IMG/VR virus record: IMGVR_UViG_2687453522_000003
Location: 1 to 40,804 of that record
Reading direction: 5' to 3' (one strand)
Length of the DNA stretch: 40,804 bases
DNA from: a virus
Taxonomy: Duplodnaviria > Heunggongvirae > Uroviricota > Caudoviricetes
The first letter of the stretch is position 1. Each line of letters opens with the position of its first letter. A program made the position numbers and the translations under genes. The notes beneath the pieces are model-generated. The model had not been told where the DNA came from. It was given only the letters and a program-made list of their open reading frames with translations, and searched no databases. Shown here piece after piece: positions 1 through 40,804 of the stretch.

Positions 1-981
1 TTAGAAAGGAATATCATCGTTCTTAACGGCATCATCAGAGATGAGAGCACCTGTTGGCAGAGGTACATTACTTACAGTATATAAATTAAGAATGTCTTCC
101 CGGTCCATAAATATTATCTGGCTTCTTTTGCTGGCATCAAGTTTCCCGCCCAGCCAGTTCCTCGCCTGTTTAGTAATTTCTCCGCCAGCAACGATAAAGG
201 CATGATCTACCAGCACCTTTCTATTTGTTTCTGGGTCAAATATTTCATGGCCAAGCATCATCAGTACCTGGTTGAAGATTTCTGCCACGTTTGAATTCGT
301 AGATTTGCTGGCACCGGACGCATCCAACTTACCTTTTTTTGCCTGAATGCCGAAATAAAGAACATGCTGAGTTGGCAGTGTGAACTTCATCCAGATGTCT
401 TTCCCGTATTCCAGCGCTTTATCTTTATGTCCCACTGCTGTTATCCGGTGAAAACCAAGTTGCCGGAATAAAGGAAGGAGAATATCTTCTATTAACTCAT
501 CTTCTGAGCAGGTATCAAGAAACGCGGTCAGTAACCTTCTGCATTCTACTTCGTGAGGCGTTAAGGGCCGATGAGGGTTATTACTGACTGAAACCGTTTT
601 GGTATCGGTATGGCGTATATACAAAAGGCGATCGTCACCATAGAATGCCTCATAGCCTTCCCGCATCAAAGGCTTGTTCAGTTCTTCAAGCGCCTTTAAT
701 CTTCCTGGATCGTCATCCATTGCATCTTCTTTTAACATTAAAGTTCTGAGCACATGAACAAACCTTTCCGGCAAAGTATGTGGCTTTGACTGTGGCTCAT
801 AAAGAAGTTCTTCAAGCCTCTGGGCCGTCCATTTCCACCGAGTGGATCCGTCATGAGTAACATCCATGCCGCAGTCCTGGAAAAATTCAGTGATGTGACT
901 GCTTGAACGATACAGAAATGCCTTATTATCTCCTATGATACATTCCGCGAGAGCCTTAAGGTTCTTGTCCTTAAATTTCAT
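1..981 (-). CDS. Hypothetical protein (326 aa), possible nuclease-like C-terminal region
   Basis: Complete ORF in track, stop codon at 1-3; no family recognised with certainty; segment GKDIWMKF...HVLYFGIQAKKGK loosely resembles a D...(E/Q)xK restriction-endonuclease-type motif (by eye only). Confidence 0.5.
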   Translation of the reverse strand: MKFKDKNLKALAECIIGDNKAFLYRSSSHITEFFQDCGMDVTHDGSTRWKWTAQRLEELLYEPQSKPHTLPERFVHVLRTLMLKEDAMDDDPGRLKALEELNKPLMREGYEAFYGDDRLLYIRHTDTKTVSVSNNPHRPLTPHEVECRRLLTAFLDTCSEDELIEDILLPLFRQLGFHRITAVGHKDKALEYGKDIWMKFTLPTQHVLYFGIQAKKGKLDASGASKSTNSNVAEIFNQVLMMLGHEIFDPETNRKVLVDHAFIVAGGEITKQARNWLGGKLDASKRSQIIFMDREDILNLYTVSNVPLPTGALISDDAVKNDDIPF

Positions 982-1454
982 GTGTAATAATCTCCCCCTC
1001 GTTTAGAATATAGAATTAATTGCAGGCACCGATTGTTCGGGTGACTGTTAGCGATTCACTACTCATTACCACTTATTCATACAAAGAAACACCCGAGGCA
1101 GTTGTTGGACAGGTATAAGTGGCGGAACCTTCATACATTAAGTGTCTCCCCATCATAATGGTGTCAAAACGTCACGGCAACAGGATTAACAAACTCCCGT
1201 TAAGCAGGCTTGAACCGACGCGCTTTTATCATTTCCTGAGAACAGAAAAAATCAAGTGCCCCTTTATCTGTTGAACAACACTGATAGTTGTTAAATACTT
1301 CCGCTTATGGCACATAGCAGTCCTAGAGACACTGGCGTAAAGCCATGGAGGATCGGTGGGAGGAGACGCTAATCCTTTCATACAAAAAATATGTAAAATC
1401 AATAACGGCTGTAAATCATTCAATACTCGCCCTATCGGAAGTTCACCAGCCAAC

Positions 1455-1492
1455 CGCAGCACGTTCTTGCATACGACGTGGCTGCGGTTTCA
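1455..1492. repeat. Hairpin repeat copy A (AACCGCAGCACG-TTCTTGCATACGACGTG-GCTGCGGTTTCA)
   Basis: Near-identical to 5620..5662 in direct orientation; about 13-bp stem with one bulge. Confidence 0.7.
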
Positions 1493-1641
1493 ACTCCCGC
1501 AAGCTCCACCAATCATGATTGAACGGTGTAAGGACAACACCAACGAAAACAGGAAGTTAGCAGTCTCAGCAGGACACCGACCAGACGGTGAGGAGACAAA
1601 AAAGGATACGCAAAGGAGCCGCGGCTCTCGAGTGACACAAA

Positions 1642-1669
1642 AGCCCGCTTATGCGGGCTTTTTGTTTTT
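1642..1669 (+). terminator. Rho-independent terminator-like hairpin (AGCCCGC-TTAT-GCGGGCT followed by TTTTTGTTTTT)
   Basis: GC stem plus T-tract read directly; preceded by a second palindrome GAGCCGCGGCTC. Confidence 0.6.
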
Positions 1670-1739
1670 CCCTTAAGTTCCTAGCCGCTTATCTATAACT
1701 ATGGAAAAATGTTAACCCTGACTGTATGTTAACAAAGGG

Positions 1740-2954
1740 ATGTATATGTCGGTTTTTCATAACTGGCTGCTTGATATCGCAAGCGGGAATTACTTTATCT
1801 ACATCAAACGCCTTTCTGCAAACGACACAGGCGCAACAGGTGGCCATCAGGTCGGACTTTATATCCCCTCAAATATCGTTGAAAAGCTTTTTCCATCTAT
1901 CAATCATACTCGCGAACTGAACCCTTCAGTCTTCCTTACTGCGCATGTATCATCCCATGATTGCCCTGATACCCAAGCACGCGCAATTTATTACAACAAC
2001 CGTTATTTTGGTAAGACCCGAAACGAAAAAAGAATTACGCGCTGGGGGAGAGGAAGTCCATTACAGAACCCTGAAAATACAGGAGCCCTCACAATTCTTG
2101 CTTTCAGGTTAAACGAACAGAACACTGACTGTTCCGAGGTAGATATATGGGTCTGCGTCAATCCCGATGAAGAGGATCTCATCGAGTCTGCTATTGGCGA
2201 AATCATACCTGGAACCCTAATTTTCGGCCCAGCCGGACAAATTTTGGGCGGATTGTCTCTTCAGCAAACTCCAGTAAATCATAAATATGTTATTCCTGAA
2301 GACTGGAAGAAGCGTTTTCCTTCTGGAAACGAAATTATTCAATATGCTGCTGGCCATTATGCTAAAAACTCCAAGGATCCAGATGAGCAACTGATTGACC
2401 GTCGGCGTGTCGAGTATGATATTTTTCTACTCGTCGAGGAATTACATGTTCTTGATATTATTAAGAAAGGATTCGATTCTGTAGATGAGTTTATTGCATT
2501 AGCCAACTCTGTCAGTAATCGACGTAAATCAAGGGCAGGTAAATCACTTGAACTTCACCTAGAGAAGCTTTTTATCGAGCACGGACTACGGCATTTCTCC
2601 ACTCAGGCAGTTACTGAAGGTAATAAAAAACCAGATTTCCTGTTTCCTTCAGCAGAGGCATATCATAACGCTGAATTTCCTGTAGAAAACTTACGTATGC
2701 TGGCAGTAAAGACCACCTGCAAAGATCGCTGGCGTCAGATACTGAATGAAGCAGATAAAATCCATCAGGTACATTTATTTACACTGCAAGAAGGTGTTTC
2801 TTCAGCACAATACCGAGAAATGAAAGATGCGGGTGTCAGACTCGTTGTACCATCAACTTTACATAAAAAATACCCAGAAGCAGTTAGAGAAGAATTAATA
2901 ACGCTCGGAGCATTCATTACTGAGCTGATAGAACTTTACACTGAACTATCATAG
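1740..2954 (+). CDS. Type II restriction endonuclease, EcoRII-like (predicted CCWGG specificity)
   Basis: 404-aa ORF convergent with a Dcm/M.EcoRII-family methyltransferase; length and arrangement match the EcoRII system as I recall it; second ATG at 1746 has better spacing to the AAGGG ribosome-binding site. Confidence 0.7.
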   Translation: MYMSVFHNWLLDIASGNYFIYIKRLSANDTGATGGHQVGLYIPSNIVEKLFPSINHTRELNPSVFLTAHVSSHDCPDTQARAIYYNNRYFGKTRNEKRITRWGRGSPLQNPENTGALTILAFRLNEQNTDCSEVDIWVCVNPDEEDLIESAIGEIIPGTLIFGPAGQILGGLSLQQTPVNHKYVIPEDWKKRFPSGNEIIQYAAGHYAKNSKDPDEQLIDRRRVEYDIFLLVEELHVLDIIKKGFDSVDEFIALANSVSNRRKSRAGKSLELHLEKLFIEHGLRHFSTQAVTEGNKKPDFLFPSAEAYHNAEFPVENLRMLAVKTTCKDRWRQILNEADKIHQVHLFTLQEGVSSAQYREMKDAGVRLVVPSTLHKKYPEAVREELITLGAFITELIELYTELS

Positions 2955-2988
2955 GCTGACTCCCGGCTTAAAAGGCCGGGAGGTGTTC

Positions 2989-4422
2989 TCAAGGCTGCCC
3001 AGTCTTACCAGCATCAGCAGAAACAGCTTTGAGGATATAGGGTTCCAGAAGTCTGGCAACGGCTTCAAATACTGGCACCACAACGGAGTTACCGAACTGC
3101 CGATATGACTGAGTATCTGAAACCGGAATACGGAATGGTTTCCCTCCAGGTTTTTCAAACCCCATAAGGCGTGCGCACTCTCGGGGAGTCAGCCTGCGTG
3201 GTCGACGAGCCTGGTTACTCTCATTCATAAAGTCAGCCTCTCCCGTTGCCATATCCCAACCACGATCAATAAGAATTTCTGATCCGTCTTTGTGATATCT
3301 GGCAGAAAGTGTGCGTGCAATGCTTTCCTTATTCTCAGGATTGACCAACCCAAAGCCAAAACCATTCCCCTTGGCTGCATGCTTTTTGGCGTAGTTATAA
3401 AGGTACTCCCATAGTTTTGGCGTAAGTATATATTTACTGTCGACTACAGGCTCCAGCAATTCACCAAATGATGGGCGGTGTTCCGGATAAAAACGACTGA
3501 TATCACGCAAGGTAAACCCCTTGTGAATATTCAGATCTCGTCTAAATCCGACCAGAACAATGCGTTCACGATGCTGAGGCAAAAAATGCTTCCCATCGAT
3601 AATCTTTGGATCGTTTTTTCCCATTTCTGCAGCATCGGCAACTTCGTAGCCCAGCTCGTCAAGGGTCTCCATAATGACTTTGAAAGTTTTACCCTTATCA
3701 TGGCTCTTCAGATTTTTGACATTTTCCAGCACAAAAATTGCCGGTTTTTTTGCTCGTATAATACGTGCCACGTCAAAAAAAAGTGTTCCTTGTGCTTCAC
3801 ATTCAAAACCATGCGCACGACCAAGTGAGTTTTTCTTACTAACACCAGCAAGGCTAAATGGCTGGCACGGGAACCCCGCAAGAAGCACATCATGATCCGG
3901 CACATGCTCATCAATATATGCATAAGCATCCGTTTCCAATATATCGGTTTTATCACTCAGCGTGACTTCCCGAATATCGAGATTGAATTTATGCACCTGT
4001 TCATCGTTAAACCAGTTGGCCTTGTATGTACGCACAGCATCTTTATTCCATTCACTGGTAAAAACACACTGGCCTCCAATGGCCTCAAAACCTTTCCGTA
4101 TCCCTCCAATTCCAGCAAATAAGTCAATGAAGCGGAAAGCATATTCCGGATGGTTTGCAGGTGGTTCTGGTAGCATCTTACGCAGAAGAGACTCTTCTAC
4201 TGAAGTCAACGATTTTGGTAAACACTTGCCATTAATCCAGCGGTTAATGGTTTCACGGCTCCACTCATTTCTTCCGACTTTTCTCAGTAATTCAGCCACA
4301 TACTTCTGATCATAGATTTCCAGCACTTTCTCGATAAGCTTTTTATCATTTTCCTGTCGCAGCTTTTCTTCCGCCTCGGCTTCCTTCAGCAGATGCTGTG
4401 CCAACACTTCAAATTCAGACAT
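2989..4422 (-). CDS. DNA-cytosine C5 methyltransferase, Dcm/M.EcoRII family
   Basis: Motifs FAGIGG (motif I), FPCQPFS (catalytic Cys), ENVKNL, QFGNSV; near-colinear with E. coli Dcm from memory; start set at internal ATG (MSEFEV...) preceded by GGAGGA, giving 477 aa; the track ORF extends to 4464. Confidence 0.9.
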
Positions 4423-4729
4423 AATTCCTCCAAGGGGTCTAATGGGTGAAACTTTATCACTCATTTAACCCAGAAGGAAATGTTTTATCTGGATATTTAA
4501 ACAGTGACTGCAACGTAATCTAGCACTGGTGATGCTTTGTTAGGCATAGAGAATCATTCTATATACGACTAATGACAGAAAAACAGCAGACAAGTAGTTT
4601 GTTCATAAATTAACGCATACTACGTGCCTACGGTTTTCGAGACCGGTCCAATCATCAAACGAAACATAAAATTAGCTCACATTATGAGGAAAAGTATCTT
4701 TTTTGTACTATGTAAATTCAAAGGCTTAG

Positions 4730-5551
<822 letters not shown>

Positions 5552-5619
5552 GAAAAAAAGGAGCTATGTCCCCGGTCCGTTACTCACCTAATTTTTGAGT
5601 CTTTAAGTGATAAGCATAA

Positions 5620-5662
5620 ACCGCAGCACGATCTTCTTGCATACGACGTGCTACGGTTTCAT
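5620..5662. repeat. Hairpin repeat copy B, immediately 3' of the invertase gene (probable invertase terminator)
   Basis: AAACCGCAGCACGATCTTCTTGCATACGACGTGCTACGGTTTCA; direct repeat of 1455..1492. Confidence 0.7.
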
Positions 5663-6213
5663 TTATCTCCGACCGGAAACTTCTTATACAGTGTCGATAT
5701 ACCAACATCATAGATGATCGCCACCTTCTGGCAAGGAACGCCTGATGCAATTAATCGTCCGGCCTGCTCCCATTGTTCTGGTGTAAGTTTGGGGCGACGT
5801 CCACCAATTCGTCCCTGTGCGCGAGCTGCTTCCAGTCCAGCTTTTGTTCGTTCAACAATCAGTTCACGCTCCATTTCAGCCAGGGCACCCATCACATGAA
5901 AGAAAAAGCGCCCCATTGGGGTACTGGTATCAATTGAATCCGTCAGACTACGAAAGTTGATGCCTCGTTCACGCAACTCCTCCAGCAGCACGACAAGATG
6001 CCGCATACTGCGCCCCAGTCGGTCCAGTTTCCAGACCACCAGCGTGTCACCTGCCGATAATGTCCTGAGCAGCTTTTTCAGTCCTGGTCTGTCGGACTTT
6101 GTACCGCTTATCTTGTCTTCAAAAATCAGCTCGCATCCTGCACAGTTCAACGCATTACGTTGTAGATCGGTGTTCTGGTCATTTGTTGATACGCGAACAT
6201 AGCCAATAAGCAT
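5659..6213 (-). CDS. Serine DNA invertase (Pin/Gin/Hin/Cin family)
   Basis: MLIGYVRVSTNDQ... catalytic-serine N-terminus and C-terminal HTH; start set at the internal ATG preceded by AGGAGG, giving 184 aa; lies next to the tail-fibre segment. Confidence 0.9.
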   Translation of the reverse strand: MLIGYVRVSTNDQNTDLQRNALNCAGCELIFEDKISGTKSDRPGLKKLLRTLSAGDTLVVWKLDRLGRSMRHLVVLLEELRERGINFRSLTDSIDTSTPMGRFFFHVMGALAEMERELIVERTKAGLEAARAQGRIGGRRPKLTPEQWEQAGRLIASGVPCQKVAIIYDVGISTLYKKFPVGDK

Positions 6214-6242
6214 GATAGCTCCTCCTGACAAAAACAGGAACG

Positions 6243-6749
6243 ATGCCATTTGCGCGCTATTTCTGCATTTTCATAAACGTTGGTTTGGGCGAAACGATAA
6301 ATAAAGCCTCCGGAGCTATGCAGAAATCGGCTAATGGAGCTGATATTTCTGATGTATCAGCCTTCCGAAATGCGCTCCAGTTAGGGACCGCCGCAACACG
6401 AGATGTTGGAGCAGATAATGCCTCGAAGTTACTGGGTTTAGACAGCTTCAGGTCAATGATGTCAGGGAATGGCTACATCTACATTCCATGCATTGCGACG
6501 ACAGGAAACCCGGTGAAACTTATGTTGCAGTGGGGAACGGTGGCAACACAAAAGGGAGCTGATGCTGGATATGCCTTACCATTTGCTTTTCCCTATGCAG
6601 GCTTATTTGCGACCGGAAACCGTGGAACATCTGGCTACAATGCCGCGATGAATGTGCGTATTGCCAGCAGAACGCATATCAGTATTCAGAACTGGTCGCC
6701 ATCCGGAGAGGGCACCGAAGATTGTTGTTTTATCGCGCTGGGGTATTAA
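6243..6749 (+). CDS. Alternative tail-fibre C-terminal (receptor-binding) segment, currently in the silent orientation
   Basis: Contains the LQLGTAATRDVG tail-fibre motif; no independent start context; would fuse to the fibre constant region after inversion. Confidence 0.6.
   Translation: MPFARYFCIFINVGLGETINKASGAMQKSANGADISDVSAFRNALQLGTAATRDVGADNASKLLGLDSFRSMMSGNGYIYIPCIATTGNPVKLMLQWGTVATQKGADAGYALPFAFPYAGLFATGNRGTSGYNAAMNVRIASRTHISIQNWSPSGEGTEDCCFIALGY
6268..6293. other. Candidate invertase crossover site (gix/pix-like), left end of invertible segment
   Basis: TTTTCATAAACGTTGGTTTGGGCGAA has the AAACnnnnGGTTT palindromic core of Gin/Hin-type sites (compared by eye with gix from memory); about 55 bp from the invertase start. 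Confidence 0.45.
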
Positions 6750-6751
6750 GA

Positions 6752-7162
6752 ATGAATAAATTTTATAAAGGCTCTTTCTATCCGAAAGCACTAAAAGAGG
6801 TATATATCAGCGCCGGTTCATGGCCTGAAAATGGCGTTGATGTTGATGATGAAACAATGGCAATTTACACAGGCGTAGCGCCACAAGGCAAAACGCTGGG
6901 GGCTGATAAAAATGGTAATCCTGCGTGGATTGATATCCCGCCACTCTCCGCTGAACAACAGATTATTCAGGCTGAACAGAAAAGAACGGTATTGCGTTCT
7001 ATGGCTGATAAGGAAATAGCCTGGAGACAGGATGCTTTTGATGCGGAAATCGCGACGGCAGAAGAAACCGCCGCGTTATCTGAATGGAAAAAATACCGGG
7101 TCTTGCTGATGCGCGTTGATACAGCAAAACCCGTATGGCCTGTCAATCCGCAGGATATTTAA
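6752..7162 (+). CDS. Tail fibre assembly protein (partner of the silent fibre segment)
   Basis: MNKFYKGSFYP... N-terminus typical of Tfa chaperones; start 3 bp after the upstream stop. Confidence 0.65.
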   Translation: MNKFYKGSFYPKALKEVYISAGSWPENGVDVDDETMAIYTGVAPQGKTLGADKNGNPAWIDIPPLSAEQQIIQAEQKRTVLRSMADKEIAWRQDAFDAEIATAEETAALSEWKKYRVLLMRVDTAKPVWPVNPQDI

Positions 7163-7376
7163 CGGGGGCGTTGTAGGTGGTGACATATTCAAGCAGTTCT
7201 GTTGGATATGTCACCGTTGCTGCATCTCGCTCTACGTTAAATGTATCCGCTCCCCAGATAACACACTCCCTCAAAAATGCCTCCACCTCTGGCGAGACTT
7301 CAACCGCATCATCAGGTCGCTCTTGTTCAGAAACATAAAAACCAACGGTCGTTGGGCTGAAATAGATATTCTCCAT
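7143..7376 (-). CDS. Tail fibre assembly protein, short (77 aa)
   Basis: MENIYFSPTTVGFYVS... Tfa-like N-terminus; follows the active fibre gene; overlaps the opposite-strand tfa tail-to-tail by 20 bp. Confidence 0.55.
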   Translation of the reverse strand: MENIYFSPTTVGFYVSEQERPDDAVEVSPEVEAFLRECVIWGADTFNVERDAATVTYPTELLEYVTTYNAPVKYPAD

Positions 7377-7378
7377 AT

Positions 7379-8104
7379 TTAGTACCCTATTGATTCAAAA
7401 TGCACTGTCGGTATTTCGCCGAGATTGGGTGTCGTATACGCCACAGTGAATCGCGTTCTTGATACGTCAGCGCCAGAATCAGTATCGCGATGCGTTGACA
7501 GTGATTTTCCGGCCATTGTTGTCTGTTTCGAAAACTCTGAGCTCGCTAGTGTTGCCAGCGTTGCTATTTGTGCATTTGGGAATTGTCTGGGGAAATTAAC
7601 CCTGTAGTAATGGGTGTAGTACGTCACCCCACCAAGCACCTGCGAGTTGAAGTTACCAACTGGTGTCAGTGTCACAGTACCAGCCTGTCGAATCATACCA
7701 TTTGGGAGAATATCCCAGGCAGTTTGTCCGTTTCGCGACATACCAAATGCGGACATGTCCGGGAGTTGATTATTACCGGTTCCGACATCCCGTTTTGCCG
7801 CTTCTCCCAATTGAAGGTTTTCGAGAGCCGTTTGCACAGTGCCATCCGATTTGATATCGCCAAACGGATTCTTGCGGCTTAACAGCAGCGCACGAAGTGC
7901 GGTAAGCAGCTGGTCATGCCGCCCTTTCTCCAGGCTGGCACCGGAGGCCTCCACCACGCTACAAAGTTCTTCCTGCAACATGTCAAAGTAGTCATCATCC
8001 AGATCGGTGGCAGGTGTGCCGGTCTGGGGGTTACCACGGGTAAAACCGTTTTTACCCGCGCCGAACTTATCCTTCTGCGCGGTTTTCGTGTCTATACGAT
8101 GCAT
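7379..8104 (-). CDS. Tail fibre protein (constant N-terminal part plus currently expressed variable C-terminal part)
   Basis: [14 protein letters not shown] motif; position after the baseplate genes. Confidence 0.75.
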
Positions 8105-8107
8105 GGA

Positions 8108-8692
8108 TTACTCCGGATATTTAAAAATTACGTAGGTATGCGAAGGGCAGAGTTTGTTAAGCACGCACTCGACAACGGTGTCACCCCAGATACGCAGTGC
8201 GGAATCACAGGGATCACCACATGTCATCCAGGTGGTGTTGGTGGCGGCTGGCATGTTGACCTGCCAGTAATACCGCCATTCCGGCGCATTCACCGCGTCA
8301 GTACAGGCCGATGAGCAGGTGAACGTGCTTTTATCGTATCGCGTGATAGTGGCGTCTGGTCTGCCCAGGGCAGCAAGCTGTGCAAGGTAAAAATCCTCAT
8401 TGATGCCGCCCGCCAGATTAACCTTCGCATCCAGCCGTTGCTGACGCTGGCGAAGGGTCTGTGTCCCTGCGGGAATACATTCATCCGGCAGACCGCACAA
8501 ACGCTCCCAGCGGTTTATCAGTTCAGTGGTGGTGCGCGGATCCAGCTCCCGCATCAGGGCATCCGCACGCTGATGAACACGGGTTAATGACGGTGCCGCA
8601 CCTGCAATCGCCGGATCGCTGGCTGACCACGCCGGACCGGGCGGCAGCAGTGCCGACAACAGACGGATGTAATCATCGTTTGTCACGTCCAT
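8108..8692 (-). CDS. Tail/baseplate protein (Mu gp48-like, DUF2313-type)
   Basis: Position between baseplate J and tail fibre; family assignment from memory. Confidence 0.55.
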
Positions 8693-9741
8693 GAAATCGT
8701 CCCCAGAACCGCCAGTTCATTTTTTGCAATGGAGATATTGTCCGCCGGTGCAAGCAACTGATGGCTGTATTCCCCGTTCGCACCGGAAATCGCTTCACTG
8801 ATACGTGACACCTTCAGTTCTCCCTGCGGATAACCATCACGCAGCAGGAACGAACGCAACTCGGCGGTGATGGCAGCCCGTATTTCCGGTGTGTCCGGCG
8901 TCACGCGGATATGAAAATCCACTTTATGCGCCACCGGCCTGAACACATACAAATCAGAGCCTGCCACCGGGGCCAGTGGCCCGATATGTTGTCTTGCCGC
9001 CGTTTCCGTTGATTCTTCCGGAATGGGATTAATCAGGTCACTGCCGGCAATCATCACACCGACAGTTCCCGTTCCCATCCAGTGACGGTATGTCCATGCG
9101 CGGGTAATGCCGGGCACTTCTTTAGCCCAGACGACATAGTCCCCGTCAGCCCCGCCCTGCGGCGTCCAGTAATACCGCTCAATGACGCGGGCGCGCCACG
9201 TTTCCAGATCTTCAGTATCGAATCCGCCAGTCAGGGTATCTGCAACACCGGAAGACGGCAGACCATTCACCGGCGTGACCAGGATTAATGCCGTACCGTC
9301 GTCAGCGTTACCGACCGCGCCTGCACTTGAGCAGGCGATCGGCACGCGCAGGACACCACCGGAGCTGGTTGCATCAGCAGTTGCCGTGTACTTAACCAGG
9401 TCATCGCGCTGAATCACGCTCCCAGCGGTCACCTTCAGGCCATCGCTGACACCTTCCCAGCGCATATACCCGCTGGCAGCCGTGGCCCCCTTGCGCGGAC
9501 ACCGTTTCATCGCAGCATGTCGCGCCAGCCAGGACTCATCGCACAGGTCAGGCAGCATGTTCATTGCCAGATAATCGATGTAACCGTAAACCGTATGCAG
9601 CGCCGCCGCATACACCTTTGCCCGCACGTCTTCATCCATGCGCCGGAGCGTGTCGCTGACGTCCAGCCTGGCGAATAAATCGTTACGGAGCATACTGATA
9701 TTTTCTGCCAGCGTCGGGCGCTGAAATTCACTGTCCGCCAT
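8683..9741 (-). CDS. Baseplate J-like protein (Mu gp47-like)
   Basis: Size (352 aa) and position in the baseplate cluster. Confidence 0.7.
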
Positions 9742-10156
9742 GCGTTATCGCACTCCACAGATCATCAAAAGAAATCATTACCGGTCCGTCACGACGCCAG
9801 AGAGTGATACTGTGACCCAGTTCATTAATCCCGGTGCGGCGGATATCCAGATCAATACGGGACACCACGCCGTCATCAATCATCCATTGCAGGCATTCGC
9901 GGATATACCCCCTTACCGTCTGCACCAGCTGATTGGTCAGTTTGCTGCGCTGAAGCAGCCACAGTCGGGAGCCGTAACGGTCATTCTGTACCGCAGGCCA
10001 GGTATCCCCCCACCATCCCATCGGGACGTCGGCGTTGTCATCAGGCTCCGCCCGCCGCCAGGTAAACAGGGAAATCACCACGGCGCGGGTCAGCGGATCC
10101 AGCGGTGCGCTGGCGCAGGTGCGTTTACCGTTCACCGTCAGCCACAGTTCCATCAT
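9728..10156 (-). CDS. Baseplate protein (Mu gp46-like)
   Basis: Size and position. Confidence 0.6.
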   Translation of the reverse strand: MMELWLTVNGKRTCASAPLDPLTRAVVISLFTWRRAEPDDNADVPMGWWGDTWPAVQNDRYGSRLWLLQRSKLTNQLVQTVRGYIRECLQWMIDDGVVSRIDLDIRRTGINELGHSITLWRRDGPVMISFDDLWSAITHGGQ

Positions 10157-10701
10157 GCCTCCATCGCTTTATCAGGTTTGTCGGTGTTACTGCCCTGACC
10201 GTTCTCTCTGTGACGATGCCCGTTATAGGCAAGCCGCATCGCTGACATGGTGGTGCCGCCGGAGTCGCACAGGTCTTTCACCTGTCCTGTCACTTCCAGG
10301 TCCATTTCAAAACGTGCTTTAGGTGAATTGCGAAACGTGATCGTTTTACCTGCACCGTCCACCACGATCCCCTCCCGGGTCAGCGTCACGGACTGCCCCT
10401 GATCGTCATAGACAGCCACCTCACCCGTCTGCAGCCCTTTCAGGCGGTAGCGCCGGTCCGACACCGTAACAACCACCGCATGAGAACGGTCGCCATCCGG
10501 AAACAACACCACCGCTTCCGCACCGCTGTTTGCCCTTGCGGTAAAACCGTAGGGTTCAAGATGTTCAACCCCGGCTTTGGGTTCACCGGCAATCAGGGAC
10601 ACATCCACGGTCTGACATTTCGTGGCGGCACTGATGCTTTTCACCACTGCCCGCCCAATCAGGCCGAGAAGTTGTCGCTGCATGGCTTCAATCGTCCTCA
10701 T
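10153..10701 (-). CDS. Baseplate assembly/spike protein (Mu gp45 / gpV-like)
   Basis: Size and position. Confidence 0.6.
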   Translation of the reverse strand: MRTIEAMQRQLLGLIGRAVVKSISAATKCQTVDVSLIAGEPKAGVEHLEPYGFTARANSGAEAVVLFPDGDRSHAVVVTVSDRRYRLKGLQTGEVAVYDDQGQSVTLTREGIVVDGAGKTITFRNSPKARFEMDLEVTGQVKDLCDSGGTTMSAMRLAYNGHRHRENGQGSNTDKPDKAMEA

Positions 10702-11780
10702 CAGAACGGGTCCTCCTGTACTCTGGCTTTTTTCTTTTTCCGCGCGCCGGGGTCTTCGGGTTCAGGCAGATAAGCATCAGGCGGGCCGACACGGATTTCC
10801 GTCAGGGTGCCGTTCTGGTCCTGAGTAAACGTGACTTCCGAAACAAGCAGTTCGGTATTGTCGAAACCACAGACCGGATCAAAGACAATCACCCGCTGGT
10901 TGGGCTGCCACAGCATACCGTTACCCTGTCGCCAGCCCTGCACCACATAAGTGGTTTCATCCGTCCGCGCCGCCCGTTGCCGGGCTTCAAAGTCAGCACG
11001 CGCAATACAGCCAGCCCCCGTGGCCTGCCCTGTCTGCCTGATATACATCGGACGGTAACGGGCAATAAATGCGTCCTCTGTGCGGGCCCGCAGCGCGGTG
11101 GTGGTGGCCTCACCGAAATCATCGTCGTTTCCGGCACGCTGCCCCGCCACCTGGTAAACTGAAAACCGCTCCCGGATACTCTTCTCCGTATCGCAGGAAA
11201 GGATGTTTTCCCCAAGTACCAGCGCGGTATGTGCCCGCGTTGAGCCAATACCGCCAATCACCAGCCTGCCGTGCGGATCGTCGTAAGCCAGTACCTGCTG
11301 CTGACCGAGTATTTTGTTGATTACCTCAATCACCGTTTCACCGTGATCAGGCTGAACATCAGGAATAACACCCGACGGCGCACCGCTGTTCACCACCTCA
11401 ATGCCGAAAGGCACAGCAAGCGCCTGCGCAATCTGCACCAGCGAGCGTCCGTTAAACTGTGTCGGTTCGGCTGCACAGTCAATCAGGTCAGCGGTCAGAC
11501 TACGCCCGGCAATACCGGTGCTGACCGAACGGGCATCGTAACGAACGGGCGTCGCCTCCACCCAGCCGGTGATCACCAGCTCATCACCAATCAGCACTTC
11601 CACTTTTGAACCGTTTTTAATGCGCGGCTGAAGCGTGGTGATACCCTCATCTCCCGGCCACTGGCGGGTGATCTCCACACTGAAATCCCGCGCCAGCCGT
11701 TCAATACCGGCACCGATGCGCACCGATGTCCAGCCATTCCACTCCCGGCCATTTACCCGTAGCGTGACATTGTCGTTCAT
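10701..11780 (-). CDS. Tail protein, Mu gpP / P2 gpD-like
   Basis: 359 aa, downstream of the DNA-circulation protein, Lys-rich C-terminus. Confidence 0.65.
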   Translation of the reverse strand: MNDNVTLRVNGREWNGWTSVRIGAGIERLARDFSVEITRQWPGDEGITTLQPRIKNGSKVEVLIGDELVITGWVEATPVRYDARSVSTGIAGRSLTADLIDCAAEPTQFNGRSLVQIAQALAVPFGIEVVNSGAPSGVIPDVQPDHGETVIEVINKILGQQQVLAYDDPHGRLVIGGIGSTRAHTALVLGENILSCDTEKSIRERFSVYQVAGQRAGNDDDFGEATTTALRARTEDAFIARYRPMYIRQTGQATGAGCIARADFEARQRAARTDETTYVVQGWRQGNGMLWQPNQRVIVFDPVCGFDNTELLVSEVTFTQDQNGTLTEIRVGPPDAYLPEPEDPGARKKKKARVQEDPF

Positions 11781-13153
11781 TGCACTGGCACCTTCAGAGG
11801 GATCACCGGCACAAAGCCGGGATGCGTAATGGCATTACGCCGGATAATGTCCGCGTCACGCGCCGCGTTATCAAACCAGGTCGCCGCCAGCACCAGCGCG
11901 GGTAAAACCTCATCCGGTGTGCGCTGAATGATCCGAGCAGACTGTTCAAGGCGCGTGTTGATATCCGCATTCAGATCTGCTTTCACCCGGCGCAGCGCCA
12001 GAAACAGCGCATCACTGGTTGTACGGGACAACTCCTTATCAATTGCCGTATTCAGTGTGTCGCGAATGTCAGTCAGTTCTTCCCACGTCGGCAGGTCAAC
12101 CGTGTTTTTCACCGCCGGTGCATTGTTCAGTGCCGGATGCGTGACGGAAGGCCAGCCAGTGCTCTGCGCGGGTGTTGTTGCCTGCCCCACTGCGGAATTC
12201 TGCATCACCGCGGAAGTTGTTGGCGCAGGCAATCGGGTGACGGCATACGCCGCTTCGCTGATTGCGGTCGTACGAAGGGTGCTGGCAACCACGTTACGCT
12301 GCTGCGTCGCCGTGGCGGTGGTTTTACTGTCCGTTTTCCAGACGCCGCGCGGTTGCAGATCGCTGCCGAGGCTGACACCGGAAAGCGTTTTGATCATGGT
12401 GACCAGGTCGCTGGCGTTACCATAAAGGCGTTTCCCGGTACGCCACATTTTCTGCACCTGCTCAACGAAATTTTTGCCTGACGATGGCGGCGGCAGAAGT
12501 ACCGAGATATCCCCCTGCAACAGCCTGGCGGCATCCGATACGGCAGAATCCACCACTTTCATCGCATCAGAAACATACCCAAGCATTGTGCTGGCATTAC
12601 CGATAACGTCGTTCTGCACAAAATCCGCCACGCCATCGATACTGAAACCACTGAAACTGTCACTGATGCAGTCATCCAGTGCAGAACAGGATGACATCAG
12701 CGTCTGCGCCGTCGCCGCACCTGATGTGGGGTAAGAGAGTTCTCCCGCTTCGACAAACTTCAGGTCAAAGCGGACAATACGCCCTTCACTTTTCGATGTG
12801 CTGACCCGAACTTCCCCGTCAACACAGACTTTCAGCTCACCGTATGTCGGATGGACAAGCGTGCCGGGACCGGGTTTATTCAGCGCATCAATCAGGCGAT
12901 CGCGCTGGTCAAAGCAGTCATCTCCCACCACATAAGCCGTGATGGACGGGCGGAAAGTAACTTTTCCCAGATCTTCGGTATAGGGCCTGTCGCGGTTCGG
13001 GTATTCGTGTGTTTCCACACGGCGACCGGTTCCCGCACTTTCTTCTTCAACCTTAAACGATACGCCGCGAAATGACGCGTCCTGAAGTCTGTCACGCCAG
13101 CCTGAAGACGACGAAAGTAATGAAGGTCGGGTGGGAAATGAGGATAAATCCAT
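11777..13153 (-). CDS. Mu gpN-like DNA circulation / tail protein
   Basis: Position immediately after the tape measure gene; N-terminus resembles the DNA-circulation family. Confidence 0.6.
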   Translation of the reverse strand: MDLSSFPTRPSLLSSSSGWRDRLQDASFRGVSFKVEEESAGTGRRVETHEYPNRDRPYTEDLGKVTFRPSITAYVVGDDCFDQRDRLIDALNKPGPGTLVHPTYGELKVCVDGEVRVSTSKSEGRIVRFDLKFVEAGELSYPTSGAATAQTLMSSCSALDDCISDSFSGFSIDGVADFVQNDVIGNASTMLGYVSDAMKVVDSAVSDAARLLQGDISVLLPPPSSGKNFVEQVQKMWRTGKRLYGNASDLVTMIKTLSGVSLGSDLQPRGVWKTDSKTTATATQQRNVVASTLRTTAISEAAYAVTRLPAPTTSAVMQNSAVGQATTPAQSTGWPSVTHPALNNAPAVKNTVDLPTWEELTDIRDTLNTAIDKELSRTTSDALFLALRRVKADLNADINTRLEQSARIIQRTPDEVLPALVLAATWFDNAARDADIIRRNAITHPGFVPVIPLKVPVQ

Positions 13154-13177
13154 AGACTGACCTCAAAAAGGACTGCG

Positions 13178-15085
13178 TTATCGTGGAAAACGAAAAGGGG
13201 AATACCCCACATCGTGCGTGATTTTCATCAGGGGATCGGCTTTGTCCGGTACATCAATTATCTTCATACCTGGCGGAGCATTCTCGAACGTGACTTTCAG
13301 CTCGCTGTGCTGTGTCATGGAAGAAGATGGATTCAACAGCGGAACATTGGGTTTGTACTGACTCAGGCTGGCCTGATATTGCTCGTACTCTTTACGATCA
13401 AAAAAAGGCGTCCAGTCTGAAGCCAGAAACAGCCCTTTATTATCCAGCCAGTTAACCGTATCTTCAGGAACAACACTTTCCAGAGTATCTTTAACCGGCT
13501 CATACATCAGGGTTCCCAGAAAACCATATACCCCGGCCTTCCCGATAAAGCCGCGGCCTTTCCCCATCAATCCCGTTTCTGCCGATACCTTCCCCAGCGT
13601 ACGCATCTCTCTGGTCACTGCGGTAATGGATTTGGTAACGTCAGCAACCCATTTGGTTGTCATAAACAGGGCGATCGCTTTCAGAACAGTTTCCCATCCC
13701 CCCATCGCCTGCGCCGTTTCATCCACCACGCGCCAGACTTTTTTTATGACAGGACCTACGGTTTCCCAGTTATCAATAATGAGGTAAGCGCCACCGACCA
13801 GAAGAGCAATCAGCCCCTTAGCAGGCGTCATATTCATCACACCGCCGAGAACTTTCATGATTCTGGACAAAGAGCCTGCAGCGGCCCCCACTGTCAGTAA
13901 AGCCAGACCGATTTTAGCAATGGTCTTAACGAGCTCCGGGTTTTCACGGACAAACGTTCTCACTTCCTCAAGGAGCGGTTTTACCGCTTCAAGACCATCA
14001 TTAACCTCAGGAAGAAACGTTTCCCCCAGAGTGGAAGAAATGGCATCAAGTTGATTTTGCAGAAGTAAAAGCTGGTTTTCCGTCGTCGCTGCCCTCGAAG
14101 CATATTCCTTCTGCATCGAACTGCCATACTGCTGGGAATCCGCAACCCGCCTGAAGTTGGTACGCAACAAATCAAGGTTAGTCAGCAGAGGTGCTATCGC
14201 GCCCAGAGACTCTTTCCCGAACAGGGCATTCAGCACAGCTGCCTGTTTTTCTTTAGGCACTTTAGCCATCGCATCCAGTACAGACAGCATGGTGCCCCGG
14301 GCATCTTTCTGCATATCAGCAGCTAATTTCTTCGGATTGATCCGCAGAAAACGCAATGCCTGTTTCTGCGATTTTGTCGCGGAATTTCCCGCAGTCAGGG
14401 AAAGCATGAAGTTCTTGATCCCTGTGGCGGCAATTTCTGACTCCACACCCATCCCGGCAATGGTTGCCCCCATCGCCGCGATTTCGCCGGAAGCCACACC
14501 AGCAACACCACCTAAAGGACCAATACGCGTAACAATATCGGAGATTTTCTTCGCATTCGCCGGGCCGGTATTACCAAGGTAGTTGATTTTGTCAGCCAGC
14601 CCGGCCACTTCATCCTGCGTCATATTAAACGCAGTACGCCACTGGGCCATCATCTGCCCGGACTCTTCAGCCGTGGTATCAAAGGCCACGCCCATCTTCA
14701 CCGCATCAGTGGCAAACTGCATCAGTTCATCACGTGCAATCCCGGCCTGACCGCCAGCCGCCACAATTTCCGCGATCCCGTCTGCAGACATGGGAAGCTC
14801 AGTAGACAAAGCGCGTACCTGCTCCGTCATGGCCTTAAACGCATCCGGCGTATCCAGACCGTCCACCACTTTGCGGACATCAGCCATCTTCGATTCAAGG
14901 GTGATGGCTGATTTTACAGGGAGTGCCAGTGCCCCCATTATTGCAGTACCCGCCCCGGCAGCGCCCAGAGCAAGGCTGGAGACTTCTTTTTGAAACCCCT
15001 TAAGCTGACGCTGCATACCTTTAAGCGGGCCGGATAGCCTGTCAACGGCGGTGATGATGGCTTTCAGCTGAAAATTATCAGCCAT
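13178..15085 (-). CDS. Tail tape measure protein
   Basis: 635 aa, Ala/Gly-rich helical repeats, position between chaperone and baseplate genes. Confidence 0.85.
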   Translation of the reverse strand: MADNFQLKAIITAVDRLSGPLKGMQRQLKGFQKEVSSLALGAAGAGTAIMGALALPVKSAITLESKMADVRKVVDGLDTPDAFKAMTEQVRALSTELPMSADGIAEIVAAGGQAGIARDELMQFATDAVKMGVAFDTTAEESGQMMAQWRTAFNMTQDEVAGLADKINYLGNTGPANAKKISDIVTRIGPLGGVAGVASGEIAAMGATIAGMGVESEIAATGIKNFMLSLTAGNSATKSQKQALRFLRINPKKLAADMQKDARGTMLSVLDAMAKVPKEKQAAVLNALFGKESLGAIAPLLTNLDLLRTNFRRVADSQQYGSSMQKEYASRAATTENQLLLLQNQLDAISSTLGETFLPEVNDGLEAVKPLLEEVRTFVRENPELVKTIAKIGLALLTVGAAAGSLSRIMKVLGGVMNMTPAKGLIALLVGGAYLIIDNWETVGPVIKKVWRVVDETAQAMGGWETVLKAIALFMTTKWVADVTKSITAVTREMRTLGKVSAETGLMGKGRGFIGKAGVYGFLGTLMYEPVKDTLESVVPEDTVNWLDNKGLFLASDWTPFFDRKEYEQYQASLSQYKPNVPLLNPSSSMTQHSELKVTFENAPPGMKIIDVPDKADPLMKITHDVGYSPFRFPR

Positions 15086-15169
15086 GCTTCATCTCCTCAT
15101 TTATACGGACGGCCTCTGCCTCCAGATCAGCAAAGTGGGAAATAGCCGTCCGGCGAAGTTCAAGGGGGT

Positions 15170-15493
15170 TTAATTTCCAGAACCACGCGACATTGTAGAA
15201 TCGCTTCCGGAGGTCTCTTCCGTCTCCAAGCCGGTAAAAAAACGCATTACAATCATGCCTGCCTTGAAAATATCCAGCTTCGTCATCTGCGCTGCAGACG
15301 AGCGCGGGATCCCGGCCAGAAGCGGGATATATTTCAGCGCCACCTGACTGTCCATTTTCATACCACCATCAGGCGAAACAGAGAAAGGGAACCCCAGCGC
15401 CTCAATCTCGTCATACGTAGGCTCACGTATTTCCAGCACATGCAGTGTTTCTTTGTGGGCGATGATCGGTTTTTTAAGTACAAGCTCAATCAC
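15170..15493 (-). CDS. Tail assembly chaperone
   Basis: Small ORF between tube and tape measure genes. Confidence 0.6.
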   Translation of the reverse strand: MIELVLKKPIIAHKETLHVLEIREPTYDEIEALGFPFSVSPDGGMKMDSQVALKYIPLLAGIPRSSAAQMTKLDIFKAGMIVMRFFTGLETEETSGSDSTMSRGSGN

Positions 15494-15846
15494 TGGTAAT
15501 CCCCTTCTTCACCGTGGAACTCAAGATCAACCGTGCCTTCTTCGGCATTATGGTTCGCTTCACCGTGCAGCCAGGCGGACGACAATACATAGACCTGACC
15601 GTTCGCCAGCTCGGCAGTGATGGTCATCTCATCAGACGAGGTGATTTTGCTCACCGGAAAATTCTTCGGCACCTTGAAGGTCCCTTTAACATAAGGCGCA
15701 CGGTGAGTTTCCTTGCGGTCCACTGAACCGTCCAGGCCGATGATGTCATCATTGACCGTCCTGTTCATGGGCACCTCAATGCCGCCGGTCAGCGATAGCT
15801 GCTGACCGTCAATTTTGAAATAACAGGTTCCCCCGATACGGGCCAT
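15490..15846 (-). CDS. Tail tube protein (Mu gpM-like)
   Basis: 118 aa, immediately downstream of the sheath gene. Confidence 0.75.
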   Translation of the reverse strand: MARIGGTCYFKIDGQQLSLTGGIEVPMNRTVNDDIIGLDGSVDRKETHRAPYVKGTFKVPKNFPVSKITSSDEMTITAELANGQVYVLSSAWLHGEANHNAEEGTVDLEFHGEEGDYQ

Positions 15847-17342
15847 TATGCGGACTCCTCTGAATACTGAAGACGGAACTGGTTAACCACGGCAAAGACA
15901 CGCAACTGGTTAACATAGTCAGGCGGGAACAGCGTGTTCAGGCGGTTCGGATCGCTGGCATCACGCTCCAAAACCAGGTACTGCTTAAACAGTTCGTAAT
16001 TTTCCACGATCCCCGCTCGCTCAAGCTGACGGTAGGTTGCCAGCAGTTCCCCTTTGATCACCGCCGGGGTGACAATCGCCTGACCGGGACCAAAGCGGGT
16101 ACCGTCACTGGCAAGCTTGTGACGCCCGTACTTACTGGTAATGACGGATTTCAGTTTGCGCAGTACATACGCGCTGGTATGCAGCGTCTCGCTGTCGAGG
16201 TAGCTGTTATCCGCAACCCCGTAAGCGTTTTTCCTGTACGTGGTGACATCACGCTGAATGCGCAGTACCCCGCTTTCGACATACGCCGTTGCCACGCCAT
16301 GAGACAGCAGGGTCTGTTGTTCGGTCATCGTGAACCGTTTCCCCTTCGGCGCAGGCAGCATCCCCACCAGCTCACCGGTCTGCGTGGGACGTGCCGGATC
16401 GTTGCGAATAAACACCGCTGCGCGGGCGGTACGGCTTGCCGCCAGCTCATCGGCAGGCGTCTGGGTGTCTTTTTCGTACCCCGCCAGGGTAATGTGCTGC
16501 TGGTTAAACTGGTCACCTGCGGTCACCAGTTCTGACAGCGTGCCGATCTTTGCCGTATACACATGACCATACAGCTGACGCGCATAGCTCCAGCGACCGC
16601 TGGTATCGTTCATCTCGGTCACCAGCGTGTTAACGGAGGCCGTGTCGTTGAACGGCAGGCCGATATAATCAAACGGCTCATCCGCCATTGCAGCCACCGC
16701 GCCGGTGAGAACCGGAGCACCCGTTCCGGCGGTACCCGTCGCCACGGCAATCTGTACGCCCGCTGGCAGCACTTCGCCCCCACCAAAGCCGTAGTAATTG
16801 AGGCTGACAGGAATTTCATTCCCGCAAAGCCCCTTATGACGCGCGGTCAGTGTGACCACGCCTGCCGAAGATGAAGCCGTAAACGGCAGGGCCGGAACGG
16901 CATTGATGGCATCTTTGATACTGCTGGCAATCGTCGTGACGTTATCGCCGTTGGTCACCGGAGCCTGCACGCGGGTACGTCCCACATAGACATTCACCGT
17001 GCCGCTTTCGGTTGCTTCCCCGGTCACCGTCAGCGTAACCGTTGCCGCCGCGCCTGTGGCTTCCGGAACGGCAATCACATACAGCTCACCAAACGGGTCG
17101 GTCTGGCGATAAGCCTCGACCATACGCGCCAGCTGACTTCCCGCACCACAAATCTGGCGTGCATAGTCTGCCGACGGCATCAGCACCAGACTGTTGGCAA
17201 CAATCTCTGCACCGTTATTGGCATGACCAATCAGCAGCGATGCTCCGCTGTCCTGTGCAGTATTCGCAGCCTGGTTATCCATTTCCGCATAAAACAGCGG
17301 AACCAGCGTATTCGACGGAATGGTGTTAAAGCTTATCGTCAT
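15846..17342 (-). CDS. Tail sheath protein (Mu gpL-like)
   Basis: 498 aa, contractile-tail sheath position and composition. Confidence 0.85.
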   Translation of the reverse strand: MTISFNTIPSNTLVPLFYAEMDNQAANTAQDSGASLLIGHANNGAEIVANSLVLMPSADYARQICGAGSQLARMVEAYRQTDPFGELYVIAVPEATGAAATVTLTVTGEATESGTVNVYVGRTRVQAPVTNGDNVTTIASSIKDAINAVPALPFTASSSAGVVTLTARHKGLCGNEIPVSLNYYGFGGGEVLPAGVQIAVATGTAGTGAPVLTGAVAAMADEPFDYIGLPFNDTASVNTLVTEMNDTSGRWSYARQLYGHVYTAKIGTLSELVTAGDQFNQQHITLAGYEKDTQTPADELAASRTARAAVFIRNDPARPTQTGELVGMLPAPKGKRFTMTEQQTLLSHGVATAYVESGVLRIQRDVTTYRKNAYGVADNSYLDSETLHTSAYVLRKLKSVITSKYGRHKLASDGTRFGPGQAIVTPAVIKGELLATYRQLERAGIVENYELFKQYLVLERDASDPNRLNTLFPPDYVNQLRVFAVVNQFRLQYSEESA

Positions 17343-17496
17343 CGGTGTTCACCTTTTTATTCACGCGCCGGATATCACCCGCTGCTTCACGGCGCAGCCA
17401 GTAGTTGTTCTCGTCAACATTTCGCCCTTCGGCGGGCAAAAGGTCGCCGCGGGCAGGGTCAGGAACTGACCGCCCTTTAACAGGTTTGATAAACAT
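17326..17496 (-). CDS. Small conserved phage protein (DUF2635-like), not in the ORF track
   Basis: Hand-translated 56 aa MFIKPVKGRSVPDPARGDLLPAEGRNVDENNYWLRREAAGDIRRVNKKVNTDDDKL; overlaps the sheath start by 17 nt. Confidence 0.5.
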   Translation of the reverse strand: MFIKPVKGRSVPDPARGDLLPAEGRNVDENNYWLRREAAGDIRRVNKKVNTDDDKL

Positions 17497-17504
17497 GAGG
17501 ATCC

Positions 17505-18065
17505 TCAGGAAGGAAGGGTTATTTCGGTGTGATGTTCGATATCGCCGTCAGGCCCGTTACCGGGCTCGAGATAATCAACATCAATCGCCAGCGTTTGCAG
17601 TTCATCCAGACTATTCAGATCATCCTGCTGGCGGGTATCGTCTTCAGTCAGCTCGCTGATGACCGAAAAATCGAACTGATAAATCAGCTCATGACGATTC
17701 AGATCCAGCAGCGTGCCGCCGTCATAGGTAATCGGGTTACCGCACGCTTCCGGGTTCCAGCCCAGCAGGGCCTTAAAGAGCATCTGCCGGACATCGTCCA
17801 CCACATCATACGAGGCAAACTGACCGCGCTCATCACGCCCGTTACTCAGTATGACAACCACGGAGAAGCCCTCTTTCAGCTCCTGCCAGTAGTCGGTCTG
17901 GCTTTTGTTTTCTCCCGGAGAGTCATCACCCGGTACCACATACGCCGCCGGGAGTCTCAGCTTTCCGACCTCCGGCAGATTTTTGAACTGTGCCGCGCCT
18001 GCAACCCGGTTTTCAAAATACGGACAGCGGGCACGCAGTGCAGCAATAACAGGCGTCAGTTTCAT
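17505..18065 (-). CDS. Virion protein, possible tail terminator / Mu gp37-like
   Basis: Position between head-completion genes and sheath. Confidence 0.4.
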   Translation of the reverse strand: MKLTPVIAALRARCPYFENRVAGAAQFKNLPEVGKLRLPAAYVVPGDDSPGENKSQTDYWQELKEGFSVVVILSNGRDERGQFASYDVVDDVRQMLFKALLGWNPEACGNPITYDGGTLLDLNRHELIYQFDFSVISELTEDDTRQQDDLNSLDELQTLAIDVDYLEPGNGPDGDIEHHTEITLPS

Positions 18066-18568
18066 CTGTGTCGTCGCTCCGGCTTCAGTGATTTACGCAA
18101 TTCCCGCGCCAGAAAATAGCGTGTCCAGCTGCGGTTCTTTTCAAGAGTTTCCACCATGAAGTTATTACGTGGAGCCAGTCGCCAGCCGCTGCCACCGGAT
18201 GCACCACGATGATGACTACGACGACGTTTTGCTCCTCCCCGGACACCAAAAAACAGAAACGCCGGATAGAAGTCACCAGAGATCATCCGGTTCCCCTTCC
18301 CATTGCGCTGGTTAGGGGCAATGCGTGTCATAAAACCGGCTCGCTTTTTACTGGCTCTCGGCACCATATAACCAATCGAACGAGCCAGGCGTCCGGACTG
18401 ATAACCGGGGTTTTCACCCGGTGCCGACCGCGCACGGCGCATCACCAGCCGACGGGCATCACGCATATGACGCTGCCCAATCGTGACAAACGCCCGCCGG
18501 ACACGGGCGCGGTTAAAGCGCATCTCGGCGGGCTGCTGAACATCAACGTGAAAAAAGGGAGTCGCCAT
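18062..18568 (-). CDS. HK97 gp10-like neck/tail-completion protein
   Basis: Basic protein in the head-tail joining cluster. Confidence 0.45.
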   Translation of the reverse strand: MATPFFHVDVQQPAEMRFNRARVRRAFVTIGQRHMRDARRLVMRRARSAPGENPGYQSGRLARSIGYMVPRASKKRAGFMTRIAPNQRNGKGNRMISGDFYPAFLFFGVRGGAKRRRSHHRGASGGSGWRLAPRNNFMVETLEKNRSWTRYFLARELRKSLKPERRHR

Positions 18569-18953
18569 TGCTGCCTCCGTGACTCTGCCTACATTCGCCC
18601 AGCTCCGTACACTCCAGCAGCAGAAAGCGCCGCGCCCCGTTCAGATCACGCTGACGTTTCACCAGGTACACACTGTCATCACAGACCACCTCATAATCAG
18701 CAGTGATCCCCCGGCGGTAACGAATGGTGATGTAATGGGTGATGGCGTCCCCGGTCTGCGCGGTTTCCTGCCAGGTGGTGGCACTGGTCTGGATAACCTT
18801 CGCCCATGTCCGGAACGTAACCGGGTATTGAGGCTCCACGCCAAAGTTATCCGCGGGCATATCCACCCGCTGGCGGATCAGGACGCGTTTATTCAGTTCA
18901 CCGGGGTCCGGCAGAATGTAGGTTGCGCTGGTCTGCGCCTGACGAATTTTCAT
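18543..18953 (-). CDS. Head-tail adaptor / head closure protein
   Basis: Position after the gp6-like connector. Confidence 0.5.
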   Translation of the reverse strand: MKIRQAQTSATYILPDPGELNKRVLIRQRVDMPADNFGVEPQYPVTFRTWAKVIQTSATTWQETAQTGDAITHYITIRYRRGITADYEVVCDDSVYLVKRQRDLNGARRFLLLECTELGECRQSHGGSNGDSLFSR

Positions 18954-19273
18954 TGCGGAAAGTACCTGTACGGGCCGACAAGCCAGCCAAAACTCTGCGG
19001 CATGTCGAGTTTCTCCACTTCCGTAACCGACGAGCGGTTTTCGTAAAAATGGCTGATAAGCATCAGCATCCCCAGACGAATATCATCCGGCAGGTGCAGC
19101 CCGTCCGGATCGCTGTCCGGAATGGTTTCATCCGGTGCATAGAGCTTCCGGTTCAGATACGTTTCCGTCCGCTTTTGTGCCGCACAGGCCAGCAGTTGCA
19201 GATGGCGGTCATCAGCATCGAAATCCTCATCCAGCCGGAGTTGGGCTTTAATCTCTTCCATTGTCAGAAGCAT
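18950..19273 (-). CDS. Head-tail connector protein (gp6-like)
   Basis: About 107 aa acidic protein directly after the capsid cluster. Confidence 0.55.
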   Translation of the reverse strand: MLLTMEEIKAQLRLDEDFDADDRHLQLLACAAQKRTETYLNRKLYAPDETIPDSDPDGLHLPDDIRLGMLMLISHFYENRSSVTEVEKLDMPQSFGWLVGPYRYFPQ

Positions 19274-19275
19274 AC

Positions 19276-19476
19276 TCAGCCCTCTTTACTGGTCGTGGCT
19301 TTTTTCTCTTTTGTCGCTTTACTGCTTTTTGCACTGGTTCCGCGCTCTGCTAACCCGGCCTGAAGTGCAATCTCCTGCACCCGGGCAGGAAGCGCCCCGT
19401 CGTCATACTCACCGGCCCGAATGACCTCAACACGCATACCGTCCAGTGACCATTTCAGATCTTGTTTCAGGATCAT
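19276..19476 (-). CDS. Small hypothetical head-associated protein
   Basis: 66-aa ORF just after the capsid gene, Lys/Ser-rich tail. Confidence 0.4.
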   Translation of the reverse strand: MILKQDLKWSLDGMRVEVIRAGEYDDGALPARVQEIALQAGLAERGTSAKSSKATKEKKATTSKEG

Positions 19477-19524
19477 GATTCTTCACCCGTCAGAACAGGG
19501 GCGCGGTTCCGCGCCCCTGAGTGA

Positions 19525-20730
19525 TTACGCCACTGCAATCTTCAGCAGTTTGATGGCCTGCGAATCGACCAGCATGCCGCCGGTGCGTTTGGTGGTATAA
19601 AAACCGACAAACGGTTTATTGGTGTACGGGTCGCGCAGAATGCGGGTGCCGATACGGTCAACGATGGTGTAACCCCGTTTGAAGTTACCAAATGCAATGG
19701 CTTTCGCATCAGCGGCGATATCCGGCATCTGTTCGTTTTCAGCGATACCGTAACCCGCCAGAGAGGACGGCTGCCCCAGCTCCAGCCCCGGACGCCACAG
19801 ATAGTTACCCTCGCTGTCTTTCAGCAGACGGATGGCAAACAGGCTGTTGTTGTTCATCATGAACTTCGCGCCTGTGCGGTGTGCCTTACGCAGCGTGTAA
19901 ATCAGTTTGATAATGGCGTCTGCGGTCACCGCCGTCGCGTCGCCGGATACAATATGCTGAAGTTTGCCGAACGCCCGGACCTTATCGGTTTCATCCGTGG
20001 ATTCATACGCCAGGAACCCTTTCGGCTTCTTGGTACCATCGCCGGTGGTAAAGGCAATTTCTTCCTGTTCGGCAAATTCGGTTGCCAGCTCGCTGTTGAT
20101 CCATGCTTCCACGTTGAAAAAGGCATCATCCAGCATTTTCTGGGTGGCCTGCGGGTTACCGTAGATTTCCCCCATGAAAGGTTCAATCAGGCCCAGTTTT
20201 GAGGTGGCAGTCTGGGAGCGCGCGTCAGTCTCGCCAACCCATCCGGAAGCCGTGCCGCCCAGATTCACCAGTTTTTTGTAGTCGGAACCACCAACGGTGA
20301 TCACCGTGGCTTCCTGGCGCATCACCACTTCATCTTTCAGCAGGGTGAGAATGTTGCGATCCAGTGCTTCCGGCACGGCATAGCCGCCGTCTTCATCGGT
20401 GCCCACCTGTAATGCCTTGCGCTCCAGATCGCGCAGACCATCTTCACGGCCTTTACGCAGGAAGCCCACAAACGCTTCTTTATGCTCGGTGGCCAGTTTA
20501 TTTTGCGCACCACCTGCCGGACGTTTCAGCTCAAGCAGCTCTTTTTCAAGATCGCTTTTGAGGTTTTCCAGCTCGCTGAGTTTCCCGTTCAGGGTTTCCA
20601 CCTGCCCGGCAAGCTTGCCTTTTTCCTGCTCAATCGCATCCACGCGCTTGTCGTTCTTTGCTTTGAAGTCGTCAAACTTCTGCTGCAGCTCCTGCGCGAC
20701 CTGTTCGACATCTTTAATATCAACCGCCAT
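19525..20730 (-). CDS. Major capsid protein, HK97 family
   Basis: 401 aa with N-terminal coiled-coil-like delta region followed by capsid domain; follows the prohead protease. Confidence 0.85.
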   Translation of the reverse strand: MAVDIKDVEQVAQELQQKFDDFKAKNDKRVDAIEQEKGKLAGQVETLNGKLSELENLKSDLEKELLELKRPAGGAQNKLATEHKEAFVGFLRKGREDGLRDLERKALQVGTDEDGGYAVPEALDRNILTLLKDEVVMRQEATVITVGGSDYKKLVNLGGTASGWVGETDARSQTATSKLGLIEPFMGEIYGNPQATQKMLDDAFFNVEAWINSELATEFAEQEEIAFTTGDGTKKPKGFLAYESTDETDKVRAFGKLQHIVSGDATAVTADAIIKLIYTLRKAHRTGAKFMMNNNSLFAIRLLKDSEGNYLWRPGLELGQPSSLAGYGIAENEQMPDIAADAKAIAFGNFKRGYTIVDRIGTRILRDPYTNKPFVGFYTTKRTGGMLVDSQAIKLLKIAVA

Positions 20731-20744
20731 CGTATTTCTCCTGA

Positions 20745-21431
20745 TTAGAAGTTCAGATTTTTCAGTGCATTCAGTGCAGAGCCCACATCCTCAGCGTCGC
20801 GCAGGGACAGTGCGCCATAGCCCCCAGCCATGAATGCTTTGGCCTGGGTACGGGAGAGTCCGACATCACGCAGGACTCTTTCGATTTTTTTCTGTTCGGG
20901 GATTTCCCCGCGGGCCAGTGCGTTCTTGACGTCGCTGATCCGCGCCTCGTCGTTAGACGGGAACGTCACCAGGCTGACTTCCCAGAGGTCGATTTCTTTC
21001 AGCAGAAAGGCTTCTTTGCTCCGGTCGTATTCCCAGTCTTTCAGGACGTACCCAATAGAAAGGCCGGTTAACGAACCGGCCTTCATGTGTGCATGTGCGC
21101 GTTTTGCGAGGGGATCATCATCAATAAGCAACCGTCCCCTGACGTAAAGCCCGACATCGTCTTCCTTCATTTCAGTGTAAACACCGATGGGTTCATCCAT
21201 GCGGTGCTGCCAGAGCAGCGCAGGTAACGCTTTTCTGTCACTCCACGCCCGCAGGGAAGCAGCAAATGCCCCGGACATCACCACATCATCGTGGCTGTCC
21301 TTTACACCAAAGACGGAGCCATACCCTTCAAACTCACCGGAGTCACTGACAGATTTCAGACTCAGCGGTACATCAAGACGTTGTTTCGTCTGCATTGGCG
21401 TTATCCTTCTGCTTACCGGCTTTACTGCCAT
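20745..21431 (-). CDS. Prohead maturation protease, HK97 family
   Basis: Position between portal and capsid; start ambiguous (overlaps portal end by 59 bp as drawn). Confidence 0.75.
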   Translation of the reverse strand: MAVKPVSRRITPMQTKQRLDVPLSLKSVSDSGEFEGYGSVFGVKDSHDDVVMSGAFAASLRAWSDRKALPALLWQHRMDEPIGVYTEMKEDDVGLYVRGRLLIDDDPLAKRAHAHMKAGSLTGLSIGYVLKDWEYDRSKEAFLLKEIDLWEVSLVTFPSNDEARISDVKNALARGEIPEQKKIERVLRDVGLSRTQAKAFMAGGYGALSLRDAEDVGSALNALKNLNF

Positions 21432-22614
21432 CGGAGGGTTTCGTGGTCATGTTCATCGGTGTGAGATAGACATCACCACCGGGTCGTGGATTCATATCTT
21501 CCAGGTCGCGGCAGTCATTGGGAGAGTAAATTCCCCAGTTGATCCCGGTGGCGTAGGCTTCAAAACGGGACTTCATATCCCCGCGCAGTAACGCCCCGGC
21601 GTTAAATTTGGCGTAATAAACGCCCTGCTTACTTTTTCGTACCAGTCCGGTGTTGATCCGCTGTTCGATGCGGGTCAGATACGGCACCAGTGAATAGTTG
21701 ATAAATCCCAGCCCCAGCTCTTCGATATTGTTGAAGGTGGCGCGATCGGTGTTCTGCACCATGTGCAACGGCACCCGGAACAGACGACAGATTTCTTCAA
21801 GCTGAAACTTGCGGGTTTCCAGGAACTGGCTGTCCTCGGCGTTCAGCGCCATCGACTTCCAGTCCAGCCCCATCTCAAGGATCATCGGGCGGTGAGCATT
21901 GCCAAGCCCGGTGTGACGCTCCTCAAAATCTTTCTTCAGGCGCTCATAAGCCTGATCTGACAGCGTCTGCTCTGTACGCAACACACCCGACGTCACCGCG
22001 CCATTGCTGAACAGTCTGGCCCCGTGCTCTTCGGTCGCTGCCGCCAGCGATATTGCCTCGCGGGCATAGGTGATGGGATTCAGCCCCACCAGTCCGTCCA
22101 GCGTCAGCGTGCGCACATGCCAGATATCCTCCTGGCTCAGTACATCCGTGGAGCCATCCGGGAATGTGACCTGATAGACCGGCTCCCAGCTACTGTTAAG
22201 CTTCGGTACCACACAGCCGGGATCGACGGGCAGCAGTTCAGCCACTTCGCCAAATGCTTTCACTTTGTAGGCGTAAAAGTTTCCCCGCAGGCACAGACAG
22301 GTGACCACCAGCTCCCAGAACTCCTGCGGCGTCATATAGCCATTGGGATGCGTGGAGATCAGCTTATGCAGACGTTCGCCAGCGGCTCTCTGCTTCAGAC
22401 TGCCGTTCAGGTGATACAGGTTGCAGGGCAACATCCCGACCGACTCCGCCAGCACCCTGACACAGGAAAAAACCGCCGTCAGTCGCATGGCCCGCTGGCT
22501 GCTGATCTGCTTTCCGGTATAGGTGTCGTAGGACAACCCGATAGCATCCGCCAGCTCTGCTGGCGTGGTCACCGGTGCGTTACTTTTTCGTTGAAATAAT
22601 CCCGAAAAGAACAC
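21373..22614 (-). CDS. Portal protein, HK97 family
   Basis: 413 aa, follows the terminase large subunit. Confidence 0.85.
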   Translation of the reverse strand: MFFSGLFQRKSNAPVTTPAELADAIGLSYDTYTGKQISSQRAMRLTAVFSCVRVLAESVGMLPCNLYHLNGSLKQRAAGERLHKLISTHPNGYMTPQEFWELVVTCLCLRGNFYAYKVKAFGEVAELLPVDPGCVVPKLNSSWEPVYQVTFPDGSTDVLSQEDIWHVRTLTLDGLVGLNPITYAREAISLAAATEEHGARLFSNGAVTSGVLRTEQTLSDQAYERLKKDFEERHTGLGNAHRPMILEMGLDWKSMALNAEDSQFLETRKFQLEEICRLFRVPLHMVQNTDRATFNNIEELGLGFINYSLVPYLTRIEQRINTGLVRKSKQGVYYAKFNAGALLRGDMKSRFEAYATGINWGIYSPNDCRDLEDMNPRPGGDVYLTPMNMTTKPSDGSKAGKQKDNANADETTS

Positions 22615-22796
22615 TATTTACCTCCGCCGACAGACGACTGTGTACGGTCGAGATATCGCGCCACCAGCCACGACCAGAACAGACACAACGCCCCGGCAAC
22701 AACAAACCCCGCCGGGGGATAAATCAGCCAGGCACCATACGCCAGCAAAAGCGCCCCCAGCACGCCCACCAGAGGCGCGAGAATCAGCATGATCAT
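22614..22796 (-). CDS. Small membrane protein (two predicted TM helices)
   Basis: 60-aa hydrophobic ORF filling the terminase-portal gap. Confidence 0.45.
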
Positions 22797-22807
22797 AATT
22801 ACCTCAG

Positions 22808-24541
22808 TTAAAGCGAGCGGATCCCATAGGACTCAATGTGGTCAGACAACGTGTCTTCTTTCTCGTACAGCATGGCTCTGCCAACCGCCATAATCAGCGC
22901 AACTGCACCATCGATTTTGTTTTCCGCCTGCTCTTTGACGGGCTTCACCACATCATCGTTACCCGGAATGGTTTTGCCGACCACGTTGCCGATACACCAG
23001 GTCATGATGGGATTGCCGTCATGATGAAAGCGCCCCGATTCAATCGCCGCTTCCAGTTCTTTCATCGGATCGGACATGTTGGTGTAGTTCTGAATGATGG
23101 TGATGGGGTTCAGGTCTTCATCAGCAAGGTCATGCGACAGCCCGGTCGCCCCGAAGGGGTCGATGGGTGACTCACTGACCGGGCTGATTTTGTTCGCCGC
23201 TTTGGCCTCCTCGAGGATGTAGCGATAATCCACCTCCGCACCATCGGTAACGGTCAGAACGCCCATTTCCACCCATTTCTGAAAGCGTTCGGCTGTCCGT
23301 CGATCTTCATTTTTCTCGACGCTGTACACCGTGTCATACGGTACCCAGAAGCGCGGAGCCACACTGTAGTAATGCGTTTTACCGTCAATCTCGCGGGTAT
23401 AAAGTCGCGCCATGCTGTTCATATCCAGCTTACGCGCCAGGTCAAAGGCCAGAATGCACGGCTGCCCCTCGAACTGCTCAAGAGTCAGTGATTTATCCTC
23501 GCAGCTCTGCCAGCTCACCAGGTTGAAATACGCCGAACGCGCCGACACCCAGATATTGAGGTGTTTTGTTTTAAAGACGTTTGCCAGACGGGCGTTATTT
23601 TTCGCACGCTGCTGCTGACTTAACAAAAATTCGCGATAAACCGACACGCCAATATTTGGATTGGCTTTTTCCAGCACCTGCGGGTCGGTCCAGTCGTCAC
23701 CTTCATCAACGGTATAGATGATCCCGAACAGTTCATCGTTAGGCACCGAGCCGTTGAGCATCTCGATGACTTCCCGCCGTTTGTCGTAGCACGGCCCCTC
23801 AATGTTGTACCCGGCGGTGGTGATGGCCCACATCAGTGGCTGACGTCGCGCCCCCATCCCGGTAAGCATTGTGGTATAAAGCGCATCGGTGGCATGCTCG
23901 TGATATTCATCAACCACGGCACAGTGGGGTGATGAACCATCACCTGGGTTGCCGATCAGCGGTTCAAACCGCGCGCCATCCTCCGGACGGTTCATGTTTG
24001 AGGCGTTAACCTCAATCCCGAACGCTTCTGTCAGCATGGGTGTGCGTTTACACATCAGTCGCGCCGGGCGAAAGACTTCCCACGCCTGTTTCTCTGTCGT
24101 GGCACCGGAATACACTTCCGCGCCAAACTCGTTATCACAGGCAAAACAATACAGGGCAACACCGGCAGAGATTGCTGATTTGCCGTTCTTACGGGGGATT
24201 TCGGTGTACACCTCCCGGAAGCGGCGCAACCGGGTGCCTTTATTGACCCAGCCAAACGCACAGCAGATCACAAATAGCTGCCACGACTCCAGCGTGATGG
24301 GCATCCGTTTGAATGCCCACTCCCCCTTGGTGTGCGGCAACAGCTGAATAAATTTCGCGGCCCGTTCAGCCAGGTCCTTGTCGAAGCGGTAACGAAACGA
24401 CTTACTTTTTTCCGCCATCAGGTCATCAAGATGGCGCTGGCAGGCCTGAATCACAAACTGGCAGGCAACAATCTTTCCGCGCACGACATCCCGGGCATAC
24501 TGATTGGCAGCATTTACGTTGGGGTAAGATTTCCGGCTCAT
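22808..24541 (-). CDS. Terminase large subunit
   Basis: 577 aa with a Walker A-like segment and nuclease C-terminal half. Confidence 0.9.
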
Positions 24542-25041
24542 GATTCGATAATTTTCAGAAACGGGTTAGTGGCTTTCTTCTGCCCCGCCAGGCCAATCAG
24601 ACGCTGGCGGCTGCTGGGGTCGAGTCCGAGCATTGCCCCCGTGCTGCTCATCTCGGACTCCTGTTCTTTTTTGGCGGTCAGCTCCGGATTTTTGACCCTG
24701 CCGCCCATTGCACCGGTGATAGTGTTGCCCTGTATGGCAATATTTTTCACGGCACGTCGCCAGAACTCATAGGCCACGCACCACCGCTCAAGTACCGCCA
24801 GGTCAGTCACGCACAGCAGGCCCTGACCGCAGAGTTCTTTGGTTGTCAGTTGCCACATGATCGTGGCGAGAGGGAGATCTTCTTCAGCGAACCACTCTGG
24901 TGGCTCAACACCTTTGATGGGCGTAAAAACAGGTTCATCTTTGTTCAGGGCTCGCTTGCCGGGGTTTCCGGCCAGCGCCTTGCGCGCCGTTGGCTTGGGG
25001 CGACGCCCGGAACGCCCCGCCGTTCCAGCCATATGCGGCAC
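24538..25041 (-). CDS. Terminase small subunit (P27-like)
   Basis: Basic N-terminus [18 protein letters not shown]...; overlaps the large subunit start. Confidence 0.8.
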
Positions 25042-25157
25042 TCCTGGTTAAATTTCATTTTTCGCGGGTATAAAAAAACGATGGGGCGGGCAGTCCGGAA
25101 GACGTCAGGTCACAGGGATTTGACCCGCCCCTCCCCTCTGGCAGTGGGAACTGGTTC

Positions 25158-25508
25158 TTACTTAATCCGTTCACGGGCCGTCTTCGCCTTATGACACGGC
25201 CAGCACAGACTCTGTAGGTTACTGTCTGCATCGGTGCCGCCATGCGCTTTAGGGATGATGTGGTCAACGGTTTTCGCCTCGCGCACCACACCGGCACGCA
25301 GGCACAACTGGCACAGGCCTTTGTCACGCTTCAGCACACGCGCGCGGATAACGTCCCACTTCGAACCATAACCGCGCTGATGACGGGACTGGCCAGACTT
25401 GTATTGCTTCCAGCCTTCGCTTTTGTGGCTTTCGCAGTAGCCTGATGGGTCAGTCGTGGTATGGCGGCAGCCGCGAACGCGGCAGGCTTTTGGGGTTCGT
25501 GGAGGCAT
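25158..25508 (-). CDS. HNH endonuclease (packaging-associated)
   Basis: Cys pairs plus DHIIP...HGG...N...CWPCH motif; adjacent to terminase as in HK97-type cos phages. Confidence 0.85.
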   Translation of the reverse strand: MPPRTPKACRVRGCRHTTTDPSGYCESHKSEGWKQYKSGQSRHQRGYGSKWDVIRARVLKRDKGLCQLCLRAGVVREAKTVDHIIPKAHGGTDADSNLQSLCWPCHKAKTARERIK

Positions 25509-25635
25509 CTATTATCCCTGTAGTTTTCGTTAAATATCTAACCATAACTGCAATCAGAAACCGCTTTAACACGGTTTGCTAAATAGACTTTTCAATCCAA
25601 TGAATAAACGGCAAGTAAATACTAATCGTTCATTT

Positions 25636-26070
25636 TCATTTGAATACAAACTGTTCTGAAAGAATATTATGACAAATATATTTCGCCTGAATACTATTAT
25701 CTCTCATTCTAATATATTCTTTGTGGGCAACAGATAAAGAACGACAACCGCTGTTTACACGTGGGTATTTTTCCAACATATGTTCGCATATCAAAAAAGC
25801 ATTATTAATAGCATTTAATTTATGGCTTAACTCTCGTAGCTCGGCCCTTTTTTCAATACGAACATTACGACTAAGAGATAAAGGTAGCTGTGATAATGCA
25901 TTTGAATAATCAGCCACTGCCATTTTCAGAGCCATTTTGGCCTTCAGAGCCTCCTGTCGCCGCCAAACATTCATTGCCCAAAAACCTAATGTAACAGTTA
26001 CAATTGAACCTAAAGCCGATACAGCTGACCACACAGTTCCCCAAGGCCAGTTAAGTAATGTATGCCACAT
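25636..26070 (-). CDS. Membrane-anchored hypothetical protein (AT-rich moron)
   Basis: N-terminal hydrophobic helix then Lys/Glu-rich soluble part; GGAGG precedes the internal ATG; low GC relative to flanks. Confidence 0.6.
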   Translation of the reverse strand: MWHTLLNWPWGTVWSAVSALGSIVTVTLGFWAMNVWRRQEALKAKMALKMAVADYSNALSQLPLSLSRNVRIEKRAELRELSHKLNAINNAFLICEHMLEKYPRVNSGCRSLSVAHKEYIRMRDNSIQAKYICHNILSEQFVFK

Positions 26071-26438
26071 CATAACCTCCACTGAATGAAAAGGTTAGTT
26101 TATCGTAAGTGAACATCACTGGCACTATCTAAAGATTAGCTGCTCTACTAGTTGTACTCTCGATAATCTAAACAAAATGATACGTAATAAACCTGTTCAT
26201 GACTAGCTCTACTAGACACATGTTTAATCATCTACAAACGATTTGTACAAACTTCCACTTTCATATTGGTCCAAAAGGTTGGACTAATAGTTAATCACGA
26301 TGCATATTTTATGTAAGCTGCTACATTACACTATAAAAACGCTGGCGTCTGAATTTAAGCCCATAAGTTTTATAAAATTATCATAATACACAGCTTTATT
26401 AGGCGCATTCGCACTGATAATGAAAAATATAACTCGAG

Positions 26439-26711
26439 CTATTTGTCTTTCGAATGCAAAATAGCGCGCCGTGATTCAATCTTTCTGATTCCAGTTTTAT
26501 CAAAATTACATTGTCCCAAGGCTGACAATAGAGCAACATTCAACTCCAGACTGGTACCATACGTCAGCGGATTGGGTATAAACGGTACAGGAGTATCAGA
26601 AGTCAGGCTGGCTGGCAGTGGTGCCACCGGAGCGCTCACGTAAACCGTTCGCGAATTTCCGCAACCGGTCAGCAGCGGCAGCAGGCACAGGACGTGAAGC
26701 ACAATCATCAT
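26439..26711 (-). CDS. Rz1-like o-spanin lipoprotein
   Basis: Alternative-frame ORF inside Rz with signal peptide and lipobox LLTGC, Pro-rich; extends past the Rz stop. Confidence 0.6.
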   Translation of the reverse strand: MMIVLHVLCLLPLLTGCGNSRTVYVSAPVAPLPASLTSDTPVPFIPNPLTYGTSLELNVALLSALGQCNFDKTGIRKIESRRAILHSKDK

Positions 26712-26988
26712 CCGCAACAGCCACTTTGATATCTTCCTGGGTTCTCTGTGACTCCAGTGCGATCTGCTGTTTTGCATGCTGGTTAACCTCTATAACTGTA
26801 TTGACGATTTGCAGTGATTGCAGGACGTTACGGGTAATGGCTGTTGCAGATTCAACATTTTGTACAGCCTCATCAGCACGTTTCTTTTCGTGCTGATATT
26901 TGCTGTAGTAGTGGTTGGCAGACCAGATGAAAGAACCGATGACAGTAAAGAAGAATGCAGCGATAACCAGCTTATAGCTCAACTTCAT
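26596..26988 (-). CDS. Rz-like i-spanin
   Basis: N-terminal TM helix then coiled-coil, directly after the endolysin. Confidence 0.75.
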   Translation of the reverse strand: MKLSYKLVIAAFFFTVIGSFIWSANHYYSKYQHEKKRADEAVQNVESATAITRNVLQSLQIVNTVIEVNQHAKQQIALESQRTQEDIKVAVADDDCASRPVPAAAADRLRKFANGLRERSGGTTASQPDF

Positions 26989-27448
26989 TTACCACCCCAC
27001 CAGCCTCTTTAAACCGGGAAATCAGGTCACCGATTTTATGTTCATACTGACCGTAACCTGCACCAGGTAACGACGCCCAGATATTGCTGCAACGATCGAT
27101 AGCCTGACGGATATCACCGCGATCAATCATCGGTAAAGCGCCACGCTCTTTAATCTGCTGCAATGCCACTGCGTCCTGGCTTTTGGGGGAGAAGTCTTTC
27201 AAACCAAGCTGTTTACGGTAAGCATCCCACCAGCGTGAAAGAAGCTGATAACGTCCGGCGGCTGTTGATTTGAGTTTGGGGTTTAACGTGACAAGTTTGC
27301 GAGGGTGATCAGAGTAATCAGTAAACAGTTCGCCGCCAACAATAACATCATAACCGTGATTACGTGTCGGTTGTCGCCCGTTATCCGTTCCTTCTGACCA
27401 AGCCACCATATCAAGGAAAGCTTTACGCTGGGGATTTAGCACCTGCAT
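26972..27448 (-). CDS. Endolysin, lambda R-like lytic transglycosylase
   Basis: Near-identical to lambda R as I recall it (FLDM.AWSEGTDNGRQ.TRNHGYDVIVGGELFTDYSDHP...). Confidence 0.9.
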   Translation of the reverse strand: MQVLNPQRKAFLDMVAWSEGTDNGRQPTRNHGYDVIVGGELFTDYSDHPRKLVTLNPKLKSTAAGRYQLLSRWWDAYRKQLGLKDFSPKSQDAVALQQIKERGALPMIDRGDIRQAIDRCSNIWASLPGAGYGQYEHKIGDLISRFKEAGGVVNEVEL

Positions 27449-27451
27449 AAA

Positions 27452-27778
27452 TTACTCCTTAGAACCACCAAACTTATTACCGATTACTCTCATTGCAGCC
27501 CCACGAATAGCATCGACACCGATCAACCCAACGCCACCACCAATGGCAACAGAAAGAGATTTAGGCCATCCGACATACTCAAGAGCGGATGCAAAAGTCA
27601 GCGTCAGAGCACCACAGAGCAAAATCTCGAGCGTTTTTCGTTTCCAGCCCCCACCACCGCCAAAATATGCAATGCGCAAGCCAGCCATAACAATCGACAT
27701 AATCACTGCGCCCAGCGGTGTGTCTCCACGCCACCAGCTCTGGACCAACTCCAACCAGGTATTTGGGTTATGAGGCAT
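27452..27778 (-). CDS. Holin, lambda S family
   Basis: Hydrophobic helices and basic C-terminus; AGLRIAYFGGGGGWKRK resembles lambda S (AMAYLRGRYNGGAFTK). Confidence 0.75.
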   Translation of the reverse strand: MPHNPNTWLELVQSWWRGDTPLGAVIMSIVMAGLRIAYFGGGGGWKRKTLEILLCGALTLTFASALEYVGWPKSLSVAIGGGVGLIGVDAIRGAAMRVIGNKFGGSKE

Positions 27779-27930
27779 TTGTAGTTATCTCTCACCTCGC
27801 TGATACAGCAGGTGCAAATTGAGGGAACATCATGTACCGCAAATCAGAAGCGGAAACGTCAAAGAAGCCGAACCAATGGATAACTGCGGAATAGGCCAGA
27901 ACCAACGAATCCCCAGCCCCAGAAACGACA

Positions 27931-27951
27931 AAACCCGCTCGACGCGGGTTT
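27931..27951 (-). terminator. Intrinsic terminator upstream of holin (candidate tR')
   Basis: Minus strand reads AAACCCGCGTCGAGCGGGTTTTGTCGTTTCT. Confidence 0.55.
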
Positions 27952-27996
27952 AAGCTGTGTGGCGAAGTAACCACTCTTAACACGATACAATACTTT

Positions 27997-28025
27997 TTGC
28001 GTACGCGTTAGCATTTGATTAGAAT
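27997..28025 (+). promoter_or_regulatory. Sigma70-like promoter for the two-gene cassette
   Basis: TTGCGT, 17-bp spacer, TAGAAT; ribosome-binding site AGGTGAAGG upstream of the ATG at 28058. Confidence 0.5.
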
Positions 28026-28057
28026 CCAATCATCAGAAAGCTAGGTGAAGGTTCAAA

Positions 28058-28879
28058 ATGAATTTTTCTTACACAAAACAGGATGGTCATACCAAACGCT
28101 GCCTTGTCAGAGCATTCAATGTTAATACAGCAACAACAGATATACTCTTCGACCAAATTTCAAATTCTGGTAAATTTATTGTTGACACTGTTTTTAAAAT
28201 AAACAATGAACAACATTTAATACTGAAAGAGTTTTCTACAAATAATAAAAGCCATTACTTACACTTTGCATTATATAATCCAAAAGAACAAGTATCGATC
28301 ACACCAAAAATAAAAACCGCAAGCGATCTTCTTGATGTTGAAAACCTTGACAATTTGCACGCTTTTTTATATGTAAAAGAAAATAAAATTGCATCTCTAA
28401 TGCAAATATCAACAAATTGGTGTGAGATTAAAATCGCTAAAATATTCGAGCAATTTGGTATAAAAATAACACCATCAGCAATTTTGCAAAAAAATGTCAT
28501 TCAACGAATTAAAGATGATAAACTTAGGGCTTTGCATCTTAATATTAGCGTTGATGCTTCTAATTTTGTGAAAACGCCCAGCTTTATAGACTCTATTTTT
28601 CAGAAAGAACCCAAACTTAAAGCTAGAGGTATTTCAGGACATTTAACTCTTGATGCAAAAGGAAATGCTGAACTAGCACAATCTATTGAAACCAACCCTA
28701 GTGGTTGGATAAATGATTTGGATTCTGATTTTTATATAGAAACAAAAAAAGGAGAGAAAATAACTAGTGACGACATTAAGTTAACAAAAGTTTATTATAC
28801 AGTCCCTTATGGTTCAAAATCTATTAATTCAAAATATGCGAAAGAAATTCTAGAGGACTTTGCTCAAAAAGAGCTATAA
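28058..28879 (+). CDS. Hypothetical soluble protein (273 aa), first gene of AT-rich cassette
   Basis: Clear ribosome-binding site; low GC; no family recognised. Confidence 0.75.
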   Translation: MNFSYTKQDGHTKRCLVRAFNVNTATTDILFDQISNSGKFIVDTVFKINNEQHLILKEFSTNNKSHYLHFALYNPKEQVSITPKIKTASDLLDVENLDNLHAFLYVKENKIASLMQISTNWCEIKIAKIFEQFGIKITPSAILQKNVIQRIKDDKLRALHLNISVDASNFVKTPSFIDSIFQKEPKLKARGISGHLTLDAKGNAELAQSIETNPSGWINDLDSDFYIETKKGEKITSDDIKLTKVYYTVPYGSKSINSKYAKEILEDFAQKEL

Positions 28880-28902
28880 TATACTAAAAAAAGGAGGCTA
28901 AC

Positions 28903-29388
28903 ATGTTAAAATCACTCAATTACTCAGGTATATTATTAACTTTGTTAAACATTTTAGCCTCAGTGTTATTTTCAATTTTCCTCACACATACTTTAACGAA
29001 CAATACTGACGCATTAAATTTGGTCGCCAATGTATTTTCTATCCTATCTGGTTTTCTTTTGTTGGTTATCACAATGTCTGGTGAAAACTCTACTCTGATG
29101 AACAACTTAAGCAAATTAGACGCTGCAAATCAAGAAATACGTTTCCTCATGCGTTTTAACAAATATTATGCTTTATTCTTGTTATATATTTTAACATTAG
29201 CTTTAATTTTTGTTTTTTATTTAATATCCAAGGATAAAGAAAACACATCTCAATACTTCATTCTGTTTAAGAAGTCAATTGGTTACATTATCTCTTTTTT
29301 AACTTGTTTTTCTTTTATACAATCAACATTCATCCCACTAAAAATAAAAGAATTATTTAAAGAGAAAAGACAACTTAATAAAAAATAG
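28903..29388 (+). CDS. Hypothetical integral membrane protein (161 aa, four predicted TM helices)
   Basis: AAGGAGG 8 bp upstream of the ATG; hydrophobic segments about 7-28, 41-59, 88-110, 125-145; Lys-rich C-terminus. Confidence 0.75.
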   Translation: MLKSLNYSGILLTLLNILASVLFSIFLTHTLTNNTDALNLVANVFSILSGFLLLVITMSGENSTLMNNLSKLDAANQEIRFLMRFNKYYALFLLYILTLALIFVFYLISKDKENTSQYFILFKKSIGYIISFLTCFSFIQSTFIPLKIKELFKEKRQLNKK

Positions 29389-29410
29389 GCCGCATAGCGG
29401 CCATTTTTTT
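29387..29410. terminator. Bidirectional intrinsic terminator between the cassette and Q
   Basis: AGGCCGC-ATA-GCGGCC flanked by A-tract and T-tract on both sides. Confidence 0.7.
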
Positions 29411-29772
29411 CATGTTAACAAAATACTTAAACAGCCATCGATGAATCCCATTGCAGTCTGTAATTCTTTTCGGATGGTCCCATCAGAACACTTCTGCTTC
29501 TTTGCGATAGTTCTTAATGAGATGCCGATAATAAAATGAGCAATAACCAACTCATACTCTTCGGGCTTATATTTACGCAATCGCGCAACACAGCTGTCAA
29601 TCATGATTCCTTCATCATCATCGCATTGTTGGCGTGTTTTCTTTCCATGAGGTAGTAAACCTTTAAACCCTGCAGCAACAGGCTGCCAGTCCACACCACT
29701 GTTATCTGCTGCAGCCCATGCTCCCCAGCGGTCCAAAACTTCATACATATCACGCATCAACTTTCTCCACAA
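29410..29772 (-). CDS. Late-gene antiterminator Q (phage 21/82-type)
   Basis: MRDMYEVLDRWGAWAA ... GFKGL ... CDDDEG pattern matches the Q family as I recall it; position after the nin region. Confidence 0.7.
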   Translation of the reverse strand: MWRKLMRDMYEVLDRWGAWAAADNSGVDWQPVAAGFKGLLPHGKKTRQQCDDDEGIMIDSCVARLRKYKPEEYELVIAHFIIGISLRTIAKKQKCSDGTIRKELQTAMGFIDGCLSILLT

Positions 29773-29774
29773 AA

Positions 29775-30770
29775 TCAGGCCAGCACACCAATTGCCAGTG
29801 CACGATCGATAAAACGAAATATCAGCTCCAGCTGGGAGCCATACTTCTCTTCAAATGCCACGGTATCCGCATGCAGCTCGTCGTGATGCTTTCTGCACAA
29901 AGGCAACACAAAGAGGTCATGCGCTTTTGTACCCATTCCCCCCTGACCGTGGCCTATCAGGTGGTGGGGATCATCAGCAGGCTTTCCACAACATGCACAC
30001 AGCTGCGTCTTAACCCAGCGCGTGTACTTTTCATTAACCCAGCGGCGACGTTTTGGGCGTAACATAAAAGACTCCGGCGACTCCGGATCCACTTCCAGCG
30101 CCAGCACTTTTTTCGCTTTATCCTGGATGATGCTGGTGGCAGGAACCGAAGGCACAAGGTCACTTTCCCGGGTAACAGACGGCACAACAGGCTTCGGTAA
30201 TCTAAGTGCCTTACGGGCTGCACTTTCCGGTAAGGCATCCGCCAGGTCATTACAAATCAGCCACCAGCACAGTTCCGGCATTGTCACAACGTGACTGTCA
30301 TCAAAACCGAGATCCCGACGCACAACAGACAACACCCAGCGGGCACAGTTATCCGTTGCCATTGATTCCAGCCGTTCCGTGAACTGATCGCGCAGCTGGT
30401 TATCGCAGTGCCAGCACAGACGGATTGCACCCGGAGCGTGTCGCATTGTGGTCATGTTCTCGCTGTGCCAGTCGGAATGAGGCCACTGGCAGCCTTTTTC
30501 ACGAAGTAACCAGCTTTCAAGACATTCCACGCCACCAGCACGACGGATCACTGCCTCATTGCGGAACACGGCCCGAACGGCAGGATCATCCGCCAGCGGT
30601 TGTGATGCCGCCGGAACGGCACCACTGGCGAAAGATGAATAACGTTCCGGCTCAGGCTCCAGCAGGATACGCCCCTGCATAAACAGGGGCATCAGCTCTG
30701 AACCTGGTCTGAACAATACGATCCCCATACGCGGGGCAATTTCAGGGGTCAGTAGTGCTCTCACGGTCAC
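29775..30770 (-). CDS. DUF968-type nin-region protein with HNH-like Cys/His motif
   Basis: C-terminal CACCGKP...HHLIGHG...HD...LPLCRKHH; family assignment from memory. Confidence 0.6.
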   Translation of the reverse strand: MTVRALLTPEIAPRMGIVLFRPGSELMPLFMQGRILLEPEPERYSSFASGAVPAASQPLADDPAVRAVFRNEAVIRRAGGVECLESWLLREKGCQWPHSDWHSENMTTMRHAPGAIRLCWHCDNQLRDQFTERLESMATDNCARWVLSVVRRDLGFDDSHVVTMPELCWWLICNDLADALPESAARKALRLPKPVVPSVTRESDLVPSVPATSIIQDKAKKVLALEVDPESPESFMLRPKRRRWVNEKYTRWVKTQLCACCGKPADDPHHLIGHGQGGMGTKAHDLFVLPLCRKHHDELHADTVAFEEKYGSQLELIFRFIDRALAIGVLA

Positions 30771-30771
30771 C

Positions 30772-31581
30772 TCAATGTACGGTATCGAGCAGCTTTAACA
30801 GCTCAGGGAATCGGGATTCGAAGAAATGCGGCTGCGTCTCGCGCGGATTTGCGGGACTGGTGATGTTCTTGCCGAACATGCAGCCTTTCGCTGTCAGCGA
30901 CCAGAATTTTTTGATGTTGTTAATCGCGGTACGGCTGTATCGTTCGCGCTGCTCGACGATCCCCAGCTTCGCCATCTGGTGATATACCTGATTAGCTGTC
31001 AGGCGGATACCATACTGTTTCAGCAGTGCACTCAGCGACAGCGTAGGGCGACTTGAGCCATCAGGCGCGTCAGCAGGAGCATCAATGGCATAGCGTGGTG
31101 CCAGATTCGGTAAGCCAACAGCCTCCTGGAGTTTCTGACAGGCCCCAAGCACAGATGAGTTAGACAGGTTTAACTCCCGGCGCATAAAGTCCAGCAGAAT
31201 CACGCCAGCCTGCATCTTGTCAGCAGCCTGCCCGGATAATTTTTCCGGTACGCTGGTTACCATATCGAAAGTACGGATCACCTTCAGATGGAATGACGGG
31301 CTGATCCACATTGCATAGGCATACACCAGTTCTTTGCAGACATACGTCCCCTGGTTATTTCCGCCATTAATGACGCTAACTGGTTGATTTTGTTCCAGAG
31401 GCGGAATTCCACCCTCGGTGAAAAGTTGTTCAATCAATTCACAGGTTTGCTTATTGGAGAGCCAGTATTTCGGGCGGTTTTTTTGTTCTCCCCCGGCTGC
31501 CCTGTGCAGATCGTTCAGGCTGTAACGCCCATAAGCATCACGACGAACTTCAATACCATCAATGACCATCAGATTATTCAT
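30772..31581 (-). CDS. KilA-N domain antirepressor-like protein
   Basis: N-terminal region around YSLNDLH typical of KilA-N; Ant-like C-terminal half. Confidence 0.6.
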   Translation of the reverse strand: MNNLMVIDGIEVRRDAYGRYSLNDLHRAAGGEQKNRPKYWLSNKQTCELIEQLFTEGGIPPLEQNQPVSVINGGNNQGTYVCKELVYAYAMWISPSFHLKVIRTFDMVTSVPEKLSGQAADKMQAGVILLDFMRRELNLSNSSVLGACQKLQEAVGLPNLAPRYAIDAPADAPDGSSRPTLSLSALLKQYGIRLTANQVYHQMAKLGIVEQRERYSRTAINNIKKFWSLTAKGCMFGKNITSPANPRETQPHFFESRFPELLKLLDTVH

Positions 31582-31600
31582 ACTTCGTTTCTCCTCTTAA

Positions 31601-31990
31601 TCAGGCGGCTGCACCCGCCGGTTTCTCATACTTACTGATAGTGATCTCGACCTTCCCTTTCTGGATAACCGGTCCCCACTCCACCAGCATTCTTTTCACC
31701 TGGCTGTCGTCTTCCCACACACCCGCGTGGGTCAGGGCGTCAAACAGCGCCTTGTTATAGTTGTCCAGATCGCGGATCCGGTTATCCGGAGGAAACAACA
31801 CGATCTCCACTGAAGCTGGTGCCGACGTTGGTTTCGGCAAACGACGTAACTGCTCAATGATGGCTGCACACGCTGCGCTCTGGAATTTTCGCCCCGCCGC
31901 GCTTATCAGGCTCTTACCTGCAAGCGCCCCTTTATTGGGGTGTCGCCAGTACGTGTTCACGCTGGGCGGAAAAGGCAGGATCAATTTCAT
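31601..31990 (-). CDS. rusA: Holliday junction resolvase RusA
   Basis: LPFPPSVNTYWR ... DLDNYNKALFDALT ... DDSQV motifs. Confidence 0.85.
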   Translation of the reverse strand: MKLILPFPPSVNTYWRHPNKGALAGKSLISAAGRKFQSAACAAIIEQLRRLPKPTSAPASVEIVLFPPDNRIRDLDNYNKALFDALTHAGVWEDDSQVKRMLVEWGPVIQKGKVEITISKYEKPAGAAA

Positions 31991-32313
31991 ACTTTCAGGC
32001 CCCTCTCATGTAACCAGTGGGCTGCACGCAGCCTGGCGTTTTCCTCACCGGCAAGCAGTGAGCGGATAATCCCGACCGCCTCGCTGTCGTCGTCCTTCAC
32101 CGCGGTATGAAGAGTGATACCCCGGGCCACGCCACGCTTTATCGTGATGACGCCTTTTTTCTCCAGTGCGCGGAGGTGCTCCACAGCTGCATTCACTGAA
32201 CGGTATCCCAGCATGGTTGCCACCTCCTGATTGGTTGGCGGAAAGCCACGCTCTTTCTGATAAGAAATCAGCATATCCAGCACCTGCTGCTGGCATTGAG
32301 TTAACGTCGTCAT
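31987..32313 (-). CDS. LexA N-terminal DNA-binding-domain-only protein
   Basis: LTQCQQQVLDMLISYQKERGFPPTNQEVATMLGYRSVNAAVEHLRALEKKGVI aligns with the E. coli LexA N-terminal domain; no S24 peptidase domain; start chosen at the ATG overlapping the upstream stop (TAATG). Confidence 0.7.
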   Translation of the reverse strand: MTTLTQCQQQVLDMLISYQKERGFPPTNQEVATMLGYRSVNAAVEHLRALEKKGVITIKRGVARGITLHTAVKDDDSEAVGIIRSLLAGEENARLRAAHWLHERGLKV

Positions 32314-32807
32314 TACGCCCCCACGTAATTCCCTGACAGATACCACTCTTCACCCGATGCAGCGCGCTTGCTGCTTTTCTGTAAGCACTGCTCACGACGC
32401 GCCAGAAAATTGTTTCGTTCTGGCTGGGAGTGGCTTTCACGGAATGCCGCCATCCACACGGTTGCAGCACGACGGTATAAGCCCCTTGACTCCAGTTCTT
32501 CAGCCTGGCGGGTCAGGCACAAAATCACCCGGGGCTCGTTAGTGCCGACATAGAAATTGCGCACAGGTCTGGTTTCACGAACTGGTTGTGGTTCCGGCTC
32601 CTGCGCTCTCTCAGTCAGGCGCGGGAAATGTCTGCGTGTATCTCCTTCACAACGGTGAGCCACACGCCCACTCTGACGTAACTTGCTTACAGACTGCAGA
32701 ACGCGCTGCCGTGAGTAACCTGCAAAAGCATCCGCAATGTCTCCGGAAGTACAGCCCGGATGGGCTTCAATGAATTTCTGAACGTCATTCAAAAGACTCA
32801 TGATCAC
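32313..32807 (-). CDS. Hypothetical protein with PerC/ANR-like motif
   Basis: AEELESRGLYRRAATVWMAAF resembles the PerC-family signature (from memory); sits where a helicase loader is normally found. Confidence 0.45.
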   Translation of the reverse strand: MIMSLLNDVQKFIEAHPGCTSGDIADAFAGYSRQRVLQSVSKLRQSGRVAHRCEGDTRRHFPRLTERAQEPEPQPVRETRPVRNFYVGTNEPRVILCLTRQAEELESRGLYRRAATVWMAAFRESHSQPERNNFLARREQCLQKSSKRAASGEEWYLSGNYVGA

Positions 32808-33745
32808 CCCCTGAATCCTGCCGGGATCTGGCTGTAGTCCACGTTGTCGTAACTGGCTTTGAAGTACGGGTCTTCACGTTTTTCTGTGTGCGTGCTGACG
32901 GACGGCGATAAGCGCAGGGAAAGCTCATCCCATTTTTCCCGCAACTTCGACGGGCTGAGCACGTTACGGCACCAGAACGGATCGCGGCTGACGCGGCTGT
33001 ACATCTCGCAGATTTGTTTGTGAGTACGACCATCCTGCACACACATCAGGCGAATTTCGTTTGCCCAGGCTGTCCAGTTCGGTTCTTTGGGACGAACCAC
33101 CTCGCCGTCACATTCGGCGGCCTGCTCGTACAGGGCAATGATTTTTTTCCAGAGCCACTGTGCGCAGGTCAAATCATCCTGCGTTCCCCACTGGCGCTTT
33201 TTAGGGCTGAATACAACCGCATCAGGATGGCGAGTTAAAAAATCCTGTTCAGCCGTCTGCGTGTCCGGTTGCGAAGCGTCCGGACGAGAAGGTTTTTTAT
33301 CTGACGGATCATGTTTTGATTTTACTGACGGATCCCCGCCAGATTCTGACGGGTGAAAACCCGCTTTTTTGCCAGATTTCGACGCATCAAATTTTGACGG
33401 GTCAGATTTTGATGCGTCAGATTTTGACGGGTCAGAATCTGACAGTTGAGAAAAAGCCGCAACCTGAAGCTTCGCAACGTTAAGCTGATAAACATTCGAC
33501 GCATTGCGGTTACCCTGGCGACGCGCCTTACGCGTTAACCAGCCTTCTGCTTCCAGCCGTGCGATAGCCGTTCTGACGGTACTCATCCCCGCGCCAATCT
33601 GGCGGGCAATGGTTTCAATTGATGGCCAGCACACACCTTCGTCATTACTGAAATCAGCCAGGCGTGCCATAATTGCCACGCTGGATAATTTCATGCCTGA
33701 TGCAGCGCAACCATCCCATACATAGCCGGTTAATTTAGTGCTCAT
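32804..33745 (-). CDS. Replication initiator, O-like (winged-helix N-terminus, repeat-encoded linker)
   Basis: HTH-like N-terminus, internal SKSD/SKFD tandem peptide repeats encoded by DNA iterons, position after cro/cII. Confidence 0.7.
   Translation of the reverse strand: MSTKLTGYVWDGCAASGMKLSSVAIMARLADFSNDEGVCWPSIETIARQIGAGMSTVRTAIARLEAEGWLTRKARRQGNRNASNVYQLNVAKLQVAAFSQLSDSDPSKSDASKSDPSKFDASKSGKKAGFHPSESGGDPSVKSKHDPSDKKPSRPDASQPDTQTAEQDFLTRHPDAVVFSPKKRQWGTQDDLTCAQWLWKKIIALYEQAAECDGEVVRPKEPNWTAWANEIRLMCVQDGRTHKQICEMYSRVSRDPFWCRNVLSPSKLREKWDELSLRLSPSVSTHTEKREDPYFKASYDNVDYSQIPAGFRG
33296..33448. repeat. Iteron array (probable replication origin) inside the O-like gene
   Basis: Repeated CAGATTTTGACGGGT-type units, four to five at 15-bp period from 33374 to 33448 plus more irregular copies from 33296. 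Confidence 0.65.
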
Positions 33746-33754
33746 GACCGACCT

Positions 33755-34093
33755 CTATTTCCCTGAATTTACGACGAAACTGTTCGAGCGGGCTGAAGCA
33801 CTCATGCTCATAGCCTTCGCGGAGGTAGATAACTCGTTGTGTTTCCGGCTCCCAACGAATGACTCTGACGGGCACTCCGTAGTGATCTTTGAACCAGCGG
33901 TTAACTTGTCGCAAAGGACTGTCTCCTTCTGCCGGTTGAAATCACCCACAGCCCACTCAGCAAAGCTGTGGGTTACAATTTCCCTGTCACCTGGTACATT
34001 AACTGCATAGCAATACTCCACCTTCGCTTTTCCACCCGGTACAGGAAGCGCAATCAGTTGCGAGCGACGGTAGTGTGTTGTTAAACTGTTCAT
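33755..34093 (-). CDS. Hypothetical protein
   Basis: ORF whose start overlaps the upstream stop (ATGA) within the rightward-operon analogue; C-terminal half low complexity. Confidence 0.4.
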
Positions 34094-34698
34094 GCGTTAG
34101 TTTCTCCACAGTCACGACACGCCACGGCGCCCGGAGCTGCACACTCGCGGGCGTCATTACTTTCTGAAATGCAAAAGATTTTGTAGACCAGTGCTGCATG
34201 CTCCTGCAGCTTCGAAATTGAGAGATACAGCTCGTCGTTAATTGCTGTCTTCTCATGCGGTTCCACCACACCGTCTTCGATTGCCGAACGAATCTGTCTG
34301 GAATAACTGCCAATCTGTTCAATGACTTCCAGCAGGCGCTGGTTAATATCGGCGTTGTCCACATCCTCGACGTCAGGAAGAGACACAAAGACGCCATTTG
34401 CAGACTGCGCCACAGCGTCAGCAATGAAGTGAGTTCCACCAGCACGTTGCAAAATCATTGCCCATCCCAGCGGGAAAATCTGATCGCCATCGGCACGAAG
34501 GCGGTTAAATAATGCGTTTTCTGTTACATCCAGCCAGTCAGCTGCTTCAGCGTAACCACCCGGCAACGCTGCGATAGTTTTTCTGACAGCTTTCACGTAC
34601 CACTCAGGCTGTTTTTCTACTTTCCAGTGATGCTTACCCACGGTTAGCCTCATCGTTCTGTGGTTTCTGTTAATCGATTTATCCATTAGATTTTTCAT
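34090..34698 (-). CDS. CII-like / YdaT-type regulatory protein (by position)
   Basis: Immediately downstream of cro; start ambiguous (34698, 34686 or 34653); track ORF extends to 34755. Confidence 0.4.
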
Positions 34699-34879
34699 AA
34701 AGCTCAGGTTTAAATGGCAACCGTCCGCAAGTTCTATATGCAGCTTCTGCTGCACGTCCTTTTGGAATTAACTGGCCCGGACGGTTTCGCCACTGATAAA
34801 CGGCTTCAGTTGTTATGCCGAAAAAAGCAGCAACTTTCTCAATACTGCCGAAGTAGCTTTCGATATCGTCAGTTGTCAT
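34679..34879 (-). CDS. cro: Cro-like HTH repressor
   Basis: 66 aa, divergent from cI, HTH region FGITTEAVYQW. Confidence 0.75.
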   Translation of the reverse strand: MTTDDIESYFGSIEKVAAFFGITTEAVYQWRNRPGQLIPKGRAAEAAYRTCGRLPFKPELYEKSNG

Positions 34880-34891
34880 ACGCCCTCCAAA

Positions 34892-34954
34892 CTAAGTTTT
34901 ATTAGATGCTAATTACAAATCTATCTTTGGTCAATAAAAACTAAGATTACTTAG
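34892..34954. promoter_or_regulatory. OR-type operator region between cro and cI
   Basis: Two 14-bp sites CTAAGTTTTATTAG (34892..34905) and CTAAGATTACTTAG (34941..34954). Confidence 0.55.
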
Positions 34955-34976
34955 CAATTCAAGAAATGGTGCTCCT

Positions 34977-35603
34977 ATGGAAACGGTTGGTCAGCGTATA
35001 AAAGCTCTGAGAAGAGTTACCGGAACGTCCCAGAAAGAATTGGGTAAATTTTGTGGAGTAAGCGACGTTGCTGTGGGGTACTGGGAGAAAGACATCAATA
35101 CCCCTGGTGGGGAGGCACTTTCGAAATTAGCGAAGTTCTTCAATACGTCAATAGATTACATTCTTTATGGTGCTGAGTTTGAAGGCAAACTCGTCACAAA
35201 CATGCGCAGAGTTCCTGTAATATCGTGGGTTCAGGCTGGGCAGTTTACTGAGTGCAGGGCAGCAGAAGTGTTTAGTGAAGTGGACAAGTGGGTAGATACA
35301 TCATTAAAGATTGGTGATAACTCATTTGCATTAGAGGTTAAAGGTGACTCCATGACTAACCCTAATGGCCTCCCAACAATACCAGAAGGCGCAACAGTGA
35401 TTGTAGATCCAGATGCAGAACCTCGTCATGGAAAAATAGTCATCGCTCGACTTGATGGAACAAACGAAGCTACAGTAAAAAAATTAGTCATCGATGGCCC
35501 TCAAAAGTTTTTAGTGCCATTAAATCCTCGGTATCCCAACATCCCTATCAATGGTAATTGCCTTATCATTGGTGTAGTCAAAGGAGTTCAATACGAACTC
35601 TAA
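34977..35603 (+). CDS. cI: CI-type repressor (HTH plus S24 LexA-like peptidase domain)
   Basis: N-terminal HTH, Ala-Gly (QAGQ) cleavage site, GDSM serine and downstream KK. Confidence 0.85.
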   Translation: METVGQRIKALRRVTGTSQKELGKFCGVSDVAVGYWEKDINTPGGEALSKLAKFFNTSIDYILYGAEFEGKLVTNMRRVPVISWVQAGQFTECRAAEVFSEVDKWVDTSLKIGDNSFALEVKGDSMTNPNGLPTIPEGATVIVDPDAEPRHGKIVIARLDGTNEATVKKLVIDGPQKFLVPLNPRYPNIPINGNCLIIGVVKGVQYEL

Positions 35604-35620
35604 GACCTCTCTTCTCTAAC

Positions 35621-35682
35621 TAAGGCACCGAACTAAGAAAAGTTTGGTGTTTTCTCTTGCCATAATAACTAAGTTAAGTTAG
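35621..35682. promoter_or_regulatory. OL-type operator region downstream of cI
   Basis: CTAAGTTAAGTTAG (35669..35682) matches the OR sites; additional CTAAG repeats at 35621..35637. Confidence 0.45.
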
Positions 35683-35809
35683 ATTTTATATCAAAGATAA
35701 CGAACAGGCAGGACGCCCACGAAGTAGCCGCCTGGGGCATATGAAGTCCAGGATGATTCGTTGAGTCATGTTGTGCCACCAGGCACTCATGTTAAAGCAG
35801 GTGTATGAA

Positions 35810-36085
35810 ATGAAAGTCCAGATTTTAAACAATAACTGTGAAGTCGTTTGGTCATACGACATAGCCGCCCCTGTAGATCAGAGCGGCGATAGCTGGACCA
35901 ATGGGAAACATCAGATTATGGCTGGAGTTGTGTTCTCTTTACGCCGTGCTTTGGAACAGGCTGAAGTATTTCCATCAGACCCTGAATGGAAATGGCCTTT
36001 TTCTATTTGTCCAAATTCGGAGAGCACATTTCAGAAAATTGGTCAGAAAGTCGCACTCGAAGAGCATCAGCCAACTGTTTCCTGA
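35810..36085 (+). CDS. Hypothetical protein, first gene of the leftward-operon analogue
   Basis: AGGTG 6 nt upstream of the ATG at 35810; track ORF begins at 35768. Confidence 0.5.
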   Translation: MKVQILNNNCEVVWSYDIAAPVDQSGDSWTNGKHQIMAGVVFSLRRALEQAEVFPSDPEWKWPFSICPNSESTFQKIGQKVALEEHQPTVS

Positions 36086-36248
36086 TTTTTTCAGGTAACT
36101 CGTCGGCATCGCAGAAACAACAACGCTCGATCATGTTGAAAGCCGATTCGTAGAACTGTTTCTGCTGAGTGTCGCTGAGACAGGAAAAGAGCGACGTTAC
36201 GATGATTTTATTAATTGCATTATCAAGTTCTTTTTCATCAAAAGTCAT
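36003..36248 (-). CDS. Hypothetical protein, convergent with and overlapping 35810..36085
   Basis: AAGGAAAA ribosome-binding site upstream of the ATG; 81 aa, acidic. Confidence 0.5.
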   Translation of the reverse strand: MTFDEKELDNAINKIIVTSLFSCLSDTQQKQFYESAFNMIERCCFCDADELPEKIRKQLADALRVRLSDQFSEMCSPNLDK

Positions 36249-36502
36249 TTGATTTTCCTTTTATGTATACGCGCTTAAAAGGATACCACCGAGCCTGAAG
36301 TGGTGAAAAGACAGGCACATAACAGCTAAGTATTTTCAACCAGAGAGAATTCTTAGCGTTGTGGTGAATGCGGCTCAGCGCACGCGGGTTAAGGTTGAGG
36401 CTGACAGTCGACCTTCTGTGGATACCCACCCGCCTGGTGTGCAACCTTCGCCAGGCACCGGGAGGCACCCGGCACCACAACTTTATGCTGTGTGTAGTCT
36501 TG

Positions 36503-36548
36503 GCGGTACCAGCTTGTACCCTTGCTTCCGGCTGGTACCGTCCTTTTT
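36503..36548 (+). terminator. Intrinsic terminator within the leftward-operon analogue
   Basis: GGCGGTACCAGC ... GCTGGTACCG stem followed by TCCTTTTTAC. Confidence 0.55.
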
Positions 36549-36761
36549 ACAAAACAGAGAAGAGCATCACCGGACGACGGGCTCATAACCCAATCCATCC
36601 GGGCGGCTGCCACCGCAGGTGTTCTTCTATGTTTTGTGGAGAAACTAACCGCCCCTACGGGGGCATTTATGGAAATGTAATTGACTCAATAATCGCCGGA
36701 TGGTGAGGGATTCTTTTTACCAGAATTCAGCGCGGTGCAGCGCATATACGTGGAGAACAAA

Positions 36762-37298
36762 ATGTCATTTATTAAAACTTTTTCCGGGAAGCATTTTTAT
36801 TATGACAGGATAAATAAAGACGACATCGATATTAACGATATCGCGGTTTCCCTTTCAAATATCTGTCGCTTTGCCGGTCATCTTTCGCACTTCTACAGCG
36901 TCGCCCAACATGCGGTTCTTTGCAGCCAGCTGGTGCCGCAGGAATTTGCTTTTGAAGCGTTAATGCATGATGCAACAGAAGCGTATTGCCAGGACATTCC
37001 CGCACCACTGAAACGCCTTCTTCCTGACTATAAACAAATGGAAGAAAAAATAGACGCCGTAATCCGTGAGAAATACGGGTTACCCCCAGTTATGAGTACG
37101 CCCGTGAAATATGCCGATCTCATCATGCTGGCAACCGAACGCCGCGATCTCGGGCTTGATGATGGCTCTTTCTGGCCTGTACTGGAAGGTATCCCGGCAA
37201 CAGAGATGTTCAACGTGATTCCACTGGCACCGGGCCATGCCTACGGGATGTTTATGGAACGCTTTAACGAGTTATCGGAGTTACGCAAATGCGCATGA
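36762..37298 (+). CDS. HD-domain phosphohydrolase-like protein (YfbR/YfdR-like)
   Basis: H...HD...E pattern (SVAQHAV ... LMHDATEAY); 178 aa from the ATG after GGAG. Confidence 0.55.
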   Translation: MSFIKTFSGKHFYYDRINKDDIDINDIAVSLSNICRFAGHLSHFYSVAQHAVLCSQLVPQEFAFEALMHDATEAYCQDIPAPLKRLLPDYKQMEEKIDAVIREKYGLPPVMSTPVKYADLIMLATERRDLGLDDGSFWPVLEGIPATEMFNVIPLAPGHAYGMFMERFNELSELRKCA

Positions 37299-37651
37299 AT
37301 GTTTTCGAAATGGAAGGGTTTCTTCGTGGGAGATGTGTACCGCGAGATCTGAAAGTAAATGAAACAGATGCTGAATACCTGGTGCGTAAATTCGATGCGC
37401 TTGAAGCTAAATGTGCAGCACAGGAAAACAAAGTAATACCAGTGTCAACTGAACTGCCACCAGCAAATGAAAGTGTTTTGTTATTCGATGCTAACGGAGA
37501 AGGCTGGCTAATTGGCTGGCGTTCTCTCTGGTACACCTGGGGACAAAAAGAAACCGGAGAATGGCAGTGGACATTTCAGGTCGGGGACCTTGAAAACGTC
37601 AATATCACTCACTGGGCAGTAATGCCAAAAGCACCGGAGGCTGGAGCATAA
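37289..37651 (+). CDS. DUF551-like phage protein
   Basis: Trp-rich C-terminal GWLIGWRSLWYTWG; family from memory. Confidence 0.5.
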   Translation: MRMNVFEMEGFLRGRCVPRDLKVNETDAEYLVRKFDALEAKCAAQENKVIPVSTELPPANESVLLFDANGEGWLIGWRSLWYTWGQKETGEWQWTFQVGDLENVNITHWAVMPKAPEAGA

Positions 37652-37956
37652 TGACCACTTTTACCGACAAAGAACTGATTAAAGAAATTAAAGAGCGTAT
37701 CAGCAGCCTTGACGTGCGAGACGATATTGAGCGCCGTGCTTATGAAATCGCACTCCTATCTCTGGAAGTAGAACCAGATGAACGCGAAGCTTATGAATTA
37801 TTCATGGAAAAGCGTTTCGGTGACTTAGTAGATCGTCGGAGAGCAAAAAACGGCGATAACGAATACATGGCATGGGATATGACTCTCGGTTGGATCGTCT
37901 GGCAGCAACGAGCTGGTATCCATTTTTCAACAATGTCACAGCAAGAGGTGAAATAA
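37651..37956 (+). CDS. Hypothetical early protein
   Basis: ORF directly upstream of xis. Confidence 0.5.
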   Translation: MTTFTDKELIKEIKERISSLDVRDDIERRAYEIALLSLEVEPDEREAYELFMEKRFGDLVDRRRAKNGDNEYMAWDMTLGWIVWQQRAGIHFSTMSQQEVK

Positions 37957-38306
37957 TGGAGCCATACAGCCTCACACTCGATGAGGCCTGTCATTTTCTC
38001 AAGATATCCAGACCGACTGCCATTAACTGGATACGCACAGGGCGTCTTCAGGCAACACGCAAAGATCCCACTAAGAATAAATCTCCTTACCTCACAACAC
38101 GACAAGCCTGCATTGCGGCTCTTCAGTCTCCGCTGCATACTGTCCAGGTGAGCGCGGGTGATGGCATAACAGAGGAAAGAAAATGTCACTCTTCCGCAGA
38201 GGTGAAATATGGTACGCCAGTTTCACATTGCCGAACGGTAAAAGATTTAAACAGTCTCTTGGAACAAAGGACAAAAGGCAGGCGACAGAACTCCATGACA
38301 AGCTAA
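37956..38306 (+). CDS. xis: Excisionase (P22 Xis-like)
   Basis: 116 aa from the ATG at 37956, overlaps the int start in another frame. Confidence 0.7.
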
Positions 38307-39346
38307 AGGCTGAAGCATGGCGGGTCAGCAAACTTGGTGAAATACCTGATATAACGTTCGAGGAAGCGTGTGTCAGGTGGCTTGAAGAGAAAGCACATAA
38401 AAAATCACTGGACGATGACAAAAGCCGGATCGGATTCTGGCTTCAACATTTCGCAGGAATGCAACTAAGAGACATTACTGAATCAAAAATTTATTCAGCA
38501 ATGCAGAAAATGACGAACCGGCGTCATGAGGAAAACTGGAGACTCAGGGCAGAAGCATGCAGAAAAAAAGGGAAACCTGTTCCAGAATACACGCCAAAAC
38601 CAGCGTCCGTTGCAACGAAGGCTACGCATCTTTCATTTATAAAGGCCCTACTAAGAGCCGCAGAGCGTGAATGGAAAATGCTGGATAAGGCACCAATTAT
38701 TAAAGTGCCTCAACCAAAGAATAAACGGATCCGCTGGCTGGAGCCCCATGAAGCACAAAGGCTGATTGATGAATGTCCGGAGCCATTAAAGTCTGTTGTT
38801 GAATTTGCACTGGCAACAGGCTTAAGACGCTCGAACATCATCAACCTTGAATGGCAACAAATAGACATGCAGCGCCGGGTGGCATGGATAAACCCGGAAG
38901 AGAGTAAATCAAACCGCGCAATTGGCGTTGCGCTGAATGATACTGCATGTCGCGTTTTGAAAAAACAAATCGGGAATCATCACCGTTGGGTATTTGTGTA
39001 CAAGGAAAGCTGTACCAAACCAGACGGAACGAAAGCGCCAACAGTAAGGAAGATGCGGTATGACGCAAACACAGCCTGGAAAGCGGCGCTGAGACGGGCT
39101 GGTATTGATGATTTCAGATTTCACGACTTGAGACACACCTGGGCAAGTTGGCTGGTTCAAGCCGGAGTCCCGTTGTCAGTGTTACAGGAAATGGGAGGCT
39201 GGGAGTCTATCGAAATGGTTCGTCGATATGCTCACCTTGCACCTAATCACCTTACCGAACACGCACGGCAAATAGACTCGATCCTGAACCCATCGGTCCC
39301 AAATTTGTCCCAGTCAAAAAATAAGGAAGGTACTAATGATGTGTAA
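38183..39346 (+). CDS. int: Tyrosine integrase, P22/Sf6-type
   Basis: 387 aa; N-terminus [34 protein letters not shown] matches P22 Int as I recall it; catalytic R...HDLRHT...Y region near the C-terminus. Confidence 0.9.
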
Positions 39347-39360
39347 CTTATTGATTTAAA

Positions 39361-39436
39361 TGGTGCCGATAATAGGAGTCGAACCTACGACCTTCGCATT
39401 ACGAATGCGCTGCTCTACCAACTGAGCTATATCGGC
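39361..39436 (-). tRNA. thrW: tRNA-Thr (anticodon CGU), thrW-type; prophage attachment site at its 3' end
   Basis: Reverse complement reads GCCGATATAGCTCAGTTGGTAGAGCAGCGCATTCGTAATGCGAAGGTCGTAGGTTCGACTCCTATTATCGGCACCA. Confidence 0.9.
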
Positions 39437-39550
39437 CCTGAAAGGACATGTTCACGAACGTGAATCACGGTGGGCAAGGTTAAAACTAACCGGGCGATGC
39501 GTCAATGGCCTTGTGAATCAAATGGCTACTTTTGCATCACCCGGTTTTAT

Positions 39551-40804
39551 TTACGCACGAATGGTGTAATCACCAATGCCGATCCACTTGTAAGTGGTCA
39601 GTGCTTCCAGCCCCATTGGGCCACGCGCGTGGAGTTTTTGTGTGCTTACCGCCACTTCCGCACCCAGACCAAACTGGCCGCCGTCGGTAAAACGCGTAGA
39701 GGCGTTAACGTAAACAGCGGACGAATCCACTTCGTTAACAAAACGCTGGGCGTTGCGCATATCGCGGGTCAGGATCGCATCGGAGTGTTGTGTGCCGTGT
39801 TCACGAATATGGGCGATGGCATCGTCAAGATCGCTGACGATTTTGACGTTCAAATCTAATGACAGAAACTCATCGTCATACTCTTCGGCTTTAACAGCAA
39901 CCACCTTCGCAGGGCCTGCCTGCAACTGCGCCAGTGCAGCTGCATCTGCGTGTAATGTCACGCCGCTTTCCGCCATTTGTTTGCTTAATGCGGGCAGGAA
40001 GCTATCGGCGATGTTTTTATTCACCAGCAACGTTTCAACCGTATTACATGTGCTCGGACGCTGAGTTTTCGCGTTGACGATCACTTTTAATGCTTCAGCG
40101 ATCTCTACACTTTCATCAACGTAAATATGGCATACGCCTATACCACCTGTGATCACCGGGATTGTCGACTGTTCACGGCACAGTTTATGCAAACCAGCGC
40201 CACCACGCGGGATCAGCATGTCGATGTATTTATCCATACGCAGCATTTCACTGACCAGCGCACGGTCAGGATTATCAATCGCCTGCACGGCACCCGCCGG
40301 TAAGCCGCAGGATTTCAGGGCGTCCTGAATCACCGCCACCGTTGCAGCGTTAGTGCGACACGTTTCTTTGCCACCGCGCAGGATCACCGCATTACCGGTT
40401 TTCAGGCACAGCGAAGCGACATCAACCGTCACGTTCGGGCGCGCTTCATAAATCACGCCAATAACCCCCAGCGGTACGCGACGACGCTCAAGACGCAGGC
40501 CGCTGTCCAGTACGCCGCCATCGATTACCTGCCCCACCGGATCGGCGAGGTTGCACACCTGACGTACATCGTCGGCAATGCCTTTCAGCCGTGCGGGCGT
40601 CAGTGCCAGACGGTCAAGCATCGCTTCGCTAAGGCCATTGGCTCGCGCGTCAGCAACATCCTGGGCGTTAGCGTTGAGGATGATTTCGCTTTGTGCTTCC
40701 AGTTCATCGGCGATTTTTTCCAGCACGCGATTTTTTTCGCGGCTGGAGAGTTGCGCTAATTTATACGAGGCTTGCTTCGCGGCAATGCCCATTTGTTCCA
40801 GCAT
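39551..40804 (-). CDS. proA: Gamma-glutamyl phosphate reductase
   Basis: 417-aa translation matches E. coli ProA ([21 protein letters not shown]...) from memory; start codon at the window edge. Confidence 0.95.

Follow-up and report, generated by a model that had tools for sequence, protein, structure and literature searches.

Two small convergent genes with overlapping coding ends behind the pL promoter of an SfV/e14-like prophage: a probable alternative cassette of the lambdoid sieB slot

The window analyzed here (the whole stretch of 40,804 nucleotides) corresponds to a lambdoid prophage resembling SfV and e14; relative to the lambda map it is shown reversed. It contains, in this order, a CII-like gene, cro, a cI-type repressor gene, the overlapping gene pair that is the subject of this work, a GC-rich structured stretch, yfdR, a DUF551 gene and yfdT. 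According to the identical record of E. coli CRE1493, an excisionase-like HTH gene and then int lie beyond yfdT. The region 35699-36654 is 100% identical to the prophage of E. coli CRE1493 and 98.6% identical to phage SfV, and about 400 of the 5426 complete E. coli genomes carry the cassette with the pair. The features discussed below are the following.

34090-34755, minus strand: CII-like gene
34679-34879, minus strand: cro
34977..35603, plus strand: cI-type repressor gene with HTH_3 and Peptidase_S24 domains (Pfam PF01381, 1e-10; PF00717, 9e-28)
35657..35685, plus strand: predicted pL-like sigma-70 promoter, TTGCCA-17-TAGATT, from a promoter scan
35668-35682, plus strand: operator copy ACTAAGTTAAGTTAG, within the spacer of the pL-like promoter
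35701..35762, plus strand: conserved leader element of about 60 nt, between pL and the plus ORF; left flank of the swappable cassette
35810..36085, plus strand: plus ORF of 91 aa (PHROG 3195; SfV orf33; PGAP WP_021563905), the first gene of the early-left operon
36003..36085, both strands: dual-coding region of 83 bp with both C-termini, read directly from the sequence
36003..36248, minus strand: minus ORF of 81 aa (PHROG 3311; PGAP WP_000141753), antisense to the pL operon, in the sieB slot
36249..36284, minus strand: leader hairpin SL2 of the minus gene, from an MFE fold
36285..36319, minus strand: sieB/sas-type block GTGCCTGTCTTTTCACCACTTCAGGCTCGGTGGT; right flank of the cassette
39364-39436: tRNA, tRNA-Thr in the annotation of the CRE1493 record

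The identical E. coli and SfV records name the product of 34977..35603 LexA family protein or cI. Three copies of the motif ACTAAG-N5-TTAG are present in the 40.8 kb, compared with 0.05 expected; two copies are in the cI-cro intergenic region and one is at 35668-35682. Since this last copy lies in the spacer of a promoter just upstream of the plus ORF, we identify 35657-35685 as pL/oL and the plus ORF as the first gene that it drives. The cI-type repressor controls the promoter of the plus ORF. Operator motif sites with the core CTAAG-N4-CTTAG are distributed in 34889-34954 and 35617-35682, and two more half-site-like copies, TAACTAAG at 35617 and AACTAAG at 35631, are located around the cI terminator.

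Downstream of this promoter, the element at 35701-35762 was found with 85-100% identity in more than 1000 E. coli genomes and in 49 temperate-phage records, including SfV, SfII, SfIV, ST64B, mEp460, mEp237, SPN3UB, phiNP, YeP1-3, Pantoea AH07 and others. None of the records that carry it has an annotation for it. The element could be a leader RNA or a terminator of the minus strand (35720-35704). An HK022-type put RNA was considered both for the pL leader and for the GC-rich region and was rejected, because neither resembles the early region of HK022. In the Yersinia prophages L176 and L185, the element of about 60 nt flanks the module on its opposite side.

On the right of the pair, the plus strand at 36328-36551 contains an element similar to prophage sRNAs of the STnc100/PasD family, within a structured region that extends to about 36720. 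The element scores 44.1 bits against Rfam RF02076 (gathering 47; E 5.5e-8) with the full model covered, has a fold z-score of -5.3 and ends in a strong hairpin followed by a U tract. PGAP labels 36361-36680 as a 'frameshifted hypothetical protein' and the counterpart sequence in e14 of K-12 is labelled ymfH; both calls are probably misreadings of an RNA gene.

A first-pass annotation of this stretch had described a convergent, 3'-overlapping gene pair with credible ribosome-binding sites, and both the layout and the coordinates proved correct, with 91 aa for the plus ORF, 81 aa for the minus ORF and an overlap of 83 bp. The plus frame is open from 35768, the ATG at 35810 (MKVQIL...) is the start kept in every lineage, and the stop is at 36083-36085. 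Shine-Dalgarno-like (SD-like) sequences stand at normal spacing before both starts (AGGTG 6 nt before the plus ATG, AAGGA 7 nt before the minus ATG), and GAGG or AAGGA is conserved at unchanged distance in all diverged lineages. Only the E. coli/SfV type has the overlap of 83 bp; the other lineages have no such stop in the plus frame, which extends to 93, 122 or 146 codons.

The right flank of the pair connects it with sieB. The 35 nt at 36285-36319 are 94% identical to lambda 34394-34428 and to P22 11401-11435, located upstream of sieB. This block is present in 149 phage records and lies ahead of sieB wherever the annotation was inspected. About 70 nt upstream of the minus ATG are conserved in all lineages, with the homology ending abruptly at GTGCCTG. 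A 2026 paper places the P22 antisense RNA sas at 11,387-11,513 on the leftward strand, the sieB start codon falling under the 5' end of the RNA (PMC13397905); by comparison with that published sequence, the block is the 3' part of sas. Two papers that cite Ranade & Poteete 1993 describe sas as the antisense RNA that switches sieB translation (PMC12197685, PMC7067206). The minus ORF, with this block ahead of it, converges on a plus ORF placed behind pL, which is the layout of the sieB slot in lambda, P22, Rac and e14. On these data, the minus ORF occupies the sieB slot and carries the sieB/sas control sequence. The cassette is bounded on the left by the conserved pL leader and on the right by the 35-nt sieB/sas block.

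The same block heads other genes. In SfII (L192, 1501-1943) it precedes SfII_36 (63 aa), whose partner is an unannotated 68-aa ORF, and the first 71 nt of the plus ORF are kept there as a remnant. In Salmonella phage 118970_sal3 (L193, 1501-1932) it precedes gp050, with gp051 as the partner. The e14 copy is found together with ymfI/ymfJ at 4919-5585 of the E. coli K-12 locus L182. The convergent partner of each of ymfI, SfII_36 and gp050 is a small ORF that runs in the pL direction, with 3' ends overlapping by 38-63 nt. Since gp050 as annotated takes in the block, its start has probably been set too far upstream.

In the RNA leader, the block may form two stems, GCCUG (36316-12) with CAGGC (36297-93) and ACCAC (36304-00) with GUGGU (36289-85). 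In the adjacent hairpin SL2, UAAAAGGA (36263-36256), with the SD sequence AAGGA (36260-36256) in it, is the pairing partner of the 5' arm UCCUUUUA (36283-36276). GCCUG and CAGGC are paired in 100% of alignment cells, and two of their pairs have changed at both bases; the second stem has one such pair, and the SL2 pair next to UCCUU/AAGGA is U-A, C-G or G-C depending on the lineage. Equivalent stems covering the SD, made of other sequences, were found in Yersinia, SfII, e14, sal3 and the metagenomic locus L194. The L194 leader keeps the ACCAC/GUGGU hairpin and the SD-covering hairpin, and the GCCUG/CAGGC stem is absent from it. Such covariation, coming from about five independent lineages, is suggestive of real stems; the leader folds are not more stable than shuffled sequence (z -0.8). 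The two stems of the block interleave and could form a pseudoknot. As to the strand that uses them, G-U pairs favour the minus-strand RNA and loop geometry favours the plus-strand RNA. A promoter scan upstream of the minus ORF found no sigma-70 promoter scoring at least 9/12, and the locus is absent from the transcription start data of Shigella M90T. An extended -10 candidate, TTCACC-16-TGgTATCCT, was downgraded: its GGTATCC is not kept in lambda, P22 and e14, and the same bases make up the anti-SD arm of the covarying hairpin.

We consider that the pair is probably, with a probability of about 0.65, an allelic cassette of the lambdoid arrangement in which a pL-proximal gene converges on sieB, the equivalence being one of architecture and regulation and not of biochemical function. 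The first-pass annotation had placed the pair where lambda carries N/rex-type functions. The first half of this assignment holds, the slot being that of N converging on sieB, downstream of pL; the second does not, as rex belongs to the cI operon and is located upstream of pL. The same annotation had suggested an antisense-regulated pair, a suggestion that gains indirect support from the 35-nt homology to the sieB upstream/sas sequence and from the listing of ymfI-ymfJ of e14 as an excludon.

Homology searches, which had been proposed as a check, returned relatives of both proteins and showed both ORFs to be conserved. For the plus protein they gave diverged relatives at 50-68% identity, and homologues at 46-68% identity lie at the equivalent position in other prophages; a profile search recovered relatives of the minus protein (56-64% identity) in Salmonella, Klebsiella and Yersinia. 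The 176 fetched sequences, which comprise the window, 12 targeted loci and two overlapping sets of 80 IMG/VR loci and are not all independent, contain 47 distinct module sequences. The distance from the plus ATG to the minus ATG is exactly 439 nt, indel-free, in 46 of these 47, the exception being a module of 412 nt (L098). The length of 439 nt is kept across six deep lineages, from Escherichia/Shigella, Salmonella, Klebsiella, Yersinia and metagenomes, whose pairwise nucleotide identity is only 56-75%. In every full module copy examined, among the 176 sequences and the six deep lineages, both ORFs are intact, convergent and overlapping. In strain CV261 (L005, 1246-2459) an IS3 element is inserted in the plus ORF and the minus ORF is intact, and frameshifted copies of either gene occur in some assemblies. 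The pair is inherited as one rigid, indel-free unit of 439 nt.

The surroundings of this unit vary. In other lineages the pair follows a repressor gene after a gap of 150-310 nt, and these repressors are unrelated. In two Salmonella loci (L011, 2552-3706; L012, 375-1529) a 384-aa gene with an HSDR_N domain lies between the repressor and the pair, co-directional with the repressor; given its restriction-endonuclease-like domain and rexAB-like position, this is likely a defence gene. In E. coli 50EVAW (L004, 2589-3076) a gene with a ClpX C4-type zinc finger is inserted 8 nt upstream of the plus ORF, and what precedes it is another repressor and a gene with a BRCT domain. A remote pair on the metagenome contig ERZ27235548 k119_9401 (L194, 3001-3439), with about 50% amino acid identity in both proteins, also measures exactly 439 nt and adjoins lysis genes and a Fic/Phd pair, with no immunity region.

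Linkage of the two genes could simply follow from their physical overlap. They might have unrelated functions, one being an early gene and the other a prophage moron, and be held together only by the 3' overlap and by recombination at the conserved flanks. It is at exactly these flanks that cassettes have been swapped in e14 and SfII, the partners of the other cargoes headed by the block are unrelated small genes, and one remote minus homologue (P0066, on L196) stands without an intact partner. Physical linkage of unrelated genes is a serious rival. Nevertheless, the pair stays indel-free down to 56% nucleotide identity, and does so even in the different context of L194, next to lysis genes. 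Such persistence exceeds what flank-driven linkage would predict, although an interaction between the products is not proven by it, and on balance we regard the reading as unrelated neighbours as the less likely one.

Both products are acidic and hydrophilic (pI 4.95 for the plus protein and 4.56 for the minus protein; maximum Kyte-Doolittle value 0.8-0.9) and have no transmembrane segment. Neither protein had a match in Pfam, NCBIfam or PADLOC, nor in a sequence search of the PDB, and PHROG 3195 and PHROG 3311 are families without assigned function. Searching 1.84 billion representatives with a profile recovered 21 proteins, each of them small and unannotated. Scanning GTDB genome contigs with the profile of the minus ORF gave no confirmed match, and a literature search by the accession numbers and PHROG ids of both proteins retrieved no papers. 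The minus protein is predicted to fold as a three-helix bundle (AlphaFold pLDDT 78), whose model had no match at E<1 in Foldseek searches of PDB and BFVD; the model of the plus protein (pLDDT 46) is too poor for a structure search. A metal site at the CCxC of the minus protein is unlikely, since this motif is not kept in remote members.

The minus protein is unrelated to SieB. BLASTP against lambda SieB gave no alignment (E=31), and hhalign of its profile against P22 SieB gave a probability of 0.1%. Its maximum 19-aa Kyte-Doolittle value is 0.80, compared with 3.01 for P22 SieB and 1.73 for lambda SieB, so that neither sequence similarity nor the character of a hydrophobic membrane protein of about 160-190 aa was found. 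The plus protein does not look like an antiterminator of the lambda N type either: it has no Arg-rich motif, with no Arg in its first 25 residues, its pI is 4.95 and it has no Pfam match. The leader at 35686-35809 contains no boxA-like GCTCTT.

These properties also bear on the idea, raised in the first-pass annotation, of a toxin-antitoxin module, in which one product would be toxic and would be neutralised by the other product or by the antisense transcript, stabilising the prophage. Tight co-inheritance, antisense overlap and the small size of both products would fit an addiction module, and a leader that sequesters the SD recalls type I toxin mRNAs. The products, however, match no toxin or antitoxin family and have no match in PADLOC; the genes are convergent and do not form an operon as in type II systems; and neither product is a short hydrophobic peptide as in type I systems, their maximum Kyte-Doolittle values being 0.8-0.9. 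Moreover, strain CV261 tolerates a plus ORF broken by IS3 next to an intact minus ORF, and frameshifted copies of either gene occur, which argues against strong toxicity of one gene in the absence of the other. We therefore consider an addiction module improbable and did not retain the idea.

The records disagree on which strand is coding. SfV and PGAP annotate the plus ORF alone when it is intact, phage SKA5 has the minus ORF alone, and PGAP turns to the minus ORF where IS3 breaks the plus ORF, as in CV261. An antisense ORF of 81 aa taken alone is weak evidence for a gene. We compared codon positions among nine sequences and computed pN/pS for each region of the module. In the part occupied by the plus ORF alone (module 1-193), variable sites at plus codon positions 1, 2 and 3 were 42/65, 30/64 and 55/64 (chi2 p=1.9e-5), with a pN/pS of 0.33 in the plus frame. 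In the part that in the window belongs to the minus ORF alone (module 277-439), they were 38/55, 27/54 and 50/54 at minus codon positions 1, 2 and 3 (p=7.3e-6), and pN/pS was 0.24-0.34 in the minus frame but 1.6-1.8 in the plus frame. In the overlap (module 194-276), codon periodicity is absent in either frame (p=0.36) and pN/pS is 0.94 for the plus and 0.65 for the minus frame; the overlap peptides VALEE (plus) and SEALRERL (minus) are both kept across lineages. Both ORFs are thus protein-coding, as the signature of purifying selection in both frames shows. The extension of the plus frame past the stop of the window evolves as non-coding in that frame (pN/pS 1.6-1.8), and the plus ORF forms of 122 aa, and one of 146 aa, reported in many assemblies are likely artefacts, produced by read-through of a frame kept open antisense to the minus gene.

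It follows that the alternative left by the first-pass annotation, that only one of the two ORFs is real, should be rejected, whichever strand is chosen. That the minus ORF is a chance antisense frame kept open by conservation of the plus strand, as the SfV and PGAP annotations and the 122-aa plus ORF reported alone by gene callers in most diverged loci might suggest, is scarcely credible when two thirds of it (36086-36248) lie outside the plus ORF of the window and vary there mainly at minus third positions (50/54 vs 27/54 at second positions, p=7.3e-6), with the pN/pS contrast between frames given above, and when its protein, which forms its own PHROG family, aligns at 57-63% identity with conservative changes and a conserved SD and ATG. 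The converse, that the plus ORF is an untranslated pL leader open by chance, has on its side the SKA5 and CV261 annotations and the poor AlphaFold model (pLDDT 46), and is equally hard to sustain against 55/64 variable third positions vs 30/64 second positions in its own part (p=1.9e-5, pN/pS 0.33), an MKVQI start and SD conserved in all lineages, 35 invariant columns at 58-64% identity within PHROG 3195, and the variant with a zinc-finger gene 8 nt upstream in operon style. The annotation conflict is resolved in favour of both genes.

Taking the pair as an allelic cassette of the sieB slot, we propose the following regulation. In the lysogen, pL would be shut and the minus gene transcribed from its sieB-type upstream region; the leader hairpin of its mRNA would cover the SD and keep translation low, and the transcript would extend antisense through the plus ORF. 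Upon infection or induction, pL would fire and the plus ORF would give the first protein made. Transcription from pL would then cross the minus gene and its leader, generating an RNA complementary to the minus ribosome-binding site, similar to sas. This antisense RNA, together with polymerase collision, would shut off the minus protein, so that the states in which the plus gene and the minus gene are expressed would exclude each other, as in an excludon. With low confidence, we suggest that the minus protein may be an exclusion or abortive-infection factor expressed by the prophage, and that the plus protein may neutralise it, by analogy with SieB and Esc. An exclusion module is plausible from the position and regulation of the pair, which are the basis of this reading.

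The significance of the locus goes beyond this pair. The sieB/sas control region, classically known from sieB, is not restricted to that gene: at least five small unrelated genes follow it, among them the uncharacterised ymfI/ymfJ of K-12. The head of pL is thus a swappable slot for prophage-expressed genes under putative antisense control. We regard this sieB/sas leader serving many unrelated cargo pairs as the most interesting lead of this work. A far-reaching version, which we hold only tentatively and consider rather doubtful, is that the leader is a portable control cassette heading a series of unrelated two-gene modules where the early-left operon of enterobacterial temperate phages begins (sieB/esc, ymfI/ymfJ, SfII_36 and its partner, sal3 gp050 and its partner, and the pair described here). 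Each of them would combine a prophage effector with an immediate-early gene providing a silencing RNA and a neutralising protein; the 81-aa and 91-aa products would be an exclusion effector and its escape protein, with the overlap locking the two genes together. If the cargoes are indeed exclusion or defence factors with early antidotes, the slot would be a simple place to search for systems of phage-phage competition. Being present in so many of the complete E. coli genomes, the cassette is easy to test.

Compared with known systems, the locus is closest in plan to those of lambda and P22. In all three, the repressor and pL are followed by a small early gene and then by a convergent gene on the opposite strand that meets it at the 3' end, as in 24 and sieB of P22; the 35-nt sequence before the convergent gene is 94% identical and corresponds in P22 to the 3' part of sas; and transcription in the pL direction yields, or in the pair described here would yield, RNA complementary to the ribosome-binding site of the convergent gene. 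The proteins differ. SieB has 184-192 aa and is hydrophobic, whereas the minus protein has 81 aa, is acidic and soluble and shows no similarity to it, and the plus protein is neither N nor 24, lacking an Arg-rich motif and a Pfam match. N and sieB of lambda abut, whereas the genes described here have a true coding overlap (83 nt, and more in other lineages). The leader is also shorter, about 70 nt compared with about 110 nt in lambda and P22, and no internal start of the Esc type is evident.

In e14 of K-12 the resemblance lies in the flanks: the pL leader is 86% identical, and the sieB/sas block with the downstream sRNA-like region is 90% identical. Between these shared flanks lies another convergent, 3'-overlapping pair of small genes, ymfJ and ymfI, with an overlap of 63 nt and products of 102 and 113 aa. 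YmfJ and YmfI were considered as homologues of the plus and minus proteins and discarded, the sequences being unrelated. Both the RNA and the protein of ymfJ rise late in the SOS response (PMC11002266). The Rac prophage has a similar arrangement, with ydaG-ydaF converging on sieB and 3' ends that overlap, ydaF and sieB sharing 4 nt. From RNA-seq, ymfI-ymfJ and sieB-ydaF were reported as convergent excludons of MG1655 (PMC12288877). Bacterial convergent excludons are characterised by mutually exclusive expression from overlapping 3' ends (PMC12288877). Most of them overlap in untranslated regions, whereas in the pair described here the overlap codes on both strands and is kept without indels; a coding overlap ensures overlap of the transcripts if both genes are transcribed. 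The pair is best read as a new allele of the lambdoid arrangement of a pL gene converging on sieB and not as a new kind of system, and what is unusual in it is a true dual-coding overlap together with the absence of indels over deep divergence.

Follow-up and report, generated by a model that had tools for sequence, protein, structure and literature searches.

A conserved non-coding leader with an STnc100-family core and an initiator-tRNA-like tip in the early-left operon of a lambdoid prophage

The stretch at 36250-36735 of the window (the whole 40,804-nucleotide viral record analyzed here, IMG/VR IMGVR_UViG_2687453522_000003) is a conserved non-coding leader of the early-left operon of a lambdoid prophage of the SfV/ST64B/e14/LLS type. 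Its core is a divergent member of the STnc100/PasD family of prophage small RNAs; beyond it lie a Rho-independent terminator and a three-way-junction RNA, the tip of which reproduces the anticodon arm of initiator tRNA. We propose that the leader serves both as an attenuator and as a processing leader from which an STnc100-type small RNA would be released, a reading to which we give about an even chance.

The locus and its coding status

The landmarks that frame the leader are as follows.

35657-35685, + strand: probable early-left promoter PL, TTGCCA-17-TAGATT (9 of 12 in the promoter scan)
35768-36085, + strand: SfV orf33-like ORF (phrog_3195; PHROG E = 8e-70)
36003-36248, - strand: phrog_3311 ORF, convergent and overlapping with the orf33-like ORF (PHROG E = 1e-55)
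36250-36735, + strand: GC-rich non-coding leader stretch, between an 81-aa minus-strand ORF and the yfdR-like gene
36762-37298, + strand: yfdR-like dNMP phosphatase gene, the first delayed-early gene here (phrog_318; E = 3e-110)

The stretch is bounded upstream by the start codon of the 81-aa minus-strand ORF (ATG, complement of 36246-36248) and downstream by the yfdR-like gene, which has its ATG at 36762 and a GGAG 8 nt 5' of it; yfdR is the RefSeq annotation of the same gene in an identical genome. In most relatives, the first delayed-early genes are instead yfdP-yfdQ. GC content reaches 0.545-0.57 over 36300-36599 (200-nt windows), against 0.40-0.46 in the flanks. The stretch is also far more structured than chance: fold z-scores are -2.9 (36328-36551), -3.1 (core), and -5.5 to -6.3 (36543-36646). 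Composition, folding, and ORF analysis thus bear out the initial annotation, which had described a GC-rich non-coding stretch with stem-loops.

An operator repeat at 35666-35682, TAACTAAGTTAAGTTAG, overlaps PL; its family (AACTAAGnnnnnnTTAG) has two more copies in the cI-cro interval, at 34889 and 34938. Phage LLS carries the same operator type and a PL-equivalent, TTGACC-17-TAGATT. The orf33-like/phrog_3311 gene pair is an insert between PL and the leader; it is missing in LLS, where the leader follows PL directly. The position of the element—after a cI-like repressor and before the early-left genes—is conserved in the window, SfV, SfII, SfIV, SKA5, and e14, as well as in ST64B, sal3, mEp460, LLS, and several IMG/VR, Pantoea, and Buttiauxella loci. 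Across 36500-39500 on the + strand, we found no promoter-like site (at least 9 of 12) and no strong terminator besides that at 36502-36548. In E. coli K-12, the e14 genes ymfH, xisE, intE, and ymfJ belong to one transcriptional module (PMC12133099), which is consistent with transcription from PL through the leader.

No reading frame accounts for the stretch. In a six-frame analysis of 116 variants anchored on the 21-mer described below, median stop-free spans were 75-159 nt and no frame was consistently open; the ORFs of the stretch contained no Pfam families. Both analyses agree with the earlier observation that 36250-36735 holds no convincing ORF. Several gene calls have nonetheless been made over this DNA, and the initial annotation had itself offered a decayed gene as one explanation: a minus-strand ORF at 36389-36613 matches phrog_3651 (E = 3e-49), RefSeq places a 103-aa YmfH over the e14 copy, and PGAP labels an identical copy of this region a "frameshifted hypothetical protein". 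But the ORF "families" (PHROG families phrog_3651 and phrog_33599) occupy both strands of the same DNA, and YmfH is pieced together from three frames of the leader sequence. In K-12, the ymfH frame stays open solely through the loss of 1 nt from the otherwise invariant 21-mer together with an indel in the terminator loop; K-12 ymfH is probably a mis-annotation rather than a protein. In a related Stx2c phage, the equivalent full-length minus-strand ORF (151 aa) lies antisense to the start of a yfdP-like gene. Moreover, variation in both the core and the three-way junction preserves base pairs, not codons. The only apparently intact relatives (ymfH, phrog_3651, phrog_33599) are thus ORF calls over RNA, and a decayed protein-coding gene, whether a frameshifted ymfH or an opposite-strand phrog_3651 remnant, is scarcely credible.

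The STnc100-family core and its terminator

From the 5' boundary of homology to the terminator, the leader comprises the following elements, all on the + strand.

36285-36316, +: conserved 5' boundary motif ACCACCGAGCCUGAAGUGGUGAAAAGACAGGC, from alignment with relatives
36285-36289/36300-36304 (S1) and 36293-36297/36312-36316 (S2), +: putative 5'-motif pseudoknot with an A-rich third loop
36325-36357, +: leader hairpin GCUAAG...CUUAGC, immediately 5' of P1 (inverted repeat I3 and predicted fold)
36358-36481, +: STnc100-family four-way-junction core, GCGG-type variant (Rfam RF02076 and our own model)
36358-36366 with 36473-36481, +: core helix P1
36370-36385, +: core helix P2
36391-36397 with 36442-36448, +: P3-P4 pseudoknot, the P3 5' strand with the P4 loop
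36433-36437 with 36451-36455, +: core helix P4
36458-36472, +: P5, inside the family-invariant 21-mer CACCGGGAGGCACCCGGCACC (36456-36476, an exact copy)
36482-36501, +: single-stranded linker UUUAUGCUGUGUGUAGUCUU (alignments; downstream slices of divergent relatives)
36502-36513 with 36531-36542, U-run 36544-36548, +: predicted Rho-independent terminator tL, 12-13 bp stem

The core matches Rfam RF02076 (STnc100) over the full length of the model (positions 1-206) at 44.1 bits (E = 1.8e-7), below the gathering cut-off of 47 bits; SKA5, SfV, and ST64B score 45.2, 39.5, and 35.1, respectively. The loss of score falls mainly in P2, where the stem changes are compensatory: at three pairs the window type has GC where canonical members have CG. 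Our own family covariance model, R1, scores the element at 77.3 bits (E = 1.3e-18), against 13.5 bits for the runner-up in the 40.8-kb window, and a filter-free covariance-model scan of the whole window returned this single copy, with no second (putR-like) copy in the rightward operon. The 21-mer is present in at least 120 IMG/VR viral contigs, and the GC-rich inverted repeat named in the initial annotation, CCGGGAGGCACCCGG, was located within it at 36458-36472. When a degenerate pattern was scanned genome-wide, many chance matches arose in unrelated phyla; only the matches in Enterobacterales were confirmed by the model.

Folding and covariation among related prophages had been proposed as a check, and both structure and covariation were found. 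Among 27 diverse members including the window, P1, P2, and P4 covary (RNAalifold; compensatory changes at 11 of 22 pairs), and none of 500 shuffles matched the core covariation score. Helices P1, P2, P4, and P5 keep the STnc100 family register, maintained by compensatory changes. G-U pairs outnumber A-C mismatches in the core alignment by 34 to 6, which indicates that the + strand is the RNA strand. The P3-P4 pseudoknot was scored by script, the MAFFT columns being too inconsistent for pair counting; it forms in 32 of 36 representatives with unrelated sequences, where P3 scores 12.6 against its own loop and 8.6 in cross controls. The STnc100 family forms a pseudoknotted four-way junction, which is unusual for a purely base-pairing small RNA; such a near-invariant core exceeds the needs of base pairing and hints at a protein or polymerase partner.

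With STnc100, PasD, and EcOnc27 (sRNA103), the window element has in common P1, the AAU, the P2 hairpin with its bulged A and GCG loop, P4, and P5, as well as the invariant 21-mer, a linker of ~20 nt followed by an intrinsic terminator, and Enterobacterales prophage hosts. It departs from canonical STnc100 in P2 (GCGGC/GC.CGC in place of CCCCC/G.GGGG), in an extra internal hairpin, and in its setting: it lacks its own promoter and lies in the early-left operon after cI/PL, whereas canonical copies are promoter-plus-terminator units in the late region, just 5' of holin genes or of a phrog_143 gene. A promoter-like site abutting P1 (its -10 ending 2-12 nt before the helix) was found in none of 20 GCGG-type elements, as against 23 of 85 canonical ones. 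Near P1 of the window there is just a weak AAGACA-17-TATTTT site 21 nt 5', and relatives do not keep its -35.

Few small-RNA families of enterobacteria are annotated as often as STnc100, a family without an assigned function. In E. coli O157:H7 EDL933, its 11 copies are expressed without induction, one of them detected by Northern blot (PMC5331693); EcOnc27/sRNA103 binds Hfq (PMC12711010), and PasD has been detected on Northern blots and in RIL-seq (bioRxiv 10.64898/2026.05.13.724894). A quick duplex scan of the putative small RNA against the prophage's own gene starts gave self-overlaps and unconvincing matches only. We also considered STnc100 as a PR'-tR' late leader RNA, an idea dropped because the upstream neighbors of canonical copies are heterogeneous (TerB-like, DnaJ-like, Stx2B, rarely Q).

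On its predicted fold, the terminator hairpin is genuine and lies on the xis/int strand: it has a folding energy of -22.2 kcal/mol (z = -4.26), none of 200 shuffles was equally stable, and CUUUUUAC follows directly 3' of the stem at 36543-36550. A simple terminator scan missed it because its 17-nt loop exceeds the limit of that scan. The hairpin corresponds to the 3' end of the RF02076 model; ST64B and LLS have unrelated stem sequences, yet a hairpin plus U-run at the same position. A terminator-like hairpin occurs within 130 nt in 82 of 111 family members. The U-run begins 68 nt past the end of the 21-mer, against a median of 54.5 nt in the family (interquartile range 48-67). The strong terminator reported earlier at 36503..36548 is thus confirmed, with its stem at 36502-36542 and its position conserved, and it separates PL from all the early-left genes that follow. 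In neither the window nor ST64B did inspection reveal a convincing riboswitch-style antiterminator pairing of the P1 3' strand or the linker with the 5' arm of the terminator. Some GCGG-type cores (in Buttiauxella, Lelliottia, and Pseudescherichia) have no terminator at all and lie 25-62 nt 5' of a start codon, which implies a role for the core that is independent of ending a small RNA.

The smaller parts of the leader vary in their conservation. Homology with the e14, SfV, LLS, Pantoea, and Lelliottia elements starts exactly at 36285, and in LLS-type phages the onset of this 5' motif falls 17-18 nt past the PL -10. The motif may fold as an H-type pseudoknot, for which covariation gave no support; alternatively, it could be read as a minus-strand promoter-like sequence, TTCACC-16-TATCCT, at 36307-36280. 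ST64B has a different hairpin at the position of the leader hairpin, and the linker contains a GUGKAGU-like motif common to GCGG-type elements.

A three-way junction with an initiator-tRNA-like tip

Overlapping the terminator U-run is a second structured domain, also on the + strand.

36544-36643, +: unannotated three-way-junction RNA (folding, covariation)
36549-36571 with 36618-36637, +: Stem I, extendable by pairing of the U-run 36544-36548 with GGAGAA at 36638-36643
36570-36602, +: Stem II, with tip GGG-CUCAUAA-CCC (tip 14-mer 36578-36591)
36603-36616, +: Stem III
36651-36664, +: hairpin IV, GCCCC-UACG-GGGGC, where relatives have a covarying hairpin, usually with a UGCAG loop

The junction folds at -39.8 to -44.8 kcal/mol (z = -5.5 to -6.3). 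In alignment A3, 96.1% of cells are paired, against 91.3% in shuffles (0 of 500 reached the observed value), and nine pairs show compensatory changes. The Stem II tip CGGGCUCAUAACCC, 14 nt at 36578-36591, is identical to the anticodon stem-loop of the E. coli initiator tRNA, the tRNA-fMet sequence having been verified; three G-C pairs close the CUCAUAA loop at 36579-36591. Phages of Shigella, Salmonella, E. coli, and Klebsiella share the tip, which is kept exactly in 75 of 91 variants sampled independently of the motif; the e14 and ST64B copies carry changes in the anticodon-like loop.

The junction is a widespread RNA found in no database, and it is new: neither Rfam nor ARAGORN matched it. 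It is not a tRNA gene. ARAGORN and the Rfam tRNA model, applied to the window, recovered thrW (39361-39436) only, and both were also negative for the Klebsiella-phage versions. A BLAST match labeled tRNA-Asn/Arg in Klebsiella phages begins at the tRNA 3' end and covers sequence beyond it. In those phages, the same arm belongs to a short free-standing RNA that directly follows tRNA genes, has an acceptor-like stem, and ends in CCA. By comparison with tRNA-fMet itself, the window RNA lacks the D arm and T loop, and its "acceptor," a helix 20-30 bp long, has no CCA and lies within an mRNA leader.

Possible functions and known systems

Under the attenuator and small-RNA model, transcription from PL would pass the inserted gene pair and then copy the promoter-less core. 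About 20 nt past the core, we infer, most polymerases would stop at the terminator, and the released transcript would carry the STnc100-type RNA as its stable 3' domain; this RNA may act in trans, to judge by the family members seen in Northern blots and Hfq data. As the only strong barrier between PL and yfdR...xis-int, the terminator would work as an attenuator that sets delayed-early expression. In transcripts that read through, the U-run would be absorbed into a Stem I of ~30 bp, and the three-way junction could then be the place where the RNA is processed or a protein binds, parting the small RNA from the mRNA that follows. Against this model count the unconvincing duplex scan, the complexity of the core, the terminator-less cores, an Rfam score just below cut-off, and the LLS hairpins discussed below, the passage of which it does not explain.

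Read-through could also be promoted in cis, and the case for such a mechanism begins with the apparent absence of N. The early ORFs fall into PHROG families for a repressor, Cro, a CII-like activator, RusA, a Q-like protein, dNMP phosphatase, and Xis, along with several unknowns; none matches an N-annotated family, in keeping with the initial annotation, which had found no N-like protein, although some ORFs belong to families without an assigned function. No boxA or boxB was recognized, and no N gene was found in the related lambdoid phages SfV, ST64B, e14, and LLS. An N analogue is likely absent as judged from sequence, a conclusion short of proof because ORFs of unknown function remain. The absence of N had been noted for phage LLS, with a guess at a put-type mechanism (PMC12315714). 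This viable phage has two terminator-like hairpins between PL and yfdP, which argues for some active means of read-through.

It is therefore conceivable, if unlikely, that the leader is an antitermination element that is put-like in action yet unrelated to put: the RNA (the 36285-36316 motif, the core, or both) would stay on the polymerase that made it, allowing passage through the terminator at 36548 and the Rho-dependent sites of a long untranslated leader into yfdR...xis-int. Its position before the only strong terminator of the operon fits this reading, as do the promoter-less, positionally fixed GCGG-type subfamily, the extreme conservation of the core (suggestive of a macromolecular partner), and the LLS-type arrangement, in which the 5' motif lies promoter-proximal and ahead of both hairpins. 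However, the window leader lies ~600-670 nt from PL rather than near the promoter (the core at ~670 nt), and the 5' motif, which did not covary, could be the minus-strand promoter noted above. The element resembles neither putL, putR, nor the HK639 put-like RNA, and the rightward operon holds no second copy. Canonical promoter-plus-terminator units 5' of holin genes, furthermore, yield discrete RNAs that build up in lysogens without induction; a shared core that suppressed termination would let these units read into the lysis genes.

A bolder version, which we likewise consider improbable, takes the whole leader as the missing N-substitute of a large group of N-less lambdoid phages (SfV, SfII, SfIV, ST64B, e14, LLS, and some Stx2c phages). 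Its parts—the promoter-proximal pseudoknot motif, the STnc100-type four-way junction, the terminator, and the initiator-tRNA-like three-way junction—would license xis/int and yfdPQR in cis, by acting on the transcribing polymerase or on the terminator, while the tRNA-fMet mimic would add a second layer by sensing or decoying host factors such as VapC-type nucleases, MetRS, or IF3. If true, RNA-based control would gain a new class unrelated to put, and one of the most abundant "orphan" small-RNA families of enterobacteria would gain a first function.

Less probable again is a factor-dependent attenuator, in which the four-way and/or three-way junction would be bound by a small ligand or a protein, made either early by the phage or by the host (MetRS, IF3/30S, and Hfq are examples), and its occupancy would set termination at 36548 or downstream translation or stability, much as at the thrS operator, a nut site, or a riboswitch. 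A P1-closed junction, a ~20-nt linker, and a terminator here, with a start codon in place of the terminator elsewhere, are mixed expression platforms of the kind typical of cis-regulatory RNAs; the 14-nt match of the Stem II tip to the initiator tRNA arm and the conserved GGAGAA after Stem I, which pairs with the terminator U-run, point the same way. Against it, inspection gave no alternative antiterminator pairing, and any ligand or protein partner is hypothetical. The sole gene 5' of the terminator, the orf33-like ORF, is missing in LLS and ST64B and so cannot be a universal partner.

The nuclease VapC cleaves tRNA-fMet in the anticodon arm. The three-way junction might accordingly be imagined as an anti-defense decoy or sensor for tRNA-fMet nucleases (VapC/MvpT of Shigella and Salmonella), protecting the real tRNA early in infection or coupling prophage expression to toxin activity. 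We rate this as quite improbable. The exact copy of the arm, including its three G-C pairs, across phages of the hosts named above, its location in an early transcript, and the free-standing CCA-ended version in Klebsiella-phage tRNA clusters are consistent with it; but the argument is one of resemblance, the e14 and ST64B loops have changed, and the arm is embedded in a long helix 3' of the terminator, so that little of its RNA may be made.

Several of these readings reach beyond the locus. The question raised by LLS, of how such phages pass their early terminators, becomes testable in tractable systems (LLS, SfV, ST64B, and K-12 e14), and the initiator-tRNA anticodon-arm RNA is a fresh candidate for translation control or phage counter-defense. 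The probable mis-annotation of ymfH matters for screens that treat it as an ORF, such as a retron-trigger screen. Should the leader have no role in cis, the finding would be an ordinary prophage small RNA with its terminator.

Among known systems, the putL and putR sites of HK022 invite comparison first, since put-like identity had been suggested for the stretch: in both cases a structured RNA precedes terminators on the early-left transcript of a lambdoid phage with no recognized N. Yet put is a two-stem V shape of ~70 nt, unlike the four-way junction of the window, which has no second copy in the rightward operon. Side-by-side reading of HK022 putL/putR and the HK639 putL-like feature showed no relation in sequence or structure, and model R1 matched neither the immunity region of HK022 nor the HK639 feature. 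HK639 in fact has a put-like RNA at PL as well as a separate bona fide STnc100 in the late region. STnc100 family members, in contrast to put, are terminated efficiently enough to be detected as discrete RNAs.

The C4 antisense RNA, IsrK, and the P4 CI immunity RNAs are likewise structured, prophage-encoded regulatory RNAs of the immunity region. The 36250-36735 region matched none of their models even at E up to 10; relatives carry a C4 and isrK tandem in the rightward operon, whereas the window has no copy of either.

The leader features of phage lambda (tL1, the RNase III site, and the 6S RNA) are well established and are used here as analogies. As in PL-nutL-N-tL1, a promoter-proximal terminator would limit delayed gene expression; as with the PR'-tR' 6S RNA and StxS, a short terminated leader transcript might act as a small RNA; and, as at the RNase III site of the N leader, a long leader helix would be a likely processing site. 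The window differs in having no recognized N or boxA/boxB and in that its terminated RNA would be a complex conserved fold, and canonical STnc100 copies do not consistently adjoin Q. For the 14-nt anticodon-arm identity, the nearest comparisons are with tRNA-mimicking mRNA operators, such as that of thrS, and with the small stable RNAs of phage tRNA clusters.

A variant STnc100 core beneath annotated reading frames

The interval 36250-36735, which runs from the start of an 81-aa minus-strand ORF to a yfdR-like gene, is accurately described in the initial annotation as GC-rich, non-coding and rich in stem-loops: its GC content is 0.545-0.57, against 0.40-0.46 nearby; the palindrome named there lies at 36458-36472; and the folding energies of its sub-regions fall 2.9 to 6.3 standard deviations under those of dinucleotide shuffles. 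An Rfam scan returns a single window match to the prophage small-RNA family STnc100 (RF02076), full-length at 36328-36551 on the + strand, with 44.1 bits (E = 1.8e-7), under the family cut-off of 47. The 21-mer CACCGGGAGGCACCCGGCACC (36456-36476) is unchanged in at least 120 IMG/VR contigs, from which 116 distinct elements were obtained.

Members share one layout: helix P1 is followed by AAU and then by the P2 hairpin, which has a bulged A and GCG in its loop; after a variable insert come P4 and P5, the last stacking on the 3′ strand of P1. For 27 diverse representatives, the window among them, the RNAalifold consensus contains 22 pairs, and compensatory changes occur at 11; three P2 pairs are G-C in window-type but C-G in canonical members. 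The covariation score is 0.200 versus 0.102 in shuffles (reached by 0 of 500), and 88.7% of cells pair in register versus 43-53% with partners slid. In this alignment G-U pairs exceed A-C mismatches (34 to 6), which identifies + as the strand of the RNA. In 32 of 36 representatives the P4 loop has a pairing partner 28-36 nt from the 5′ end (AAGGUUG with CAACCUU in the window), with a mean score of 12.6 for an element's own loop versus 8.6 for loops swapped between elements; this pairing, kept by unrelated sequences, makes the core a pseudoknotted four-way junction. Under a covariance model made from the alignment, the window copy (36358-36481) reaches 77.3 bits and no second core appears in the window, the next-best match having 13.5 bits. 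The core is a new STnc100 variant that scores below the family's Rfam threshold.

The alternative that the stretch is a decayed gene is rejected, since no frame is consistently open in the 116 variants (median stop-free spans 75-159 nt), its ORFs contain no Pfam domain, and YmfH, the candidate for an intact protein gene in related phages, is a mosaic. PHROGs "families" match ORFs on both strands of the same DNA (phrog_3651 on −, phrog_33599 on +). RefSeq labels an identical copy of the region a "frameshifted hypothetical protein" and, in K-12, gives the e14 copy as YmfH (103 aa). The YmfH translation draws on three separate frames of the window sequence and stays open only via a 1-nt deletion and a G-to-A change within the otherwise invariant 21-mer, plus a terminator-loop indel. 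A degenerate RNA copy underlies this annotation (L126:3082-3393, the e14 locus; 60.4 bits with R1, the covariance model built here), and ymfH is probably an ORF call laid over it. A preprint (10.1101/2020.06.22.160242) includes ymfH over-expression among the triggers of RcaT, the retron-Sen2 toxin; because YmfH overlies the RNA and spans three frames, the trigger may be RNA rather than protein.

A composite leader with an initiator-tRNA-like arm

Structured elements of the leader 3′ of the core
36502-36513 with 36531-36542, +, terminator stem
36549-36571 with 36618-36637, +, Stem I
36570-36602, +, Stem II
36603-36616, +, Stem III (variable)

Homology among relatives starts exactly at ACCACCGAGCCUGAAGUGGUGAAAAGACAGGC (36285-36316). 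An H-type pseudoknot whose third loop is rich in A can be fitted to this motif, the positions that would pair being invariant in the sample; read on the minus strand, the motif would alternatively be a weak promoter-like site ahead of the 81-aa ORF. Between a divergent minus-strand gene start and the 5′ motif, six loci (L170, L255, L230, L018, L126, L133) carry a covarying hairpin (CUUGG/CCAAG, CUGG/CCAG or CUGC/GCAG) with the conserved loop CUGUGUGAGAAC.

The intrinsic terminator reported on the xis/int strand is confirmed, with a 12-13 bp stem followed by CUUUUUAC (−22.2 kcal/mol, z = −4.26). Its position is kept and its sequence is not: ST64B and LLS, both related lambdoid phages, have other stems before the same CUUUUUAC-type run.

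What appears as a long hairpin at 36549-36641 is, by folding and covariation, a three-way junction (−39.8 to −44.8 kcal/mol, z = −5.5 to −6.3), an RNA separate from the core. Among 15 diverse copies, 96.1% of cells are paired versus 91.3% in shuffles (0/500), nine pairs show compensatory changes (1/500 shuffles), and slid controls pair 39-53% of cells. Stem I could be extended by pairing the terminator U-run with the conserved GGAGAA at 36638-36643. The tip of Stem II, CGGGCUCAUAACCC (36578-36591), is the E. coli initiator tRNA anticodon stem-loop, including its three G-C pairs, the tRNA sequence having been confirmed against 5425 genomes; GGG-CUCAUAA-CCC is exact in 75 of 91 distinct copies, which were collected using no part of the element but the 3′ arm of Stem I. 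The junction matches no Rfam family and is not called by ARAGORN. A further covarying hairpin follows it (36651-36664 in the window).

At least 28 of 81 loci with the junction also have an STnc100-type core, placed about 110-130 nt 5′ of it; junction and core therefore form a unit. The sequence GUGGAGAACUAACC lies 3′ of the junction in the window and directly after P1 in Buttiauxella (L146); by this comparison, the terminator and junction look like an insertion into a linker. The initiator-tRNA-like arm also occurs in the late region of Klebsiella phages, in a short RNA directly 3′ of tRNA genes (L161:1500-1575; also L165, L171, L192, L196) whose acceptor-like stem of 6-7 bp (GGCCUG/CAGGCC) ends in (A/G)CCA; called by neither ARAGORN nor Rfam, this RNA may represent an unusual tRNA-like molecule that lacks a D arm. 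Rfam and the searchable literature contain no description of the tRNA-fMet-like junction or of the composite leader.

Position in the prophage and in the family

The window corresponds to a complete lambdoid prophage of the SfV/ST64B-like type, which has inserted at thrW, next to proA.

Prophage features around the leader
29410-29772, −, Q-like late antiterminator (PHROG scan)
34679-34879, −, cro
between cro and the repressor gene, two operator repeats, AACTAAGnnnnnnTTAG
34977-35603, +, LexA-type repressor gene, facing cro
35657-35685, rightward to xis/int, promoter-like site TTGCCA-17-TAGATT, probable early-left promoter (PL)
35666-35682, third operator repeat, overlapping that site just 3′ of the repressor gene
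35768-36085, +, ORF with a strong phrog_3195 match
36003-36248, −, 81-aa ORF with a strong phrog_3311 match
36762, ATG of the yfdR-like gene
within 37872-38306, xis
38183-39346, int
39361-39436, thrW (tRNA-Thr), integration site

PHROG scans of the window also detect a CII-like activator and RusA and, in agreement with the initial annotation, no N-like protein. The convergent ORFs, overlapping by 83 nt, are inserted between PL and the 5′ motif in the window, SfV and e14; other relatives have other genes there and LLS none. In LLS-type phages the 5′ motif begins 17-18 nt past the −10 of PL. From the 36548 terminator to int, the + strand holds no promoter-like site (≥9/12) and no other strong terminator; polymerase must therefore pass 36548 if yfdR, xis-int and the genes between them are to be expressed. 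Data from K-12 group ymfH, xisE, intE and ymfJ in a single transcriptional module (PMC12133099), which fits transcription from PL through the leader.

Elsewhere in these prophages, C4 antisense RNA (80-84 bits) and isrK (60-67 bits) stand in tandem in the rightward operon of SfV, mEp460, ST64B, an Stx2c phage and 118970_sal3 (L001:1262-1450, L002:824-1012, L003:909-1097, L129:914-1102, L130:105-293); the window prophage has neither. Near its far end is a weak Rfam match to IS009 (6952-7128; 37.5 bits, cut-off 117, E = 2.5e-5).

Canonical (CCCC-type) copies resemble independent small-RNA genes, located in the moron-rich zone that precedes the lysis cassette: a sigma-70-like promoter, its −10 ending 5-9 nt before P1, occurs in 23 of 85 and a terminator in 61 of 85; among the 49 with a called downstream ORF, holin genes come next in 24 and a phrog_143 gene (620-660 aa) in 14, and upstream neighbours are heterogeneous. 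In uninduced EDL933, STnc100 copies are transcribed (11 copies, one confirmed by Northern blot; PMC5331693), and a copy 3′ of stx2B overlaps the Hfq-bound RNA EcOnc27/sRNA103 (PMC12711010). Storz and colleagues have proposed a common ancestor of PasD and STnc100 (bioRxiv 10.64898/2026.05.13.724894). Some viral contigs carry tandem cores, three within ~1 kb in L015:2330-3272 and two, exactly 484 nt apart, in each of L023, L041, L056 and L077.

Window-like (GCGG-type) elements have no such promoter just before P1 (0/20). Their position is fixed, several hundred bases 3′ of a cI-like repressor on the same strand and before the early-left genes, in the window, SfV, SfII, SfIV, SKA5, e14, ST64B and 118970_sal3, several IMG/VR contigs, and Pantoea and Buttiauxella genomes. 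A more divergent version (28 bits) occupies the same place in mEp460 and LLS, the LLS P5 stem being compensated (GGUGG/CCACC) around an unchanged AGGCA loop. Of 5426 complete E. coli genomes, 3008 contain matches to parts of the region.

Candidate mechanisms and comparison with put RNAs

The best account, in which we place middling confidence, combines release of an STnc100-type RNA at 36548 with attenuation. Transcripts from PL would copy the RNA and mostly end at 36548, yielding a stable structured product like other family members; the terminator would attenuate the delayed-early genes; and in read-through RNA the tRNA-like junction, a likely site of processing or binding, would take up the U-run in its Stem I.

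This account is incomplete for three reasons, which also keep two rivals as candidates. A simple base-pairing RNA would not account for so conserved a core. Some GCGG-type cores lack a terminator and lie 25-62 nt 5′ of a start codon (L144:3697-3880, L146:981-1165, L133, L134, L141). Finally, the stretch between the PL-proximal motif and the STnc100-like core of LLS includes a further terminator-like hairpin and U-run, CUGGCUGCUCAC...GUGACAGCCAGCUUUUU (L162:2195-2250), so that LLS early-left transcription would have two such hairpins to pass. Cis-acting antitermination by the leader RNA seems unlikely; the main argument against the shared core as antiterminator is that canonical copies, which have a promoter of their own, lie immediately before holin genes and are seen as discrete RNAs in healthy lysogens. 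Factor-dependent attenuation at the leader appears more doubtful still.

As a small RNA and terminator alone, the finding would be ordinary. It also makes directly testable the question, raised for phage LLS, of early antitermination without N, and it exposes an unexpected tRNA mimic in the leader.

Membership in the put family, raised in the initial annotation as an HK022 put-like element, is excluded: HK022 putL and putR and the annotated putL-like RNA of HK639 resemble one another but not the leader element. This exclusion concerns kinship and is distinct from a put-like mode of action, considered above. Besides its put-like RNA at PL, HK639 carries a genuine STnc100 (L128:44780-44985, 52.6 bits) in the late region between Q and holin, with a tRNA gene on the side away from holin.
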